A DNA stretch of 64,000 nucleotides from a virus. The DNA lies in IMG/VR virus record IMGVR_UViG_3300025437_000010, positions 46,199-110,198 of that record. One strand, written 5' to 3'. Numbering within the stretch: the first letter of the stretch is position 1; each line of letters begins with the position of its first letter. Shown here piece after piece: positions 1-64,000 of the stretch. The position numbers and the translations under genes are program-made. Below the pieces are notes generated by a model that worked only from the letters and a program-made list of their open reading frames with translations, had not been told where the DNA came from and ran no database searches.

Positions 1-81
1 CACAAGCAGCGCCTTGAACAAACTAATGAAGAAAATGAAGCACTCAACCATATTCTACAGGTAGTCGGGAAAGCCAACTAA
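1..81 (+). CDS. 3' end of upstream small phage protein (partial)
   Basis: Open frame HKQRLEQTNEENEALNHILQVVGKAN* ends at TAA 79-81, directly before the polymerase GTG. Confidence 0.55.
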   Translation, partial: HKQRLEQTNEENEALNHILQVVGKAN

Positions 82-1773
82 GTGTCATATGTTGATGCCA
101 TCCTTTCAATAAAGGATGATAAAATACATGTGGTAGAGCGAAGCCCTGAAGGCAATCGGATATACAAAGAATATCCAACAAATTATGTTTTTTATTACCC
201 TGACCCAAAGGGAAAGCATCGTTCTATTTTTGGTAATCCACTTAGTAGATTTTCAACTCGCAAGAGAAATGAGTTTGAAAAGGAAAAGCGGATTCATGGT
301 AACAAAAAACTATTTGAAAGTGATGTTAATGCGGTATTTAGATGCTTGGCAGACAACTATCTCAATGTAGAACCTCCCAAGTTACATACTTGCTTTTTTG
401 ATATTGAGACGGACTTTGATCCTGAAAAGGGTTTCAGTCCGACAGACGATCCATTTAATCCAGTCACGGCGATTTCTTTGTATTTGGATTGGAAAGATCA
501 GTTAATCACTCTTGCTATTCCACCAAAACACATGACCGATGAAACGGCGCAAGAGTTAGTGCGTGACTTTCCTAACACGTTTCTGTTTCGTTCTGAAATT
601 GAAATGTTTGAGACATTCTTCCAACTGATTGAAGATGCCGATATTCTCACTGGGTGGAACTCAGAGGGATACGATATTCCTTATTGTGTAAATCGGGTAA
701 CCCGAATTATGTCTAAGGATGATACACGTAAGTTCTGCCTTCTTGGTCAACTTCCGAAGATTCGCACATATGAACGATTTGGTAAAGAAGAAACTACCTA
801 CGATTTAGTCGGGCGAGTTCATATGGACTATTTGCAGTTATATAAAAAGTATAACTACGAATCGCGCCATAGTTATTCTCTTGATGCAATTGGTGAAATG
901 GAAGTAGGTGAACGTAAGACTCAATATGAGGGTTCACTTGACCAGTTATACAATCAAGATTTCAAAACCTTTATTGAATATAACCGACAGGATACTATGC
1001 TTATGGTGAAGATTCATCGTAAGACTAAGTTTCTTGAATTAGCAAACGCACTGGCACATGAAAACACAGTGTTGTTACCAACGGCTATGGGTTCGGTGGC
1101 GATGATCGAAATGGCGGTCATCAATGACGCACATTCTCGTGGATTTGTCGTTCCCGATAAGAATAGGAAAGATGGACCAAGCGATGACCAACAGGCGGCT
1201 GGTGCATATGTTGCCACACCACAGGTTGGAATGCACGAATGGGTGGGAGCAGTGGATATTAACTCACTGTATCCTTCTGACATTCGTGCATTGAACATGT
1301 CACCAGAAACCATCGTTGCTCAGGTTCGTCAGACTCTTACCGAACAGTATATGGCTGACAAAACCAAAAAAATCAAGCAAAGCAAAAAACAGAGCAAAAG
1401 AAAGGATAGCACTACTGACAAAGAAATAACTGCTGCTTTGTTATGGGAAAATCTTTTTGGATCGCTTGAATATACTGCGATCATGAATCAGGAACGTGGC
1501 ACTATATTGATCGTTGACTATGAAGACGGAAGATCAGTAGAAATGTCTGCTGCTGAAATCTGGAAGATGATATTTGACAGCAATAATCCATATATTCTCT
1601 CTGCGAATGGCACGATCTTTACCTATGAAAGGGAAGGAGTCATCCCCGGTTTGCTATCAAGATGGTATTCAGAACGTAAGGCTACACAAAAGCAAGCCAA
1701 GACGGTCAGAACTTTAAACTCTGGTATTGAAATCAATTCAAAATTAGCCGAAAAACTTAAAAAAATACTTTAA
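82..1773 (+). CDS. Family B DNA polymerase, N-terminal subunit (3'-5' exonuclease, palm motif A, first fingers helix)
   Basis: ExoI FFDIETD, ExoII WNSEGYDIPY, ExoIII YNRQD, motif A VDINSLYPS, GVIPGLLSRWYSERK; ends before motif B. Confidence 0.93.
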   Translation: MSYVDAILSIKDDKIHVVERSPEGNRIYKEYPTNYVFYYPDPKGKHRSIFGNPLSRFSTRKRNEFEKEKRIHGNKKLFESDVNAVFRCLADNYLNVEPPKLHTCFFDIETDFDPEKGFSPTDDPFNPVTAISLYLDWKDQLITLAIPPKHMTDETAQELVRDFPNTFLFRSEIEMFETFFQLIEDADILTGWNSEGYDIPYCVNRVTRIMSKDDTRKFCLLGQLPKIRTYERFGKEETTYDLVGRVHMDYLQLYKKYNYESRHSYSLDAIGEMEVGERKTQYEGSLDQLYNQDFKTFIEYNRQDTMLMVKIHRKTKFLELANALAHENTVLLPTAMGSVAMIEMAVINDAHSRGFVVPDKNRKDGPSDDQQAAGAYVATPQVGMHEWVGAVDINSLYPSDIRALNMSPETIVAQVRQTLTEQYMADKTKKIKQSKKQSKRKDSTTDKEITAALLWENLFGSLEYTAIMNQERGTILIVDYEDGRSVEMSAAEIWKMIFDSNNPYILSANGTIFTYEREGVIPGLLSRWYSERKATQKQAKTVRTLNSGIEINSKLAEKLKKIL

Positions 1774-1800
1774 GTGATAAATACCCTATACGGAGGTATT

Positions 1801-2979
1801 ATGAACTTAATTGATATAGAAACCATTATGAGAGACATGTGCAGTATAAAACATGAACACTCATTTAAACGATACCTAAAATTGATTGAAATTTACAGAA
1901 AATTAAATTTATCCAAGAAAAGTTTTGGAAAAGGTGAGATTGAAGCGCATCACATTCTTCCAAGTAAAATATGGCAAGAATATAAAAAAGAAAAATGGAA
2001 TATAGTGAACCTACCCGTCCGTGCTCATGTTATCGCGCATTATCTACTTTATAAATTTTTACCAAAATCGGAGTGTGTGTTTGCGTTTAATCAGATGCAC
2101 AGAGTTTCCGTAAAAACAGGAAAGTTAAACGCCAGATTATATGCCAAAGCGAGAATTGAATTGGCGCAGTTGGTAAGCAAAGTCAATTCCGGCAGAAAAT
2201 GGTCAGATGAACAGCACAAATTGCATAGAAAAATTCATTGTGGTAAAAACACATATCGCAATATCACATCTGGAGAGTGTAAAAAGTTTATAGTAGGAGA
2301 TGAACCGGCAGGATGGGAGCCGTTCCAGACTGGTCGGACAAAGAGTATTGCAGCAAAAGAAAAAATGGGAGAGTCAATGTCTGGAAGAATATGGCAATAT
2401 CATTCGGAATCTAAAGAGGTTAAATTTGCAAACTTTTTAATAGATGGGTTTACGAAGGGAATACCGCCATGGTTTGTCTATGATCATGCAGAAATTACGA
2501 AAACCTACAAATGGGCATATAATCCGGATACAAACGAAGTTATTCGGTGCGCAGAAATTGATATTCCCGTTGGGTTTGAATTGGGGCGGGACCCGTCTTA
2601 TGTTAACAAAGGATTTGAAAAAATAAATCAGTCCGGTTTATGTAGGATGCTGGACATTGAAGACAAATGTTATACGCTAGTATCAGAAGATATTTTACCT
2701 AACCCACGATATGTTAAACATGGTGCTTGTGTTGACGATATTTATGTGATATTATACAAAGACAGTATTTATTATTCTTGGGTTGATGTAGAACGAGAAC
2801 ACCCAGAATTGCCGAAAATGAACAAAAAGAGAGATATCTCTCTACTTGACTACGTTGTGCCTAAAAAGCATTTTAACCAAACACCAGATAGGCAACGTTT
2901 TTGTGAAATGCATCATGGTAAAACATTTGGAGAAATTGGAATATCTATGCGAAAACTAAAGGAAAATGACAATGATTGA
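1801..2979 (+). CDS. Free-standing HNH homing endonuclease with NUMOD3-like repeats, splitting the polymerase gene
   Basis: EAHHILPS...NIVNLPVRAHVIAHYLL; GRKWSDEQ and GRTKSIAAKEKMGES; GGAGG RBS before ATG 1801; GATAAATA late-promoter-like motif at about 1776-1783. Confidence 0.85.
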   Translation: MNLIDIETIMRDMCSIKHEHSFKRYLKLIEIYRKLNLSKKSFGKGEIEAHHILPSKIWQEYKKEKWNIVNLPVRAHVIAHYLLYKFLPKSECVFAFNQMHRVSVKTGKLNARLYAKARIELAQLVSKVNSGRKWSDEQHKLHRKIHCGKNTYRNITSGECKKFIVGDEPAGWEPFQTGRTKSIAAKEKMGESMSGRIWQYHSESKEVKFANFLIDGFTKGIPPWFVYDHAEITKTYKWAYNPDTNEVIRCAEIDIPVGFELGRDPSYVNKGFEKINQSGLCRMLDIEDKCYTLVSEDILPNPRYVKHGACVDDIYVILYKDSIYYSWVDVEREHPELPKMNKKRDISLLDYVVPKKHFNQTPDRQRFCEMHHGKTFGEIGISMRKLKENDND

Positions 2980-3164
2980 TACAGAATATATCAACACCCT
3001 AATAAAGACAGAAGACGTTGATGGTCTTGCCGCGTATATGAAAAAATATAAATTGCGATTATCCGCAGACAACAAAATTATTGGTGATGCGGATGTTGTT
3101 GCTGAATCTTATGCTTACTGGGATAAAAGACAACTCGTGCGAAAAATTCTCCTAAACTCTGCGT
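2966..3164 (+). CDS. DNA polymerase B C-terminal subunit, exon 1
   Basis: YWDKRQLVRKILLNSA(Y) is the second fingers helix and motif B, interrupted after T3164. Confidence 0.88.
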
Positions 3165-3444
3165 TAATTCCTAGCGCCCTTGTGTAGTGATACACACTGA
3201 ATAACCCGTCTAATTGCTGGAAACTCTCATTGCGTAATGGCAGAGACAATCAGCAGCCAAGTAGAAATAGATTATTTCTAAAGGTTCAACGACTAGCCCA
3301 TAGTGGCGTAAGCAATAAGCCAATGATTGCTGAAACGGCGGGGGTCTATACTTAATAGATCGTGATATAGTCTGTTCTAATATGAAAATATTAGCAGCAT
3401 TTTAAATGCGGATGTGAAATTGCTAATCACATTGAACACTAAAG
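3165..3444 (+). ncRNA. Group I self-splicing intron (IA-like, ORF-less, 280 nt) in polymerase motif B
   Basis: 5' exon ends in U3164, pairing with G3174 in P1 (GCGU/GCGC); P AATTGCTGGAAA 3212-3223; Q AATCAGCAG 3248-3256; R GTTCAACGACTA 3284-3295; S GATATAGTC 3364-3372; P7 GACTA/TAGTC; terminal G3444; splicing gives T|AT and restores KILLNSAYGALLN. Confidence 0.93.
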
Positions 3445-4502
3445 ATGGTGCACTTCTAAACGAACACTGCCGATTCTATGATAAACGAATCGGTCAGTCA
3501 GTAACTCTTTCTGGTCGTCAAATTGTTCGCCACATGATGAGCAAGATCAATGAGATTATTGAAGGGACTTATTCTCACGAAGGAAGTTCAATCGTATATG
3601 GAGATACTGACTCCTGCTATTTCTCTGCATATCCAATTCTTAAGAGTCAAATTGATTCTGGTGAAGTTGAATGGGACAAAGACACCTGCGTTGCATTGTA
3701 TGATAACATAGCAGAACAGACCAATGAAAGTTTTCCTGCATTCATGGAGAAAGCATTTCATTGTCCACGCAAGAATGGTGCAGTCATTAAGGCTGGTCGC
3801 GAATTGATTGGTGATCGTGCTATCTTTATTGCCAAGAAGATTTATGCCATCAATATTTTTGATCTTGAAGGCGATAGACTTGATCTGATTATTGACGAGA
3901 ATGATGCTATCAAAAAAGGCGTAAATATCGGTTACGGTAAGGTAAAGGCTATGGGTGTCGCATTGAAGCGGTCGGATACGCCAAAATACATTCAAGAGTT
4001 TTTAATGGATGTATTGTGTATGGTAATTCAACAAGGCAAACAGCGCGAGGAAGTTATTCAAAAAATAAAAACGTTTAAAACCTATCTTTCTGGTCAAGAT
4101 AGTTGGACCAAAGGTAATCCCAAGTCTGTAAATAAACTAACGTATCATACTGCAAAATTTGAAAAAACTGGACAGTGTGGAGTTGGTCATGCCAAGGCAG
4201 CAATCAATTACAATTATCTGCGTAGAATGCACGGTGATAACTACAGCCAAAAAATTGTTGATGGCATGAAGGTAATTGTATGTTCACTTAAACCCAATCC
4301 TCTCGGATTTACATCTATTGCATACCCAACCGATGAATTAAGATTGCCTCAATGGTTTTTGGATTTGCCATTTGATGACAAGGACATGGAACGCAAATTG
4401 ATAGATGAAAAAATTGAGAACTTGCTCGGCGTCCTAAAATGGGACTTACGAATTGATACTGATACAAACAGCACCTTCGCAGATTTGTTCAATTTTGGTT
4501 AA
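3445..4502 (+). CDS. DNA polymerase B C-terminal subunit, exon 2 (palm and thumb)
   Basis: (Y)GALLNEHCRFYD...SVTLSGR, motif C YGDTDS, KKIY, KAMG...RSDTP. Confidence 0.92.
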
Positions 4503-4565
4503 CAGGCTTGTTGACTTATATCACAAATTCATGTAATATAGACATTATATAACAAAGGAAATACA

Positions 4566-5297
4566 ATGAAAGATTATCTTCTTGATATCATTCAACACAC
4601 CCATGGTTTAGGTGGAGTTGATTTAGTTAAGGTTGTCGGAACGGATGCCGATACTCAAGTTACTGCCTCTTCGGAAGACCGAACGGTTATCGTATATGGA
4701 AACTTTAAGGCTCCATTAGCAGATTTCATCGGCACGTTTGGAATGCCAAATTTGTCTAAGTTAAAGACTATCGTAAGTTTTGATGACTACGATGACGATT
4801 CCATTATCAATGTTACCCGAGGAACACACTCTGATGCGACTGCACCATCAGCCATTCACTTTGAAACTAAGTCGGGTGACTTCATCAATGACTATCGTTT
4901 AATGGCTAAGACAATCGTTGAGGATAAAGTTAAGAATGTTACATTCAAAGGAACTACTTGGGATGTGGAATTTGAACCTTCAATGAACAGCATTCAGCGA
5001 TTGAAGAATCAGGCACAGGCCAACAGTGAAGAACTTTATTTCAAGACCAAGACTGACAACGGCGACTTGAAGATTTATTTTGGGGATGCGTCAACGCACT
5101 CCGGTAATTTCGTGTTCCAATCAAATATTACTGGAAACTTAAGCAAGCCGTGGAATTGGCCAGTCAAGGTTTTCCTTGCAATCATGGGGCTTCCGGGCGA
5201 CAAGACAGTCCGCATCGCGGATGCAGGTGTCACTGAAATTACAGTTGACAGTGGTCTTGCCATATGGCGTTATCTACTCCCAGCACAGGCTAAGTAA
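4566..5297 (+). CDS. Putative sliding clamp / polymerase processivity factor
   Basis: 243 aa, beta-rich, directly downstream of the polymerase, C-terminal YLLPAQ; assigned by context and resemblance only. Confidence 0.55.
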   Translation: MKDYLLDIIQHTHGLGGVDLVKVVGTDADTQVTASSEDRTVIVYGNFKAPLADFIGTFGMPNLSKLKTIVSFDDYDDDSIINVTRGTHSDATAPSAIHFETKSGDFINDYRLMAKTIVEDKVKNVTFKGTTWDVEFEPSMNSIQRLKNQAQANSEELYFKTKTDNGDLKIYFGDASTHSGNFVFQSNITGNLSKPWNWPVKVFLAIMGLPGDKTVRIADAGVTEITVDSGLAIWRYLLPAQAK

Positions 5298-5298
5298 T

Positions 5299-5676
5299 AT
5301 GATCAATGGAATTAGTTCAAGCAGTAAACATATAGTGACATATGGCACGACTTCAAACAAGCCATATATAAATTCTTCGTATAACACATTGCTGGGCATT
5401 GGTAATCTTCGCTATAATCCATCTACAGTCATGTTTGAAGTATACGATGGAAATTCATGGCTTCCTTTTCCCGAGTCAATCACCAGTATTGGTATTACTA
5501 CACAGGCGGAATCAGCACTTGATTGGGTAATACAAAAAATGAATGAAGAGAAGCAGATTGAAGAACTCGCAAAAACAAGCCCTGTCATTCAAGATTTGAT
5601 TAATCAAATCAATGAAAAGAAAGAGCAGATCAAGGTAGTTCAAACTCTGCTCAAGGAAGAGTCTAAAATTGCATGA
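5299..5676 (+). CDS. Hypothetical phage protein with C-terminal coiled coil
   Basis: ATG 5299 right after the previous stop; GNLRYNPS...EVYDGNSW. Confidence 0.65.
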   Translation: MINGISSSSKHIVTYGTTSNKPYINSSYNTLLGIGNLRYNPSTVMFEVYDGNSWLPFPESITSIGITTQAESALDWVIQKMNEEKQIEELAKTSPVIQDLINQINEKKEQIKVVQTLLKEESKIA

Positions 5677-6013
5677 CATGCAGCGGCAGATGATTCTGTC
5701 TGACAATAGAAATATGATTAAAGATAGGGCGGCGCGTATTTTATGGGTTTCTCTATCTTTACCACTCCATAAAATTAATGCTGGCATTCGGGTGCATGGC
5801 AGCGATAATGAATTTAATTTTGAAGAGTTCAAGAGTTTTGTAAAAAACTTTATTAATAGTGAAGCTCTTGAATTTACCCAAAAATCTTGCATTTTGATTA
5901 GTGATGAGGTATATGAGTATATAGCAACTCGCTATCCTAATCGCATGATTGAAATTACCGTTTCAACTAATGACGACAATGACGGTTCAACCATTTACTA
6001 TCACACCCTTTAG
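5669..6013 (+). CDS. Degenerate QueD/PTPS-like phage protein
   Basis: EFNFEEFK...KSCILISDEVYEYIATRYP...IEITVS resembles a phage QueD-like family, but the His-rich N-terminal motifs are absent. Confidence 0.4.
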   Translation: MHDMQRQMILSDNRNMIKDRAARILWVSLSLPLHKINAGIRVHGSDNEFNFEEFKSFVKNFINSEALEFTQKSCILISDEVYEYIATRYPNRMIEITVSTNDDNDGSTIYYHTL

Positions 6014-6029
6014 ACACAAGGAATATAAA

Positions 6030-6266
6030 ATGACTAAGAATATCAAATCCAATCCCAAGGTTCAACAGATTTTTGACGATCTGGAAAAGTATCGTGAATT
6101 TTGCAGTAGCCATGGTTATATTTTTGATGAGGCAGAACTCTACAATAGCAAGAGTTTTTCGTATCGCCAGTTCCAAAGACATGTCACAGGCAAGCCCGCC
6201 AAGGATCAGTGGGAAGCCGACTACATTAGATTCAAAGAACAAGATTCTACAAATCTGTATATGTGA
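6030..6266 (+). CDS. Conserved hypothetical phage protein
   Basis: AAGGA RBS; [12 protein letters not shown]...[10 protein letters not shown]. Confidence 0.7.
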
Positions 6267-6271
6267 TAATC

Positions 6272-7294
6272 ATGAGAATTGAAAACGAAATTTTGCTTGA
6301 CTTCAATGACGTATTGATTCGTCCAAAACGGTCTACTCTTAATAGCCGTAAGGATGTCAACTTAGGGCGTTCATACACGTTTAAGCATAGCAAATATATT
6401 TGGTATGGCATTCCGATTATGGCTGCAAATATGGATTTTGTTGGCACTACTGAAATGGCAAAAGTATTGTCAACATTCAGTATGTTCACTTGCTTGACAA
6501 AAGATACTGCTCCACTTGGTATCTCAGATTTGAAGGGTGTCAGTACTAATTCCTACGCCATCAGTGCAGGAACAAGTGATATTGATTTCATGAGAATCAA
6601 AGAAACACTGAATGTTTTTCCAGATATCCAATTTATTTGTATTGATGTTGCTAATGGATATAGTGAGCATTTTGGTAATTTTGTTGCAAAAGTTCGCGAA
6701 CTGTATCCAGATAAAACTATCATTGCCGGAAATGTCGTTACAGCAGATATGACACAGGAGTTAATTTTACGTGGTGCTGATATTATTAAGGTGGGCATTG
6801 GACCTGGGTCTGTTTGTACTACTCGTATACAGACCGGTGTTGGTTATCCTCAACTCTCGGCCATCATTGAATGTGCTGATGCTGCTCATGGGCTGGGTGC
6901 TCATATCATTGCTGACGGTGGTTGCACTTGTCCTGGCGACGTAGCTAAGGCATTTGGTGCAGGTGCTGACTTTGTAATGCTTGGTGGAATGTTTGCTGGA
7001 CATAAAGAAGGTGGCGGAGAAGTTGATGCAATTAACAATACCGTTACTTTTTATGGAATGAGCAGTGACACTGCCATGAAAAAACATCATGGTGGCGTTG
7101 CTGATTATCGGTCAAGTGAGGGGAGGACCGTAGAGATTCCATACAAAGGCAATGTAGCATTTACTATCCAAGACCTCCTTGGCGGGCTGCGTAGCACTTG
7201 CACATATGTTGGTGCCTCTGAATTGAAACATTTGAGCAAATGCACAACATTTGTTCGGGTAAATAACCAATTCAATCGCGTATTCAGTAAGTAA
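6272..7294 (+). CDS. guaC: GMP reductase
   Basis: [77 protein letters not shown]. Confidence 0.95.
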
Positions 7295-7300
7295 TCAATT

Positions 7301-7654
7301 ATGACTCAGAACGAAAATATTTCCAACACTGATTATGAATTGTATACGCATTTTAATCATGGTGGTAATCAAGAGGGCATCATTCATATGGGTGGCATTG
7401 GTTACCATCATGATTTACAGGAGCGATGGCAAAAGACGATTAACTATAAATTTAATATTTTTCACATAAACGGCCCGACAATTGATTCTGATGGGCACTG
7501 TTTGTATGTGCATACGCCATACAACTATCCAAAAAGTGCCAGAGATTTATATCCTAATGCTGTTAGAATAGAGAGTTATAACGGCAACTCTGGTATTTTA
7601 TATCGCGTGTTTGAATCAGACGAAGATTTGCTTTGGAACATATTAAAAAACTAA
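7301..7654 (+). CDS. Hypothetical protein (C-terminal FESDEDLLWNILK motif family)
   Basis: ORF in operon context; C-terminal motif shared with other small ORFs. Confidence 0.6.
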   Translation: MTQNENISNTDYELYTHFNHGGNQEGIIHMGGIGYHHDLQERWQKTINYKFNIFHINGPTIDSDGHCLYVHTPYNYPKSARDLYPNAVRIESYNGNSGILYRVFESDEDLLWNILKN

Positions 7655-7684
7655 AATGACATGGTTTTTGATGAGGTGGGCATA

Positions 7685-7957
7685 ATGAATATACCCGATT
7701 TTATTAATGGTAGTTTTGAAGCGTTTGGTGCGGTGGCAGCAACTATCAACATATTCACTCTTCGCAATCATAAAACTGTAAGGGGCACTTTCTGGCCCTC
7801 TAGTTTTTTTTGGGCTATTTGGGGATTTTGGAACGTGTATTTCTATTGGCATCTGCATCAATGGTTTTCATTGTTTGCGGGTGCCACTCTTGCTGTGATG
7901 ACAAGCATTTGGTTGGTGATGGCTATCTACTATGTGAGAAAAGACAATGACACTTGA
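7685..7957 (+). CDS. Small 3-TM membrane protein, PQ-loop/SemiSWEET-like
   Basis: Three hydrophobic helices, K-x-x-x-G-x-x-W-P loop, WGFWNVYFY; GAGGTG RBS. Confidence 0.5.
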   Translation: MNIPDFINGSFEAFGAVAATINIFTLRNHKTVRGTFWPSSFFWAIWGFWNVYFYWHLHQWFSLFAGATLAVMTSIWLVMAIYYVRKDNDT

Positions 7958-8156
7958 CCTTCATGGCGTAAGGCACCAAGATGTTGATATGTTAGTGGAA
8001 AACTTTGTTTTGATGAACCAGAACAGTTTTCCATTGACAATTGTTTGCGGAAATAGTATAAGAATGATTAATATTGCCGAAAATGTGCTAAAGCGCATCG
8101 GCTGTGAAACTACCTCTTTAAGATATGGGGTATTAACAATAAGAAAGTTTAAATAA
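7947..8156 (+). CDS. Stand-alone Smr-like domain protein
   Basis: TLDLHG...LTIVCGNS. Confidence 0.7.
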   Translation: MTLDLHGVRHQDVDMLVENFVLMNQNSFPLTIVCGNSIRMINIAENVLKRIGCETTSLRYGVLTIRKFK

Positions 8157-8603
8157 ATGTTTTATCTCGCATACGGAATGAATTCCAATACCAATCAGAT
8201 GTCTAATCGTTGTCCAAAGGCAATGAGTTTTGGTAGATACGATTTGAAAGATCATCGCATTGTGTTTCGCGGAGTTGCCGATATTGAAGTCAGTGAAGGA
8301 AGTGTCGCACAATGCGTTTTGTGGGATATCACTCCGGAATGCGAGGTAGAACTGGATATTCTTGAGGGATATCCATTCTTTTATGATAAGAAATATATTA
8401 CCGTTTCTGTTAATGGCAGAGAATATGAGGCCATGTTTTACCAGATGACAGAAGGTCATGTAAATTACTATCCTCCAAATACATATTATCAGCAGATGCT
8501 GGAAGAAGGTTATTCCGAACATGGTTTGGAATTGGATCAGATATATACAGCAGAAGGGTTTACTTACGATGACTTGTGGATGGAAGAATATGCGAATGGA
8601 TAA
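8157..8603 (+). CDS. Gamma-glutamylcyclotransferase (AIG2/GGCT-like)
   Basis: YLAYGMNSN...RCP...LDILEGYP..Y. Confidence 0.85.
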   Translation: MFYLAYGMNSNTNQMSNRCPKAMSFGRYDLKDHRIVFRGVADIEVSEGSVAQCVLWDITPECEVELDILEGYPFFYDKKYITVSVNGREYEAMFYQMTEGHVNYYPPNTYYQQMLEEGYSEHGLELDQIYTAEGFTYDDLWMEEYANG

Positions 8604-8751
8604 GAAAATCAACAAAAAGGCACTATATCCGATGGTTATTGGCATGAGTATTCTTTTGCCATTAGGTTCACTGATTCCTTTGTCAATAATGGCATGGAAT
8701 TATTATCGGTCAAGAAAAGCCGATGATGTGGATTATTCTTCTGATGTTTGA
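8596..8751 (+). CDS. Small membrane protein
   Basis: One hydrophobic segment; overlaps both neighbours. Confidence 0.5.
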   Translation: MDKKINKKALYPMVIGMSILLPLGSLIPLSIMAWNYYRSRKADDVDYSSDV

Positions 8752-8959
8752 TTTACCAACGCAAGTTGAGCTTAACTTTATTAGGCGCGCGCAAGTCGTT
8801 ATGTTTTTTTGTTTCTGGCCGCGCCGATCTAGTATCTCAAATAAATGGATATGGTTGACGAGGGGATATCGCGCTAGATCATGGTATAACCATGAGCAGT
8901 GTCCTTGTGATCATTGGTATAGTGAACAGGAATATATTATACTAAAATTAAAAGGATGA
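8744..8959 (+). CDS. Small hypothetical protein (F-x-x-x-P-R...W-x-W family)
   Basis: FCFWPRRSSISNKWIWL...SEQEYIILKLKG. Confidence 0.6.
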   Translation: MFDLPTQVELNFIRRAQVVMFFCFWPRRSSISNKWIWLTRGYRARSWYNHEQCPCDHWYSEQEYIILKLKG

Positions 8960-8962
8960 ATT

Positions 8963-9498
8963 GTGAATAATCAAGAAATAAAAAATTAAAGGGACGAAAA
9001 TGTCCGAGAACGGCTGAACACCAGACTAAGATTATTGATTCCAAAAGAAAAAACGGAACACTAAATCACACGCAATCCGCTAAAGATAATATCAGAAAAG
9101 GCGTTAACAAAGTTTACCAATCGGACAATCCTCCTTGTACTATTTCATCTGGATCACCTAAGGGATATATTACGGGTAATATTAATGGAATTTTTTATCG
9201 TTCAAGTTACGAATTGAAATTCTTGGAATATTGCCATGCTAATAATATTCCTGTAGAAACAGCAAGTACCAAAGAATTTAGAGTACGTTATATAGCGGAT
9301 GACGGGAAGCAACATTATTATTATCCGGATTTCTATCTACCAGATTATGACTGTATTATTGAAATAAAACCACTTGACAGGATAACTGATTTGGTGCATA
9401 CTAAAAATCACGCAGGCGCAATGGAATATAATTTCTTGTTAGTAACTGAAGAAGAACTAAACAATCTGTCTGAATTTTTCAAATATCTTAAGGAGTAA
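8963..9498 (+). pseudogene. TnsA-like PD-(D/E)xK homing endonuclease with NUMOD3-like N-terminus, frameshifted in an A6 run
   Basis: Frame open 8971-9498 (KLKGRKCPRTAEH...YRSSYELKF...YYPDFY...IIEIKP); GTG 8963 with AAGGA RBS joins it only by a -1 shift at ATA AAA AAT TAA. Confidence 0.65.
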
Positions 9499-9501
9499 TC
9501 C

Positions 9502-10107
9502 ATGAATATCTTTGTGATTGAGCAATGTCCCATAATATCAGCAATGGGTCTGGTAGATAAGCATGTAACTAAAATGTGCGTTGAATCGGCACAATTGCTT
9601 TCAACTGCTCATCGCGTTCTTGATGGCGTAGAAGTGACTAACATATCTCCTACTGGACGTAAGAAAAAAGAGTGGAAATTCAATGATGTTCGTGATGAGT
9701 TACTTTACGCTAATACTCACATCAATCATCCTAGTGCTATTTGGGCGCGAGCAACTAGTGAAAACTATTTGTGGTTGTATAATCATTTTGTGGCTCTTGG
9801 TGCAGAGTATACTCATCGCTACGGGAAACAACATCTGTCCTGCATTAAACTTGAATCTATCCTCAAATCACCACCATCTAATATACCCTTTGCACCTATA
9901 ACTTTGATGCCATCTTGCATGGATGATAAGTATAAGGTCGGAGACGATCCGATAGAGAATTATCGCAACTATTACGCTGTAGGCAAGGCAAGTCTGCATC
10001 AGTGGTCTAATCGTCTCCCTCCACTGTGGATGCAGGGTGAAGTCGTTATTGTTCCTCGTGATGACGATACTGAAAGCAGCAGGATAGTGTACACAATTAA
10101 AAGGTAA
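9502..10107 (+). CDS. Pyrimidine-dimer DNA glycosylase (DenV)-like protein
   Basis: MNIF...DKHVTKMCVESAQLLSTAH...HINHPSAIWAR...EYTHRYGKQH...YRNYY. Confidence 0.75.
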   Translation: MNIFVIEQCPIISAMGLVDKHVTKMCVESAQLLSTAHRVLDGVEVTNISPTGRKKKEWKFNDVRDELLYANTHINHPSAIWARATSENYLWLYNHFVALGAEYTHRYGKQHLSCIKLESILKSPPSNIPFAPITLMPSCMDDKYKVGDDPIENYRNYYAVGKASLHQWSNRLPPLWMQGEVVIVPRDDDTESSRIVYTIKR

Positions 10108-10110
10108 AAT

Positions 10111-10563
10111 ATGCTAAAGAAATTTATAAAATGGTTAACGATGGAAGATGTTCTGTCAGGGAAAGTAGTACCTGAAACCCAACTTGAATCCCCAATGCCT
10201 CCGGTAAAGGCTCCACGTAAGCCTAAAGCGGCTCCCCTAGAGTTAACACCCAAGGAGCTTGCAACATCAAAGGGTGAGCCTTATATTGCCATCCTTAGTG
10301 TAGACCTTGATCCTTCCGATATTAATAATGGGTCGTTTGATCTTGATTGGAATGACAAGTTCATAATCAATCTGATCAAACAGGGATACAAATACAGCAA
10401 GAACGATACAGATCAAATGATCGTTGATCGTTGGTTTCAAACCGTATGTCGTAATATCGCTCTTGAAGTATATGAACAAGAAATTGCCGATCCAGACAAG
10501 CGCGATGATGTTCGCATTATTCAGCAGCGTGATTTGGGCGGTGGGTTCACCGAAGTAAGTTAA
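10111..10563 (+). CDS. Conserved hypothetical phage protein
   Basis: KELAT.KGEPY...FDLDWNDKF...VDRWFQTVCRNI. Confidence 0.7.
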   Translation: MLKKFIKWLTMEDVLSGKVVPETQLESPMPPVKAPRKPKAAPLELTPKELATSKGEPYIAILSVDLDPSDINNGSFDLDWNDKFIINLIKQGYKYSKNDTDQMIVDRWFQTVCRNIALEVYEQEIADPDKRDDVRIIQQRDLGGGFTEVS

Positions 10564-10586
10564 ATCAATAAAGGAAAAAATATTTA

Positions 10587-11138
10587 ATGATTAAAAATGC
10601 ACTTTCTCGTCCTGAAGCACAAATGATTTTAAAGAAAGCTACGGTTGATCCATTTAAAGGAACCGTATTAGAAGGCTACAAAGCGATAGGACCAAAACAA
10701 AAGGGCGGATATGGAGAATACGTCATTTCTGATATGCTCAAAACGGATTATGGTTTTACTGTAGAAAAACCACAAAATGCAAGCCATGACCGGATTGTTC
10801 AAGGCCATAAAACTGAAATGAAGTTTTCTGTTGCGCTTACGGACCATGGAACTGGCGGATGTAAGGAAGACAGTTTCATATTTAATCATATTGCTATCTC
10901 TAAGGATTGGGATAGGATTATATTTTGCGGAATCAATTTGGAATTAGACAACTCGCATGTTGTTTGGATGTCCAAAGAAGATTTTATTGGCGCTCGTGAT
11001 TCAGGAGAACTTCAAAAATATTTTACTCCCCAGCAAGGTGGTAAAAATGGCGGAAATGATGATTATATGCTCAATGGAGTTGAAACCTTTAAGCAGTTTT
11101 TAAATTCTGGATTGGCCAGAGATATCTCAACATGGTAA
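10587..11138 (+). CDS. Putative type II restriction endonuclease (PD-(D/E)xK)
   Basis: KQKGGYGE...HDRIV...TEMKFS; overlaps the MTase start. Confidence 0.55.
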   Translation: MIKNALSRPEAQMILKKATVDPFKGTVLEGYKAIGPKQKGGYGEYVISDMLKTDYGFTVEKPQNASHDRIVQGHKTEMKFSVALTDHGTGGCKEDSFIFNHIAISKDWDRIIFCGINLELDNSHVVWMSKEDFIGARDSGELQKYFTPQQGGKNGGNDDYMLNGVETFKQFLNSGLARDISTW

Positions 11139-11887
11139 ACTTTGATCTAAGACAAGGCGATTGCTTAGATATTCTAAAGACTTTAGACGAAGATTCGGTT
11201 GATTTGCTCCTTGTTGATCTTCCGTATGGAACTACTGCCTGTAAGTGGGATAGCGTATTGCCTCTTGATGAATTGTGGAAAGAATACTACCGAGTCTGTA
11301 AAAAGTCTGCAGCGATGGTATTCACCGCTGCACAGCCATTTACCACTACACTGATAGCTTCCAATCTCAAGCACTTCAAGTATGAGTGGATTTGGGAGAA
11401 GCCGCAGGGAACAAATCCTATGTGTGCTAAGTCTATGCCTCTTAAATCACATGAAAACATTGTTGTGTTTTGTAGGCAGAAAACGATATACAATCCACAA
11501 ATGACACAGGGAACACCATACAAAGGATTTTCCAGCGATAGCTCTAAGATTGGTGAGGTATACGGCAGCGCCAATTCTGTGCATAGAGATAACCCTGATG
11601 GAACACGTTACCCCAAAACGGTCTTGCGTTTTAAACAGGAAAAGGGATTTCATCCCACTCAAAAGCCAGTTGCTCTTATGGAATACCTAATCAACACCTA
11701 CAGCAATCCGAACGATGTTGTTTTGGACAATACTATGGGTTCCGGAACAACCGGAGTTGCTTGTAAAAATCTTGGAAGAAGCTTCATCGGGATAGAGAAG
11801 GAAGAAAAGTATTTTGAGATTGCAAAATCTCGTATTTTTCCGCCGCCCGTCCTCAACTCTGAATTGTTTGATGAAAGTTCAACGTAA
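11132..11887 (+). CDS. DNA N4-C/N6-A methyltransferase, beta class
   Basis: GDCL, DLPYG, HPTQKP, VLDNTMGSGTTG, FIGIE. Confidence 0.93.
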   Translation: MVNFDLRQGDCLDILKTLDEDSVDLLLVDLPYGTTACKWDSVLPLDELWKEYYRVCKKSAAMVFTAAQPFTTTLIASNLKHFKYEWIWEKPQGTNPMCAKSMPLKSHENIVVFCRQKTIYNPQMTQGTPYKGFSSDSSKIGEVYGSANSVHRDNPDGTRYPKTVLRFKQEKGFHPTQKPVALMEYLINTYSNPNDVVLDNTMGSGTTGVACKNLGRSFIGIEKEEKYFEIAKSRIFPPPVLNSELFDESST

Positions 11888-11890
11888 ATC

Positions 11891-11919
11891 TTGACATATA
11901 AGCATATTATGTGTATAAT
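11891..11919 (+). promoter_or_regulatory. Sigma70-type promoter
   Basis: TTGACA-N17-TATAAT upstream of RNase H. Confidence 0.8.
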
Positions 11920-11944
11920 GTTTGTATATTAATGAAGGAATCAT

Positions 11945-12946
11945 ATGAACTACGCCCTGATCGATACTGCCAATACTTTTTTCCGTGCGCGACATGTCGC
12001 TTCTAAAAGTCATGACACGTGGGAAAAAATTGGCATGGCAATGCACCTTACGTTATCTTCGGTAAATCAGATGGTGCGTAAATTTGGTATTGATCATGTG
12101 ATTTTTTGTCTTGAAGGACGTTCTTGGCGTAAGGAATTCTACAAGCCATATAAGGCTAACCGCTCGGTTGATCCTAAAACGCTGACTCAAGCCCAAATTG
12201 AAGAAGACAAAATGTTCTGGGAAACCTACGAACATTTTGTAACTTTTCTTCGTGAAAAGACTAATGCATCTGTTCTTCGTTGCTCAACCGCCGAAGCAGA
12301 TGATTTGATTGCAAGATTCATTCATTTACATCCTCATGACCAGCATTTTATTATCTCTTCTGACACTGATTTTGTTCAATTGATCAGTGAAAACGTCCAT
12401 CAATATAATGGTGTTGCTGGGCAGTTGATCAAACTTGATGGGTATTACGATGATCGTGATCGTCCGGTAAAGGACAAAAAAACCAAGGAACATAAGTTGC
12501 TTGAGGACCCTGAGTATCTTCTGTTTAAGAAGTGTATCAGGGGAGATGCTACTGACAATGTGTTCAGTGCTTATCCCGGCGTTCGCGAGAAAGGAACTAA
12601 AAATTCTGTTGGTATCAAAGAGGCGTTTGATGATCGGACCAAACAGGGGTTCAACTGGAATAACTTGATGCTGCAAAAGTGGGTAGATCACAATGATGTT
12701 GAACACCGAGTCAAAGATGATTATGAACGCAATCGCACTCTGATTGACCTGACTGCGCAACCACAAGAAATTAAAGATGCAGTTGATGATATCATTCGTT
12801 CAGAAATCAGGACCACAATAACTCCTCAAGTTGGAATTCACTTGATGAAATTTTGTGGAAAGTATGAACTTAATAAAATTTCAGAATCCGCAGACATTTA
12901 TGCAAAATGGCTGAATTCTCCGTATAAGGGGGTGCTTCATGGGTGA
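11945..12946 (+). CDS. rnh: T4-like RNase H / 5'-3' exonuclease
   Basis: LIDTANTFFR, SWRKEFYKPYKANR, EADDLIA, SSDTDFVQL, GDATDNV. Confidence 0.9.
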   Translation: MNYALIDTANTFFRARHVASKSHDTWEKIGMAMHLTLSSVNQMVRKFGIDHVIFCLEGRSWRKEFYKPYKANRSVDPKTLTQAQIEEDKMFWETYEHFVTFLREKTNASVLRCSTAEADDLIARFIHLHPHDQHFIISSDTDFVQLISENVHQYNGVAGQLIKLDGYYDDRDRPVKDKKTKEHKLLEDPEYLLFKKCIRGDATDNVFSAYPGVREKGTKNSVGIKEAFDDRTKQGFNWNNLMLQKWVDHNDVEHRVKDDYERNRTLIDLTAQPQEIKDAVDDIIRSEIRTTITPQVGIHLMKFCGKYELNKISESADIYAKWLNSPYKGVLHG

Positions 12947-13145
12947 TTATGAACTCAATAAATGTGTTTGCGGTAAAACTCCCATTTTGTGCGAGCCTAA
13001 CTATGCAGATGACAGTGATACTATGGTAGTGTGCGAGTATTGTGACCGGCACACAGATGGTTTCATTTTCGGAGAGTATAGAGAGGGGTCTGAACTGGCA
13101 GTTGAAGCATGGAATCGCGGGGAGATTAATCAATATCATGACTAA
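12939..13145 (+). CDS. Lar-like (restriction alleviation) zinc-ribbon protein
   Basis: LNKCVCG...VVCEYCD...AVEAWNR. Confidence 0.6.
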   Translation: MGDYELNKCVCGKTPILCEPNYADDSDTMVVCEYCDRHTDGFIFGEYREGSELAVEAWNRGEINQYHD

Positions 13146-13554
13146 TTGGGTTAAAATGTCTGACTGGTTGAACGATTTCCAAAGTGGAAACAGAGGTTTT
13201 CGTCCGGGAATGGAAGTTAAACTTGTTACTAGTGTCCGACAACAAGGCAAGTCTGTAATTATGGACATACAATCCGACACGTTTACTGATTGGGAGCATG
13301 TTTTACGTCCACATTACGTAGAAATGTATAATGAATCTGATCAACTACAGTGGTACAGATATCCTAAGAAGCCAAATATGAGCGTCATATATGAAGCTAC
13401 CACAGTTGTTCGTCAGAATTCTGATGGCTCATTTGAGTACACCAAGAATCGCGCTGGCACTGGTATAAGAGTCCTTAATGAAGAGGAAGAAAAGGAATTT
13501 CTGTTTATCATTCTGAAAGCAAAACCTATGCATCTTGGGGCAAAATTTACATGA
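13138..13554 (+). CDS. Hypothetical protein
   Basis: ORF overlapping both neighbours; EKEFLFIILK near the C-terminus. Confidence 0.6.
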   Translation: MTNWVKMSDWLNDFQSGNRGFRPGMEVKLVTSVRQQGKSVIMDIQSDTFTDWEHVLRPHYVEMYNESDQLQWYRYPKKPNMSVIYEATTVVRQNSDGSFEYTKNRAGTGIRVLNEEEEKEFLFIILKAKPMHLGAKFT

Positions 13555-14009
13555 CCGGATTAGTAGCAAAACCAATCATCAAGAACCAATTCTGGATTGT
13601 CACGGACGGAGAAAAGAAAGTTGGCAACATTGAAGCCAATAATGCTGGTTACGGTGTACAGCTTAATGGTAACTTCCTTCAGTTTGATAATGCAAACGAA
13701 TTGAAGAAGACGACTCAAATTCGGTTTGAGCCACTTAAGTCAAATAATACCAAAGTGGCAATGCCATATCCACAGTATCCGACGCCACCAAAGATTTATA
13801 ATTCTATCTTTGATGTTCAGCGTGGGCTTCATTTATTTACTACTTCTAAAAAGAGCAAATGTCTGCATGCCGCAGGATGGTTTGCGATAAATCAAAATGA
13901 TGTTAAACAAGTAGTTTTTTGTCCAAAATATATATTCATTCAACGCTATTCTTATGATGGTCCATACAAAACCCAAGAAGAAGCACAGAGCATGATAAAT
14001 ACTCAATGA
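13551..14009 (+). CDS. Conserved hypothetical phage protein
   Basis: AKPIIKNQFWIV...FCPKYIFIQRY. Confidence 0.7.
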   Translation: MTGLVAKPIIKNQFWIVTDGEKKVGNIEANNAGYGVQLNGNFLQFDNANELKKTTQIRFEPLKSNNTKVAMPYPQYPTPPKIYNSIFDVQRGLHLFTTSKKSKCLHAAGWFAINQNDVKQVVFCPKYIFIQRYSYDGPYKTQEEAQSMINTQ

Positions 14010-14221
14010 ACCATATTCACATCAAAAAATTTATAGATAAATTAGCAGTCATGGAGACAAAACAATCACGAGATGTTGTTTTATCTGCTGCTGATGCTCG
14101 TGGATTACGCGATGAGATTTCAAAATTATTGTCAGATTTGTATGAGTTGAGTAATGCAAGGACGAACGAAAAATTAAATGAAGTGATACAGGTAGAAATT
14201 AAAGGCGGTTCGTTTAAATGA
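14006..14221 (+). CDS. Conserved hypothetical phage protein
   Basis: Coupled ATGA overlaps; C-terminal GGSFK. Confidence 0.7.
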   Translation: MNHIHIKKFIDKLAVMETKQSRDVVLSAADARGLRDEISKLLSDLYELSNARTNEKLNEVIQVEIKGGSFK

Positions 14222-14517
14222 GCAGAACACAACCAAAAATTTTATTGGAACATGTAGATAAAAAAACATATAAAAATGATCAGATCGTAGAAGCTGCCGG
14301 AATATGGGCTGTATTTTATGATGATCAGCCCATCAATCTCAAATCGTCACATTATCTTGCAAACGATGCTGCTCCGAAATACAAGAAAACCAGTTTTTCT
14401 AATCCCGGACATGCTCGTAATTTATGTCGCAAATTAAATGCACAGTTTCATACTGATAAGTTTACTGTTGTTTTCCTAAATTCTGGTCGCACCGTATATC
14501 CAGATGACTTATCATAA
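14218..14517 (+). CDS. Conserved hypothetical phage protein
   Basis: WAVFYD.QPINLK...PKYKKTSFSNPGHA. Confidence 0.7.
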   Translation: MSRTQPKILLEHVDKKTYKNDQIVEAAGIWAVFYDDQPINLKSSHYLANDAAPKYKKTSFSNPGHARNLCRKLNAQFHTDKFTVVFLNSGRTVYPDDLS

Positions 14518-14905
14518 AACTAAGAAAGAGATAACAGAAAAAATCCTTTCAGAATTTTCTGATGTTGAAGAAAATATCTGGGGTGAGTTACCAATTGATA
14601 AGCTCATATTTCGTTGGTGGACTACGGGTAGAGGTGGAAGTGGTCTCAGGCTGTCAGAAGAAGGTATGAGAGCCTTTGAAATTGCTAAAATAGCCCACTA
14701 TGAATTTCCTTTGGGCGACCTTGATAGAAAAATATGGGATTCTTTTATAAAAGATTTAACAAAAAAGCTTGACTGTCCCTACTATCTTGGTGTATACAGA
14801 GAAGGTGATAGTAAGGGTCCCTATATCAGAATATATGACCATAAGATCGCAATGATGTTGACACTCTACGGAAATCTGAAAGAATATTTAGAATCTCGTA
14901 AGTAA
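14504..14905 (+). CDS. Conserved hypothetical phage protein
   Basis: WW...GLRLSEEG...LDCPYY. Confidence 0.7.
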   Translation: MTYHKTKKEITEKILSEFSDVEENIWGELPIDKLIFRWWTTGRGGSGLRLSEEGMRAFEIAKIAHYEFPLGDLDRKIWDSFIKDLTKKLDCPYYLGVYREGDSKGPYIRIYDHKIAMMLTLYGNLKEYLESRK

Positions 14906-15220
14906 CTTGTGTTTTTGTGTAGCATCATAATATAAATATGACCGTGGGTTTTCCACTACAACCAAAAGGGAAAGTAAAATGAGTAATTACTCAAATGCAT
15001 CATATTTGACCAAAACTCCTATGGTAATCAAGGTTTCCAGAGTAGCAGGTCTAATTATTGTAAGTTTGTGCTTGGCAACACTGTACAACGTTTTAGGTCT
15101 ATAAGGAAGTTAGATATGTTTCCATATACAGAAGAAGAATGGGAATATATTTCTAAAGTCAAAATCATGAGTTTGTAACAATCTAACTGGGACAAAATTT
15201 TTAATATTCCAGCAACGATT

Positions 15221-15248
15221 GCCCGAAGGAAACTTCGGGCATTTTGTT
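15221..15248 (+). terminator. Intrinsic terminator
   Basis: GCCCGAAG-GAAA-CTTCGGGC followed by ATTTTGTT. Confidence 0.8.
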
Positions 15249-15302
15249 GTTGACAGGATATATAAATGTGGGTATAAGTAAAGCATTCAACGGAGAAGTG
15301 TC

Positions 15303-15452
15303 ATGAAGAAGGAAGTAATTCAATTTCAGGCGGGTCGTCCCAAAACTCGTGCACACCATGTGTTGTACGGTGATACTCCGTTTAAGCCTAAAATCGTTGA
15401 AAACAAGACGCGCTACAAGCGTAAGCCTAAACATCCGAAAGGGGATTGGTAA
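15303..15452 (+). CDS. ArfA-like small basic protein (49 aa, absent from the ORF track)
   Basis: MKKEVIQFQAGRPKTRAHHVLYGDTPFKPKIVENKTRYKRKPKHPKGDW; GGAGA RBS and TTGACA promoter upstream. Confidence 0.55.
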   Translation: MKKEVIQFQAGRPKTRAHHVLYGDTPFKPKIVENKTRYKRKPKHPKGDW

Positions 15453-15453
15453 C

Positions 15454-15858
15454 ATGAAAGATAAAATCATCAAATTTAAAATTTTGATCCTCGGGGCAGC
15501 ACTTATTGCCGCAATTATTTCGTGTTACGTTATATACAAATATGTCATATACAAACCGTTGATTAATGATCATATTCCAAAACAAATTGATAAGTGCAGT
15601 GATCAAACAGTAGTTGCCGTGGTTTATTCTCTTCGCACAGACCCGCAATCATGGACATCTGATTCATATAATTTGAGTTATGGAAATGCCGTTAAGATAT
15701 GGGTGGCAAACGAAGATTATGGGCTTAATATCGGTCTTGGCAGTGATATATCCAATGGTGCGAAATATGATATGTCTGATGAATGCCGCGCTTTGTTGTA
15801 TTCTGCAACGCAGGATTGGCGCACAAATTACGTCACCACAAAATTGAAGGAAGAGTAA
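15454..15858 (+). CDS. Membrane-anchored hypothetical protein
   Basis: N-terminal TM helix; ATG follows the stop of the ArfA-like ORF. Confidence 0.65.
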   Translation: MKDKIIKFKILILGAALIAAIISCYVIYKYVIYKPLINDHIPKQIDKCSDQTVVAVVYSLRTDPQSWTSDSYNLSYGNAVKIWVANEDYGLNIGLGSDISNGAKYDMSDECRALLYSATQDWRTNYVTTKLKEE

Positions 15859-15859
15859 C

Positions 15860-16162
15860 ATGCCCTACGGCATTGAAGACGCTATTCAAGATGAAATTGT
15901 GCTGCTTGATGATCTGATTATATGGGCAACCAAAAATGATAAGATTTTTTTGGAAAAAATTTACACCGTCAAGCGCCAAAGTCTAAATCATATTATTGAA
16001 CGAATGAAAGGATATGATTTTAAGCTGTCTGTTAATAATGACGGAAAGGTGTTTGTTGGAGGATCACAATCTAACCGCAAAACTCTTGAAGAAGAATATC
16101 CTGCTTTGAAAAAAGTAGCAGAAGAATATGATATTATAAAAAATCTCGTAAAAAGCAGTTGA
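15860..16162 (+). CDS. Hypothetical protein
   Basis: AAGGAAG RBS; in operon. Confidence 0.65.
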   Translation: MPYGIEDAIQDEIVLLDDLIIWATKNDKIFLEKIYTVKRQSLNHIIERMKGYDFKLSVNNDGKVFVGGSQSNRKTLEEEYPALKKVAEEYDIIKNLVKSS

Positions 16163-16218
16163 CAGCCGGGTCATACAAAGCTATGCATTGCTCATAGGTT
16201 CTAATAAAGGATTTCAAA

Positions 16219-16884
16219 ATGGGTTCTTATCGCAATAACTATGCTCGCAAGGTCGCTGATACTGCTCGCTTCAACACTCGCGAAGCGTTTGCTGCTGCAT
16301 GTGCTGCTCAGCGCGTTAACGGTGACTATCTCAAGCTTTCCGAAACCGATCATCAAGGTGATCGGGTGCGTATCGCCAATAAGCATCTTACTCGCGATTT
16401 TATTGACAGTAAGTTTGACATTCGCGAAGAAGACCGTGCGCAAGCCGAAAACGTGATTCTCCATTTTCAGGGGCTGACTTTCAAAATTCTTCAAGGCAAG
16501 GTCCTCAGTGATTTTGAGACTAAGGCCATGGAATGCGCAACTTGCGAAGAAGTTGGTGTTTTTGAACTCGCTGTGATTTCTTCACTTCCTTCTTGTTACA
16601 TTCGCGCCAAGGCTCGTCAAGACACTGATTCTCGTCTTCGTGACACTGACGGTTATATCGGTAACGTTGGTGATAAGGTTGATATTTACGATTTTGAAAT
16701 TGTGCGCTGCCGCTATTCTGAAAATTGGAACACCTACTTTGTTACGGGTATCACACCCGATAATAAGGCGGTGTTCTTTTCCTACCGCAACAATATTGAT
16801 GTTGGGGCCATCGTCAACCTGTCTGGTAAGGTCAAGGCACACAAAGAAAATCAGACACAACTTAATTATGTAAAGGGCATTTGA
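16219..16884 (+). CDS. Early protein with C-terminal OB-fold-like domain
   Basis: Own TTGACA promoter and AAGGA RBS; YIGNVGDKV...GKVKAHKE..TQLNYVK. Confidence 0.7.
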   Translation: MGSYRNNYARKVADTARFNTREAFAAACAAQRVNGDYLKLSETDHQGDRVRIANKHLTRDFIDSKFDIREEDRAQAENVILHFQGLTFKILQGKVLSDFETKAMECATCEEVGVFELAVISSLPSCYIRAKARQDTDSRLRDTDGYIGNVGDKVDIYDFEIVRCRYSENWNTYFVTGITPDNKAVFFSYRNNIDVGAIVNLSGKVKAHKENQTQLNYVKGI

Positions 16885-16885
16885 T

Positions 16886-17134
16886 GTGACCTTCGGAGCA
16901 CGTAATGCCTTCATTAAAGAGATATGCAATGCTGGCATTGGTGACTCCGAGAAGACATATATGAAATGGGAGCCAATAATTGCTTGGCTCCCTATTAAAA
17001 TTAAAAATAGATACGTTTGGCTTAAAAAAATCTACCGTAGAACAATTTATTATAGGTTTAATGAGGAAGGCGTTCTGGAATATGAATATGGTGATTTGTT
17101 TACTATATTAGAGAAGGGAACAGAAAATGAATGA
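16886..17134 (+). CDS. Small hypothetical protein (AWLP...WL family)
   Basis: IAWLPIKIKNRYVWLKKIYRR...YGDLFTIL. Confidence 0.6.
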   Translation: MTFGARNAFIKEICNAGIGDSEKTYMKWEPIIAWLPIKIKNRYVWLKKIYRRTIYYRFNEEGVLEYEYGDLFTILEKGTENE

Positions 17135-17531
17135 TACACGAAGGGTTTATGCATGGGCAGTTGTAGTCGCGGACGCTATTTTTATGCTTATGTCGGGCGG
17201 CTGTATCGCATATGATTATATTCATTCTGTTCGCTGGGATACTGTGCTACTGAATATCATTATGTTCGGTTTGTGGACATACTGGCTCATTCAAGATACC
17301 AAAAAGCTGCGGCAGAGACACCTTATGTATATGTCAGATCAGGCATTTGACAATCTGAAGGATTGGTTGCTTGATAATAAATGTGATTGGAAGAAAGTTG
17401 GTATCAGTAACACGTATATCAACAACTTCCTCGTGCCTGCTGCCGGTCTGTATCTTGTAGATTGGACAAGTCGTCAGTTTGCAATCGTTGATAAGAAACG
17501 ATATGTAGAATTTTCGTTGAGGTATCTATGA
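17127..17531 (+). CDS. Membrane protein with C-terminal F-x-L-R-Y-L motif
   Basis: Two TM helices; ends YVEFSLRYL. Confidence 0.65.
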   Translation: MNDTRRVYAWAVVVADAIFMLMSGGCIAYDYIHSVRWDTVLLNIIMFGLWTYWLIQDTKKLRQRHLMYMSDQAFDNLKDWLLDNKCDWKKVGISNTYINNFLVPAAGLYLVDWTSRQFAIVDKKRYVEFSLRYL

Positions 17532-17749
17532 CTTGTGTTTGGACACTGAAAAAACAGGGGGTTCGCTTCACCTACCAACCTTCAGTTAAAACCTTTTTTT
17601 GGGTTGACGAAAAGTTTTACACTGCTAATAAAGAAGAGATTCTTGAATGGGCTGAGCGATATAACTGTGAGGTTCCTTCAAAAACTTATGGTTGGGTAAC
17701 TTGTCCCGATGACGATGTTGCATTGCTTTTTAGGATGATGTGGTCGTGA
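17528..17749 (+). CDS. Small protein, C-terminal F-x-L-[KR]-W family
   Basis: Ends DDVALLFRMMWS. Confidence 0.65.
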   Translation: MTCVWTLKKQGVRFTYQPSVKTFFWVDEKFYTANKEEILEWAERYNCEVPSKTYGWVTCPDDDVALLFRMMWS

Positions 17750-17964
17750 CTGCTGAATATCTCGTTAGATTCAGTGCCAATCGACTTGTGGTGCGGGAAT
17801 GGTGTGTCAAGAATTTTCCAACTGATGGGTTATCTTTTTATAGCGGATGGGATAACGATAGAGGAAGAAAAATGTGGCGATGGAGATTTAATCTACAGGA
17901 CAAGAACGAACTACTCCTGAACAGAGAAGCAGATGCCGCATGGTTTCTGTTGAGGTGGTCATGA
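17746..17964 (+). CDS. Small protein, C-terminal F-x-L-[KR]-W family
   Basis: VREWC...EADAAWFLLRWS. Confidence 0.65.
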   Translation: MTAEYLVRFSANRLVVREWCVKNFPTDGLSFYSGWDNDRGRKMWRWRFNLQDKNELLLNREADAAWFLLRWS

Positions 17965-18161
17965 AACTTTATTTTAAAGATACCAATCTATCCTATGGAC
18001 AGATAAGTGATTTAATGAAAACTCATATCGGTCCTTCTGGTCCTGATACGTGGGAAAATGGGACTGAAATAGGATTTGAAACGGGAATGAGTGGTGCTGG
18101 ATATATTGAAATTTATGATGATAATCATCCCCATCTACCGTTTGTGGTCTTGAAATGGTGA
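17961..18161 (+). CDS. Small protein, paralogue of 18603-18803
   Basis: YGQIS...GPSGPDTW...EIYD...FVVLKW. Confidence 0.7.
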   Translation: MKLYFKDTNLSYGQISDLMKTHIGPSGPDTWENGTEIGFETGMSGAGYIEIYDDNHPHLPFVVLKW

Positions 18162-18376
18162 ATAACGTGGAAGCAAAAATATATACCATGTCATCAGATT
18201 TGTGGGTTGAGATTGACAAACATTATGACGAAACGGGACTAAAGCCTGTCGAATTCACTGATGAATGTATTTATGCGGATTTCGGTCTTCAGTATACATC
18301 TCACATTACGTTTGCATATAACTACAAAATTACTGACGAAGAAAAATTTACTTTGTTTTTATTGAGGTGGCTATGA
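18155..18376 (+). CDS. Small protein, C-terminal F-x-L-[KR]-W family
   Basis: Ends YKITDEEKFTLFLLRWL. Confidence 0.65.
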   Translation: MVNNVEAKIYTMSSDLWVEIDKHYDETGLKPVEFTDECIYADFGLQYTSHITFAYNYKITDEEKFTLFLLRWL

Positions 18377-18606
18377 TGGGAAAATATTATATTTCATTAG
18401 AGGACTTTGATGCTCTTGGAGACTGGTTAGACGAAAATAGAAAGAAATCACGATCTTCTTTCTTAGAGTACCAGACAGTCGATAGGTGGTTGCGGATTAA
18501 AGCTGGAATATCGGCATTGTCATCCAATTCAGAAGATGATAAGGGCTATCCTTATGAAATCATTGATGAACATAAATTGACGGTATTTTTGTTGAAATAT
18601 CTATGA
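18373..18606 (+). CDS. Small protein, C-terminal F-x-L-[KR]-W/Y family
   Basis: Ends YEIIDEHKLTVFLLKYL. Confidence 0.65.
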   Translation: MMGKYYISLEDFDALGDWLDENRKKSRSSFLEYQTVDRWLRIKAGISALSSNSEDDKGYPYEIIDEHKLTVFLLKYL

Positions 18607-18803
18607 TTAGGCTGTTCATGAGAGAAACTAAAATGCGTTACGGAGAGATCAGTGGCTTGCTGAATCGTTCGCTTGGCCCTGCTGGTCCTGACACGTGGCA
18701 AATTACTAGCGCATATGTTGAAGATATGGGATTTGCTAGTTTTGTTGAAATTTATGACATTGATAATCCTAATGTTACTTTTGTAGTTTTGAATTGGTCA
18801 TAA
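18603..18803 (+). CDS. Small protein, paralogue of 17961-18161
   Basis: YGEIS...GPAGPDTW...EIYD...FVVLNWS. Confidence 0.7.
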   Translation: MIRLFMRETKMRYGEISGLLNRSLGPAGPDTWQITSAYVEDMGFASFVEIYDIDNPNVTFVVLNWS

Positions 18804-18805
18804 TA

Positions 18806-19025
18806 GTGTTTTTTTAATTATCACCACGATCATAGTGATTATCACTATAAGACAATTCGTTGGCAACGTAAATTTTCATTTTTCCCGAGAAAATCCTATC
18901 GCAGCAACAACTCTCTATGGTTTAAATGGGGATATAAAGCGATAGATAACTATTCTTATGGGAATTCAAGATCGTTTTGGATTTCCGAACAAGAATATAT
19001 GTGGATGTTACTCAAGCAGGATTGA
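18806..19025 (+). pseudogene. Paralogue of 8744-8959, frameshifted in a T7 run after GTG
   Basis: GTG TTT TTT TAA; the +1 frame reads ...KFSFFPRKSYRSNNSLWFKWGY...SEQEYMWMLLKQD*. Confidence 0.55.
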
Positions 19026-19073
19026 CATTTGTGGCATATTGGTGTAGAGTCCAATTTACTAAGGAGACATTAC

Positions 19074-20408
19074 ATGAGTGCAAGTTGGATTAAACTACTA
19101 AATCAGTCAGAGTCGCGTCTCCACAAAGAGGATGTTATCAGACAAGCATATGAAGCTGCTATTCTTGGAAATGTAATTTCCGATAGGTTTCTTATTGGTC
19201 TTCGTGTATGTTACAACCCATTTCTGACCTTTGGAATCAAGCAGATTCCAGAGTCGGCGGGCATTGCTAATGCTGAGAATCCTTGGGAAGAACTTTCCAA
19301 TTTGTTTGTCAAACTGACGCAACGCGAATTGACTGGCCATGCCGCACGTGATGCCATTCAGGATATGATGTGGCGGTTTGCCAGCGATGAATGGAATGAC
19401 TTTATCGCCCCTATCCTTCGGCGCGACATGCGTTCTGGAATCAGTGAGAAGACCATCAATAAGATTGTCAAAAATACAAAATATGAAGTTCCAACTTTTG
19501 GTTGCCAACTTGCCACCAACTGCGAAGATCGTCCCGAAATGCGTGGTATTAAGAGACTTGAACCAAAGTTGGATGGCGTTCGTGTGCTGATGATCATTGA
19601 CAACAACGGTGGCATGACTAGCAGTGTGGCTTCGTTTAGTCGCAACGGCAAAATTTTTGAAAATTTTCCACACATAGAACATCAATTACTGAATAAGGTT
19701 GAACATATCCTGAAATATCTTGGGAAAGAATTTTCTTCTGGTATTGTGTTTGATGGTGAAGTGGTGGGAAATTCCTTTCAGGAATTGATGCGTCAGGCTC
19801 GTCGTAAGACTGATGTCCAGAACGACGATAGTGTATTCCATATCTTTGATATTCTTCCTCTTGATGATTTCAAGCGGGGATACTGGAATGCTCAACTCGT
19901 TAAGCGTATTCACTTTCTAAACAAGCTGAGTCCAATTATTGATAATTTGCAAAATGTAGAGCTTCTTCCTCACATTATGGTAGACCTTGATAATTCTACC
20001 GGCGTTGCTGAGTTTAATAAGTATTGCAATGACATGGTTGAGGCAGGCTTCGAAGGCGCAATGATCAAAGAACTTGATGCACCCTACGAATGCAAGCGCA
20101 ATAAGTTCTGGTTAAAGTATAAGCCAACCATCACGGTTGATTTGCAAGTTATTGGTGTTGAAGCTGGCACTGGACGCAACAAAGGGCGTTTGGGTGCACT
20201 TATCTGTAATGGTGTTGATAATGATAAGGAAATTACCGTTAACGTTGGTAGTGGGTTTAGCGATTCGGAGCGTGATAGCCTTTGGGCTGACAGAGAATTG
20301 GTGATTGGTAGCACGGCTGAGATTCTCGCAGATGCTGTAACTCAGAACAAGGATGGGACTTACTCACTGCGGTTTCCACGTTTTGTTCGTTTTAGGGATG
20401 ATAAGTGA
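19074..20408 (+). CDS. ATP-dependent DNA ligase
   Basis: EPKLDGVR, FSRNGK, FDGEV, EGAMIK, WLKYKP, SLRFPRFVRFRDDK; AAGGAG RBS. Confidence 0.95.
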   Translation: MSASWIKLLNQSESRLHKEDVIRQAYEAAILGNVISDRFLIGLRVCYNPFLTFGIKQIPESAGIANAENPWEELSNLFVKLTQRELTGHAARDAIQDMMWRFASDEWNDFIAPILRRDMRSGISEKTINKIVKNTKYEVPTFGCQLATNCEDRPEMRGIKRLEPKLDGVRVLMIIDNNGGMTSSVASFSRNGKIFENFPHIEHQLLNKVEHILKYLGKEFSSGIVFDGEVVGNSFQELMRQARRKTDVQNDDSVFHIFDILPLDDFKRGYWNAQLVKRIHFLNKLSPIIDNLQNVELLPHIMVDLDNSTGVAEFNKYCNDMVEAGFEGAMIKELDAPYECKRNKFWLKYKPTITVDLQVIGVEAGTGRNKGRLGALICNGVDNDKEITVNVGSGFSDSERDSLWADRELVIGSTAEILADAVTQNKDGTYSLRFPRFVRFRDDK

Positions 20409-20644
20409 TGAGCGAAGATACACCCTCCAAAGAAGAACAAATCTTGGAATTATTCAATTGGCTTGAAGAACGTGCAGCAGCACTAGGTGGATGCTCTGAC
20501 GGAAACTGTGTCATTCACAAACCAAAAGGTATGCACACTAACGGTGGATGCAAATGTGCATATGATAGAAACAAAATTAACATATACACTCAATATGTTG
20601 CATATTTTCGCAGCAAAGTTCGTAAAATACGGGATGAAAACTAA
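20405..20644 (+). CDS. Hypothetical Cys/His-rich protein
   Basis: GGCSDGNC...GMHTNGGCKC. Confidence 0.6.
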   Translation: MMSEDTPSKEEQILELFNWLEERAAALGGCSDGNCVIHKPKGMHTNGGCKCAYDRNKINIYTQYVAYFRSKVRKIRDEN

Positions 20645-21031
20645 TGATAAATGCTATGTTTGGTCGCGTTACTAAGATGAAGACTGAGTTTAGACTTGCA
20701 AGGCGCGGCAGCAATTATTATCTGCAATATCGTCATATTGAACAGAAGTTCAAGAAGAAATGGTTTTGGCAGAAACCCGAGGTTGACGAACTCATCAAAG
20801 GCGATTGGATCACTACAGACACTGCTATATTGGAGAATTTTTAAACATGAATATATATGATATGAATGAAGAACACGATATCCAGCGGTGCGAACTGTGT
20901 GGTATTATTGAAAGCACTCGTCCCTATGGTCTTAATCATGAGGAAATCTGCCTTGAATGTGCAAAGATGGATGAAGCCGTTACCATAATCCGTATGAAGG
21001 AATGTATTTATATTTCGGACACTGATCAGTA

Positions 21032-21262
21032 ATGTATAGCGATGACGATGATGGTCCTAAGATAGCAGACTTCATGTGGATTGTTGGGAAAACTTGCGTT
21101 TTCCCAGATGGTGATAGCATTGAAGTTATCCAAATTAAACGCAGAGAGACTGGACCATGGGTGACTTTCCACATTAAACAAGGGCCGGGTATTCCCCGTA
21201 AGCTTTTGCTCTCACTGGAAGAGTTTAACTCTGCCTATGGACATCTGTTCAAACGTGATTAA
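21032..21262 (+). CDS. Conserved hypothetical protein
   Basis: FPDGDSIEVIQIK...GPGIPRKL. Confidence 0.6.
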   Translation: MYSDDDDGPKIADFMWIVGKTCVFPDGDSIEVIQIKRRETGPWVTFHIKQGPGIPRKLLLSLEEFNSAYGHLFKRD

Positions 21263-21279
21263 TTTGGCTAAATAGATAA

Positions 21280-22770
21280 ATGTTAAATATCAAAAAAATA
21301 TTCAGTTTTGCAACTCTTACTTTATTTGTTGCACTCATTTTAAGTAGTATTTCTGCGTGGTATTCCATTCTAGGACTGACCGCTATTTTTTCTGCTGCGG
21401 TCGTTCCAATTATGATTATGGGCTGCTCACTTGAATTTGCAAAAGTAGTTACTACAGTCTGGCTGCACAAATACTGGAGTCGTGCCGGATGGAAACTTAA
21501 ATTATATCTTGTTCCTGCGGTTATTGCGTTAATGCTAATAACATCAATGGGCACATACGGCTATCTTTCAAAGGCACACAGTGATCAATCTCTTGTTAGC
21601 GGTGATGTTCAAGCAAAGATTGCATTATACGATCAAAAAATTCAGATAGCAAAAGACAGTATTGATGCTGACCGCAAAGCACTTCAGCAGATGGATTCTG
21701 CTGTTGATCAAGTTATGGGACGTTCAAATGATGTCAAGGGTGCTCAACAATCTGTAAATATTCGTAAAGCACAAGCCTCCGAAAGAAATAGACTTAATCA
21801 AGAAATAATGACACGACAGGCTACTATTAGTAAACTTAATGAAGATGCTGCTCCTACCAGAGCGCAAGTTCGCAAGGTTGAGGCAGAAGTTGGTCCTATT
21901 AAATATATTGCTGCATTGATTTACGGTGATAATCCAGATAACAACCTGTTAGAACGTGCTGTTCGTTGGGTAATTATTATTATTGTTCTTGTGTTTGATC
22001 CTCTTGCTCTTATGCTCGTTTTGGCTGCACAAAGTAGTTATAAGTGGCTTGAAGAAGACCTCAAGGAAGAAGAAGAGAAGAAAAAGTCTACTGACAATTC
22101 TTATTGTGCAGAAAAGGGAGACCTGTTTTGTATCCATGACCATCCATGTGCAGTAACAGAAATACTTGACAGTGCTTCCGAAGAAAATGATGTTCCCAAA
22201 GAACAACTTGATGAAAAAATTGACGTTGTAATTGATGATTCGGTTGAACGTCAATTACAAGAATATATACCAGAACAGGCAACATCAAATGTGCGTGAAA
22301 TGGTTGAGGGTGATATCAATTTTGCTCCTGAGCCTCACTCTCCGGAAGAAAAATCACATATTGAAACCGAAGGTGTAACAATTCATGAAATGGAGCATGG
22401 ATATATTGAGCACGAAGGTAAGCAAATCAGCAAAACGGCATTCTTGAGCCAGCATCCTCATGTTTTCGCAGCAACACCAGATAATGAAAAAACTGGTCCA
22501 AATTTTGGCACATCATTTCCTGTATTTGCTGCAAAGGGAGATGTTTTTGTGAGAGTTGATACTCTTCCAAACCGCGTCTACAAGTTTGATGGCAGCAGAT
22601 GGATGGAAATTAATAAGGATATATCTGATTCTTATCTGTATGATGAGGAATATTTAAGACACTTGGTATCCAAACTGGAATCAGGAGAATATGATGTTGA
22701 ACTTTTGTCTGAGAACGAAAGATCGCAAATAGAAGATTATCTTCAAAGTATAAGTAATGTGAGTAACTAA
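21280..22770 (+). CDS. Membrane protein with long coiled coil and acidic C-terminal region
   Basis: Three N-terminal TMs, GYLSKAH, coiled coil, EVGPIKYIA, VFDPLA TM; late promoter TAAATA 5 nt upstream of ATG. Confidence 0.8.
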   Translation: MLNIKKIFSFATLTLFVALILSSISAWYSILGLTAIFSAAVVPIMIMGCSLEFAKVVTTVWLHKYWSRAGWKLKLYLVPAVIALMLITSMGTYGYLSKAHSDQSLVSGDVQAKIALYDQKIQIAKDSIDADRKALQQMDSAVDQVMGRSNDVKGAQQSVNIRKAQASERNRLNQEIMTRQATISKLNEDAAPTRAQVRKVEAEVGPIKYIAALIYGDNPDNNLLERAVRWVIIIIVLVFDPLALMLVLAAQSSYKWLEEDLKEEEEKKKSTDNSYCAEKGDLFCIHDHPCAVTEILDSASEENDVPKEQLDEKIDVVIDDSVERQLQEYIPEQATSNVREMVEGDINFAPEPHSPEEKSHIETEGVTIHEMEHGYIEHEGKQISKTAFLSQHPHVFAATPDNEKTGPNFGTSFPVFAAKGDVFVRVDTLPNRVYKFDGSRWMEINKDISDSYLYDEEYLRHLVSKLESGEYDVELLSENERSQIEDYLQSISNVSN

Positions 22771-22771
22771 C

Positions 22772-23971
22772 ATGTCCGATAAGAAACTACACACCTGCTC
22801 ATTTTGCGGTAACCACAAGGATCAGGTAACCAAATTAATAGTTGGCGAAGATGTCGCTATTTGTAGCGAATGCGTTGATTTGTGCAATCAACTTATCGTA
22901 AAGGAAAAGATAATAGAACCCGAGGCTAATCAACAGAATCCAAAGTTTGATGCATATGCCATCAAGGAACATTTGGACAAATATGTTATTGGACAGAGTG
23001 CTGCAAAAGAAGTTCTTGCTGTAGCAATTTCTAATCATTACAAAAGAATCAATCATCCACCTAAAAATTTAGAAATTCAAAAAGGGAATGTGTTGCTCGT
23101 TGGACCGACAGGTTCAGGAAAAACTTTGCTTGCAAAATCAGTTGCCAAATACCTTAATGTCCCATTCGTAGTGGCTGATGCAACTAACTTAACCGAAGCA
23201 GGATACGTTGGTGAAGACGTTGAATCCATGATCGGATTGCTTCTTGCAAATGCCGATTATGATGTTAGCCTTGCAGAAAGAGGGATTGTGTTTATTGATG
23301 AAGTAGACAAAATTGCCAGAAAAAGTGAAAGTGCCAGTATTACGCGAGATGTGTCCGGAGAAGGTGTGCAGCAAGCATTGCTTAAGTTAGTAGAAGGCAC
23401 TAAATGTCGCGTGAGTCCAGCGGGCAAGCGTAAGCACCCACAAGGTGAATTTATTGAGGTTGACACAAAAAACATACTGTTCATTGCGGGCGGTGCTTTT
23501 GTTGGATTAGAGGAAATAATTCGCAACAGAACTGGAGTGTCAGCCATTGGATTTGGATCAGTGGTGCGATCCAAAAACGATCCAATTGATTTGAAAAAAA
23601 TAACACCAGAAGATTTGACACGTTTTGGAATGATTCCAGAATTTATCGGGCGTTTTACAACCACAATTGCGCTTGAAGAACTTACCTTGACAGAATTGAT
23701 TAAAATTCTAACCGAAATCAAAAACAGTTTCATTCAGCAGTATCAATATCTTTTTGAAATTGACGAGATAAAACTTACCTTTACTGATGACGCCATTCAT
23801 AAAATTGCTCAAAACTGTATTGATTTAAAGACGGGCGCGCGGGGATTACATACTGAAATTGAACGAGTGCTGATGTGTCATATGTTTCACATTAATCGTT
23901 ACAAAGAAAATGATATAGTGGAACTGATCATTGACGTTGATCAAATTGATAAACCAGAACCTTTAATTTAA
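22772..23971 (+). CDS. clpX: ATP-dependent Clp protease ATPase subunit ClpX
   Basis: Zn domain CSFC...CSEC, Walker A GPTGSGKT, GYVGEDVE, IDEVDK, RDVSGEGVQQ, RKH loop, IGF loop, GARGL. Confidence 0.95.
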   Translation: MSDKKLHTCSFCGNHKDQVTKLIVGEDVAICSECVDLCNQLIVKEKIIEPEANQQNPKFDAYAIKEHLDKYVIGQSAAKEVLAVAISNHYKRINHPPKNLEIQKGNVLLVGPTGSGKTLLAKSVAKYLNVPFVVADATNLTEAGYVGEDVESMIGLLLANADYDVSLAERGIVFIDEVDKIARKSESASITRDVSGEGVQQALLKLVEGTKCRVSPAGKRKHPQGEFIEVDTKNILFIAGGAFVGLEEIIRNRTGVSAIGFGSVVRSKNDPIDLKKITPEDLTRFGMIPEFIGRFTTTIALEELTLTELIKILTEIKNSFIQQYQYLFEIDEIKLTFTDDAIHKIAQNCIDLKTGARGLHTEIERVLMCHMFHINRYKENDIVELIIDVDQIDKPEPLI

Positions 23972-24024
23972 GATTGACATTTTCATCACACATCATTATT
24001 CTAACGTTAGAAAGGATTTTGTAA

Positions 24025-24426
24025 ATGTCTGAACAGCCAATTATGCATGAACGTGCAAATGGTACCAAGTATTGGTATTTAAATGGAAAAATTCATCGCG
24101 AAGATGGACCTGCGGTCGTCATCGCGGCTGGCGACAATTATTGGTATCTGAATGGTAAACTCCATCGCGAAGATGGACCTGCTATTGAACGTGCGGATGG
24201 TTCCAAGTTCTGGTATCTAAATGACAAACGCCATCGCGAAGATGGACCTGCTATTGAATATGCAAATGGCACCAAGCACTGGTTTCTGAATGATCAACGC
24301 CATCGCGAAGATGGACCTGCTATTGAACGTGCAGATGGTACTAAATATTGGTATCTGAATAATATGGAAATAGACCAACTTGTTTTCTGGGTTACCACTA
24401 AAGAACGTCAAAAAGAATGTTTTTGA
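24025..24426 (+). CDS. HREDGPA (MORN-like) repeat protein, 4 repeats
   Basis: 22-aa unit WYLNxKxHREDGPAIExAxGxK; ends DQLVFWVTTKER. Confidence 0.85.
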   Translation: MSEQPIMHERANGTKYWYLNGKIHREDGPAVVIAAGDNYWYLNGKLHREDGPAIERADGSKFWYLNDKRHREDGPAIEYANGTKHWFLNDQRHREDGPAIERADGTKYWYLNNMEIDQLVFWVTTKERQKECF

Positions 24427-24473
24427 CACAAAATACTTGATTTTTTTACGCAATAGTGTATGATAAATATTAT

Positions 24474-24530
24474 TGTAGATGCTTATACAGGTCTACAATA
24501 ATAGTCTTGCTATAAAGGAGATAAAACATG
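24474..24530 (+). promoter_or_regulatory. ROSE-like RNA thermometer in the hsp20 leader
   Basis: TGTAGA/TCTACA 5' hairpin; UCUUGCU (24505-24511) pairs with SD AGGAGA (24516-24521) leaving a bulged G. Confidence 0.6.
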
Positions 24531-25001
24531 ACTAAATTAACTACTAACGGTAACCTAACACTTCGCGCCCTTGACATTCCGTCACTGCATCGTTTCTCGG
24601 TAGGGTTTGATAACGTCTTTGACGAATTAATGCGAGTAAATTCCCAACAAGCATCTGGTCCAAATTATCCACCATACAATATTGTAAAATATGATGATGA
24701 TAATTTTACCATTGAACTTGCGGTTGCAGGTTTCAATGATGGTGATATTAATATCACGCTTGAAAAAAACATTCTTACTATTGCGGGTGAACAAACACAA
24801 ACGCTTGATGAACTTGATAAGGAAGTTGAGTATTTACATCGTGGCATTTCTGCGCGCAGTTTTACTCGCAACTTTACTCTTGCGGATCATGTGGAAGTTG
24901 CCAAGGCATATTCAGAAAATGGCATCCTAAAGATTGAACTCGTTCGGAACGTTCCCGAGGAATCTAAGCCAAAAAAGATTGACATTTCATACAAAAAGTA
25001 A
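24528..25001 (+). CDS. Small heat-shock protein Hsp20 (IbpA-like)
   Basis: YPPYNI, IELAVAGF, YLHRGISARSF, ENGILKI, VPEESKPKKI. Confidence 0.95.
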   Translation: MTKLTTNGNLTLRALDIPSLHRFSVGFDNVFDELMRVNSQQASGPNYPPYNIVKYDDDNFTIELAVAGFNDGDINITLEKNILTIAGEQTQTLDELDKEVEYLHRGISARSFTRNFTLADHVEVAKAYSENGILKIELVRNVPEESKPKKIDISYKK

Positions 25002-25067
25002 TATAGGTAGAACTAATGCTTGCGGGTAATGGTGCCCGCAAGCATCCAAACAAGGATTAATTATATA

Positions 25068-25373
25068 ATGGCAAATGCAGAACCAACCAATAAGATCAAG
25101 CCTAACTTGGCTTTGAAGGAACCCTCAATGTTTCGGGTTATTTACATGAATGATGACTTTACTCCAATGGAGTTTGTGGTTAGTTCGCTGATTGAATACT
25201 TCAATTATAATGACGATACGGCAACCAAGATTACGGTTGACGTTCATGAACAGGGAAGTGCCGTTGTCGCCGTTCTTCCCTACGAGATTGCTGAGCAGCG
25301 TGGGATTGAAGTAACTCTTGATGCACGTGCACGTGGATTTCCGCTTCAGATCAAGGTTGAAGCAGACGATTAA
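25068..25373 (+). CDS. clpS: Clp protease adaptor ClpS
   Basis: FRVIYMNDDFTPMEFVV...VHEQG...YEIAE...FPLQ. Confidence 0.92.
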   Translation: MANAEPTNKIKPNLALKEPSMFRVIYMNDDFTPMEFVVSSLIEYFNYNDDTATKITVDVHEQGSAVVAVLPYEIAEQRGIEVTLDARARGFPLQIKVEADD

Positions 25374-25374
25374 T

Positions 25375-26076
25375 TTATACTGATATAGTGATCCTTTTAG
25401 CCCAATATGGCTTTTGGTGTAAATATGGGTTGTTGATATAGTTGATTTCTTCAATACAGGTATCAACCATTTTTTCATAAGTCCCAAATGCCCAGTGCGT
25501 TACTTTATTTTCAGTATCATTTGCTAAAGTAACGCACATTGGGGTCTGATCATCCGAAATGATTGGGCGTTCTCCAAAGTATAGTTCTTCGCGTGGGACT
25601 GCATTTGACATTATAATAACTTTTGTTATATCCATGTGCTTTTGCAGTTTTCCCAATGAATTATACAGATAGTTAAAATCGTCATGTCTGGATGCAGTTT
25701 CAAACAAATTTTCCATGGTAAAGGTATCACCCACCGTGCTCCACCCATTTATTCCTATAACTGCAATGCCATCAATGACTGCCACATTTTGATGAAGGAA
25801 GCATACATTTTTTATATTTTGTAACATTTCAGAAATTTCATCAGTTCTTTCTGTTATTTTATCTGCAGTTTCATATTCTAAATAGCCGGGAACATAAAAC
25901 ACACCTTGGTAAAACCTACTAAGATGTGCCAGTGTTTGAAAAACGGTATTTAGATTAGAACTTATGTTTCCTGCCACAAGGCAATACAAACTTGTTGCTT
26001 TGTTTTCCCAATTGAAGCTTTCATCGGGAGAAAGAAAAAGATCGCTAATTAAATCAAAGCCAATTTCTGTTTTCAT
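25375..26076 (-). CDS. Metallophosphoesterase-fold protein, apparently catalytically degenerate
   Basis: ISDLFL, VAGNI, YVPGYLE, WAFG and NNP align with DxH/GD/GNH/GH motifs, but most ligands are replaced. Confidence 0.65.
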   Translation of the reverse strand: MKTEIGFDLISDLFLSPDESFNWENKATSLYCLVAGNISSNLNTVFQTLAHLSRFYQGVFYVPGYLEYETADKITERTDEISEMLQNIKNVCFLHQNVAVIDGIAVIGINGWSTVGDTFTMENLFETASRHDDFNYLYNSLGKLQKHMDITKVIIMSNAVPREELYFGERPIISDDQTPMCVTLANDTENKVTHWAFGTYEKMVDTCIEEINYINNPYLHQKPYWAKRITISV

Positions 26077-26081
26077 TTAAA

Positions 26082-26522
26082 TTATTTTGCTACATTTAAC
26101 TTTGGTTTGCGAGGTGCGCGCACTTTTTTAACTTCTTTTTTTACTTCCTCTATTATGGTGTCAGCATCAGCAGTCACTTCTTCTTCAATTTTAACTGCGG
26201 CTTTTTTTGCCTTTGATACGGTAGCCTTTACCACTGGTACAACAGTTTCAATATCAGCGATAGTCTTCTCGGCATCGGTAACAGTCTTCTCTACATTGGC
26301 GATGTCCGCTACAACATTTAATGGTGCTATCTCTGCTTCGGAAACGGTTTTTGTTACATCAGCAATGTTGGTTTCTACATCAGAAACTATTGTGGTGGCT
26401 TCTGGTTCAATCGTGTTTACTTCATTAATTGCAGTATCAATTGTGCTCTTTCCAAGTTTGGTATATACAAGATATACGCCATATAATGCTACTGCGCTCG
26501 TCGCTATAATTAGAAATTCCAT
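26082..26522 (-). CDS. N-terminally anchored low-complexity (T/V/A/E/K) protein
   Basis: N-terminal TM, basic tail; AGGAG RBS. Confidence 0.7.
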   Translation of the reverse strand: MEFLIIATSAVALYGVYLVYTKLGKSTIDTAINEVNTIEPEATTIVSDVETNIADVTKTVSEAEIAPLNVVADIANVEKTVTDAEKTIADIETVVPVVKATVSKAKKAAVKIEEEVTADADTIIEEVKKEVKKVRAPRKPKLNVAK

Positions 26523-26672
26523 ACTTTTCTCCTATGTGTTTGGTTTTTCATTATTATTTATGAGATATTAAACATATACACAATAAACCCATAATTTTGT
26601 TACAAAAACATCTTGCATTTTATATCAATCTGATATAGAGTTAAACTCTCTCTAACAATAAAAGGAAATTTA

Positions 26673-27293
26673 ATGAGTCTCGTTCCTATCGTTCTTGAAC
26701 AAACTTCTCGTGGTGAGAGGTCGTATGATATTTTTTCACGACTCCTACGCGATAGAGTAATTATGCTTGATGGCGAAGTCCATGATCATATGGCAAATAT
26801 CATTGTCGCGCAATTACTCTTTCTTGAGTCTGAAGACCCTAATGCTGACATCTCATTGTATATTAACTCAAATGGTGGATCAGTGACCGCAGGAATGTCC
26901 ATATACAATACCATGTCTTTCATCAAACCTGATGTATCCACTATCGTTACCGGACAGGCTGCATCAATGGGATCGTTCCTTGCTCAGGCAGGTGCTGCCG
27001 GTAAGCGTTATGTTCTTAGTGAAGCACGTACAATGATCCATCGTGTAAGTTCTGGAACTCGTGGAACCAGTGGTTCTGTTCATGTTCAGGAACTTGAGTT
27101 TGAAGATGCTCGTCGCCACTTGGAAGAATCAAAGCGCCTCAATGAACGCCTGACTCAGTTGTATGTACAACATAACACTGCTGGAAAGACTTATGAAGAA
27201 ATGTTTGAGGACATGAAGTTTGATACTTTCCTATCTGCTGAGCAGGCGGTTGAATATGGGCTTGCCGACGAGGTACTCACTAAGCGTCCTTAA
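26673..27293 (+). CDS. clpP: ATP-dependent Clp protease proteolytic subunit
   Basis: [35 protein letters not shown] (Ser), MIH (His), [14 protein letters not shown]. Confidence 0.95.
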
Positions 27294-27328
27294 TATATGT
27301 TGACGTGCTTTCATCACTGTAGTATGTA

Positions 27329-27853
27329 ATGGGCATGGAAACCGTATTTGAACATCTCAAAGGTCGTCACCTAAACGTTGATCTTCATCGTCCCATGATT
27401 GATGAAGTTGGGCGGGTGGCGACCTTTTATCTGTATGACCTTACTGGCCGTGCAGTCGGCTATCATCAATATCGTCCGGAAGGCGAGAAGAAACTACCCA
27501 ACGATTTCAAGAGTGGTAAATATTTCACTTGGCGTAAGGGTTACGCTCCATGGGGTGTAGAAAGCCTTTCGCTGACCCCGCATGTGGTTTTTCTTACCGA
27601 AGGTATCTTTGACGCGGCCCGTCTGACAGAGCACGGGTATAGCGCACTTGCAACACTTTCTAACGATCCACAGCCAGACTTCAAAAACTGGTTGCATTTT
27701 CTTGGTCGTCGTGTTATAGCAGTGTGTGATAATGATAATGCAGGTCGTCGCCTTGCTAAGTTTGGTGATGTTGCCGTGGTCACCAAAGACAAAGACTTAG
27801 GTGATGCAGATGATTCTTATGTTGATTGGTTGTTGAAAGAGTATGGTCAGTGA
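27329..27853 (+). CDS. Toprim-domain (primase-like) protein
   Basis: FLTEGIFDA...VCDNDNAG...KDLGD. Confidence 0.75.
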   Translation: MGMETVFEHLKGRHLNVDLHRPMIDEVGRVATFYLYDLTGRAVGYHQYRPEGEKKLPNDFKSGKYFTWRKGYAPWGVESLSLTPHVVFLTEGIFDAARLTEHGYSALATLSNDPQPDFKNWLHFLGRRVIAVCDNDNAGRRLAKFGDVAVVTKDKDLGDADDSYVDWLLKEYGQ

Positions 27854-28033
27854 AAACCCTATCCGAACTTGAGCTTATTGCGGGTAATTATAGCATCGTA
27901 AAGGATGATGATGGTACTTATGCTATTCACCGTGATGGCGTATCAATTCATGGCGTATGCGATGGAGATGCTGTAATTGCTTGGATGGCTAATTGTTTGT
28001 TTAATTATGACTGTCTACTAAGGAAAGTACAAA

Positions 28034-28264
28034 ATGAAACTATGGGATAATGAATCTAATCTTTGGTTGCTGACTCCCGAGGAATTTACCGAAGTTCCTG
28101 ATGGAATAGTATTGCTTGGTATTAACGATAATACTAAGGTGAAGGGTAAAGACTACATTGACGATCATACCCGAGGAGGATGTCTTGCTTACGGTCTTAC
28201 GCCAGTCATGGCAGAGTCGCAGGGCTTGATGCCGCAGTTTATTATTTGGAAGCTGAGAAGCTGA
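28034..28264 (+). CDS. Hypothetical protein
   Basis: LWLLTPEEF.EVPDG...KGKDYIDD.TRGG.LAYG. Confidence 0.65.
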   Translation: MKLWDNESNLWLLTPEEFTEVPDGIVLLGINDNTKVKGKDYIDDHTRGGCLAYGLTPVMAESQGLMPQFIIWKLRS

Positions 28265-28479
28265 TGGCTAAAACCATTAACTTTGGAAGGGTGCCCGGAG
28301 AAAAAGACCTTGAATGGTTTGCGAAGAACATTGGGCCTCGTACTCATTATACAAAATACAACATCGGTGGCGAGGGGTGGCGCTTTACCCTTTTGTCAGA
28401 TAACCCATGGTCCAAAAAAGATTGGGTGCTGACAGTTGAAGACGATCAAATGATGACATATTATTTGCTGACTCATTGA
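28264..28479 (+). CDS. Small hypothetical protein
   Basis: WFAKNIGPR...GGEGW...DDQMMTYYLL. Confidence 0.6.
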   Translation: MAKTINFGRVPGEKDLEWFAKNIGPRTHYTKYNIGGEGWRFTLLSDNPWSKKDWVLTVEDDQMMTYYLLTH

Positions 28480-28552
28480 TTTTTTATGTTGACAGCACAT
28501 TTTGATACGCCTAAGACAAGTCATCGCAACCGATTAGTCACGGAGATTTCAA

Positions 28553-29278
28553 ATGAACATCGACCTTACGAAGATCAAAGCACGTATCCTTGCTCTCTCA
28601 GCAAAGACCATTCAAAATGGGTGCACCGAAGAAGAAGCCATGGCTGCTATCACGATGGTTGGCAAGTTGTTGCAACAGTATAACTTGTCCATGGATGAAG
28701 TTGAGCTTCGTGCTGAAAAATGTGCTACTCTCAAGATCGATAGTGGAAGCAAGATGCGTGGAGGTGTTTACTTTGCTGCTTCGGCTATCGGGGCCTTTAC
28801 TGGCTGCAAAGTTTGGGTTAGTCGTGCCGGAAATCTGACGTATTGCTTCTTTGGTCAAGAAAGTGATCTTTTGATGGCAAAGTATCTTTATGATGTCATC
28901 ACCTGCGCGATTGATACCGAAACCTCAAAATTCAAAAAGACGCCTGAATATCAAATGTCCCTTTCTAAAAAGGGTGCGACGAGTTCTTTTACCATTGGCA
29001 TGGGGTCGCGTATCTCTGTTCGTCTCATGCAGATGAAAAAGGAAAATGATGGTGAAGTTGCTGCTGCTCGCGGTGGGAGTAATGCGCTGGTGGTATTGAA
29101 GAACCAGATTGTTGCAAATGCCTACGGTGAACTTGCACTCCGCTTGAAGAAAAACTACAATAAGACCTCTATTACCGATGGCACCGCATATCGCAATGGA
29201 CAGTCTGCTGGTGATCGCGTTAATCTCTCGCGCCCTGTTAATGGGACTGTGGGTAAAGTTTTGCAAATTACTGCTTAA
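28553..29278 (+). CDS. DUF2786-like protein
   Basis: KIKARILAL...TEEEAMAA...KLLQQYNLS; C-terminal AYRNGQSAGDRVNL; own promoter and GGAGA RBS. Confidence 0.75.
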   Translation: MNIDLTKIKARILALSAKTIQNGCTEEEAMAAITMVGKLLQQYNLSMDEVELRAEKCATLKIDSGSKMRGGVYFAASAIGAFTGCKVWVSRAGNLTYCFFGQESDLLMAKYLYDVITCAIDTETSKFKKTPEYQMSLSKKGATSSFTIGMGSRISVRLMQMKKENDGEVAAARGGSNALVVLKNQIVANAYGELALRLKKNYNKTSITDGTAYRNGQSAGDRVNLSRPVNGTVGKVLQITA

Positions 29279-29481
29279 TTTTTATAATATGAAGGGAAAT
29301 TAAAATGCGTACTTTGATTCTTTCTATCGGCTGTCTTCCTGTTTTGATCTATCTCAGATTTTGGATTGGAGTTGCCTACATTGCGCTACATTTCCTCAGT
29401 AAATTCTGGTAAAAATTTATAAATTGCCCGTTGACATCAATTCAGAAATTGATATAGTGATTGCATAGTCACTAAGGAGAT

Positions 29482-29676
29482 ATGAAAATGCTTCCCAATA
29501 TCTATCAAGTTGTTCTCGTCAATGTTGCGGGTATGACCATTTATAGTGGTTTTATGGAGGATATTGCATTTGGCATTGCTGAGAACTCTGGCTTTGAATG
29601 TAACATTTTGCTTGACGGTAAGTTGATCGCATCATATTCTCCGATTTCTGGTTTTAAAGAATTTACAAATGACTAA
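29482..29676 (+). CDS. Hypothetical early protein
   Basis: TTGACA promoter at 29431; AAGGAG RBS. Confidence 0.65.
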   Translation: MKMLPNIYQVVLVNVAGMTIYSGFMEDIAFGIAENSGFECNILLDGKLIASYSPISGFKEFTND

Positions 29677-29869
29677 AACCTCAACTATGCATATTAGGTC
29701 GAACGGAGCCAAGGAATGGTATCTGAATGACAAACGCCATCGCGAAGATGGACCTGCTATTGAATATGCAAATGGTACTAAGAAATGGTATCTGAATGGC
29801 AAGGAAGTAGATCAACTGGTTTTCTGGGTTACTACCAAGGAACGAATGAAGGAATATCATAATGTCTAA
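29669..29869 (+). CDS. HREDGPA repeat protein, 1 repeat
   Basis: KRHREDGPAIEYANG...DQLVFWVTTKER. Confidence 0.8.
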   Translation: MTKTSTMHIRSNGAKEWYLNDKRHREDGPAIEYANGTKKWYLNGKEVDQLVFWVTTKERMKEYHNV

Positions 29870-30074
29870 TTATGACACGCGACATGGCGGTCCATGGGAT
29901 CGAGGCTCCGCAGATAGTTATTATCGCCGGGGATTTACTCCCCACTATTATACTGGTGCCACTGGGTTTGGTAAGAAGATTGAACGGGAAGACATGACTC
30001 CCGAGGAAATCGCAGCCTATACTGCTGGTTATGACGATAACAATGATGATGGCGATTTCAAGGACTGGGGATAA
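29862..30074 (+). CDS. Conserved small phage protein
   Basis: RHGGPWDRGSADSYY...EIAAYTAGY...KDWG. Confidence 0.75.
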   Translation: MSNYDTRHGGPWDRGSADSYYRRGFTPHYYTGATGFGKKIEREDMTPEEIAAYTAGYDDNNDDGDFKDWG

Positions 30075-30075
30075 T

Positions 30076-30147
30076 ATGAGCAACTGGCTTTATCTTGCAG
30101 GGAGTGCCTGCTTCGCACTCGGCACTATTCTCAACATGTTGAAGTGA
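30076..30147 (+). CDS. 23-aa hydrophobic micropeptide, copy 1
   Basis: MSNWLYLAGSACFALGTILNMLK; differs from copy 2 only synonymously over the first 18 codons. Confidence 0.75.
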   Translation: MSNWLYLAGSACFALGTILNMLK

Positions 30148-30327
30148 TATGCATTACCTTCATCTATTTTTTGCCATTTCCTGTAGCTCGCTTTGCGTGG
30201 CGAATATTGTAGCTATCGTATATTACTTTCGCAAGTTTCCGCTCATACTCATTACCAGTGGGTTTGCTGCTGTACTTACTGCGATTGCCACATTAATTAA
30301 CTGCGTACAACTTTAAAGGAAAGTAAT

Positions 30328-30546
30328 ATGGAACTTCTTAATGTATTCGTGTCTAGCAAACGTGCAGTATTCGTCAATGGCACCCGAATCACTAGTCGTG
30401 GAACAAAGTGGGGGAATCATTGGCATCTTGACGAATTTACATGCACTGCTGATCAGGTTCGTCAACGCCTTCGTGAACGAGGTCCGGCAAATGGTTATGC
30501 TGGTATAGAAATTGATGACGAGTATGCCGCTGAATTTGGAATTTAA
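30328..30546 (+). CDS. Hypothetical protein
   Basis: AAGGA RBS; 72 aa. Confidence 0.6.
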   Translation: MELLNVFVSSKRAVFVNGTRITSRGTKWGNHWHLDEFTCTADQVRQRLRERGPANGYAGIEIDDEYAAEFGI

Positions 30547-30720
30547 CAAGGAAGATTGTTGTGATTAAGAACTGTAAAACTATGGAGCAAGCCAAGGCAG
30601 AGGCGCGACGTCTTTCCAGCGAAACTGGTGACATTTATTGTTCCATGAAGTGGAAGGGTGAATGGATCATTTATGCACTGGGTTTCAGTCCTATTAAAAA
30701 TGAAGAAGAGGAAAACGAAA

Positions 30721-30990
30721 ATGCCTAAGTATTTGGTGGAAACTGTTTCTATTTTTCGCATTCGGTATCTCATTGATACTGAGAACCCAGAGTTTGCTCA
30801 AGACACCGTGGTAATGAACGAGGCCGAAGAATTCGGTCAGAAGCACATTGATGAAAACATCATCGGGTGTCGTGAAGTTACTGACGATGAGATTCCGAAG
30901 TTGTTTTTTGAAGACCACCCATACTTGGAAAATTGGGGTCCTGAAAAGGCATTTGAATATGTTCATAAGGTTGTGACACCAAATGAGTAA
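30721..30990 (+). CDS. Conserved hypothetical phage protein
   Basis: YLVETVSIFRIRY...EFGQKHIDENI; GAGG RBS. Confidence 0.7.
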   Translation: MPKYLVETVSIFRIRYLIDTENPEFAQDTVVMNEAEEFGQKHIDENIIGCREVTDDEIPKLFFEDHPYLENWGPEKAFEYVHKVVTPNE

Positions 30991-31057
30991 CTGGCTATAT
31001 CTTGCCGGGAGTGCATGTTTTGCTCTCGGAACTATCATTAACATGTTTAACAAATAA
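30983..31057 (+). CDS. 24-aa hydrophobic micropeptide, copy 2
   Basis: MSNWLYLAGSACFALGTIINMFNK. Confidence 0.75.
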   Translation: MSNWLYLAGSACFALGTIINMFNK

Positions 31058-31068
31058 GGAAATTTAAA

Positions 31069-31446
31069 ATGGGATATTACACGAACTATTCTTTGGATAT
31101 TGACAAGTCTGCCACTGAATTTACTCCCGTGACTGGAGTAGATGAAAATGGAAATCCAGCCACGGTGTATGTCAAGCGTACAATTGATCTGGATCAAATG
31201 CAGCGGGAATTGGCAAATGATTGTGGCTATGAACGTGGCACTCTGTTTGGCGATGGTGTCAAATGGTATGAACATGAAAAAGATATGCGGGAGTTTTCCA
31301 AGAAGTATCCTGATGTCTTGTTTATTCTTTCTGGAGAGGGAGAAGATAATGAGGATATCTGGCGCGCATATTTCAAGAATGGAAAGATGCAGAAATGCAA
31401 GGCAATCGTTTCCTTTGATCCATTTGATGAAGAAAAACTTATTTAA
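31069..31446 (+). CDS. Conserved hypothetical phage protein
   Basis: MGYYT...KWYEHEKDM..FSKKYPDVLF.LSGEGE. Confidence 0.75.
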   Translation: MGYYTNYSLDIDKSATEFTPVTGVDENGNPATVYVKRTIDLDQMQRELANDCGYERGTLFGDGVKWYEHEKDMREFSKKYPDVLFILSGEGEDNEDIWRAYFKNGKMQKCKAIVSFDPFDEEKLI

Positions 31447-31457
31447 AGGAATTTAGC

Positions 31458-31907
31458 ATGGGACTCGACATGCAGCTTTATGCTGAACGTTATTTCTGGA
31501 ATTTTGGCGAAGAGGCCGACAAAGCACTGGCTATTGACATTGCTCAGTTGATTGGTGTTAATAATACTGCAATGCCAATTAAGACCATTCGTCTTGAAGC
31601 TGGTCGCTGGAGAAAGGCAAACCACATTCATAAATGGTTTGTTGACAACGTTCAGAATGGAAAGGATGAGTGCCAAGAATGTCCTGTAGCGCGCGGTAAC
31701 TTGGTCGATCTGCGCGAGGCGTGTCGGGAAGTGCTGTCCGACAATACGAAAGCACCACTCCTGCTTCCTACCACTGATGGGTTTTTCTTTGGCGGAAAAG
31801 ATTATAATCAATGGTACTTTGCTGATCTTGATGATACCATCAAAATTATTGACAATGCACTTTCTCTTCCCGGTAGCTGGGATTTTACTTACCGATCTTC
31901 TTGGTAA
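31458..31907 (+). CDS. Conserved hypothetical phage protein
   Basis: MGLDM...WRKANHIHKWF...LPTTDGFFFG...YRSSW. Confidence 0.8.
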   Translation: MGLDMQLYAERYFWNFGEEADKALAIDIAQLIGVNNTAMPIKTIRLEAGRWRKANHIHKWFVDNVQNGKDECQECPVARGNLVDLREACREVLSDNTKAPLLLPTTDGFFFGGKDYNQWYFADLDDTIKIIDNALSLPGSWDFTYRSSW

Positions 31908-31992
31908 TTTTTTTTGATGAAGGTGTTTTTCTTGTTGACAGTATCTTTATGCCTCGGTATAAGAGGACACCAAGACGAACAGGAGACTTCAA

Positions 31993-32253
31993 ATGGCTTA
32001 CATCGTTTACAACATCGCAACGACTCGTATTGAAGAAACTTATGAAAATGAAACCGCTGCAAAGCGGACTCGCACTCGCCTGAACAACAAGGCTGGCGAA
32101 GTTAAGTTTGCAATTGCCCCGAGTGATGTCTATTACGCTGGAATTGAGCAGATGGTTGAACGCACGAACCTCATGACTGGCAAGACCTTTATGGAGAGCG
32201 TGAACACCCCCTACTACTGCTCGCCCTCGAGTGAGTCTTATTGGAGCGCGTAA
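31993..32253 (+). CDS. Conserved early phage protein
   Basis: TTGACA promoter, AGGAG RBS; NLMTGK.FME..NTPYYCSPSSESYWS. Confidence 0.75.
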   Translation: MAYIVYNIATTRIEETYENETAAKRTRTRLNNKAGEVKFAIAPSDVYYAGIEQMVERTNLMTGKTFMESVNTPYYCSPSSESYWSA

Positions 32254-32302
32254 ACGGCTGGCATTCTTTTTGAAACTATACGCAGATAGATTGGAAATTA
32301 AC

Positions 32303-32572
32303 ATGTCGGAAGAACTTGAATTGAAGTGGGGAACGATTAAGGGATGGAATCTCAATGAGGGTGGTCCCGTGCATGTTCTTATGGAACAGTATCTCAATGA
32401 AGGGTCCTCAATGTCGGCAATGTTTCAACGCGATACTGAAAACCAAAAGCGTCTGATTCTTAAAATCATTGATGCCGTTGATACTGATCAAATCTATCTT
32501 GACTGGGATGGAAAGTATGTCAGCAAGGACGAGGCCAAAGAATACGTCTTGAACTACGATAAGGACCGTTAA
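32303..32572 (+). CDS. Hypothetical protein
   Basis: LKWGTIKGW...DWDGKYVSKDEAKEYV. Confidence 0.65.
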   Translation: MSEELELKWGTIKGWNLNEGGPVHVLMEQYLNEGSSMSAMFQRDTENQKRLILKIIDAVDTDQIYLDWDGKYVSKDEAKEYVLNYDKDR

Positions 32573-32890
32573 AATGCATAGCGACGACCAGTTTCCTCCT
32601 ATTGAAGGTAACACAAATAACTATGGTATCACTCCTGTCTTTCTTATTTGTTTGACAGCGATTGTATTTGGTGTTACTATTGTTCATTGCATTTGAATAA
32701 GGATATAAGTTATGGACCTTGACCGCGCAACTCGCATCGTCAATAAGATGGTAAGGGAACGGTTTTCTACCGTTGACAAGGTTCTTGCTGAATTTAACAA
32801 GTATCAGGTTGGCGGTGAATGCTCGCATTTCTGGCCAGATGAAAATACTGCATGTAAGATGTTGATTGATAATCTTGAAGGGAACTGATC

Positions 32891-33148
32891 ATGGGTTATT
32901 ATGTACAAGACGGAATCCGTAACTTCAAACCCGACAACACGGAAAGCGTGTTCTATTTTCCTGCATATGGAGAATACACCTTTACCGAACTCGTTGATGC
33001 TGCTAATGAGCATTTTGGTTTGGAACTGACAATTGACGATTATCGTGTTGGTATTGAGTATATCCATACTGAGGCTGTTGGTTATGATCGCTATGACTCG
33101 TCTGATTACACCAACTATTTTGTAATCACTCGACGTATTATTAAGTAA
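32891..33148 (+). CDS. Hypothetical protein
   Basis: AAGGGA RBS; EYIHT...GYDRYDSSDY. Confidence 0.65.
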   Translation: MGYYVQDGIRNFKPDNTESVFYFPAYGEYTFTELVDAANEHFGLELTIDDYRVGIEYIHTEAVGYDRYDSSDYTNYFVITRRIIK

Positions 33149-33314
33149 AATGGAGATCGATAATGAGCAAACGTAACACATTTCTGTTCGGAGTGGCTGT
33201 GGGCGCCTGGCTGAATATTTGGCCAGCCCCTATCCTCCACTATCCGTTTGCAGCGTTTATCTTTGCCTACATCCTGGTATTCTATGCACTGTTCAGTATG
33301 ACCATGGAGAAACG

Positions 33315-33722
33315 ATGATGACCGATATTGCTCGGCAGGCTCTGGCGGACATTCTTGATGAAATCAAAGACAAGACTGTTAATCATAATCTCATCATGTC
33401 AATCTCAAAGGTAAGGCGGATTGCCCATGATGCCCTTGAACATCCCGCATACAAGAGCACGGGGATGAACACCATTGAATACTGGGAAGTCAACGAGTCC
33501 TATGACCGGGACATGACTGCTATCGCCAACTTCACCAATGAGGAGGAGGCCAAGAAACTGGCAGGCGGGAGCATGTATCGAGGTGTGTGGAAGAAATCCA
33601 CCACCATCTTTGACACCGTGGAAGACTATGAGAACAACACTCGGGAAAAACTTCGCGAACGGGCATTGAATAAACTCACTTCCGAAGAAAAAATTGCATT
33701 GGGACTTGACCATATCAAATGA
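33315..33722 (+). CDS. Hypothetical protein
   Basis: GGAGA RBS; C-terminal ALNKLTSEEKIALGL. Confidence 0.65.
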   Translation: MMTDIARQALADILDEIKDKTVNHNLIMSISKVRRIAHDALEHPAYKSTGMNTIEYWEVNESYDRDMTAIANFTNEEEAKKLAGGSMYRGVWKKSTTIFDTVEDYENNTREKLRERALNKLTSEEKIALGLDHIK

Positions 33723-34015
33723 TGCTGCTATAAGCGGCTATCATCAGCAAGGTGCAGAGACGTATTTGGCATGGGCAAAAGAACATACCTCTGGAATGGA
33801 AAATGATTCTTGGTAGGATGGTGATTTGGAAGAGGATTGGTTGCATATGCACGATAGACCAAGAGATTTTTACGGACCAGAAGATTGGGACGGACACACG
33901 GACCCGCAAGAGCAAGAAGATGATGTGAAGAAGCGTCAAGCAGCGTGGGATGCCCAACGCGCCATGCTTCCTTGGTGGCGCAAGCTATTCAAATGAACAT
34001 AGAAGGAGTTTAATA

Positions 34016-34249
34016 ATGTCTGATTTTGAAGTTCATCCTATTGGAACCGCCAGCCGCATTAAGAGAATGGAAGACGGGTTACGTTTTCTTGATGAGGTGA
34101 TTGATAACAATATTATTCACACCGAGAATCCCATTAATCGGGTTCATTGGAAGGGTGAATGGCTTGAAGGCGCGGCAGCAGACTGCCTAATTCATCACCT
34201 TCGCCTAATTCAGAAAGTAGTCAAATTTGCTTTGGAGGAAAATCGGTGA
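34016..34249 (+). CDS. Hypothetical protein
   Basis: AAGGAG RBS before ATG 34016. Confidence 0.6.
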   Translation: MSDFEVHPIGTASRIKRMEDGLRFLDEVIDNNIIHTENPINRVHWKGEWLEGAAADCLIHHLRLIQKVVKFALEENR

Positions 34250-34476
34250 CTCTTCTTTCTGGATGGACACTTGATTACACAGAAGAAAAGACCCATGAAG
34301 ATGGTCCCTATACTTCTTCGGTCTACAAAAACGATCAAAATGATATTCTTGGCGTCACGGTTGATCCAGACGATCCGGACTGGGTTCATTGGTATTTCAT
34401 TCCATCAGGTGAGGTTTACCCTACCATGAGTGGGAATGATTTAATTGAAACTTTTATGGAAGAATTTGAAGTATAG
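34246..34476 (+). CDS. Hypothetical protein
   Basis: GGAGG RBS; coupled GTGA overlap. Confidence 0.6.
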   Translation: MTLLSGWTLDYTEEKTHEDGPYTSSVYKNDQNDILGVTVDPDDPDWVHWYFIPSGEVYPTMSGNDLIETFMEEFEV

Positions 34477-34523
34477 TGAATTATATAATTCCCGACAACC
34501 CATCTAATCAAAAGGATAATCAA

Positions 34524-34745
34524 ATGGATAAAATTGTTAATGTTTTTAGTGAGATTGTGGTCGGCATTTTTGTCATTACTCTTGCCGGTCTAATGTTCGC
34601 ATTGCCTGTATATTTTCTGTGGAATAGTTGTCTTGTGGATGCTGTATCTGGCCTTCATCAGATTGGATTGTTTCAGGCATGGGGTTTGAACATTCTGTTT
34701 GGTGTTCTTTTCAATAAGAGCATTTCGCAAAAGACAGAGGCGTAA
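34524..34745 (+). CDS. Small membrane protein
   Basis: FLWN...IGLFQAWGL; two TMs. Confidence 0.65.
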   Translation: MDKIVNVFSEIVVGIFVITLAGLMFALPVYFLWNSCLVDAVSGLHQIGLFQAWGLNILFGVLFNKSISQKTEA

Positions 34746-34785
34746 AGTTTATTTTCTCTCACTTTTTGGCGAATAAGTATGCATA

Positions 34786-34809
34786 AGGGATGTGATTAAT
34801 CACATCCCT
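34786..34809. repeat. Perfect 24-bp palindrome upstream of the glycosyltransferase
   Basis: AGGGATGTGATTAATCACATCCCT is its own reverse complement. Confidence 0.85.
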
Positions 34810-34832
34810 ATTGCTATTTAATGAGGAATGTT

Positions 34833-35627
34833 ATGAAATTTAGCGTACTATTACCGACGCGTGGTAGAAAAGAATTACTATTAAAATCCATTCAAAGTCT
34901 ACTTGAACAAGCAGATACCCCTGACCAAATTGAAGTTCTTTTGGGAATGGACAATGATGATACAGATTCAGTAGAGTATGTCAAGTCAGTAATTCTTCCG
35001 AGATATTCTAATATTAAGTTATATATGTTTCCATCATATGGTTATGGAAAACTGAATATATATGCCAATTCACTTGCTGCGCTTAGTGTCGGAAACTGGA
35101 TTATGCTGTGGAATGATGATGCCTTCATTCGGACTCCACATTGGGATACTGTCATTGATAAGTATGATAATCATCCTATGCCACTCTTACGTATGCAGGT
35201 AGAAAAAATGAGCCATCCATTTGCATTGTTTCCAATTGTGAAGCGTAAGTGGTTTGAAACTGTTGGAACTCTTAGTTCATATTCACATATTGATCGCTTT
35301 ATTTACAATGTAAACAGCAATATAGATTGGCAAAATAAGCATCTGTGGGTAGTTGATGTCCCTGTCAATGTATTACATGATCGCTATGACATTACTGGAA
35401 ACAACAATGACGAGACCTTTCAAAGAGCAATAACAAGCTATAACGAAGGTCAACCCGATAATCCATGTTCAGATGATTACCAGCCATCATTTACTGCAGT
35501 GTTAACATCAACGAATAAACTCATTCATTATATCAATACTGAGTTGGGCGGAAACATGCGTTATTTGCCTATTGATACGCTTAAGGAAGTTCAGAAAGTT
35601 TCTACACAAAGTCATGGTGCTCATTAA
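34833..35627 (+). CDS. Glycosyltransferase family 2 (GT-A)
   Basis: SVLLPTRGR, GMDNDD, LWNDDA (DxD-like). Confidence 0.85.
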   Translation: MKFSVLLPTRGRKELLLKSIQSLLEQADTPDQIEVLLGMDNDDTDSVEYVKSVILPRYSNIKLYMFPSYGYGKLNIYANSLAALSVGNWIMLWNDDAFIRTPHWDTVIDKYDNHPMPLLRMQVEKMSHPFALFPIVKRKWFETVGTLSSYSHIDRFIYNVNSNIDWQNKHLWVVDVPVNVLHDRYDITGNNNDETFQRAITSYNEGQPDNPCSDDYQPSFTAVLTSTNKLIHYINTELGGNMRYLPIDTLKEVQKVSTQSHGAH

Positions 35628-35855
35628 TGAGATATGAACTGAGACGGTGGACTGATGAAGCTAAAACAGAATTTGTGGTCAGACAGTGCTCTGATGATTT
35701 TAATTCAATTAACGCACAATATGATAGAGCATTATCTGCCACCACAGCGCCACATCTTATTCACATCGTAGATACCGACTCCGAAAAAAAGAGTTGACTT
35801 TTCATTCAATATCAAGCATTGTGAATCATCGGAAATTTCCAAAAGGAGTAATAAG

Positions 35856-36167
35856 ATGGATCGCGTTGTTGAAAATGGAAAAGTTGCAGTTCTGATTTCC
35901 ACGGAATTCGGGACTGGTTGGTTTTCTTGGCACGGAATTGATGACCTTATTTTTGATCCTGTGCTTGTTGAGATGGTTCGCAATGATCGTCGCGATGAAA
36001 TCAAGTCGTATGTGTCTCGTGCATATCCGGGCGCTGATATTTCTGAATGTGGCATTTCTGATCTGCAAGTAGAAATGGTTCCGGAAGGATCGGTGTTTCG
36101 TATTAATGAATGCGGTGGTGCAGAAACTATCGTGTTTTCCGAAGATGATTATTGGATTGAGGTGTAA
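35856..36167 (+). CDS. Conserved hypothetical phage protein
   Basis: GKVAVLIS..FGTGWFSW...FRINE.GGAE. Confidence 0.75.
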   Translation: MDRVVENGKVAVLISTEFGTGWFSWHGIDDLIFDPVLVEMVRNDRRDEIKSYVSRAYPGADISECGISDLQVEMVPEGSVFRINECGGAETIVFSEDDYWIEV

Positions 36168-36168
36168 C

Positions 36169-36501
36169 ATGCAAATTGCAATCGCAACGCCAGATGGAAA
36201 GGTTAGCCTTTGGTGTGACGTTACTGGTATCAACGAAGATGGTTCAATTGACTTCTATGTTTTCAACGGTGCTTGGAGAGGTAGATACAATAACGGTGAA
36301 ATCTACGTAGAATATACCAAGGCTACTTATCCTGGTATGCTTGTGTGGGTTGGCAATGCTCCCAGTAACTACAATCATGCTATACCTTGGATTCAGGAAC
36401 AAATTGACGATCCCGAATATGTAATGATGCGGCCTGATCAGTATGTTGCCCCCGTATTGGAAAAAAATGATGATGAAGAATCGGATGATATTCCGTTTTG
36501 A
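36169..36501 (+). CDS. Hypothetical protein with acidic DDIPF tail
   Basis: GAGGTG RBS; SSB-like C-terminal DDIPF. Confidence 0.65.
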   Translation: MQIAIATPDGKVSLWCDVTGINEDGSIDFYVFNGAWRGRYNNGEIYVEYTKATYPGMLVWVGNAPSNYNHAIPWIQEQIDDPEYVMMRPDQYVAPVLEKNDDEESDDIPF

Positions 36502-36689
36502 TTGAGGAGTTTTATTATGCTTATTTTTTTTAATCTGTTTCTCGCAGCAATTAATACCATTTGTTTTGTATTTTTCACCCTGCCACAGACTCCGACACGG
36601 GGTGGAAAAATTGCGGGATTTATTAATGGTTTGGCCGCTGGTTTTTGTTTGTCTACCGCATTCTCTGCTCTGTTACTGCATTAAGCAAA

Positions 36690-36941
36690 ATGAAAATTAT
36701 TCATGTTAATAGGCAACATGTTGCCATGAATGCCAAAGATGGTGGGAATCGTCCTGTCTATACCATTAAGGATAGCGGCAAAACCCGTTATGCCCTAGAA
36801 GTTGTAATTGACGGACCTTCTCGTTTAGTGTATAATAGCACTCATTTGAGTTGTGGTGCTCGTGCTTGGCTTGAAACTGATGCAGAACTTCAACTTATTG
36901 ATGAAATGACTTTTAAGGAAGCAAGAGAATATGAAAATTGA
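36690..36941 (+). CDS. Conserved hypothetical phage protein
   Basis: IIHVNRQ...LSCGARAWLET. Confidence 0.75.
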   Translation: MKIIHVNRQHVAMNAKDGGNRPVYTIKDSGKTRYALEVVIDGPSRLVYNSTHLSCGARAWLETDAELQLIDEMTFKEAREYEN

Positions 36942-37188
36942 GTATCATTTACTTCGTAAGGCGTTGCTGCAGGCAATCTTAATAGTAGGTTCTATTTTTT
37001 TGGCGATTGCCGCTATTGTCGGTATTATTTTTGCAATCATTTGGTCAGCATTTAATATTGGACCATTGATGATTCCAGTATGGGCTTTTGTCTGTTTTGT
37101 TATAGTACTGACTAGTCAGTTTTATTCTGATTACCATAAAGAATTCATGGAGGAACGAAAGAAGATTGTTGATACGTTGCGGCGATAA
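36931..37188 (+). CDS. Membrane protein
   Basis: Two TM helices. Confidence 0.6.
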   Translation: MKIEYHLLRKALLQAILIVGSIFLAIAAIVGIIFAIIWSAFNIGPLMIPVWAFVCFVIVLTSQFYSDYHKEFMEERKKIVDTLRR

Positions 37189-37191
37189 ATC

Positions 37192-37377
37192 ATGACCGAA
37201 GATGAAGCACGAAAAAAATGGTGCCCACAGATTCCAAACCGTGAAGCAAGGTGTATTGGCTCAGATTGTGCTGCGTATAGATTCGTTCATGATGAGTTGA
37301 CAAGTTTCATCGCCAATGGTAAGACAGTAGTAACACCAAGTGAACATGGTTACTGCGGTCTCGCTGGAAAACTTTGA
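37192..37377 (+). CDS. Small Cys-rich protein
   Basis: KWCP...CIGSDCAAY...GYCGLAG. Confidence 0.65.
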   Translation: MTEDEARKKWCPQIPNREARCIGSDCAAYRFVHDELTSFIANGKTVVTPSEHGYCGLAGKL

Positions 37378-37388
37378 GGATTTTGTAA

Positions 37389-37652
37389 ATGTCTGAACAG
37401 CCAATTATGCATGAACGCGACGATGGCAACAAGCGTTGGTATTTAAATGGAAAAATTCATCGCGAAGATGGGCCTGCTATTGAATATGCAAATGGCACCA
37501 AGGAATGGTACCTAAATGACAAACGCCATCGCGAAGATGGTCCTGCTGTTGAACGTGCAGATGGTTCCAAGTTCTGGTATCTAAATGGCAAAGAAATAGA
37601 TCAATTGGTTTTCTGGGTTACTACTAAAGAGCGAATGGAGGAAGTGTCATGA
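37389..37652 (+). CDS. HREDGPA repeat protein, 2 repeats
   Basis: Same 5' leader and MSEQPIMHER start as 24025; ends DQLVFWVTTKER. Confidence 0.85.
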   Translation: MSEQPIMHERDDGNKRWYLNGKIHREDGPAIEYANGTKEWYLNDKRHREDGPAVERADGSKFWYLNGKEIDQLVFWVTTKERMEEVS

Positions 37653-38062
37653 CTATGCATCTTCTTGGCCCCGCTTTCTCTACAATTTCCAACAAGAAAC
37701 AAAAGAAAAAAAACATAAACGTCAATGCTAAGTTTACACAAGAGTTCAATGCTTACAATAAGCAAATGAAACGTCTTGGGCTTAAGACAAAAACTATTGC
37801 TGAATATGTTTCGTATCGTCAAGGAAAATCTAAAACCGAACCCAAGATGATCAAAGAACCAATGAAAGCGGCTACATATATTCGTCCGAGTCCAGTTGTC
37901 CCATCATCTGGTGATCAAGTAGGACATATTCCTGCTAAACCCGCAATGTCGTATTCCGGTGAACGAAAGCTGATTGGTATTGGGACGATGCACAAGTCCA
38001 ATTCGATCCCTATTTTTGAACAAAGTGATGCTGAAGATATCGCTAAGATGAGGAGAAATTAA
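37649..38062 (+). CDS. Conserved basic phage protein
   Basis: YSGERKLIGIGTMHKSN..PIF...DIAKMRR. Confidence 0.75.
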   Translation: MTMHLLGPAFSTISNKKQKKKNINVNAKFTQEFNAYNKQMKRLGLKTKTIAEYVSYRQGKSKTEPKMIKEPMKAATYIRPSPVVPSSGDQVGHIPAKPAMSYSGERKLIGIGTMHKSNSIPIFEQSDAEDIAKMRRN

Positions 38063-38251
38063 TATGAATGCTTTGATTGGTGCAGTAACAGGAAGTATTT
38101 TGTTTCTCGTTTTCACGGTTGTTGCCCAGCCCGGAAAATGGATGTTTGTAAATTATTCGGAAGGAACCGCAATTTTCCTTTATTTTGGTGTCGCATTGTT
38201 ATTTGTGGCAGCAGGAGTAATAGGCGGATTGTTGATTGACCATTCCAATAC

Positions 38252-38539
38252 ATGAAACTTCCAGTTAACTACAATAACCTAACTCCTCAGCAACGAAAGG
38301 CAGTTAGAGAACAGTATTGCCAACTACAAGACTGGAAGTGCAGTCATTGTAACAATAATTTGATGGAAGATGCAGCCGATTTCATTCAAAAAATGAAAAT
38401 TAATTTCAGCCTATTTCCGGGTGGAATCGGTTTTCTAAAATTCCCCATTCATTTACATCATGATCACAAAACAGGCTTGACAATAGGTGCTGTTCATAGT
38501 AGATGTAATGCTGTGCTTTGGCAATATCATGGAGAGTAA
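38252..38539 (+). CDS. Endonuclease VII-like (His-Me) small protein
   Basis: Q.WKCSHC...IHLHHDHKTG...VHSRCN. Confidence 0.65.
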   Translation: MKLPVNYNNLTPQQRKAVREQYCQLQDWKCSHCNNNLMEDAADFIQKMKINFSLFPGGIGFLKFPIHLHHDHKTGLTIGAVHSRCNAVLWQYHGE

Positions 38540-38810
38540 TTTGTGGCTAACGCGGCGGAAAAAGAAAATACATTCAGAGCATTAAAGGATGAGCCTATGC
38601 TGGCTACACGTTTCTTATGTAGGGTCAATTGGCATCGGTGGACCAAGTATAGTGAACTTCGCAGAGAGCGAAGAACTCCATACGACTATCTTGTTCAATA
38701 TCGCAACTGTGATTGTTGCGGAATAATTGCACAAAACATCATACATAAGAATTGACATTCACTCAAACCATCCCCATAGTCTCTTTATTGATTTTTAATA
38801 TAGGTGAAAT

Positions 38811-39194
38811 ATGATTCCTGAAGAGCATAAAGCAGCTATCATTACAAGTGGCATTTCTTTCATGCGTTCTATTACGGAATGTTATGGCAGTGAAGATGGT
38901 ATGAAACTGTGGGATGCTATTATCGATACCATTGATCCTTCGGTAAAGGGCGAAATCTTTTTCGCAATGCTGCGAGGTGATTATCAAAATAGTATCGTTC
39001 TCAAAGGCGTCGGACTTAATACTCAAAAAATTCCCGCCATCAAAGAGATTCGTGCCATTTCCGGTCTTGGTCTTCATGAAGCAAAAACTGCCTATGAAGA
39101 TGCTGAGCGCGGGTATGGTGTTACTATCTCGTGTGACCCTAAGAAAGTTCATGACGCCATTTTTCATCTTCGCGCTGTCGGAATGATTGTATGA
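38811..39194 (+). CDS. Protein with ribosomal L7/L12 C-terminal-like domain
   Basis: QKIPAIKEIRAISGLGLHEAK. Confidence 0.75.
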   Translation: MIPEEHKAAIITSGISFMRSITECYGSEDGMKLWDAIIDTIDPSVKGEIFFAMLRGDYQNSIVLKGVGLNTQKIPAIKEIRAISGLGLHEAKTAYEDAERGYGVTISCDPKKVHDAIFHLRAVGMIV

Positions 39195-39397
39195 TGAAAT
39201 ATCACGTTCGCCTTACTTCTGAACAGTGGCATGAAATGTATTATCGTATTCCAGAACACAATCAACATACTGGATTTGATAAGTATTATAACTGTGAGAC
39301 TGATGAAATCAAATGTTTGAACACTGACGGAACCGATCACTATCTTGTGTTTGAAACTGAAAAAGATGCAATCATGTGGGTTTTGAAGTATCTATGA
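39191..39397 (+). CDS. Small protein, C-terminal motif family
   Basis: Ends VFETEKDAIMWVLKYL. Confidence 0.65.
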   Translation: MMKYHVRLTSEQWHEMYYRIPEHNQHTGFDKYYNCETDEIKCLNTDGTDHYLVFETEKDAIMWVLKYL

Positions 39398-39573
39398 TAG
39401 AGGTTCATATTTCTCTGGCAAAATATTTTAGTCTTGCCGATGCAAGCCTTGACACAGATGAATTTGAAAAAAAGTTTAATGCATACCCAAAATTATCACC
39501 CAATATTGCCGTAATTATATTGGTGTTTAAAAATGAACAAGATGCAATTTGGTTCCAATTGAGGTATTTATGA
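39394..39573 (+). CDS. Small protein, C-terminal motif family
   Basis: Ends VFKNEQDAIWFQLRYL. Confidence 0.65.
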   Translation: MIEVHISLAKYFSLADASLDTDEFEKKFNAYPKLSPNIAVIILVFKNEQDAIWFQLRYL

Positions 39574-39803
39574 CAAAACAAATCATACTAAAATACAAAC
39601 TTGTTCGCCGTGGTGAAAAGTGGTGTGTTCGCGTCAAGGGATTGGTGAATACCACCGATTCATTCGGTTTCTGTCATGAGCGTAATATGAGCTATCACAT
39701 TAAACAGCACTGGTCTGGTCGGTCCGTTTATGAATGGGATTACGATTTTATCTTTGACAAGGGCTATGAAGCCACTACATTTATTATGGGATATTTGGTA
39801 TGA
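39570..39803 (+). CDS. Small protein, C-terminal motif family
   Basis: Ends FDKGYEATTFIMGYLV. Confidence 0.6.
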   Translation: MTKQIILKYKLVRRGEKWCVRVKGLVNTTDSFGFCHERNMSYHIKQHWSGRSVYEWDYDFIFDKGYEATTFIMGYLV

Positions 39804-40063
39804 TTATCTATAAAATTCGCCACAAAGAAACTGGAAAGTTTTTGAAGGGGACTCCTACATATCACAGCTATGATAAGGACGGTCGTATTTTTCCGACTAT
39901 TGGCAATCTTCGTACCTTTTTAGCCAACATACTAAGATATGATCATACCCGTGGTCATGTTGCGCTTTGGGACATTATTGAGTATGAAATCACTGAAAAT
40001 AGTGTCAAGGGTGTTCATGAAGTTATCAAGCCCGAGCAACTTATCAACATGTTGAAGAAATAA
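39800..40063 (+). CDS. Hypothetical protein
   Basis: YKIRHKETGKF..G. Confidence 0.65.
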   Translation: MIIYKIRHKETGKFLKGTPTYHSYDKDGRIFPTIGNLRTFLANILRYDHTRGHVALWDIIEYEITENSVKGVHEVIKPEQLINMLKK

Positions 40064-40065
40064 TT

Positions 40066-40290
40066 ATGTCTGAGTGGCAACTTATTGATACTGCACCAAA
40101 AGATGGGACAGAAATAATCTGCTGGCCCGGTTTAAGAAAAAACAATTCTTCCGTAATGGGCGCATGGTTGAATACGAGGGGTGGACCATGTTGGTATGAT
40201 CTTGCGGTAGGACATCACAATGGATATTGGAAACCCACACATTGGATGCCGATGCCCGAGCCTCCCTCTTTGGAAAATAATCATGAATAA
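40066..40290 (+). CDS. DUF551-like protein
   Basis: EWQLIDTAPKDGT...PTHWMPMPEPP. Confidence 0.8.
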   Translation: MSEWQLIDTAPKDGTEIICWPGLRKNNSSVMGAWLNTRGGPCWYDLAVGHHNGYWKPTHWMPMPEPPSLENNHE

Positions 40291-40760
40291 ACCATATGAT
40301 TTAAATGGAAGTGCATATAAAGACCTTCCTAACCGTCTTGAAAAACAGGCTCAAAATGTTGAAAAAGACGGGTGGCTTAATGCTGCCCGTCTTATGCGTA
40401 ATGCTGCCGATGTCCTGCGTGAACTTCACGAGAATAATATTATTAAACTTGACTTGGATGGAGATGATGATGTATAATATACTTTGCCGTATTGGATTTC
40501 ATAGTTGGGTGATACTTGATAGTGTTGGCATGACCAATCCCTACCGATGCAAAAACTGCGGAAAGAGCACGATGAAATGAACGAAGACAAATACAAAGTT
40601 GCACTGGAAAAACTGATTTCAGTTCTTGACCGTTGCCCTCAATTTGAATCTGGGGCAGGTGGAATGTCCATTGAAGCACAGATGCGTAGAACCTTTATCA
40701 ATCGTGTTCCTGCTATGGCAGTAGAAGATGCACGTAATGTTTTGTTAGGTATTGATGATT

Positions 40761-41261
40761 ATGAGTCCTGAACTTGATCAACATATTAGAGAGAAGTATC
40801 CACTTATCTTTCAGAACTCATGTGAAATGAGCATCGGTGATGGCTGGTTTGACATTGTAGACAATGCATGTGGTGGCATTCAAACTCATATTGATTATAC
40901 TGAACAACTGATTGTAATGGCTATTCATTGGAATAATCAAGTGAACGATCCTGATTTTGATTGGGATGCACACAAAGGCTCTTTTACCAAGAGAGAAGAA
41001 CGAAAAGTTCCAGAGCCGGTTGAACAAGTTGTTGCCACACAGATCAAAGAAAAATTTGGCAATTTTCGTTTCTATTATCAGGGTGGCGACGATTATATTC
41101 GCGGGATCGTCAGTATGGCAGAAGCAATGAGTGCCTTAACATGTGAAGAATGTGGACATCCCGGTAAAAAACGAAATAGAAAACATTGGTTTTTGACACT
41201 TTGTGACAAACATGCAGAAGAACAAGGATTTATTCAAGATGAATTTACGAGTACTACTTAA
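40761..41261 (+). CDS. Conserved hypothetical phage protein
   Basis: GDGWF...QIKEKFG.FRFYY...TCEECG...TLCDKH. Confidence 0.75.
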   Translation: MSPELDQHIREKYPLIFQNSCEMSIGDGWFDIVDNACGGIQTHIDYTEQLIVMAIHWNNQVNDPDFDWDAHKGSFTKREERKVPEPVEQVVATQIKEKFGNFRFYYQGGDDYIRGIVSMAEAMSALTCEECGHPGKKRNRKHWFLTLCDKHAEEQGFIQDEFTSTT

Positions 41262-41778
41262 AGCATTAATCCCATCAAAACGAGATATTAAGTTTGCTGG
41301 ACAAGTTTCACTTTTATGCATAGCCATGATGGTGATCGCACTCCCGGTTATACTTGCTGTAGGGACCGCCTTCCTTGGTATTTGTTACCTTATTACTTTC
41401 TTTTTGGGTAGTTATGTCACAAATGTATTCGTATACGTTTTGGGCATATCGTGGTTTTTGTGGATTATGTTCGGTGATACAGTAATGAACAGATACCAAA
41501 ATAATCTCCAAAAAATTAAGGACAAGTAAATGGCAGAAGATCAAAAATTTATCATGGTTGTGATTAGTGTTGTAGTCTATTTATTCATAGCATTTTCTAC
41601 AACACTGACAAATGCCGGTGAGGACATTCATCCTCTTATGGGTGTCTGGTGGCCAATTCTTCTTGTTAGAGAATTATGGAAGTCATTTTATAAGCATGTC
41701 ATCTGTGAAAAGTGGTATTGAATCTGCTTGACAATAGATCGGTTATTTGTTATATTTGTTCTTTAGAAAGGATATAAC

Positions 41779-41800
41779 ATGACCCGTATCGCTATCCGAC
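41779..41800 (+). pseudogene. Relic of the original 5' end of the metallophosphoesterase gene
   Basis: TTGACA(41728)-N17-TATATT, AAAGGA RBS, then ATG ACC CGT ATC GCT ATCCGAC = MTRIA..SD, matching (L)RVAIASD downstream. Confidence 0.6.
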
Positions 41801-42439
41801 ATATGTCGCAGAATATCCTTTGATTTTAGGATGCTTGGATGTTGTTCCATCACGCAACACACCATATATTAGATGAAATGGTAATCCCAATTCTTTACAA
41901 GTATGTCTAAGATTCCCAAAACATTCTATTTTTTTGCCTAAAGGATCAACAATAAGTATCCGTCTTGCTCTGGGATTATTTTTTCCAGAGTTATCTTTAC
42001 CTTTAAAGTTTGCAGATCGTTTCTTCTTAAGTTCATCGGCTTTTTCTTTACCATATAGTTCTTCGTATGATTTACCTTTAAACCTATCTGTAGCAACTTT
42101 TCCTTGTGCCGCTTTCACCTCATCTGTGTGAGTTTTTCCGTACATACCGTTGCCCTCCCCTCGCGCGCCACCACCGTCGCCGTATTCTTCTTTAAGATTA
42201 GCCCACTCTTTACTTTCTACTACATTCCACAAAGCACTGTAATATAGCCCCCATTCCCTAACTTCTTCGTTAGTTTGACATTCTCGCAGGATTTCCGTAG
42301 TGACATCATATCCATGTTTTTTTATATGGTTTTGCCATCTTTTGCCGGAACCTTTATATTTATGTGGGTCTTGTGTAGTTTTTCCGAGGTAATTGAGACC
42401 GGTTTTGTTATGGGTCTTCTTGTACAAATAAATAGTCAT
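41792..42439 (-). CDS. Free-standing GIY-YIG (Seg-like) homing endonuclease
   Basis: IYLYKKTH...YLGKT...YKGSG...W...ANLK; NUMOD3-like GMYGKTHTDEVK; late promoter ATAAATA (42502-42508, minus) and AAGGAG RBS. Confidence 0.9.
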   Translation of the reverse strand: MTIYLYKKTHNKTGLNYLGKTTQDPHKYKGSGKRWQNHIKKHGYDVTTEILRECQTNEEVREWGLYYSALWNVVESKEWANLKEEYGDGGGARGEGNGMYGKTHTDEVKAAQGKVATDRFKGKSYEELYGKEKADELKKKRSANFKGKDNSGKNNPRARRILIVDPLGKKIECFGNLRHTCKELGLPFHLIYGVLRDGTTSKHPKIKGYSATYVG

Positions 42440-42636
42440 TGCTGATACTCCTTAACAGTATTAGAGGGGATGGGCATTGCGAGTGCCGCGATCCTCACTT
42501 TTATTTATCTTTTTCGTTGACATCAATTAATTTTGATGTTATAATCAATCTATCATTTAACAAAGGAATCATAATTATGAATCAGAAAGGAAAAGGTGTC
42601 GGAAGTTTGCGTGTTGCAATTGCTTCCGACCTTTAG
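41801..42636. mobile_element. Homing cassette: GIY-YIG gene, divergent promoters and replacement 5' end of the target gene
   Basis: Bounded by TCCGAC (SD) on the left and CTC CAC (LH) on the right, i.e. inserted inside metallophosphoesterase motif I. Confidence 0.65.
42517..42545 (+). promoter_or_regulatory. Consensus sigma70 promoter for the metallophosphoesterase
   Basis: TTGACA-N17-TATAAT. Confidence 0.85.
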
Positions 42637-43458
42637 CTCCACTTGGAATTTGAAACCATTACTCTTCCAAACACAGAAGGAGCAAAGGTTCTTATCCTTG
42701 CAGGTGATATCGTGACTGCATATGCACTTCATGAGAACCCACACCCTATCATTCCTCCAGCAGAACATGTCATCTGGAAGCCAAGTAAAGGCCAACAATT
42801 GGCTATGCGTTTTCGTGAATTCTTTAACCATGTAAGTGCTGAATATGAACATGTAGTTTACGTTGCTGGAAATCATGAGTTTTATCATGGTAAATATCCC
42901 GATGCATATGACTGGCTTCGTGAAGAAATGAAAAACTATCCAAACATTCATTTTCTTGATCACGATAAAGTTGAAATTGATGGTATCACTTTCCTTGGCG
43001 GCACACTTTGGACCGACATGAACAAGCGCGATCCATCTACGCTGCAGTTGATTGAAGGCATGATGAATGACTTTCACATTATTCGTAATAGTCAGCAGAA
43101 CTACCGAAAGTTTCTTCCTGTGGACGCGGTAGCACATCATGCGTCTACTTTGGGATATATCAGACAGACGGTTGATGCTGATCCGAGCAAGCAATATGTC
43201 GTAATAGGACATATGGCTCCTACTCCCTTGAGCATTCATGCAAACTACAAAAACGATTACTATATGAATGGTGGATATCATAGTGATCTGTCTGAATTTA
43301 TTCTTGATCGTCCTCAGATTACTCATTGGTTCCATGGACATGTTCATAACCCATTTGATTATATGATGGGTGATACTCGTGTTGTGTGTAATCCGCGTGG
43401 GTATAAAGGGCACGATCCCAATGCTGATCTGTTTCAATTGAAGTTTTTGGATATTTGA
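42577..43458 (+). CDS. Calcineurin-like metallophosphoesterase with in-frame TAG (CTT-TAG-CTC) in motif I; candidate ribosomal stop-hop
   Basis: MNQKGKGVGSLRVAIASDL*LHLEF; all later motifs intact: LAGDI, AGNHEFY, TLWTD, GHMAP, HGHVH, NPRGY. Confidence 0.8.
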
Positions 43459-43482
43459 TAATTAATATAAAAGGATTTAATT

Positions 43483-43845
43483 ATGCACCAACTCACAGTG
43501 TTAATCACTAATCTGTTAAGTTTTGGTTTGGGCTTTATGATCGCTTCCCGTTTCCTTTATGGGAACGCGGTCAAGCAGGTCAGTAAAGATAAGCAGAGAC
43601 AAATGTTTCCTGTATGTATTGCAGAATATATGGAGGGCAACTATTATCTCTACACAGAAAAGCCTCAAACTTTTTTGTGCCAAGCTCCCACCATTGAAGA
43701 GTTGGCCAAGACCCTGAAGAATAACAAGCACATTTCATTGGCTTTTGTCGTATCCAAAGACGTTAAAACTGAAATGTTCTGGTTTGCTGATGGAGAGGCA
43801 ACTCCTACCTCACCTAACTCCATGTTGCCAAAAATTAATAATTAA
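43483..43845 (+). CDS. Membrane-anchored hypothetical protein
   Basis: N-terminal TM; FLCQAPTIEEL. Confidence 0.65.
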   Translation: MHQLTVLITNLLSFGLGFMIASRFLYGNAVKQVSKDKQRQMFPVCIAEYMEGNYYLYTEKPQTFLCQAPTIEELAKTLKNNKHISLAFVVSKDVKTEMFWFADGEATPTSPNSMLPKINN

Positions 43846-43853
43846 GGAAAAAG

Positions 43854-44393
43854 ATGAAGATTAATTTAGGACGATATCCCAGTGGATTCGGTATCCAACG
43901 TAAGATAGACATTAATATTGAGAAGTTTGATACATGGAGCTTGGACAACACGCTTGCGCTGATCATTCTCCCTGCACTCATTCAACTTAAGCAATCTAAA
44001 CATGGTGTTCCAAGCGAATTTGTATCTGCAATTGGCGGAGACATGGATAGAAATTATGTTTTTGATTTCATACACGAGGATGAGCGCGCAGTATTTGATA
44101 AAAACTGTGAAAAATGGGAAGAAACGTTTGACAAGATGATTTGGTCATTTCAGCAAATTGTTGATGGTGATTATGATAGTCGTTATCACCATGGTGAATT
44201 TGTTCTTCATTGGAAAAAATCTGAGATAGTATATCCTAATCCTATTACAGGAAAGGATGAAGAGACTTATGAAATGGTGGATGAAAATCCAAACGGTCAC
44301 TGGTATGATTATGTGGGACATAGATTACATGAAGAACGTATCCAAGAAGGGCTTGAATTGTTTGGTCGTTATTTCCGAAGTTTATGGGATTAA
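43854..44393 (+). CDS. Conserved hypothetical phage protein
   Basis: DTWSLDNTLALIILP.L.QLK..KHG.P...IQEGLELFGRYFRSLWD. Confidence 0.8.
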   Translation: MKINLGRYPSGFGIQRKIDINIEKFDTWSLDNTLALIILPALIQLKQSKHGVPSEFVSAIGGDMDRNYVFDFIHEDERAVFDKNCEKWEETFDKMIWSFQQIVDGDYDSRYHHGEFVLHWKKSEIVYPNPITGKDEETYEMVDENPNGHWYDYVGHRLHEERIQEGLELFGRYFRSLWD

Positions 44394-44396
44394 TTA

Positions 44397-44918
44397 ATGA
44401 AGCCTAAATTTATTGATTACTTTATGAAATTTGCTGCACTTACTAGCACACTTAGTTATGCAAAACGATTGAAAGTTGGAGCAGTTATTGTAAAAAATGA
44501 TACTCAGATTATCGCCACTGGCTATAATGGAATGCCGAGTGGATGGGATAATGACTGTGAGTTTAAAGTTTGGGACAATGGGGCAGGAGGATGGCTTTCT
44601 GTTGAAGAGTTTGAATCCCAATATCCATATGAAATGTGGAATGAGCAATCCAGATGTAATGTTAGATATGGATTAAAGACTCGCCCCGAGGTGCTACATG
44701 CAGAAAGTAACGCACTTATGAAGGTGGCAAAAAGCACGGAGTCATCCGAAGGTGCTACTTTGTTTTGCACTCATGCACCATGCATTGACTGTGCCAAACT
44801 TATCTATCAAGCAGGAATCTCAACAGTATATTACCAAGAACAGTATCGCGACGATGCTGGATTGCGATTTTTGACACAAGGGGGGATTAATGTCCATAAG
44901 TATACCGACTGCCCATAG
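44397..44918 (+). CDS. dCMP deaminase
   Basis: KVGAVIV, GYNG, LHAESNA, APCIDCAK. Confidence 0.92.
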   Translation: MKPKFIDYFMKFAALTSTLSYAKRLKVGAVIVKNDTQIIATGYNGMPSGWDNDCEFKVWDNGAGGWLSVEEFESQYPYEMWNEQSRCNVRYGLKTRPEVLHAESNALMKVAKSTESSEGATLFCTHAPCIDCAKLIYQAGISTVYYQEQYRDDAGLRFLTQGGINVHKYTDCP

Positions 44919-45090
44919 AGCCAACATTACTCTCCCTTACGGACAATTACAGCCCATTGTAGAATGGTGTGAACGTAATTGCACTGGAGACTGGCGGTTT
45001 ATGGAAAACGTTGAAGATCAATTTAACGGTTTTGATTTTCTATTTGAATCCGAACGTGACTACGTAGCATTTTTAATCTGGAACAAATGA
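44890..45090 (+). CDS. Small protein, C-terminal motif family
   Basis: EWCERNC.G.W...FESERDYVAFLIW. Confidence 0.65.
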   Translation: MSISIPTAHRANITLPYGQLQPIVEWCERNCTGDWRFMENVEDQFNGFDFLFESERDYVAFLIWNK

Positions 45091-45091
45091 T

Positions 45092-45361
45092 ATGAAGTTT
45101 TTAATTTTTAATCGTGAATCAAACAACTTTGATGACATCCTACAGGACATCAAGACCAATAAAATTGGTTATAAAATACGGTTTCATAACCATTTGATTG
45201 TCGGTTTTGAGAACAACAAAGATGATATGCAGTCACTATTCACACTGAAATATGGCGATGATATGATTAATTTTAGTCATATCATTCCTGATCGCAGTCC
45301 CGTTATGAACAAAGATTATATTCCTGTCAAAAAAATGACTAACCGTCGCCGCAAATCTTGA
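45092..45361 (+). CDS. Hypothetical protein
   Basis: QSLFTLKYGD; in operon. Confidence 0.6.
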   Translation: MKFLIFNRESNNFDDILQDIKTNKIGYKIRFHNHLIVGFENNKDDMQSLFTLKYGDDMINFSHIIPDRSPVMNKDYIPVKKMTNRRRKS

Positions 45362-45392
45362 CAATAGCGACGTTTTTTGATATAATAATCTT

Positions 45393-45935
45393 ATGAAAAT
45401 AAACGATTTAATAGAATCCGAACAAATAGGCAAGCCTATTTGCTATGTTGATATGGATGGCGTTCTTGCAGATTTGTATTCTGATGCCGCAGAATTTAGT
45501 GATGTGGAACACTATAATGATATGACTAATGATCAATGGGAACGCTTCTTTAAGGATTCAGATGCGTATCATTTGTTTCGCGATGTAAAGCCCTTTTCCA
45601 CAGCGAACGCACTTATCCAACTCGTGAAGAAATATGCTGGTGGATATACCATTTTAAGCAGCCCTCTAAGATTTGATGAAGGCGGAAGCATCAAAGGTAA
45701 GCGTGAATGGCTACAAAAACATGTGATCATCAAGCCTGATAATGTTATTTTTGAGCGCGAAAAATACAAATACGCAGTTCAGCCTGACGGAACACCAAAT
45801 GTCTTAATTGATGATTGGAAGGGAAATACTATTCCTTGGAGCAATCACGGTGGTGTTGCTATCAAATATCAAGCGGATGAGGATTCTCTGGATAAAGTAA
45901 CGAATGTGTTACAAAATGTTTTCTGTGATAAATAA
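45393..45935 (+). CDS. 5'(3')-deoxyribonucleotidase (HAD)
   Basis: YVDMDGVLAD, ILSSP, K.EWL, LIDDW. Confidence 0.88.
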   Translation: MKINDLIESEQIGKPICYVDMDGVLADLYSDAAEFSDVEHYNDMTNDQWERFFKDSDAYHLFRDVKPFSTANALIQLVKKYAGGYTILSSPLRFDEGGSIKGKREWLQKHVIIKPDNVIFEREKYKYAVQPDGTPNVLIDDWKGNTIPWSNHGGVAIKYQADEDSLDKVTNVLQNVFCDK

Positions 45936-45957
45936 TAGATATATTTCGGAGATTACA

Positions 45958-47043
45958 ATGACTGATACCAGAGACCTATACAGACTTATCCGCAGCATGG
46001 AAGAAAACCATGAGAGTGATACTATTCAGCTTCATGACCGTGTTGATATTGAACTCAATGAAAATTTTGTCATTGAAACGGGAGTAGTGGGCTTTACAGA
46101 AGATGGAATCATTCTTCATCTAGATGAAGACGCTGCTGAGTTTCTTGGTTTCCATGGTATTTTGAATGAATCAGAAAATGTTGATGAATACATGAAAATG
46201 GGTGCAGACTCCGATGCATCATCTGCCGGTTCATACATGATGGGTGAAGACAGTAATGACAGTCATCCTGCAGAAGGCGCTATTCGTTGGAGAATTCTTC
46301 GTCAGCACCCAGAATTAGTTGGTAAGTATGGTCCGGTAAGAATTATGGCAGCAATTGAAGACGTAGCACATGAGGTGGGTGACGTTGAAGAAATTGGAAG
46401 TTCAGATGTTAGTGGTTGGGTGAAAGAAGTTGTTCATGCCCTTGAATCTGGTAACTATGATCATTTAGACTCCGATGCTGATAACGATGAACTTAATGAA
46501 ATTAAAAAACTTGCTCATGGAAAAAATGAAGAAGAGTTGGAAGAAGGCTGGAAGACTTGGGCACTCGGTGGTGCTGCAGCAATTGCAGCAATGCTTGGCA
46601 TTAGTCACATGGAATATGAAAATGCTATTAAATCTGATCCGCAGTTAGCTAAACTCAATTCGTATTTGGAACGTGCAATTAAAAGCGGCGACGAATATAA
46701 AATCAAAGAACTAAAAGATCGTCTACAAAAAACATATGATCATTATTCAACCACTGGCGATGAAATTCGTGACGAAACCGGAAAACCTGTTGATCCCATG
46801 TATGAAGCAGAGTATCAAGGACGTAAAGTTACGCTTAATAAGCCAATGGCAGGTGATGTCGCCAAAAGTAAAGTCTATGTTAAAAAGCCAAACGGTAAAG
46901 TAGTAAAGGTCAATTTTGGCGATCCAAATATGCGTATAAAGAAAAATAGCCCAGGTCATCGTAAATCATTCAGAGCAAGACATCACTGTGAAAATCCTGG
47001 ACCTAAATGGAAAGCGCGCTATTGGTCATGCCGTGCTTGGTAA
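45958..47043 (+). CDS. Probable head-associated multidomain protein
   Basis: Late promoter ATAAATA; acidic linkers (LNE, LEE); C-terminal EAEYQGRKVTLNKP...KVNFGD...SFRARHHC...ARYWSC. Confidence 0.7.
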   Translation: MTDTRDLYRLIRSMEENHESDTIQLHDRVDIELNENFVIETGVVGFTEDGIILHLDEDAAEFLGFHGILNESENVDEYMKMGADSDASSAGSYMMGEDSNDSHPAEGAIRWRILRQHPELVGKYGPVRIMAAIEDVAHEVGDVEEIGSSDVSGWVKEVVHALESGNYDHLDSDADNDELNEIKKLAHGKNEEELEEGWKTWALGGAAAIAAMLGISHMEYENAIKSDPQLAKLNSYLERAIKSGDEYKIKELKDRLQKTYDHYSTTGDEIRDETGKPVDPMYEAEYQGRKVTLNKPMAGDVAKSKVYVKKPNGKVVKVNFGDPNMRIKKNSPGHRKSFRARHHCENPGPKWKARYWSCRAW

Positions 47044-47080
47044 AACAAATCGGTGATTAGTATTCTAACTAAATATTAAT

Positions 47081-47263
47081 ATGTCATCCAAATCCAAAAG
47101 AAGCAAAACGAGATATGAGGTCATCACTCAGGAAGATTCCAATGGTGACATGATCATACCTGTGCCCATTCCACTTCTAAAATATTTAGGCTGGAAAGAG
47201 GGTGATGCCGTTGAAATAGGCATTGATGAGCATGGTGAATTATTTTTAAAAAAGGCAAATTAA
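47081..47263 (+). CDS. AbrB/MazE-like swapped-hairpin protein
   Basis: GDMIIPVP..LLKYLGWKEGD. Confidence 0.7.
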   Translation: MSSKSKRSKTRYEVITQEDSNGDMIIPVPIPLLKYLGWKEGDAVEIGIDEHGELFLKKAN

Positions 47264-47835
47264 TGATTGATTCTATTATTATTGATGACGAAGAAATTTA
47301 TATGACAAATGATGATGGTGATATTAAAGAAGAAGACAAAACAGAACAGAATTCTATTGACTGGAATGTCATTAGCGGTTTGGCAAATAGCATGAGCATT
47401 TCAAACAGCATATATAATCACCAGACATCTTATGGTATAAGCAATGGAATTCTTTCTGGAGGTGGGGGCACTGTTTATACTGTTGGAAGTGGCGGTGGAT
47501 ATAGCGGTGGCGTTGGCAGTTCCGCAACATGGGCAAATCATGCAATAACTGCAGCTTCTCCTTATAACAGTCCAATTTGGTCCACACCATCTATTGCGCA
47601 AATCGGTTCATCATTAAATGTGTCTGGTGATACAACAATTAATGGAGAACTTACCGTCAAGGGCGTTAAACTATCTGATAGGTTGGACAAAATTGAAGAA
47701 CGTCTTGGTATTCTGAGACCAAACACTAAGTTAGAAGAACGCTGGGATGAATTAAAAGAACTTGGTGATAGATATCGCGAACTTGAAAAAGAAATTAAAG
47801 AAAAAGAAGAAATATGGGATTTGCTAAAAAAGTGA
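47263..47835 (+). CDS. Hypothetical protein (Gly/Ser-rich, C-terminal coiled coil)
   Basis: IEERLGILRPN.KLEERW.ELKELG..YRELE. Confidence 0.7.
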   Translation: MIDSIIIDDEEIYMTNDDGDIKEEDKTEQNSIDWNVISGLANSMSISNSIYNHQTSYGISNGILSGGGGTVYTVGSGGGYSGGVGSSATWANHAITAASPYNSPIWSTPSIAQIGSSLNVSGDTTINGELTVKGVKLSDRLDKIEERLGILRPNTKLEERWDELKELGDRYRELEKEIKEKEEIWDLLKK

Positions 47836-47847
47836 TTAAGAATTAAT

Positions 47848-48063
47848 ATGTCTAAAGAAGACACAATTAAAGTAGAGGGCGAAATCATTGATGTTTTGCC
47901 AAATACTACCTTCAAAGTTAAACTCGAAAATGATATGACTATTTTAGCATATCTTGCCGGTAAGATGCGTCAACATGAGATTCGTATTCTTATGGGTGAT
48001 AAGGTATCAATTGAAATCAGCGCCTATGATGTTTCAAAAGGACGAATAGTCAGAAGACTGTAA
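47848..48063 (+). CDS. infA: Translation initiation factor IF-1
   Basis: [28 protein letters not shown]...GKMR...IRIL.GDKV...YD..KGRI. Confidence 0.95.
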
Positions 48064-48108
48064 AGATATATTTCAAAACACATTTGTGCATGCTTGAATA
48101 AATACAGT

Positions 48109-48669
48109 ATGCGCGAAATAATAAACCTTTTGGAGGCAAAATCAAAGCCTCAAGACATTGAAATCATCCCACTTAACTTCACTGAACGTGAAGTTAATCC
48201 TGTTATGGGTAAAGATACGCTTGATCTTCACTATAATAAGTTAGCAAAAGGATATGCACAACGCTACAATGATGGTGAAGGTGATCCTGACTTTAACTAT
48301 GCTGGTGCATTCCTGCATAATATGTGGTTTCCACAATTTAGAGAAGTCAGAGAAAACAACAAACCAAATGGACCAATGTATACCTTTATAAATAAGCACT
48401 TTGGTAATTTTGATAAATTCAAAAATGATTTTCTTGAAGAAGCAATGAAGGTTCAGGGGTCAGGCTGGGTATATCTTGCCTATGACGGCAAAATTAAAAC
48501 AATCAAAAACCATGAAGTCCGAGACGATATACTGCTTCTTGTTGACTGGTGGGAACACGCATTTTTATTAGATTATGGGTCAGATAAGAAGAAATATCTC
48601 AAAGAACTTTGGAAGATTATCAACTGGAATGTGATGTCAACAAGGCTTGGAAAGTCTTGGAGTTCATAA
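48109..48669 (+). CDS. Fe/Mn superoxide dismutase
   Basis: LHYNK..GY, FLHNMWF, QGSGW, DWWEHA. Confidence 0.88.
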   Translation: MREIINLLEAKSKPQDIEIIPLNFTEREVNPVMGKDTLDLHYNKLAKGYAQRYNDGEGDPDFNYAGAFLHNMWFPQFREVRENNKPNGPMYTFINKHFGNFDKFKNDFLEEAMKVQGSGWVYLAYDGKIKTIKNHEVRDDILLLVDWWEHAFLLDYGSDKKKYLKELWKIINWNVMSTRLGKSWSS

Positions 48670-48672
48670 ACA

Positions 48673-50010
48673 ATGAGAGCATCCGACTTTGAAATCCACA
48701 ACTACAAAAAGCTGGACAAAATCCTTCTCAAATTGTGTGAGATGGTCATAGAGGAACACCATGATAATCCCGAGATGGATGGTCTTGTTGGTGCAGCCGT
48801 CCTTGATCCAAAAAACAACATCGTCACTGGCATAAGCACTAAATCAGATGACAAGTGGATTCATGCTGAACGTGAAGCCTTAAATAAATATGAAGCCAAA
48901 TATGGCAAAGTTCCAGAAGGTAGCATTATTGTTACCACATTAAGCCCATGCAATGATACTATGCATGATAGATATAGTGAAAGTTGCACTGATCTAATTA
49001 ATGCGAGTCCTGTTAAAAAAGTATACTGTGGATACACTGATCCAACACAAACTAAAAATCAACGTAAATTTACACAGTTAGAAACTGGAAACAGAAAAAT
49101 CAGGGAAATTTGTATGAGGATTTCAGAAATATTTTTGAAAAACAAAAATGACTTTATTAAAGAATCGCCAGAGCTTGATGAAATGGCGTTACAGCAGTTT
49201 ACTCCGTTAGGTGACTTTGAAAAGCCGGGACCATTCAGAGGCGTTGATAAGCGTTTAGTTCCTCATCCAAAAAATCAATTGAAAGCTGTTAAGTTTTTTG
49301 AGAAAACTCCTTATGATTTCAGACTATTCTTTAGTAATATTCCCGGAACTGGTAAATATGCTGAAATTGGCTCAGTAAGCCCCGAACAGCTAAAGAAAAT
49401 GTTTGGCGACCAAGCGCAACCAATCTTAGATGGGAGTGTTGATGCTATCACTGTGGTGTTTGTAGGTAACAGTGGTGATGCGAAAGTAATGATGACACCA
49501 TGGATTATGGCACATAGATTCGGGCATGCTGTTCAGGCAGGAAGCAGAAATAATAGAAACTGGAACGTTTGGACTGAAGCGGAAAAGCACTTCTTTAGTT
49601 CCGTTAATAACATGCTTGAACAATATTATGGAAAACTTCGTAACAAAAATCTTGATTTTGCAAACCGCTCAGCAGTTAAGTGGGACATGACACCAGAATA
49701 TAATGCCTTGTTTAACGCAATTGGCACTCAACGTAGCAGTCGGACTGGCCAAATTCGTCGTCCATATGAATTCCTGTATGAATTGTTTGCTCAGTATTTA
49801 GGGACCGGACAAGTAACACTTAATCCACTACCAACTAATTTGGGATACGGTCGCCAAAATTGGGGGAATCCAAGCAAATATCTAAATCTTAAGCCAGAAT
49901 ATCGTGACGATAGCGATAGGACAGAGGCTACTTCAGTATTGGCGAGGGATATGGAATATATGTTTGATGATGTCTTGTCAAATTCTGTTGGCAAAATTTT
50001 TGTGATGTGA
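48673..50010 (+). CDS. Two-domain protein: zinc deaminase (RibD/CDA-like) plus a second, zincin-like domain
   Basis: VGAAVL...HAEREAL...TLSPC...SC; linker ELDE; MAHRFGH...ELFAQY. Confidence 0.7.
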   Translation: MRASDFEIHNYKKLDKILLKLCEMVIEEHHDNPEMDGLVGAAVLDPKNNIVTGISTKSDDKWIHAEREALNKYEAKYGKVPEGSIIVTTLSPCNDTMHDRYSESCTDLINASPVKKVYCGYTDPTQTKNQRKFTQLETGNRKIREICMRISEIFLKNKNDFIKESPELDEMALQQFTPLGDFEKPGPFRGVDKRLVPHPKNQLKAVKFFEKTPYDFRLFFSNIPGTGKYAEIGSVSPEQLKKMFGDQAQPILDGSVDAITVVFVGNSGDAKVMMTPWIMAHRFGHAVQAGSRNNRNWNVWTEAEKHFFSSVNNMLEQYYGKLRNKNLDFANRSAVKWDMTPEYNALFNAIGTQRSSRTGQIRRPYEFLYELFAQYLGTGQVTLNPLPTNLGYGRQNWGNPSKYLNLKPEYRDDSDRTEATSVLARDMEYMFDDVLSNSVGKIFVM

Positions 50011-50043
50011 TGTGGAATAAATACAACAGATAAAGGAAAAATA

Positions 50044-50454
50044 GTGAGAGCACACGAATTCATAACTGAATCATTTGATCCAGATGATAGAGAAAATGGT
50101 TTACAGTTGGCAAGGCGTCCACTTCCGCATACTTATATTATCCCCGAGTTAACTAACCAAGATTTCTATAAAATTTATAGATTTGGTTTAAGTATTGCTG
50201 CTGTCAGAGGAGATGGTGGCAGAGAAGATGGGGTTCAAAATCTCAAATATCAAGAACCATTTGAAGCAGAAAGTGAATGGGGCGAACATGAAGTAGTATC
50301 CTCTTTTGATCCCGATATTGGTGCAGTAATAGACAAAGCACTAAAGTTAGTTCACTTAAAAGGTAAGAAATCAGTAAGCACTCCGGTCAGTCAAGAAGAA
50401 TCGGATGTTGAATATGTCTCTCCCATCAGACCGTTCAAGGGATACAAACGTTGA
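50044..50454 (+). CDS. Late protein with MRAxEFITE N-terminus
   Basis: ATAAATA promoter and AAGGA RBS; YKIYRFGL. Confidence 0.7.
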   Translation: MRAHEFITESFDPDDRENGLQLARRPLPHTYIIPELTNQDFYKIYRFGLSIAAVRGDGGREDGVQNLKYQEPFEAESEWGEHEVVSSFDPDIGAVIDKALKLVHLKGKKSVSTPVSQEESDVEYVSPIRPFKGYKR

Positions 50455-52175
50455 GGGCAGCAGAATTCATAACCGAAGAGTCAATCAAACTCAGTGGCTT
50501 TGGGCCTTCAGAGAAGACTAAAGAATGGGTTGTTAAGGTCTATGAAAAGTTTCCTGAAAGTCCCCTCAGTCGTAGTAATCGTCTGATGACTTTTGGTAAG
50601 GGCGATGACATGCAGATTGTGCAGTTTGAACTTACCCCTAAACAGGGAAACAAAGTAGAACTAAAATGGATTCAGGCAACTCCGCTGCGTTCTGGCGCGG
50701 GCTCAAAGGCGATGAAGATATTGCAGAATTTAGCACAACAAGATGATATTACACTTACGCTGTTCCCTTGGGATAAAGGTGCAGTATCACAAGCCAAGCT
50801 GATCAAGTTTTACAAAAAACACGGATTCCATCACATCGGTAAATCCAAAAATATGCACTGGGAACCCGTTAATGAAGTGCAGACAATTTCCCACAGTAAA
50901 GATGATGACAAGTTTTGGCAAGAACAAATGCAAAATAAATTCAAGTCGCTCAGTGATGCTGGAAAACTTAGTGAAGCGGGATCGTTGGGAAATTTAAATC
51001 TTTTGGTTGGTCCATTTGGGTATAGTGATGCATATTTCTTTATGGATGGTGATAAGCCAGTTGGGTTGGTAATGGTATCCAAAAAACATGCCCCAGAATA
51101 TAGAACCGTTACTATGTTTTATTTAAATTCTGAATATAGAAGACAGGGGCTTGCTATGGCATTTTATAAGATGCTATTAAGTCAATATAATCTCATGTCA
51201 GATAAAATACAATCTGAGGCGATGCAGGAGGTATGGAAAAAACTCGCGGCGATACCCGGCTATAGCATGAAGGAAGTCGGTGAACGATATCTCATCACTA
51301 AGGATACTGAAAATACACAGCAACTTGATGAGAGTCTAAGCAGAATCGTATATCACTATACCAACATATATGCTGCTTCAAATATTCTTGCAACTGGAAA
51401 CTTTGAACTGAGCAGTGCATTGGGCAGCATTGAACAACAATATATGCCAAAAGGATATCACTACTTTTTAAGCACTACCCGAACTTCAAAAGGTGGATAT
51501 CATGATTACGTTGGTTCATCTGCTGTTATGTTTGTGTTAGATGGTAATTATTATAACAGCAAATATCCATCAAAGCCAGTAGACTATTGGCAAAACCGCG
51601 ATCCAGCAAAATCTCATCATAGAAGACATGAGGCAGAAGATAGGTTGTTTAGCAAAGAACCATCTATTCCTATTAATGGCGTTACTGCTATTCATGTGTT
51701 TATCAATGATGATGCAGAACCAAATACTAAGGCACATGCAAGAAAAACTCTATTAGAAGCAAAAAAGCGTAATATTCCCGCTTACTATTATAATGATCTA
51801 TCTGCTTGGAGAAATCTTGATACATCCAAAACATCTCAAGTTAACGCACTTACTGGACAACAATCGTTTAGTAGATCATTCAGTAGACACCGTGGTTGGC
51901 TTATTCCTTGGCTTGAAGTAATGCAGGTTACAGATCGGTCTCAGCTAAGTTCAAAAGCCAAAGATATTATTCGTAATCTTGATAGCAATTACTACCAAAA
52001 AGAAACGACGCAAGGATTGGCAAATGATTTATCCAACGCCAGAAAACCAAGTTCCGGACCTGACAGAAAAAATGCAATCAAGATAATCAATTATATGAAG
52101 CAACACAAATTGTCTAATATCGCAGAGTTTGTTAATGCCATGGCTGAAAAATGGAATGCGATCAATAAATCCTAA
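50451..52175 (+). CDS. Polyvalent protein: GNAT, GNAT and ADP-ribosyltransferase-like domains
   Basis: RSGAGS...LIKFYKKHGF; YRRQGLA..FY; VYHYT...FLSTTR...EAEDR. Confidence 0.65.
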   Translation: MRAAEFITEESIKLSGFGPSEKTKEWVVKVYEKFPESPLSRSNRLMTFGKGDDMQIVQFELTPKQGNKVELKWIQATPLRSGAGSKAMKILQNLAQQDDITLTLFPWDKGAVSQAKLIKFYKKHGFHHIGKSKNMHWEPVNEVQTISHSKDDDKFWQEQMQNKFKSLSDAGKLSEAGSLGNLNLLVGPFGYSDAYFFMDGDKPVGLVMVSKKHAPEYRTVTMFYLNSEYRRQGLAMAFYKMLLSQYNLMSDKIQSEAMQEVWKKLAAIPGYSMKEVGERYLITKDTENTQQLDESLSRIVYHYTNIYAASNILATGNFELSSALGSIEQQYMPKGYHYFLSTTRTSKGGYHDYVGSSAVMFVLDGNYYNSKYPSKPVDYWQNRDPAKSHHRRHEAEDRLFSKEPSIPINGVTAIHVFINDDAEPNTKAHARKTLLEAKKRNIPAYYYNDLSAWRNLDTSKTSQVNALTGQQSFSRSFSRHRGWLIPWLEVMQVTDRSQLSSKAKDIIRNLDSNYYQKETTQGLANDLSNARKPSSGPDRKNAIKIINYMKQHKLSNIAEFVNAMAEKWNAINKS

Positions 52176-52208
52176 TTCTTATTGATAAATACATCATAAG
52201 GACTAAAG

Positions 52209-52988
52209 ATGAGTATATCCGGACAACAAAACATCAACATTGGCTTGCCAAATGAGTCTGCTGGAAGCGACTCATTATACACTGCATTTACAAAAACGCA
52301 GCAAAATTTTAACACTCTGTTTGCATGTTCGTTCTCTTCTACTGGATTTGTTTCTGGTAACGGCATTAACGTTACCTCCAATACAACCACTGGAATTGCA
52401 ACAATAACGAATACGGGTGTCACAAATATTATTGCTGGAACCAATATTACCATTGACCAATCAAACGGAAATGTTACTATTTCCTCAACTGGGGGTGGTA
52501 GTGGCAACGGTATACCCGGTGGTTCCAATGCACAGGTTCAATTTAATAATGCTGGATTATTTGGAGGGTCTCCAAATTTTACGTTTAACCAATCAACCGG
52601 AAATCTTACAATAACTGGAAATGTTTTAGCGACTAACCTAATCGGAAACGGTTATAATATTAGTTCAATTAATGCAAGTAATGTCACTTCCGGATCATTA
52701 CCAAGAGCACAGGCTCCATCACTTGCTGTTAGAACTATTATTGGCAATACTACTGTCACTCCTACTGATAATTTAATAATGGTAAATAGCACATCAACTA
52801 TTTTTCTACCATCAGCAAGCACTATGGTAGGTGTGCCCATTCAAATACAAAATAATGGAACTGGTGTTACGGTAACTGTATTACCATCCGGAACAGACTT
52901 AATAAATGGATATGCTAATGTTATTTTTACTAACAAAAATAGTTTGTTTGGATTTTTGTCCACTGGCACATCATGGGTTATTTTTTAA
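52209..52988 (+). CDS. Virion structural / fibre-like protein
   Basis: Late promoter; N-terminal GDSL-like SDSLYTAF; PGGSNAQVQFNNAG motif; N/T/G-rich. Confidence 0.7.
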   Translation: MSISGQQNINIGLPNESAGSDSLYTAFTKTQQNFNTLFACSFSSTGFVSGNGINVTSNTTTGIATITNTGVTNIIAGTNITIDQSNGNVTISSTGGGSGNGIPGGSNAQVQFNNAGLFGGSPNFTFNQSTGNLTITGNVLATNLIGNGYNISSINASNVTSGSLPRAQAPSLAVRTIIGNTTVTPTDNLIMVNSTSTIFLPSASTMVGVPIQIQNNGTGVTVTVLPSGTDLINGYANVIFTNKNSLFGFLSTGTSWVIF

Positions 52989-53002
52989 TAGGAACTAATT
53001 AA

Positions 53003-53557
53003 ATGGCATATATTGAAACACCTAATCTTCCAACAAATGCTGCACAGGAAAGTGGCGGAAATCTTGCTGCGATTGCTTCAGGACTCGGAACGGGCGGAAC
53101 CGGAATTTCACCTCCTTCTGGTGGTTCTGGAATTTTAGGATTCCTTTCTGGAATCTATTCCAGACTCGCATCAACTTTAAGTGTAACTATAACAGGAACA
53201 CCAAATGTTTCTGTAACAAACAATCCAGTATTAGGCGCTGGAACAAACAATATTGGAATAGTTACTCCGTATTACTTAGCGCCTTTATCGTGGAATGGGA
53301 TCACCGCATATGACATGCGAAAATATTCAACTGTAATTATTACTTGCACCGTTGCTCCTGCTACTCCATATCAGATTACTGTAAGCCCAGACAATAATTC
53401 AGACTTTATTCCACAAACTGTAGTGGTTAACAATTCATCAGGAATCACTACTACGAATACAATCAGCACTACTGGCACGTTTTCTCTTTCTGGTCGTCAA
53501 TTTGTTCAATTGACCGGTGGTTCAACTGGAACATTTTTCATTGCTGGAGGTCAATAA
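53003..53557 (+). CDS. Virion structural protein
   Basis: G/T/S-rich beta protein in late operon. Confidence 0.65.
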   Translation: MAYIETPNLPTNAAQESGGNLAAIASGLGTGGTGISPPSGGSGILGFLSGIYSRLASTLSVTITGTPNVSVTNNPVLGAGTNNIGIVTPYYLAPLSWNGITAYDMRKYSTVIITCTVAPATPYQITVSPDNNSDFIPQTVVVNNSSGITTTNTISTTGTFSLSGRQFVQLTGGSTGTFFIAGGQ

Positions 53558-55653
53558 TGTCAGATATTATTGCCCAATCACTGGCAGTTGCGGCAGAACA
53601 ACTGGCAATTTCTGCAAACACGAGTGCTAATACTTCTGCCACTATCGCACAAAACGCTCTCGGAACTATAACTCCGATTAATCTTGGCACAGTTAGTGGT
53701 CTATTGAGTGCAATTTCATTCACTACTAATGGAAGATATGAACTTACTACAAGTGGTAATATTACCCTTCCAAATTGGGGTTCATCTTTTACACCGGGCG
53801 TGCAAATTGACTTATTCATAACTCAAGGCGGCGGGTATAATCTCGTGTTTGATACCTATTATACGGTTCCACCCGGCTCTTCTTTAAGTTCAATAACTGG
53901 AGCAGTGGACATTGTTTCAATTGCGGTATTAAGTAATACTCTTGCTGTAGTTCGCGTCAGTAATGGGGTGAATTTATCTCCACCCGGCGCTACAACATTG
54001 ACATCATCATTTACCGTTCCAGTATTGAATAATACCGCAAATGTGGTTGTTGCAAATGGCAGTCAGTATACAAATGGAACATGTGTGTTATTAAATAGTT
54101 CCCCACCAATGTATGGATTAATTACTGCTGGTGGTGGAACCAATACCTTAACCCTCCAAAATTTATATTCTAATAATACATATGGACAAATAGCGGCAGT
54201 AAATTCATCAATTATAGTTGCTGGTGTTCCGGGAATTAATGCATATACTACATTGACTTCCACGTGGTCTTCTGGCTACTTTTATAACATATCAACAATG
54301 AATGTTGCCAATTCTAGTCAGTTTCCTGCTGGAAGTTATGGTATTGTTGTTGATGGTGGTTTAAATCTCTTGGTAAAAATTCTTAGTAACCCATCTTCCG
54401 GCGTACTTGAAGTAATTAATTTATCGCCATATGCCGTAACGGCTTTTAGTGGAACGTATTTAATTCCAACAGGAACACCCGGCACCATATGGACAACTGG
54501 CAGTTCCAATCCTACCACACCATATTATGGAAATTATGGGGACTTGTATCTTAATACCACAACCTCAAATGTGTTTCAGTGGACACAGAACAGTGATAAT
54601 GATTATTGGAACCAGATTGCAAACATAAAAGGTGGAGCAGGTCCTATAGGGCCAGGTGCCACTACCACCACAGCTAATGCTACCATTGCCAGCACAACTG
54701 TATTGCCAGTATCTAACGGAACCGCATTTCCAAACGGTTCATATGTATTTGCAACTGATAGTGGAAATTCAATTCAGGGAAGAATTACTTCTGGTGGGGG
54801 AACAACCTCATTATCCGTAAACGTTGCAACTGCAACCGGGACTCAGTTGAATTCTGGTGCTAATGTTACATTTTCTGGTGTTACGGGTGCAACTGGGTCA
54901 AGAGGACCTGCAGGTGGGGCAAGTGCTCCGAGACCGGGAACAATTAGTAATTATGCGACATCTTCACCAGCACTTAGTTTTACTGCATATACCATGCCAG
55001 ATAGCACAGGATCATTTACAATTGTAGCGGGTGCTATAACCAATAAATCAATCGCATCAAGTTGGACAGCAGGTTCTAATGGTGGGCTATTGGATACCGG
55101 AACAGTTGGTTCTTCCAGAACCTATCACATTTATGCTATCTGTAAGAGTGATGGAACTGGAGGCGATTATATTGGGTCTATATCGGCGTCTTCCCCAACT
55201 CTACCAAGTAGTTATATTGGTGGATATTATATAAGAATTGCATCAATTCCAGTAAATGCCAGCACACAATTTGTTAATTTTACTCACCGTGTCGGAAATA
55301 TATTTTATTTAACTAACGCAGCACATGATGCAAACCAAGTAATTACATCAACTGTTCCGCAACTACTAACATTAAGTGTTCCTACCGGTATCAGAGTTAA
55401 GCCTATAAGCAGATTCAATGGATCGGCATATTATACAACCGTGGCATCAACAGATGAAACTTGTGCTCCTGCGGGATCGTTTAATGTTACTGGAACTGCT
55501 GGATTTGATATAGCAACTTCTGCAACCTCATTATCAAGATATTTACTTACCAACACAAGCGGACAAATTCAGTTTGTTTCCGGAATTGGTGGTGGAACAC
55601 TGTCATGTTGGACAATGGGATGGGAAGATTCAGGATTATATTGGGGATATTAA
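53557..55653 (+). CDS. Tail-fibre-like protein with three internal repeats and short collagen-like linkers
   Basis: Repeats TTLTS...VANxSQ(F/Y)PxG; GDLYLNTTT; GLLDTGT...YHIYAI. Confidence 0.7.
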   Translation: MSDIIAQSLAVAAEQLAISANTSANTSATIAQNALGTITPINLGTVSGLLSAISFTTNGRYELTTSGNITLPNWGSSFTPGVQIDLFITQGGGYNLVFDTYYTVPPGSSLSSITGAVDIVSIAVLSNTLAVVRVSNGVNLSPPGATTLTSSFTVPVLNNTANVVVANGSQYTNGTCVLLNSSPPMYGLITAGGGTNTLTLQNLYSNNTYGQIAAVNSSIIVAGVPGINAYTTLTSTWSSGYFYNISTMNVANSSQFPAGSYGIVVDGGLNLLVKILSNPSSGVLEVINLSPYAVTAFSGTYLIPTGTPGTIWTTGSSNPTTPYYGNYGDLYLNTTTSNVFQWTQNSDNDYWNQIANIKGGAGPIGPGATTTTANATIASTTVLPVSNGTAFPNGSYVFATDSGNSIQGRITSGGGTTSLSVNVATATGTQLNSGANVTFSGVTGATGSRGPAGGASAPRPGTISNYATSSPALSFTAYTMPDSTGSFTIVAGAITNKSIASSWTAGSNGGLLDTGTVGSSRTYHIYAICKSDGTGGDYIGSISASSPTLPSSYIGGYYIRIASIPVNASTQFVNFTHRVGNIFYLTNAAHDANQVITSTVPQLLTLSVPTGIRVKPISRFNGSAYYTTVASTDETCAPAGSFNVTGTAGFDIATSATSLSRYLLTNTSGQIQFVSGIGGGTLSCWTMGWEDSGLYWGY

Positions 55654-55654
55654 G

Positions 55655-57742
55655 ATGGGTTTATACACAGGAACATCTTTACAGCAGGGGTTACCTCAAG
55701 GCATATTACAACCAGAAACAGTAACTTGGTATTCCCGATGTGCAGTTAAACCACCATATAATTATGTAACATATACTGATAATTTAATTTCTGAATTAAA
55801 ATCATCTGGTGTATGGCAGCAGCTAGAGGCATTATATCTATTAAACCAAAATGATTATGGAACAACGCCTTATAATTTAATACAGCCACAATTTGATTTA
55901 TATATACCATACGGCGTTTCCGGATTTCTTCCTAATGTGGGATTTCAGGGAAATGGCACAAATGTGAAATTGAATACTAACTGTAATTTATTTACGGATA
56001 CTACTAAATATACTCTTTCCAGTGCATCTATGTTTATGTGGTCATTGTCACAAAATTACTCCAGCACCACTTATGACATGGGATGTCAGAGCAATAATCC
56101 TTTGACTAGAGCGGCAATCTGTTGCCACAATAAAAACACATTTTCGTTCTATGCAAATAGTACTTATGCTGTCAATATGACTGTTGGTGCAGCCTCCCAA
56201 GGTGGGTTTTTTGCTTGGAGCCGAAATAATGATTTTAACAATGTTATTGGATATAACTCTGGCGGTGCAGTAAGTTTTCCTAGCACTGCGGTAGGTGTAC
56301 CTTACGTAAATCAGTTAACAATGTTTAATTTAAACGTAAATCAACCATATGTACAGGAAGGGTTTTCTAGCATTCAATGTCCATTATTTGGGTTCGGTGG
56401 CGGATTAACGCAAGCACAACTGGATTCATTGTATGGGGCATGCTTGGCTTATTTGAGCGCATGTGGGACTATTAATAATGATTATCCTATTGATGCTCCC
56501 ACATTTCCTGCTTATTTTTCTCCAAATAGCATAACACAAGTACGCACAATTAACGGCCCTGATTTTCGTGTATATCAGAATATTCCACCCCCGGTTGTTG
56601 ACAACCAAACTAATCAGATCAACAACCCACCAACCAATCCGGGATATGCATATTATCCGGAATCAGATTCTGGAACACAGGTAGTGGCAAGTTTACAGCC
56701 TTCTGTAACTTCAGAAACTACAATAGGCGGTCATCATTGGATTTGGCAGATGAGAGCATTGGCATCAGCACCCTATAATACTCGTCCTAACAATTTGGCA
56801 CCTGACTATCTCGCAGGAACAACAACATCGTATACTCTCGTGCGCAATGATCCAACTGTATCTGGAAGCCCTATGCTACAATGTAGAATGCAGTATAGCA
56901 GTTTAGAAACTGCCAATGCGGCAACTGAGACGTTACTGAGATATACTTTAGGATTTCCAGCACATAGTGATAGCACAGACCCAATGCAGTATGGATATTT
57001 AGATGTTGCCAATAATGCTGGAATACCTGATAGTTCTGTTATGTTTTTTCAGGATGCATATGATAATATAAACACAGTATTTCCTACCTACTTGACTGGG
57101 GTATTGGGTGGGCCATATTATGTTGGCATTGATCAGATTATACTTTCTTCTGCACGATTAATTGACTCTAATGTGGCAACCGGAGTTATATTAGATTCTG
57201 AGGCACAGGATGGAAGAAGTTCCAGTGATTTGTTACAACAACTTCAATTATATGCGGCACTTTGTGCTAGTGTCGGTTTAGAGTTTGTTGCGTACCCAAA
57301 TGCATGGAATGGCAGTGGTGCACAAAATACAGGATACTCATATGGAACAGTCAGTGACATTTTATTGGAACTGAACAATACTCCGAATTTAAAGTTATGC
57401 CTTGTTGCATGGAAAGGTAATGCTGAACAGAATATAACTCAGTCCTTAGATAACCAATTGGCATTAATAACAAAAGGACCATCCGGTACCGAAAATAATC
57501 CAATAAATTATGCAAATATTCTGATGACCGTGGGAATTGGATTTCCAACTTATGAACATAAAAATATAACTTTCAAAAATCCGGGACAATTCACCCCATC
57601 AGAATGTGCGATCATCAACAATTACATGCAAAGAGGAATGGCCGGAATGGTAGTTTGGAGAGATTATGGATCAGCAGGTGGACCATTAACCAGTTCGTAC
57701 AATCAAGTTCTTGCAGCCGTTTTAGGACTACCAACATCATAA
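55655..57742 (+). CDS. Fibre/spike protein with lectin-like N-terminal region and glycoside-hydrolase-like C-terminal domain
   Basis: LISELKSSGVW..L..LY; C-terminal GVILDSE...GMAGMVVW resembles a GH18-type barrel. Confidence 0.55.
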   Translation: MGLYTGTSLQQGLPQGILQPETVTWYSRCAVKPPYNYVTYTDNLISELKSSGVWQQLEALYLLNQNDYGTTPYNLIQPQFDLYIPYGVSGFLPNVGFQGNGTNVKLNTNCNLFTDTTKYTLSSASMFMWSLSQNYSSTTYDMGCQSNNPLTRAAICCHNKNTFSFYANSTYAVNMTVGAASQGGFFAWSRNNDFNNVIGYNSGGAVSFPSTAVGVPYVNQLTMFNLNVNQPYVQEGFSSIQCPLFGFGGGLTQAQLDSLYGACLAYLSACGTINNDYPIDAPTFPAYFSPNSITQVRTINGPDFRVYQNIPPPVVDNQTNQINNPPTNPGYAYYPESDSGTQVVASLQPSVTSETTIGGHHWIWQMRALASAPYNTRPNNLAPDYLAGTTTSYTLVRNDPTVSGSPMLQCRMQYSSLETANAATETLLRYTLGFPAHSDSTDPMQYGYLDVANNAGIPDSSVMFFQDAYDNINTVFPTYLTGVLGGPYYVGIDQIILSSARLIDSNVATGVILDSEAQDGRSSSDLLQQLQLYAALCASVGLEFVAYPNAWNGSGAQNTGYSYGTVSDILLELNNTPNLKLCLVAWKGNAEQNITQSLDNQLALITKGPSGTENNPINYANILMTVGIGFPTYEHKNITFKNPGQFTPSECAIINNYMQRGMAGMVVWRDYGSAGGPLTSSYNQVLAAVLGLPTS

Positions 57743-57763
57743 ATAACATCACGGGAAAAACAA

Positions 57764-59086
57764 ATGAGTGGAAATTTAACAGCAATTAAGATTACGCAAC
57801 TTAGCGATATAGGAGCAAATATTTCTGCTACATCGTTGATTCCTATTGTTGATACGAGCAACCTTAGCAATCCAATTACCGACAAGGCCAATTTACAAAT
57901 TGTGGGTAATTTAATTCTTAATGGTGCTGGCGGCACATATTTCCCGCCTGTTGCTCAAGCCTTTCTTGCCCAGACAGTAACCAATGCTGCACAACCGAAC
58001 ATTACAAGTGTCGGAGTTTTAAACAACCTTAGTGTCACCGATGTAAGTGTTTTGAATATTCCCGGTGGAAGCAATGGGTATTATTTACGTACCAACGGTA
58101 ATGGGAATGTTTCGTGGGCTGCTGCGGGAAGCGGCGGTAACACTTCTCCGGGAGGCTTAAATACACAAATTCAATATAATAATGCAGGGACTTTTGCGGG
58201 GTCGGCTGGACTCACATTTAATTCTACATCAAATACTCTTACTACCAGTAATATTTTTGCAAGTAACATTAGTGCCACAATATTAAGTGGAAACTTAACA
58301 TCAAATGCCCAACCAAACATCACTTCTCTTGGCACATTGACTTCTCTATCAGTAACGGGTAATATTCGCGGCGGAAATCTTATCGCATCTGGATCAGTAG
58401 TTTCCAACATAGTTACTGGAAACTATTTATATGGAGATGGTAGTAACATTTCAAATGTTAATAGCCATCTTACGGTAGCAGATTCTACTAATACTTATAC
58501 TAATATTAATTCTATTAAATTCAATGGTGCAACCGTTAACGTTACTGGCACGGGGAATGTTACAGTTACTATTACTAGTGATCGCGTTTTACTTCAAGAT
58601 GTAACTGTTTCATCGACGCAATCAGCCGTTCCGCTAACTGCATTTAATAACTCAATCTATCTAAATTACATTATTGTTATTACTGGTGGACTTTCCGATG
58701 CAGAATTTCAAATTCAAATGTCAACCAATGGTGGTGCTACATATGATACTGGTGGAAATTATGATTGGTCTGAAACCGTATTTGGTTCAGGTGGGTATAA
58801 TAATACCGTCCACGGCAATAACGCCGTATCTATTCAACTTCCAGCAGGTGGTTCCACATCACCAAGTGCATTTGGGGCTACAATTAATTTATATGATCCA
58901 AACAGTTCCATAAATTATAAACAAGTAGACTACACAGGATCATGTTCATCGGTAGATGGAAATAATTATGCTCAAGTGGGAGCAGGTCGCTATAGAAGCA
59001 CTACCCCATATAATGCCGTTCGTTTATTATCACGAACTGGAAACATCAATGGTGGAAGATTCCGATTATATGGAATTCCCATTTAA
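57764..59086 (+). CDS. Tail-fibre-like structural protein
   Basis: Late promoter; AAQPNITSVG repeats; PGGLNTQIQYNNAG; C-terminal GRFRLYGI. Confidence 0.7.
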   Translation: MSGNLTAIKITQLSDIGANISATSLIPIVDTSNLSNPITDKANLQIVGNLILNGAGGTYFPPVAQAFLAQTVTNAAQPNITSVGVLNNLSVTDVSVLNIPGGSNGYYLRTNGNGNVSWAAAGSGGNTSPGGLNTQIQYNNAGTFAGSAGLTFNSTSNTLTTSNIFASNISATILSGNLTSNAQPNITSLGTLTSLSVTGNIRGGNLIASGSVVSNIVTGNYLYGDGSNISNVNSHLTVADSTNTYTNINSIKFNGATVNVTGTGNVTVTITSDRVLLQDVTVSSTQSAVPLTAFNNSIYLNYIIVITGGLSDAEFQIQMSTNGGATYDTGGNYDWSETVFGSGGYNNTVHGNNAVSIQLPAGGSTSPSAFGATINLYDPNSSINYKQVDYTGSCSSVDGNNYAQVGAGRYRSTTPYNAVRLLSRTGNINGGRFRLYGIPI

Positions 59087-59112
59087 AATTTGAATGAAAG
59101 AAAGATTAAGAT

Positions 59113-59949
59113 ATGATGAAACAACCAATAGTTGACACCAGTCAAGACCCTGCATTCAATCCACCAAAAAGCATTACGAAAACAAACCTACCAAAGCCTC
59201 TACCGCGCTATCATTGGGTAGCAGACCCGTTTGATAATCGCGATTTCGTATATCAATTATCAAGCATTCCCAGTATGCCATCTAAAGTTGATTTGCGACC
59301 ATATGCAAGTCCTATTGATGATCAGGGTAACCTTGGGTCCTGTACAGGAAATGCCATTGCGGGAGCGATTGACTTAATAGACAAAAAGAACCAAAACAGA
59401 TCGTTGCGCGTAAGCCGTTTGTTTATCTATTATCAAGAACGGCTTCTTGAAGGGACTATATCACAAGACAGAGGTGCTTATATTCGAGATGGCATCAAAG
59501 CATGTTATACTGTTGGTGCGCCACTAGAAAGCACTTGGCCATATGACATAACTAAGTTCTCACGAACTCCAAGTTCAGTGGCGTATGCAGATGCTGCCAA
59601 ACGCAAAGTGGTAAGTTATGCAAAATGTGAAGACTTTAATGCTGTAAAGAATGCATTGGCGGCTGGAACACCAGTTGTAGTAGGATTCCAAGTTTACTCT
59701 AGTTTTGAGTCTGTAGCAGTAGCAAGAACTGGAATTATGCCATATCCAAATGTTGCTAAAGAACAGTTACTAGGTGGTCATGCTGTCTGTTTGGTTGGCT
59801 ATGATGACGCACACAACTGGTTTATCGCCAGAAATAGTTGGGGACCAAATTGGGGTGATCATGGATATTTTTATATGCCATATCAAGTAATTCGGGATAC
59901 TAACATGAGTAGTGATTTTTGGACTATCAACTTAGTTAGTAATCCTTAA
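59113..59949 (+). CDS. Papain-like cysteine protease (peptidase C1A)
   Basis: DQGNLGSCTGNA (Q,C), GGHAV (H), RNSWG (N), WGDHGYF. Confidence 0.93.
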   Translation: MMKQPIVDTSQDPAFNPPKSITKTNLPKPLPRYHWVADPFDNRDFVYQLSSIPSMPSKVDLRPYASPIDDQGNLGSCTGNAIAGAIDLIDKKNQNRSLRVSRLFIYYQERLLEGTISQDRGAYIRDGIKACYTVGAPLESTWPYDITKFSRTPSSVAYADAAKRKVVSYAKCEDFNAVKNALAAGTPVVVGFQVYSSFESVAVARTGIMPYPNVAKEQLLGGHAVCLVGYDDAHNWFIARNSWGPNWGDHGYFYMPYQVIRDTNMSSDFWTINLVSNP

Positions 59950-59955
59950 CCCAAT

Positions 59956-60162
59956 TTAATTGTCTCGTGGAAGTCCATCAATTTCATTAAGGACCGTGTA
60001 AACTTCGTCAAGTGATTTACACATCAACTTTACCGTCGCCCAATCATCATCGTGATTGCGTCCACCGATTTCAACCATGTATCCGTTGTCATAAAAGTAT
60101 ACTGATGCGTTTTCGCTTACTTTTTTGAGTTTATCAGAAATTTTTAAAATTTGCTTAGTCAT
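59956..60162 (-). CDS. Conserved small phage protein
   Basis: YDNGYMVEIGGR...DW. Confidence 0.7.
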   Translation of the reverse strand: MTKQILKISDKLKKVSENASVYFYDNGYMVEIGGRNHDDDWATVKLMCKSLDEVYTVLNEIDGLPRDN

Positions 60163-60490
60163 TAATAGCCTCCAAAATATCTTTGATTGTTGTAATGGGA
60201 CGAGGTTTTCGTCCCGGTCGTTTCCTTACTTTAATTTCATCATTTCGTGTTTCTCTACTCGCTAGTGCATCTTCAATGATTGCATGATCACTTTTAAATA
60301 GAGGGTGTGCAAGCATATATTTGAGCGCATCAACCTTTGTCATTGGTTGAGGAAGATCAATAAAGTCTAAACGGGTAGCACCATCTTTTGCATATCGCTT
60401 TAATCGTCTGCACATATTATTGGTGAATCTAACTTTATATCCATTTTTATAGTCAGTGATACCGATCACACTAAATGTTTGTGAAGTCAT
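60155..60490 (-). CDS. Conserved hypothetical phage protein
   Basis: KVRFTN...IDLPQPMTK. Confidence 0.7.
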   Translation of the reverse strand: MTSQTFSVIGITDYKNGYKVRFTNNMCRRLKRYAKDGATRLDFIDLPQPMTKVDALKYMLAHPLFKSDHAIIEDALASRETRNDEIKVRKRPGRKPRPITTIKDILEAIND

Positions 60491-60542
60491 TAATTATCCA
60501 TATTTATAAGTTGAAACTTGTGTAACACAACACCACTATAGC

Positions 60543-60571
60543 AAAAAAGGGCCTGAAGTCAAGCCCTTTTT
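60543..60571. terminator. Bidirectional terminator-like hairpin overlapping a minus-strand promoter
   Basis: AAAAAAGGGC-CTGAAGTCAA-GCCCTTTTT; minus strand reads TTGACT-N16-TATAGT. Confidence 0.65.
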
Positions 60572-60593
60572 CACCAATATCAGTTAAACATGT

Positions 60594-60740
60594 TTAACAA
60601 AGATTTGCGCTCTCAGAGAAGAGTGCAGGACCATACAAACGTTTAGCAATCTGATGGGCAGAATGCCCGTCATTTGCCTGCACCGTAACGCGAATCATTG
60701 CACCACCATCGTTACGAACCAAAAGCCACCAAGTACGCAT
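60594..60740 (-). CDS. 48-aa protein, tandem paralogue (absent from the ORF track)
   Basis: MRTWWLLVRNDGGAMIRVTVQANDGHSAHQIAKRLYGPALFSESANLC. Confidence 0.7.
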   Translation of the reverse strand: MRTWWLLVRNDGGAMIRVTVQANDGHSAHQIAKRLYGPALFSESANLC

Positions 60741-60779
60741 ATTATTTCTCATCAATTTTGAGGATAATTTCTCTTGGTA

Positions 60780-60932
60780 TTATGGCACTAATGCTCCGTA
60801 TTCTGAAATCATATTTTGGCTACCCCACATTGCACGAACCTGTTCAGTTGCGATGTACGGTGTTGGTGCCTCAACCACGATTTTAATCATGTATCCACGA
60901 GAATCACGAACGTGAAACCAATATTTATTCAT
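60780..60932 (-). CDS. 50-aa protein, tandem paralogue (absent from the ORF track)
   Basis: MNKYWFHVRDSRGYMIKIVVEAPTPYIATEQVRAMWGSQNMISEYGALVP. Confidence 0.7.
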   Translation of the reverse strand: MNKYWFHVRDSRGYMIKIVVEAPTPYIATEQVRAMWGSQNMISEYGALVP

Positions 60933-60955
60933 TGCATTTTTCTTTCCAGTTAAAG

Positions 60956-61342
60956 TTACACGCCAAATACATACGGCTTATTCCACTTGCCGATGTTCAC
61001 ATCAATGTAATGTGAACAGTGAAAATAATCCGATTGAGCGTCCGAATGATCAAAATATTTCGGACCCTTCATTGCAGCGATAATTTCGGTCAGAAACGAC
61101 TTTGCTTTACCGCTGAAATGTTCATGAAACCAGTAAGGGTTCACATCAATGCTATCCTTAGCAACATGAGTGCCCTGTGTTTCGTTATAGTTCTTGATGA
61201 AGTTAATCTGGCCCGACTTAATATTGAGAACCAGAGTGGAATGATTTTGAACTGCCAGCGATCCCTTAATGCCATACTTCTTCAGAATAGCCTTAATGTT
61301 GGGAGCGAGTTCTGCTTTCATAGTCTGCGATACGTAAGCCAT
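60956..61342 (-). CDS. Conserved early phage protein
   Basis: MAYVSQ..K...VNPYW...SDAQSDYF...IGKWNKPY; TTGACA promoter. Confidence 0.8.
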   Translation of the reverse strand: MAYVSQTMKAELAPNIKAILKKYGIKGSLAVQNHSTLVLNIKSGQINFIKNYNETQGTHVAKDSIDVNPYWFHEHFSGKAKSFLTEIIAAMKGPKYFDHSDAQSDYFHCSHYIDVNIGKWNKPYVFGV

Positions 61343-61422
61343 GATATAAATCCCTTCGTTTCCGTCTTGATGAACCTTATATAAGTCAGAAACGAAGGGA
61401 TGTCAACACTTAAATTTAAAAA

Positions 61423-62046
61423 TTATACATTTCTAACATAAAAAATATGCGCGCCTATTTGAGCAAGGCGGTGAACATTGTGCCAATGAGGATTCACATA
61501 ATTTGCATGATAATACAAGACATGCTCCATGCCTTTGATACGTGTGCCCCTTTCAAGAGTTGCTTGTGCGATTCTCACACATTCTTCCCATTGTTCTCCA
61601 GATGGACGTTTCCATCTTATATGGTGATTATTTGCCCATGAAAATTGTTTGTTTGCAAAAACAACATCGCATACGTGACCAGCAAATTTGGGGTCTTTGG
61701 TGCGATTAATGGTTACCTGTGCCACAGCAAGTTTACCTACAGCAGGTTGATTACCCGCTTCATGATATATATTTTTTGCAAGACAAAATAGGTCCATCTT
61801 ATCATGTGGGATTTTTTCATTAGTATTCACCACCGCCAAGAACTTTGCCTGCTGATATTCAGTATAAGTTTTTTGTTCTTTTGTTATAATCGGTTTAACC
61901 GTGGGTGGAGTTCCTGCTACCGACTGTGCCTTGACAGTCCCAATGAATGGTTGCAGGGATAGCGATTGCCAAATAAATATCATGGAAAATATGGCAACAA
62001 TTAATTTCCAATTTTTGTTCATCATTTTTGATGGTGAACTATACAT
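61423..62046 (-). CDS. SleB-like cell-wall hydrolase (Hydrolase_2)
   Basis: CLAKNIYHEA, AVAQVTINR, QFSW, YYHA.YV.P.W, IGAHIFY; N-terminal TM. Confidence 0.92.
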   Translation of the reverse strand: MYSSPSKMMNKNWKLIVAIFSMIFIWQSLSLQPFIGTVKAQSVAGTPPTVKPIITKEQKTYTEYQQAKFLAVVNTNEKIPHDKMDLFCLAKNIYHEAGNQPAVGKLAVAQVTINRTKDPKFAGHVCDVVFANKQFSWANNHHIRWKRPSGEQWEECVRIAQATLERGTRIKGMEHVLYYHANYVNPHWHNVHRLAQIGAHIFYVRNV

Positions 62047-62320
62047 CGTATTTCCTTATTAGGGCCGCTTTACGATTCTCCAAGAACACTCGGTCTTACT
62101 AAGTAAAACGCTTGGTAATCTGCCAAAAGTAGCACTTCCGCCGATAATCAGAAAAGAAAAGTTGTATATATTGCTATATACAACCCATAATATCAATTCT
62201 ATGCTATCGCTCAGCATTTATGAAAGCATATTATACTTTCATTATAGTCAGTCATGAAACTGACTATACTATTTAAAGCACATAATTCAGATTAAACTGC
62301 TTCTATATGAGTATTTCAAC

Positions 62321-62782
62321 TCAGTCTAACGTAAATGATACACTCTTCACCGAACTTACCGTAAAACTACGCCAGTCATGTGCTTCTAGATCATATACAG
62401 AAAGAATATTATCAGATTGTTTGCGCACTACTTTTGCTTCCTTTACTTCTTTTTTAGGAAGAAGACTTGACTTGAGGGTGCATTTCATTACGCGCTCTGT
62501 TCCATCTTTTTTGGTAAAGATAACAGTGATCACATTATTAATAAGAACATTATTTAACCAGTTCTTAAAACATTCGCGTTGAATATCCGACCAATCTTCT
62601 GATGGCATAGTAATATCCGTAGACGCCTTAGAAATATTGAATGACCCGTCCCCATTGTCAACGATGTTTACCGTATCATTTTCTTTGCAGTTCAGAACAG
62701 AAAGCATATCATTGGTCAATGGTAGAAAAATTTCACCACTGGCTGGGTCTTCCTCTAATACTACAGTATTCATAATATTCAT
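62321..62782 (-). CDS. AbrB-like domain fused to a WYL_2/SH3-like domain
   Basis: GEIFLPL...L..KEND; VIFTKKDGTERVMKCTL...VYDLEAHDWRSF. Confidence 0.75.
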   Translation of the reverse strand: MNIMNTVVLEEDPASGEIFLPLTNDMLSVLNCKENDTVNIVDNGDGSFNISKASTDITMPSEDWSDIQRECFKNWLNNVLINNVITVIFTKKDGTERVMKCTLKSSLLPKKEVKEAKVVRKQSDNILSVYDLEAHDWRSFTVSSVKSVSFTLD

Positions 62783-62791
62783 ATTAATTCC

Positions 62792-63028
62792 TTATCTTTT
62801 TAGTAAGTAAGCGGTTAACATAGGACCATCCAGTTTTACAACGTCATCTGGATATTTTTGTAAAACGTACTTTCCCTTGATCCGAATCATCTTAGGGTTG
62901 AGTTTTTCAATTACTCCAATCCTAAGATGATTCGCATCTGGATAGGCCACATAATCACCCACTGAAAGCAGGTCTCCGAGTATGTCACGGTGTTCCGGAA
63001 TCGCGTGTTCCTTCTTCACATTACTCAT
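62792..63028 (-). CDS. Hypothetical protein
   Basis: DILGD.LSVGDYVAY...PKMIRI. Confidence 0.65.
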   Translation of the reverse strand: MSNVKKEHAIPEHRDILGDLLSVGDYVAYPDANHLRIGVIEKLNPKMIRIKGKYVLQKYPDDVVKLDGPMLTAYLLKR

Positions 63029-63363
63029 GGCTTTGGTTTTGCCGGTTTACGAATACCAAGAGTTTTGCGTTCATCAATAGACAATCTATTCCAAACACGC
63101 ATTTTGATTTCATATTCTGCTATTTTCTGCTTGCGTTCTTCAACCTTGGTAGTGGCATCCTTTACCAATTTACTCCACCAGTCACGTGCTTCCTCGTCGC
63201 GGAGGAAGAAAAAGGATGCATAGCCAGATTTGACAAGTTCAACCATAGCCTTTTTGGCCATGTGTTCACTCTTGACATAATATGTTGCTTTTCTATCGGT
63301 GCCCTTCAGGATTTCATCATATACATCCTGTGAAATGAGGGTTTCGCCTTCTTCGTCACGCAT
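63025..63363 (-). CDS. Hypothetical protein
   Basis: WW...RLSIDERKTLGI. Confidence 0.65.
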   Translation of the reverse strand: MRDEEGETLISQDVYDEILKGTDRKATYYVKSEHMAKKAMVELVKSGYASFFFLRDEEARDWWSKLVKDATTKVEERKQKIAEYEIKMRVWNRLSIDERKTLGIRKPAKPKP

Positions 63364-63365
63364 TA

Positions 63366-63791
63366 TTATTTTCTTTTCCGAGTTGGTTTATTGAGTCCAA
63401 ATGCTTCCAATTCTTCCGGAGTCAGTCTGGACATGATTTCAGCCTTTGCTGCTTCTTTAGCAGCCTTCTGTTCCAGTGCTTTCTGTTTGCGTTCAGCCTC
63501 GCGCAGTGCTTCCTTTGCCGCATTTTCTCTGCGAACCTTCATATCGGCGTAGAATGCGCGAACCGCTGGGTTTCGCTTGAGAAGCTGCTCAGCAGTAATT
63601 CCTTTTTCGAGGGCATCCAAAGCTATTTCAGCAACTTTGTTTGCTCTGTCAAGTTCTTCTGGATTATGCCACCCATATGTCATCTTCTTGTCCTTCGCTT
63701 TTGTAATTTTAACTGCGTTTTTGATGTCTTTAAGAAAATCATTTTCCCAAATGAAGGAATCAATGCTTAACCAATCAATATCATCGTACAT
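63366..63791 (-). CDS. Hypothetical protein
   Basis: C-terminal RLTPEELEAFGL. Confidence 0.65.
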   Translation of the reverse strand: MYDDIDWLSIDSFIWENDFLKDIKNAVKITKAKDKKMTYGWHNPEELDRANKVAEIALDALEKGITAEQLLKRNPAVRAFYADMKVRRENAAKEALREAERKQKALEQKAAKEAAKAEIMSRLTPEELEAFGLNKPTRKRK

Positions 63792-64000
63792 TCATGCCTC
63801 CAACCGTTCTTTCAATTCAAGGTAAAACATCTGATACTTTGCCATACGAGTAAGGTCCTTTTCAGTGACTCCCTTAAGGCGGCGAATATCAGTATTGTGA
63901 CGAAGATCAGCCATCTTAACGATCATCGCATCGCGATTAGCGAACACCACCTGCTTGTATTCATCGTAGGTCTGACCCGGCATCTTAGTAAGCGCCCGGA
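63792..64000 (-). CDS. HD-domain (SpoT/Mesh1-like hydrolase) protein, 3' part
   Basis: ALTK...YDEY...VKMADLRHN.D..RL...KY; runs off the window edge. Confidence 0.75.
   Translation of the reverse strand, partial: RALTKMPGQTYDEYKQVVFANRDAMIVKMADLRHNTDIRRLKGVTEKDLTRMAKYQMFYLELKERLEA

Follow-up and report, generated by a model that had tools for sequence, protein, structure and literature searches.

How could a viral enzyme be made from a gene whose first metal-binding motif is broken by a stop codon? In the window, the 64,000-nt stretch of viral DNA analysed here, six extra bases including a stop codon interrupt this motif in a metallophosphoesterase (MPE) gene, beside a selfish nuclease gene. 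A sequence-only reading had proposed that the ribosome hops over the stop. Our comparisons support this proposal: Leu-stop-Leu is kept among relatives, all three stop codons and a double stop occur, a hairpin lies at the site and nuclease genes are linked to it. We judge it probable that a +6 hop, helped by the hairpin, restores S-D-L-H-L-E-F, and that the site lies on a mobile cassette which probably disrupts the target of the nuclease. The features are listed in Table 1.

Table 1. Features at the interrupted phosphoesterase gene, in window coordinates.
Feature	Position	Strand	Details
Orphaned promoter-like site, presumed original gene start	41728..41756	+	TTGACA-17-TATATT with TG, 11/12
Relic start ATG ACC CGT ATC GCT (M-T-R-I-A)	41779..41793	+	RBS-like AGAAAGGA ahead
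Free-standing GIY-YIG-like homing endonuclease gene, 215 aa	41792..42439	-	phrog_314 'homing endonuclease', E 2e-13
G+C-rich stem-loop	42464..42496	.	Between nuclease start and phosphoesterase promoter; accompanies this nuclease family
Cassette-borne sigma-70-type promoter	42517..42545	+	12/12 match, extended -10
Replacement N-terminal coding segment	42577..42633	+	19 codons MNQKGKGVGSLRVAIASDL; the last is the take-off codon CTT (42631-33)
Hairpin	42598..42630	+	5' arm GTCGGAAGT 42598-606 (V-G-S) pairs with 3' arm GCTTCCGAC 42622-630 (A-S-D)
In-frame TAG	42634..42636	+	A-site codon, slow to decode, skipped in the hop model
Landing codon CTC (Leu)	42637..42639	+	From the sequence; CTN/CTN match with take-off codon
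Metallophosphoesterase body	42640..43458	+	His of motif I (H-L-E-F) to stop TGA 43456-58

When the coding sequence was re-read, it ran as first described, from ATG 42577 through A-S-D to CTT TAG CTC CAC TTG GAA TTT. The promoter claimed for this ATG is present as TTGACA-17-TATAAT with an extended -10 TG, and the claimed RBS AAGGA lies at 42563-67. A single tRNA-Leu(GAG) can decode CUU and CUC alike. The frame after CTC is open as far as the TGA, and the later MPE motifs (II-V: GD, GNHE, GH and GHxH) are all intact, as noted earlier. Motif I is complete only once the hop is assumed. In profile searches the window phosphoesterase matched Pfam Metallophos (E 2.4e-8) and phrog_1649 (E 3e-48), and its 271-aa part matched the calcineurin-like metallophosphoesterase family PF00149 with 35.1 bits (gathering cut-off, 21.5). 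Megablast of the region against GenBank phages gave no match, and phage protein matches in a protein-level search were at most 36% identical.

We searched viral and metagenome contigs with a pattern that permitted any three codons between the Asp and the His. Leu-stop-Leu was found in 7/7 viral loci and in 13/13 MPE loci, the latter within 80 metagenome matches. There are 15 distinct six-base MPE alleles, window included, and all of them are Leu-stop-Leu. The stop codon is TAG in 13 alleles, TGA in one (L090) and TAA in one (L168); a sense codon was found at this position in none of the 15, any codon having been allowed by the search. Such a recurrence, 15 times over and without a single sense codon, is far more than chance would give. 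Both Leu codons belong to the CTN set in every allele (CTT>CTA in nine, CTT>CTC in three, and one each of CTT>CTT, CTG>CTG and CTA>CTA). L277/L281/L284 represent a 16th allele, CTT TAG TGA CTT, with a double stop, matched codons and an open 290-aa frame. In all 15 alleles and in the double-stop allele, the take-off and landing codons are matched, do not overlap and can be decoded by a single tRNA. When bacterial and archaeal genomes were scanned for stop-hop junctions, the 36 matches were attributable to chance and included no phosphoesterase.

Relatives without the cassette had been predicted to read straight through the motif, and their N-termini are indeed M-K/T-I-A-L-A-S-D-L-H-L-E-F. Skipping 6 nt makes the window gene collinear with these homologues, yielding S-D-L-H-L-E-F. 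Insert-bearing alleles, as had also been expected, keep Leu-stop-Leu and remain full length downstream: all 14 distinct complete frames (263-303 codons) reach the family C-terminus and none is decayed. Among L148, L155 and L161, a trio with a common unusual N-terminus and the only set plausibly sharing the insert by descent, dN/dS was 0.09-0.14 at dS 0.17-0.76. The N-terminal extension K-G-K/T-G-V-G-S/G-L-R-I-A is also found in 11 other alleles. Most alleles were found with patterns demanding A-S-D and H-L-E-F, so the conservation of these codons is partly built in.

The window hairpin has an inner UUGC/GCAA stem, and AAGG at 42593-96 is able to lengthen the stem onto CUUU at 42631-34. It folds with -23.4 kcal/mol (z -3.5). 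Of the 14 distinct sequences upstream of the stop in six-base alleles, 13 form a 9-bp stem with its 3' end at the Asp codon, as does the double-stop allele, whereas the stem in 68 hop-less control alleles was at most 6 bp. The mean MFE was -17.8 kcal/mol for hop alleles versus -4.3 kcal/mol for these controls, and z scores among hop alleles went down to -4.0. L005 has a stem of only 6 bp (z +0.6). We compared the hairpins with a 12-sequence alignment and a covariance model; MAFFT alignments misregistered L005 and L148 and were set aside. The covariance model matches hop alleles only, and core-stem pairing was complete (100%) in all 11 distinct sequences counted. Compensatory changes are present (GC>CG and AU>GC double, AU>GU single), but the covariation is modest, with double changes at two pairs, a score reached by 11/500 shuffles, and alleles related by descent. 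In 11/13 sequences, folding favours the sense over the antisense strand. The 5' arm is retained whether it is read as V-G-S codons, read as G-R-K-L in a shifted frame (L148 group) or placed in a 5'UTR (L005, L277). With two reading frames and untranslated positions all preserving it, it is the RNA and not the peptide that is selected. We found no conserved nascent-peptide signal: the L148 extension is in another frame, and L005 and L277 have only nine residues before the stop. No conserved structure was seen 3' of the landing codon in the folds. The covarying hairpin at the take-off site is a separate candidate recoding signal, and it may be stimulatory.

The nuclease begins with I-Y-L-Y ... 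Y-L-G-K-T. Pfam gave only a sub-threshold NUMOD3 match for the window protein, and a GIY-YIG match only in relative L009 (E 0.005, under the cut-off). Searches of PDB sequences with the protein and with its profile found no match. AF2 modelled residues 1-80 with pLDDT of 74-88, and Foldseek ranked the I-TevI catalytic domain (1mk0; prob 1.00, TM 0.60 by target, E 0.018) first among matches to the model. A copy 83% identical adjoins the same gene in L005. A stretch of about 43 nt, nearly identical to the region of the G+C-rich stem-loop, adjoins the GIY-YIG genes of L005, L014 and L015; part of this stem-loop scored as terminator-like.

Of the 16 alleles, 13 have a nuclease gene no more than about 1.2 kb upstream. 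Hop alleles L117, L148 and L158 have no nuclease gene. These homing endonuclease genes (HEGs) belong to at least four PHROG families, and their orientation and family differ between alleles. L148 and L155 are separated by a clean 760-nt indel, which is a presence/absence polymorphism of the nuclease, and the nuclease is absent from the same site in relatives L003, L011 and L012. L004 and hop-less L179 are 97% identical from exactly the His codon on and only 71-72% identical upstream, a comparison that places a recombination junction at the insert. Around the hop, between -75 and +60, L148 and L155 show about 100% identity; a conversion tract, and not selection, could account for this. On the gene tree the hop alleles are polyphyletic. 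The nearest sampled relative is hop-less for most of them, and most relatives of L004, L117 and L108 lack the hop. These comparisons support nuclease linkage and mobility of the cassette.

The sequence-only reading had also described a relic of the original 5' end upstream, and this description stands in part. The promoter-like site, the RBS and M-T-R-I-A are there; the site now runs antisense into the nuclease gene, and M-T-R-I-A resembles native N-termini such as MTKIALASD of L013. The 'SD' read from TCCGAC at 41795-800 is doubtful. These bases are also the nuclease's own final two codons (Val-Gly), homologous to GTGGAT in a related nuclease. It was further suggested that 41801-42636 was inserted between the D and L codons; owing to an extra A at 41794, its excision would leave the frame unrestored. 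A relic of the M-T-R-I-A type was found in no other hop allele. Only M-T-R-I-A may safely be read as a relic.

Could the cassette simply break the gene? Under this explanation, which we consider unlikely, the insert is a null allele spread by nuclease drive, translation ends at the TAG, and the frame is still intact because the invasions are recent. A driving element can bear a cost, and hop alleles are scattered among hop-less relatives, as with L004, which is 98% identical to hop-less L179, or with L108, which is 75-79% identical to hop-less L286-L290. Most acquisitions do look recent, given that the nearest relative of most hop alleles is hop-less, and the intact downstream frame is therefore weak evidence of function. 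However, mere disruption gives no reason for a promoter, RBS and in-frame start to be kept across diverged cassettes. It also leaves unexplained why the A-S-D codons, the matched Leu codons, the 6/9-nt gap and the covarying hairpin are all kept while stops change only to stops. The hop persists in L117, L148 and L158, which have no nuclease gene. Finally, L148 and L155 have dN/dS of 0.09 at dS 0.6, and the absence of decay among the 14 complete frames also speaks against a null allele.

Stop readthrough by a near-cognate or suppressor tRNA, which would give D-L-X-L-H with two extra residues, is very unlikely in our view. The frame is the same on either side of the stop, and ENA gene calls P0001, P0002 and P0128 (protein-level calls) have Q at this position. 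Against this, all three stops are used and one allele has two consecutive stops, whereas a sense codon, only one mutation away, never occurs. The D-x-H spacing (D-[LIVF]-H) is unchanged in about 170 hop-less relatives, and readthrough would leave the matched Leu codons unexplained. The genetic code is standard, with 84% of the contig coding under table 11 and TAG terminating 6/115 ORFs, and no tRNA gene was found on the 110-kb contig. TAG reassignment (e.g. code 15) or a phage suppressor tRNA was rejected on the same coding density, the TGA and TAA variants and the lack of contig tRNA genes.

Termination at the TAG with re-initiation at TTG 42643 would give a 271-aa enzyme without the first Asp, and JGI and Logan gene calls P0122 and P0123 do begin at this TTG. 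We regard it as highly improbable: other alleles have TTA or CTC at the equivalent place and hence no conserved start, no SD sequence precedes TTG 42643, and the product would miss both the Asp and the His of motif I. Least probable of all is that the inverted repeat and insert act on DNA only, as a nuclease-site decoy or recombination scar with an incidental RNA hairpin; the junction exactly at the insert and the adjoining nuclease genes fit this, but the G-U pairs (AU>GU in five sequences, U-G in the window) are A-C mismatches on the other strand or in a cruciform, the sense RNA is more stable by 2.6 kcal/mol on average, and nuclease family and orientation vary. A +1 frameshift at CUU-UAG was rejected since the frame is unchanged across the insert; transcriptional slippage was rejected for the same reason and for want of a homopolymer run.

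From the anatomy, conservation, covariation, nuclease linkage and mobility of the site we infer a programmed +6 hop that would run as follows. The gene would be transcribed from the cassette's own promoter and translated from ATG 42577. With peptidyl-tRNA-Leu on the take-off CUU and UAG in the A site, release would be slow. The tRNA would unpair, the mRNA would slide by 6 nt, and the same tRNA would re-pair at the landing CUC, with decoding restarting at CAC. Nine bases would thus give one Leu, and the product, ...A-S-D-L-H-L-E-F..., would be a 291-aa enzyme with D-x-H restored. The predicted tryptic junction peptide of this product is VAIASDLHLEFETITLPNTEGAK. With the 3' arm ending at the Asp codon, the hairpin may refold on leaving the ribosome and pull the mRNA forward, like the T4 gene 60 5' stem-loop. 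The cassette would comprise the six bases, a hairpin-encoding N-terminal extension and the promoter, and would move together with HEGs. Its insertion into the conserved D-x-H coding sequence probably interrupts the nuclease target there, so that the carrier would be immune while the enzyme is still made.

To our knowledge, natural programmed bypassing has one well-studied bacterial or phage case, T4 gene 60 with its homologues, which is long and complex. Bonocora et al. in 2011 reportedly described its 50-nt bypass as lying within a MobA homing-endonuclease element. Like the site described here, gene 60 has matched take-off and landing codons, a stop directly after the take-off codon and a 5' mRNA stem-loop proposed to drive movement. 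Each insert is also mobile alongside a homing endonuclease, and the T4 insert shields carrier DNA from that enzyme. The two differ in the gap (50 nt versus 6, or 9 in one allele), in the codons (Gly GGA versus Leu CUN) and in the host gene (topoisomerase versus metallophosphoesterase), the nucleases here are of several unrelated families, and there is no sequence homology. Unlike gene 60, the present site is without a stop-bearing take-off stem-loop, an internal SD, a forward-slippage barrier or a conserved nascent-peptide signal. The role of the gene 60 5' stem-loop in forward movement has been described (Manning & Atkins, bioRxiv 10.1101/2022.08.31.505936). Here the Leu codons are at the 3' foot of a 5' hairpin.

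Synthetic stop-hops in E. coli reporters (CUU UAG CUA and similar) are said to have been made by Weiss et al. in 1987 and O'Connor et al. in 1989. Synthetic Leu-stop-Leu hops in E. coli are inefficient, at about 1%, which speaks against the hop model. The core is the same here: 9/15 natural alleles are exactly CTT TAG CTA, and the window has CTT TAG CTC. Those were laboratory constructs of low efficiency with no stimulator, whereas the present sites are natural, conserved, in a catalytic motif and accompanied by a hairpin. The prfB gene (RF2) uses a +1 programmed frameshift at CUU UGA C. It shares with our alleles a shifty tRNA-Leu on CUU and a stop in the A site, and L090 reads CUU UGA C. However, a +1 shift would put the phosphoesterase out of frame, and the unchanged frame here needs a 6-nt skip. 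The prfB stimulator is an SD 3 nt upstream, as opposed to a hairpin.

T4-like phages carry Seg and Mob, free-standing GIY-YIG/HNH homing endonucleases, and immunity to them usually comes from point differences in the target. Intergenic nuclease genes, presence/absence polymorphism and co-conversion of flanking markers are common to those systems and ours. In place of point differences, the putative immunity here would come from an insert that the ribosome must undo. Natural, mobile, matched-codon hopping is also known from the byp elements of Magnusiomyces capitatus mitochondria (cited in 10.1101/2022.08.31.505936). Like our inserts, these are short natural mobile inserts in essential coding sequence, bypassed via matched-codon hopping; unlike ours, they are mitochondrial and 27-55 nt long, start with an unassigned sense codon and have no nuclease link. 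Hops over a slow-to-decode codon, in which 9 nt give one amino acid, are known from synthetic constructs (10.1101/2022.08.31.505936). No published description of a natural stop-hop of this kind was found in the literature searched.

On balance, we lean towards miniature mobile hop cassettes that form a family in the phosphoesterase genes of jumbo phages; each would combine a promoter with a leader encoding the hairpin and with Leu-stop(-stop)-Leu. Such cassettes would immunise the D-x-H DNA against several unrelated HEG families and would be decoded by a hairpin-driven +6/+9 hop without a nascent-peptide signal. Natural programmed bypassing would then have no simpler known case, and this one would have arisen separately from T4 gene 60. 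The finding also flags a systematic annotation error, in which pipelines call a truncated 271-aa protein from TTG 42643 or read the stop as Gln. If the hop is true, a natural 6-nt stop-hop with a single hairpin would be a minimal system for peptidyl-tRNA release, mRNA movement and landing-site choice, and the partnership of a recoding signal with a selfish nuclease would have evolved more than once.

The IMG/VR phage contig is 110 kb long and is rated about 30% complete, and the window is its final 64 kb. Because relatives of the gene sit on contigs of 350–365 kb, the source is a jumbo phage. In the open reading frame from 42577, MNQKGKGVGSLRVAIASD is followed by CTT TAG CTC CAC TTG GAA TTT. 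Counted from CTC, the frame is open for 273 codons, and this downstream part encodes a metallophosphoesterase (MPE) of the calcineurin-like type (PF00149, 35 bits; phrog_1649, E 3e-48). The sequence-only reading had proposed that ribosomes move from CTT to CTC over TAG, between the Asp and His of motif I. The Leu-stop-Leu was borne out by the sequence and by its recurrence in 15 distinct alleles and a double-stop type. The hop interpretation is supported by comparative evidence, and from the sequences compared we consider a ribosomal hop across TAG at this site probable.

Features of the MPE gene and its upstream region in the window
Feature	Position	Strand	Remarks
Sigma-70 promoter	42517–42545	+	12/12 match, extended -10; precedes ORF at 42577
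MPE ORF start	42577	+	AAGGA RBS upstream
Hairpin, 5′ arm	42598–42606	+	complementary to 3′ arm
Hairpin, 3′ arm	42622–42630	+	complementary to 5′ arm
Leu-stop-Leu	42631–42639	+	proposed take-off CTT, skipped TAG, landing CTC
Homing-endonuclease-like gene, 215 aa	41792–42439	antisense	phrog_314, E 2e-13
Second promoter-like site, then RBS and ATG ACC CGT ATC GCT	left of nuclease gene		11/12 match
The same promoter-like site, orphaned, with 14-codon ORF	41728–41822		reads antisense into nuclease gene 3′ end, across 14-codon ORF (MTRIAIRHMSQNIL)
Terminator-like hairpin	41967–41991	same as orphaned promoter	

Records of the exact 271-aa product that begins immediately 3′ of the stop come from 18 JGI and 11 Logan/ENA contigs. 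Viral contigs and JGI metagenomes were screened with a pattern in which A-x-A-S-D and H-[LF]-E-F were fixed and the three intervening codons could be anything. All matches that continued as an MPE were Leu-stop-Leu (7/7 viral loci and 13/80 metagenome loci); the remaining 67 of the 80 metagenome matches had no continuation with MPE family motifs. After deduplication there were 15 distinct six-base alleles, the window included. The stop was TAG in 13, TGA in L090 and TAA in L168 (L-numbers denote relative loci from viral or metagenome contigs). The Leu codons were always CTN: CTT>CTA in 9, CTT>CTC in 3, and CTT>CTT, CTG>CTG and CTA>CTA in 1 each. A second pattern with a variable gap gave a 16th type, CTT TAG TGA CTT, in L277, L281 and L284, with matched codons and a 290-aa open frame. 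None of the alleles had a sense codon at the middle position, and D-[LIVF]-H follows a short M-K-I-A-L-A-S N-terminus in every one of about 170 hop-less relatives.

The double-stop element (a 9-nt hop; L277:2985-3063, minus strand, also L281 and L284) has a GIY-YIG-like gene upstream. Its ancestral K-G-K leader is frameshifted, and the start is an internal ATG. Public gene calls for the MPE gene conflict. The proteins P0001, P0002 and P0128, from short ENA contigs, have 292–293 aa with Q at the stop, whereas the JGI and Logan calls P0122 and P0123 have 271 aa and start at TTG after it. The 291-aa hop product, if made as is likely, is absent from both.

The N-terminal extension specific to the cassette (the presumed mobile insert) encodes GTCGGAAGY (codons V-G-S), whose reverse complement, GCTTCCGAC (codons A-S-D), forms the arm that ends at the base preceding the take-off codon. 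AAGG can lengthen the stem onto CUUU, so that it includes the take-off codon and the first base of UAG. Single sequences folded at -20 to -29 kcal/mol, with z down to -4.0; the double-stop allele also has the hairpin (z -3.1), with the 5′ arm in the 5′UTR. Of 14 distinct upstream sequences of six-base alleles, 13 have a helix of 9 bp anchored on the Asp codon, whereas in hop-less alleles (n=68) such a helix was 6 bp at longest. Mean MFE was -17.8 kcal/mol for hop and -4.3 kcal/mol for hop-less alleles. In an in-register alignment of 11 distinct sequences the nine core pairs were 100% paired, with GC>CG at one pair (L090), AU>GC at one pair (L010, L117, L168) and AU>GU in five sequences. A covariance model built from hop sequences recovered all hop alleles and zero hop-less alleles at E <0.6. 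The 5′ arm is kept whether it is translated as V-G-S, translated in a different frame (G-R-K-L in the L148 group) or left in the 5′UTR (L005, L277), so it is the RNA rather than a peptide that is under selection. The sense strand folds better in 11/13 sequences, by 2.6 kcal/mol, and this advantage and the G-U pairs indicate that it is the phosphoesterase mRNA that folds.

A nuclease gene lies within about 1.2 kb upstream in 13/16 alleles, in both orientations and from at least four PHROG families: GIY-YIG-like phrog_314 (window, L005, L006, L007, L009, L099), phrog_15526 (L010, L108, L155, L168), HNH phrog_99 (L004) and HNH phrog_655 (L090). The L277 nuclease was placed with the GIY-YIG-like group by its N-terminal motif alone. 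L117, L148 and L158 have no upstream nuclease; a clean nuclease indel of 760 nt distinguishes L148 from L155, both of which have the hop. In the AF2 model of the window nuclease, the N-terminal domain best matched the I-TevI GIY-YIG catalytic domain (prob 1.00, E 0.018). Compared with the L005 nuclease (L005:8439-9065), residues 1–156 of the window protein (41795–42439) are 83% identical and the C-terminal parts, presumably DNA-binding, are unrelated, which suggests domain swapping inside the cassette family. A second GIY-YIG-like paralogue of 219 aa, 48% identical, lies outside the window in the same phage (L002 1108–1767, minus strand; G000:C1 about 15059–15718), flanked by a small ORF and a PhoH-like gene. 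The orphaned promoter and terminator-like hairpin could exert antisense control of the nuclease.

From exactly the His codon that follows the landing codon onward, L004 matches hop-less L179 at 97% identity, whereas their upstream flanks are only 71–72% identical, which places a recombination junction at the insert. The first ~90 residues of the window protein are the same as in P0002, a relative with 90% identity, and divergence sets in nearer the 3′ end, a pattern that resembles co-conversion. The closest sampled relative of most hop alleles lacks the hop, which makes the cassette polyphyletic on the gene tree. Between L155 and L161, identity is complete from 1,200 nt before the stop to 540 nt past it and becomes mosaic beyond (57–100% identity in 30-nt windows), which indicates recent recombination within the phosphoesterase gene. 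Since hop-less L014 and L015 also have nuclease genes upstream, the intergenic site is a nuclease hotspot in general, with the hop as one among several outcomes. In L014 and L015/L017, GIY-YIG genes lie about 150–1000 nt upstream of the phosphoesterase start, together with the G+C-rich leader stem-loop of the window (42464–42496). Their motif codons are AGT (Ser) and TTG (Leu), which may be an alternative synonymous path to nuclease immunity.

The first reading also described a relic of the original gene start. Its promoter, RBS and M-T-R-I-A are real, but TCCGAC as relic codons is doubtful: it also supplies the terminal Val-Gly codons of the nuclease, and the extra A beside it is part of the nuclease stop codon. 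Excision of the proposed cassette (41801–42636) would not restore the frame. No other allele had such a relic; thus the duplication is a local event, outside the cassette design.

The main rival is a null allele spread by nuclease drive. Intact frames say little because most acquisitions seem recent, and in L148/L155 the sequence surrounding the hop is possibly a conversion tract. However, despite its divergence the cassette retains its promoter, RBS and start, the frame, the A-S-D codons, matched Leu codons, a stop (whichever of the three) and the covarying hairpin, and the MPE of the L148/L155/L161 trio has dN/dS of 0.09–0.14 at dS up to 0.76. Specific observations also contradict each of the other candidate explanations: readthrough, re-initiation at TTG 42643, TAG recoding and a role at the DNA level only.

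The +6 hop is the sole reading that yields the invariant D-x-H spacing. It would account for a middle codon that is invariably a stop, whichever one, for the tolerance of two stops and for Leu codons that never leave CTN. In the proposed hop, peptidyl-tRNA-Leu on CUU, with the stop in the A site, would unpair and re-pair on CUC 6 nt downstream, and decoding would restart at His. At take-off the 3′ arm of the hairpin would be within the ribosome, with the 5′ arm and loop already out; refolding would draw the mRNA toward the exit, a forward movement. In T4 gene 60, the 5′ stem-loop has been suggested to act in the same way (10.1101/2022.08.31.505936; 10.1101/2024.12.09.627546).

The papers returned by a literature search dealt only with gene 60 and its homologues from metagenomes, with no phosphoesterase hop or natural Leu-stop-Leu hop described. 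Bypassing itself is already known, and this case would belong to the kind that is linked to a homing endonuclease. We infer from where the junction lies, and by analogy with T4, that the insert would protect its carrier from the nuclease.

Follow-up and report, generated by a model that had tools for sequence, protein, structure and literature searches.

The window, by which we mean the whole 64,000-nucleotide stretch of viral DNA that was analysed, contains a metallophosphoesterase gene whose original beginning has been severed from the rest of its coding sequence by a cassette carrying a homing endonuclease gene. The relic promoter of this resident gene (41728–41756, forward strand), TTGACA-17-TATATT with 11 of the 12 consensus positions, still stands in front of the relic start codons (41779–41796, forward strand), which read MTRIAI from the ATG at 41779. 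The initial annotation had described the relic start as lacking the N-terminal extension found further downstream, and this is what the locus contains: the relic has its own promoter, no added codons and no hairpin arm. Where the relic start meets the 3′ end of the endonuclease gene lies a perfect 12-nt palindrome, CGACATATGTCG (41797–41808), which has CCGAC in common with the 3′ arm of the hairpin described below and could be the left edge of the insertion.

The endonuclease gene (41792–42439, reverse strand) is an open reading frame of 215 amino acids that matches PHROG 314, “homing endonuclease,” with an E-value of 2e-13. Judged by eye, its N-terminus is GIY-YIG-like; the protein also gives a weak NUMOD3 match, and its top homologue is 83% identical across residues 1–156.

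Beyond the endonuclease gene, the phosphoesterase gene has a replacement 5′ end, all of it on the forward strand. A sigma-70-type promoter (42517–42545), TTGACA-17-TATAAT with a TG before it, matches 12 of 12 consensus positions and is followed by a ribosome-binding site and an ATG at 42577. From this ATG run ten added codons, MNQKGKGVGS (42577–42606), which are placed ahead of the ancestral start position, now a TTG at 42607, the position at which all 80 nearest homologues start.

The first frame from ATG 42577 comprises 19 codons and ends …RVAIASDL, its last Leu codon, CTT (42631–42633), being followed by an in-frame TAG (42634–42636). After this stop the same frame resumes as LHLEFE…, with a second Leu codon, CTC (42637–42639), and then CAC, to give a complete metallophosphoesterase, of which the remaining frame (HLEFE…, 42640–43458, with its stop at 43456–43458) is intact and matches Pfam Metallophos with an E-value of 2.4e-8. 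The 6-nt insert, which can be written as TAG CTC or equally as CTT TAG, interrupts the D-x-H metal motif, and a Pfam scan of the read-through translation gives an alignment without the N-terminal motif. In the reading developed here, CTT would be the take-off codon, TAG the coding gap of a putative 6-nt hop, CTC the landing codon and CAC the codon at which decoding resumes. The cassette would then comprise the homing endonuclease gene, the replacement 5′ end and the stop-containing insert, which together would have invaded motif I (SDLHLEF).

A hairpin next to the in-frame stop

The final three of the added codons also form the 5′ arm of a hairpin. The initial annotation had pointed out that GTCGGAAG (42598–42605, within the codons GTC GGA AGT for V-G-S) pairs perfectly with CTTCCGAC (42623–42630, within GCT TCC GAC for A-S-D), and the second is exactly the reverse complement of the first. 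A ninth pair, U42606·G42622, completes the main helix, whose 5′ arm (42598–42606) and 3′ arm (42622–42630) both lie on the forward strand; the 3′ arm is formed by the codons A-S-D and ends with GAC, the E-site codon, so that the helix stops one base before CTT. RNAfold also returned the two extensions that the initial annotation had described. At the base, AAGG (42593–42596, forward strand) pairs with CUUU (42631–42634) with U42597 bulged, a lower stem that takes in the whole take-off codon plus the initial base of the stop. At the top, UUGC (42607–42610) pairs with GCAA (42616–42619) to close the apex (42607–42621, forward strand), which includes the ancestral start TTG (42607–42609).

The 53 nt from 42588 to 42640 fold with a minimum free energy (MFE) of −21.9 kcal/mol (z = −4.4), compared with −10.8 ± 2.5 kcal/mol in shuffles, none of 200 being as stable. 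About 20 other 53-nt places in the 64 kb are equally stable, which puts the hairpin in the top 0.12%, and perfect 8-bp inverted repeats with loops of 3–20 nt occur 78 times in the window, compared with about 29 expected in first-order random sequence of the same size and composition. Given some 29 such repeats by chance and some 20 equal folds, the window by itself is suggestive, and it is the related cassettes that set the hairpin beyond chance. The hairpin is absent from the output of a terminator scan of either strand and has no match in Rfam, and its identification as an intrinsic terminator or as an Rfam element was rejected because neither scan reports it.

Related cassettes and the probable decoding across their stops

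Among viral contigs we found 278 phosphoesterase relatives, and in all 80 of the nearest, which were compared, SDLHLEF is uninterrupted and the protein starts M-[KR]-[IV]-A. Interrupted genes were identified with three patterns. The first, a degenerate S-D-x-TAG-x-H-L-E-F run on viral and metagenome contigs, matched 7 viral and 24 metagenome stretches, which are interrupted phosphoesterase genes in 7 of 7 and 16 of 24 cases, respectively; the remaining 8 metagenome matches lie outside phosphoesterase genes and were set aside as chance. Every genuine phosphoesterase match of this stop pattern has arm complementarity. The second pattern required both arms and specified nothing after GAC, and all 14 of the viral stretches that it matched contain a stop insert. 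The third, a TAA/TGA version of the stop pattern, gave 47 matches, of which only L226 (TAA) is a real cassette, 45 belong to one unrelated conserved sequence family and 1 is chance. Those 45 viral contigs (L200–L246) have a conserved sequence in common whose match to the TGA pattern is in a closed frame; it is an unrelated family, probably a gene on another frame or strand.

In bacterial genome contigs the stop pattern gave chance matches only. Near and distant DNA searches of an annotated phage collection returned only short matches, at 79–80% identity, and at the protein level the best relatives in that collection are about 36% identical; an exact 21-mer search of the viral contigs gave no match. 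The site recurs in many environmental jumbo-phage contigs.

With 20 more from viral and metagenome contigs, the window brings the number of distinct cassettes to 21. All of them have Leu-stop-Leu, as CTN-stop(s)-CTN, inside SDLHLEF. The gap is TAG in 16, TAA in L226 and TAG TGA in L192, L193 and L194, the double-stop form reading CTT TAG TGA and then CTT or CTC; in L196, CTC is followed by an 8-nt frame-changing gap, TAGTGAAA, then by CTA and an intact frame of 289 amino acids. Gap lengths are 3, 6 or 8 nt, with matching hops of 6, 9 or 11 nt. The take-off codon is CTN throughout and CTT in 18 of 21 cassettes, compared with CTT in 4 of 64 intact homologues, and the Ser codon of A-S-D is TCC in 19 of 21 cassettes versus 2 of 64 intact genes. 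The second frame is full-length (248–306 amino acids) in 18 of the 19 cassettes in which it could be checked. In L172, at about 1990–2005, an extra 1-nt frame change lies some 59 codons into the second frame, which might reflect misassembly, decay or a further site of recoding.

A short Leu-to-Leu hop that restores D-x-H would fit all of these insert forms. The +1 frame is closed at the stop, and the phosphoesterase frame resumes 6 nt on in the window and 9 or 11 nt on in relatives. Readthrough, restart, a change of code and pseudogene decay are all poor accounts in light of the insert forms, the full-length second frames, the lack of restart codons and the lack of sense TAG. Restart at TTG 42643 was rejected, as this codon is TTA, CTC, CTT or CTA in relatives, and several relatives have no possible restart codon after the stop.

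We regard it as barely credible that the stop is read through, whether by a suppressor tRNA, by near-cognate decoding or under a reassigned code, with the hairpin stimulating the readthrough. Such a process would suit a phage in which TAG is a rare stop (it ends 3 of the 111 open reading frames of at least 120 codons on the whole contig, with TAA ending 76 and TGA 32), and it would keep the frame for the 6-nt TAG form alone. Its product, however, would read D-L-X-L-H instead of the invariant D-x-H, relatives place two different stops, TAG TGA, consecutively, and the 8-nt gap of L196 changes the frame ahead of an intact one. The frames beyond the three TAG-terminated long open reading frames run for 3–17 codons, and no tRNA genes were found on the 110-kb contig, which is about 30% of a genome. 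On the strength of these two observations, together with the double-stop and frame-changing variants, code reassignment and a suppressor tRNA were rejected.

It is also very improbable that the endonuclease insertion killed the gene, leaving a pseudogene with no recoding and with a hairpin owed to chance and shared descent. Inverted repeats of 8 bp are not rare at about 29 expected per 64 kb, and the additional 1-nt frameshift of L172 would agree with decay. Against this, 18 of 19 cassettes have a full-length downstream frame although their proteins are down to about 40% identity, the Leu codons on either side of the stop and an in-frame replacement start have been maintained, the helix has undergone compensatory changes, and the cassette occurs in at least four to five lineages.

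Conservation and spread of the hairpin

A helix ending at the base before the take-off codon is present in 20 of the 21 cassettes, with 8–13 pairs and a median of 9. In the 80 intact homologues, by comparison, the best such helix has a median of 3 bp and a maximum of 7, the 9-bp helix is absent, and the median MFE is −4.3 kcal/mol versus −22.9 kcal/mol in the cassettes. The structure is conserved, it covaries, and it is associated exclusively with stop inserts.

Covariation in homologous cassettes, which the initial annotation had named as a check, was counted in 17 in-register sequences, aligned without gaps on a coding-frame anchor and with no fitting to structure, and the outcome was positive. 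In this alignment 143 of 144 main-helix cells are paired, and three helix positions have changed on both sides, from G-C to A-U, from A-U to G-C and from G-C to A-U. Double-change cells number 9, compared with 3.4 in shuffles, of which none in 500 reaches 9; when the 3′ partner is shifted by one to three columns, pairing falls from 89.7% to 50% or less; and RNAalifold independently returned the same 9 pairs. By our own count, about five to six independent compensatory events lie behind the covariation. The sequences from L162, L171, L177 and L178 fell out of helix register in MAFFT and are absent from the formal pair count. An anchored table of our own that includes them uses the best register for each and is therefore biased towards pairing; these out-of-register sequences add compensated types, in L177 (AGCC/GGCT) and in L162 (G-C to A-T).

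The most conserved base pairs are those closest to the take-off codon. Lower-stem pairing is retained in most relatives, in one of two registers, and the apical pairs vary or break among relatives and lie outside the RNAalifold consensus. Third-codon positions are free in the loop and undergo only pairing-preserving changes in the arms. G·U is present among the helix cells and A·C never, as would be expected if the pairing takes place in sense-strand RNA and not in DNA.

The distance from the helix to the start varies, from upstream of the start codon to 28 nt downstream of it. The 5′ arm of L171 is part of the 5′ UTR, where it also serves as the ribosome-binding site (GGAGG) of a retained ATG, and a leader frame there terminates in an ATGA overlap; in L192 the leader that crosses the arm is out of frame because of a 1-nt deletion. 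Both still use the ancestral ATG as their start, and where an in-frame upstream ATG exists the ancestral start is often TTG, CTG, TTA or ATT. That the added codons were selected as RNA structure, as first proposed, is supported by this persistence of the arm when untranslated or out of frame, by the helix and its compensatory changes, and by the absence of such a helix from uninterrupted homologues. Since the arm is kept when untranslated, the added codons would serve as RNA, which speaks against a specific contribution of the K-rich nascent peptide that had been suggested alongside. Wherever the RNA differs between cassettes, the peptide differs too. First-frame peptides have between 9 and about 21 or more residues; in L162, L171 and L192 the first frame is instead the 9-residue M-x-x-x-x-A-S-D-L.

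The hairpin could also have been selected for another purpose, such as initiation control, leader coupling, mRNA stability or ribosome spacing, with the hop proceeding at a basal rate; this we consider unlikely. It might, for example, mask the ancestral start and its Shine-Dalgarno-like AAGGTG, given that both TTG 42607 and AAGGTG (42593–42598) lie inside the window structure, that the arm of L171 is itself a ribosome-binding site with an ATGA-overlapping leader frame, and that an out-of-frame leader crosses the arm in L192; moreover, L162 keeps its insert despite a weak helix. Yet the 80 intact homologues have the same initiation need and none has such a helix, the 3′ boundary of the helix stays at the base preceding the take-off codon in 20 of 21 cassettes whereas the distance from helix to start is variable, and conservation is highest in the pairs nearest the take-off codon.

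The weak helix of L162 belongs to the closest relative of the window gene and endonuclease (L162/L175), which has a TAG insert, an intact gene and a 6-bp helix of −10.7 kcal/mol (z = 0.0, non-significant). A strong hairpin would therefore be helpful at most and not indispensable. L162, a form without the extension, has, close to the predicted 5′ end of the phosphoesterase transcript and within its 5′ UTR, a separate perfect 7-bp hairpin, ATACAGT…ACTGTAT.

An endonuclease open reading frame lies directly upstream in all 8 viral loci examined, and a quick tree places the insert-bearing genes in at least four to five phosphoesterase lineages. A 79-nt block (42574–42652) is 85–90% identical between genes whose proteins are about 40% identical; this identity, the scattered tree positions and the differing endonucleases together indicate that the cassette is mobile. 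The neighbouring endonucleases are GIY-YIG-like in either orientation, with the gene co-oriented with the phosphoesterase gene in L164 and L166, and in L161 (8101–8607, reverse strand) the hop block sits beside an HNH_3+AP2 endonuclease (Pfam E-value 1.6e-16). As the same block stands beside different nucleases in L161, L164 and L166, it either outlives them or is common to them. In L163, at about 440–450, a relic start ATG AAA ATT with a GAGGAA ribosome-binding site is found at the endonuclease 3′ end, and its likeness to the relic start of the window implies that the cassette has inserted within the opening codons of the resident gene on more than one occasion. Six further relatives with 62–70% protein identity (L145, L126, L086, L134, L140 and L138) have a related endonuclease nearby and motif I uninterrupted. 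Their Ser codon is mostly AGT, not TCC, with TCG in L134 and L138, and these differences may be target-site variation that avoids cleavage.

The inverted repeat could instead act in DNA, as part of an endonuclease recognition or immunity site, as a recombination structure or as a passively inherited scar of fold-back repair. The repeat does lie within a 79-nt block that looks like a co-conversion tract, and the insert sits in a conserved catalytic motif, a typical homing target. We nevertheless find a DNA-level role improbable: the same block occurs beside unrelated endonucleases, including the HNH_3+AP2 protein of L161, the tolerance of G·T and the exclusion of A·C fit sense RNA and not duplex DNA or a cruciform, and compensatory double changes speak against a passive scar. 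Because the cassettes share ancestry, the association between hairpin and insert could be linkage within one co-converted block.

Proposed role of the hairpin and known systems

We assign a probability of about 60% to the reading in which the hairpin is a sense-strand RNA element that refolds behind the ribosome and thereby biases a forward hop of 6–11 nt. We infer both the hop itself and the causal role of the hairpin in it from sequence comparison. As the insert splits D-x-H, the full enzyme would be made only if peptidyl-tRNA-Leu hops, leaving CUU while the stop occupies the A site and re-pairing at the next CUN, which lies 6 nt further on. As the helix 3′ strand covers positions −9 to −1 of the take-off codon, it would be held unpaired by the ribosome at take-off, and the 5′ strand would by then already be free behind the ribosome. 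The helix could re-zip first into the E-site region and next across the take-off codon itself, which would loosen codon-anticodon pairing, pull the mRNA forward by the hop distance and hinder its return. The N-terminal extension would carry the 5′ arm 18–28 nt from the start codon, a distance at which the ribosome-binding site would not be buried.

In an occlusion model in which the ribosome holds 6–12 nt upstream of the P site, passing from take-off to landing releases a median of −14 to −2.5 kcal/mol of folding energy in cassettes, and an equal advance about −1 kcal/mol in intact homologues, the closest distance to the P site at which an mRNA hairpin can zip being an assumption of the model. 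With a 0-nt spacer, the lower part of the helix would form only after the ribosome has moved on.

A broader proposal, to which we give even odds, is that these loci form a family of natural mobile hops of 6–11 nt that have an E-site-abutting hairpin as their sole dedicated stimulator and have been spread by several unrelated homing endonucleases, the cassette spoiling the target and yet keeping the enzyme gene working. If so, a homing endonuclease can enter a catalytic motif and leave the gene functional, and the bypass signal would be a minimal and portable one that dispenses with the gap hairpin and nascent peptide of T4 gene 60. If the hairpin drives the hop, it would offer a testable system of about 60 nt for how exit-side mRNA pairing yields directed movement in the absence of codon-anticodon pairing. 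Caution is also due in annotation, as a short frame and a headless enzyme gene beside an endonuclease may be one gene.

To our knowledge, natural efficient bypassing has few examples, namely T4 gene 60 and its homologues, yeast mitochondrial elements and candidate actinophage terminase sites. T4 gene 60 resembles the cassette in its matched take-off and landing codons, in a UAG right after the take-off codon, and in an insert that moves together with a homing endonuclease and splits a conserved coding site (Huang 1988; Bonocora 2011; bioRxiv 10.1101/2022.08.31.505936). By analogy in these features, the matched codons, the stop and the endonuclease-borne insert, the cassette may work like a miniature T4 gene 60. 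The dimensions differ, however, with a coding gap of 3–8 nt here versus 47 nt in T4 gene 60 and a hop of 6–11 versus 50 nt, and gaps of 3, 6 or 8 nt leave no room for a gene 60-type A-site/take-off stem-loop. The nascent-peptide signal of gene 60 has no conserved counterpart here, the first frame being down to 9 codons, and the gene is a metallophosphoesterase (Pfam Metallophos) rather than a topoisomerase and the tRNA one for Leu rather than Gly. No homology to the gene 60/topoisomerase element was found, the interrupted gene being a Metallophos gene and Rfam giving no match. Having no long gap, gap hairpin or peptide signal, and residing in a different gene, the cassette falls outside the gene 60 family.

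The initial annotation had likened the hairpin to the 5′ stem-loop of T4 gene 60, and the analogy proves loose. Its idea of a hairpin that refolds behind the ribosome is plausible, and pairing of the exiting mRNA has been proposed as a forward driver in gene 60 (bioRxiv 10.1101/2024.12.09.627546). The details part company: the gene 60 stem-loop lies 9 nt before the take-off codon (bioRxiv 10.1101/2024.12.09.627546), whereas the helix here lies 0 nt from it, and the gene 60 stem-loop is unconserved among gene 60 homologues (bioRxiv 10.1101/2022.08.31.505936, section 19), whereas the helix here is conserved with covariation.

The proposed decoding is closer to that of synthetic stop-hops, in which, as proposed here, matched codons surround a stop and a single amino acid is specified by 9 nt. 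Among the constructs first made by Weiss and colleagues in 1987 was reportedly CUU UAG CUA, the commonest form found here. The synthetic stop-hops in E. coli (Weiss, Dunn, Atkins, Gesteland 1987) are characterized in a 2016 review as artificial, of low efficiency and without stimulators, and natural in-frame stop-hops are given there as not known (PMC5009743). Our full-text searches of the literature found no published natural stop-hop and no bypassing in a phosphoesterase gene. In contrast to the synthetic constructs, the site described here occurs in nature and has been conserved within a catalytic motif, together with a conserved hairpin.

For the geometry of the stimulator, the nearest parallel is prfB (RF2), where, as proposed here, CUU occupies the P site, a slow stop the A site, and peptidyl-tRNA-Leu is driven forward by an upstream duplex at or into the E-site codon. 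Forward (+1) slippage at CUU-UGA on E. coli ribosomes is stimulated by a stable hairpin upstream that refolds by the E site when decoding of the stop is slow (PMC6321510), and a refolding hairpin can replace the prfB Shine-Dalgarno duplex on 70S ribosomes (Huang, Cho and Chang 2018, PMC6321510). The duplex geometry in the window is of this type, with the 3′ strand of the helix (42622–42630) ending at −1 from CTT. Unlike that of prfB, the duplex is intramolecular and takes in the E-site codon itself, and whereas prfB slips by +1 onto UUU, re-pairing here would occur 6, 9 or 11 nt on at a non-overlapping CUN. By analogy, then, the decoding would match that of the synthetic stop-hops and the geometry of the stimulator that of the prfB class.
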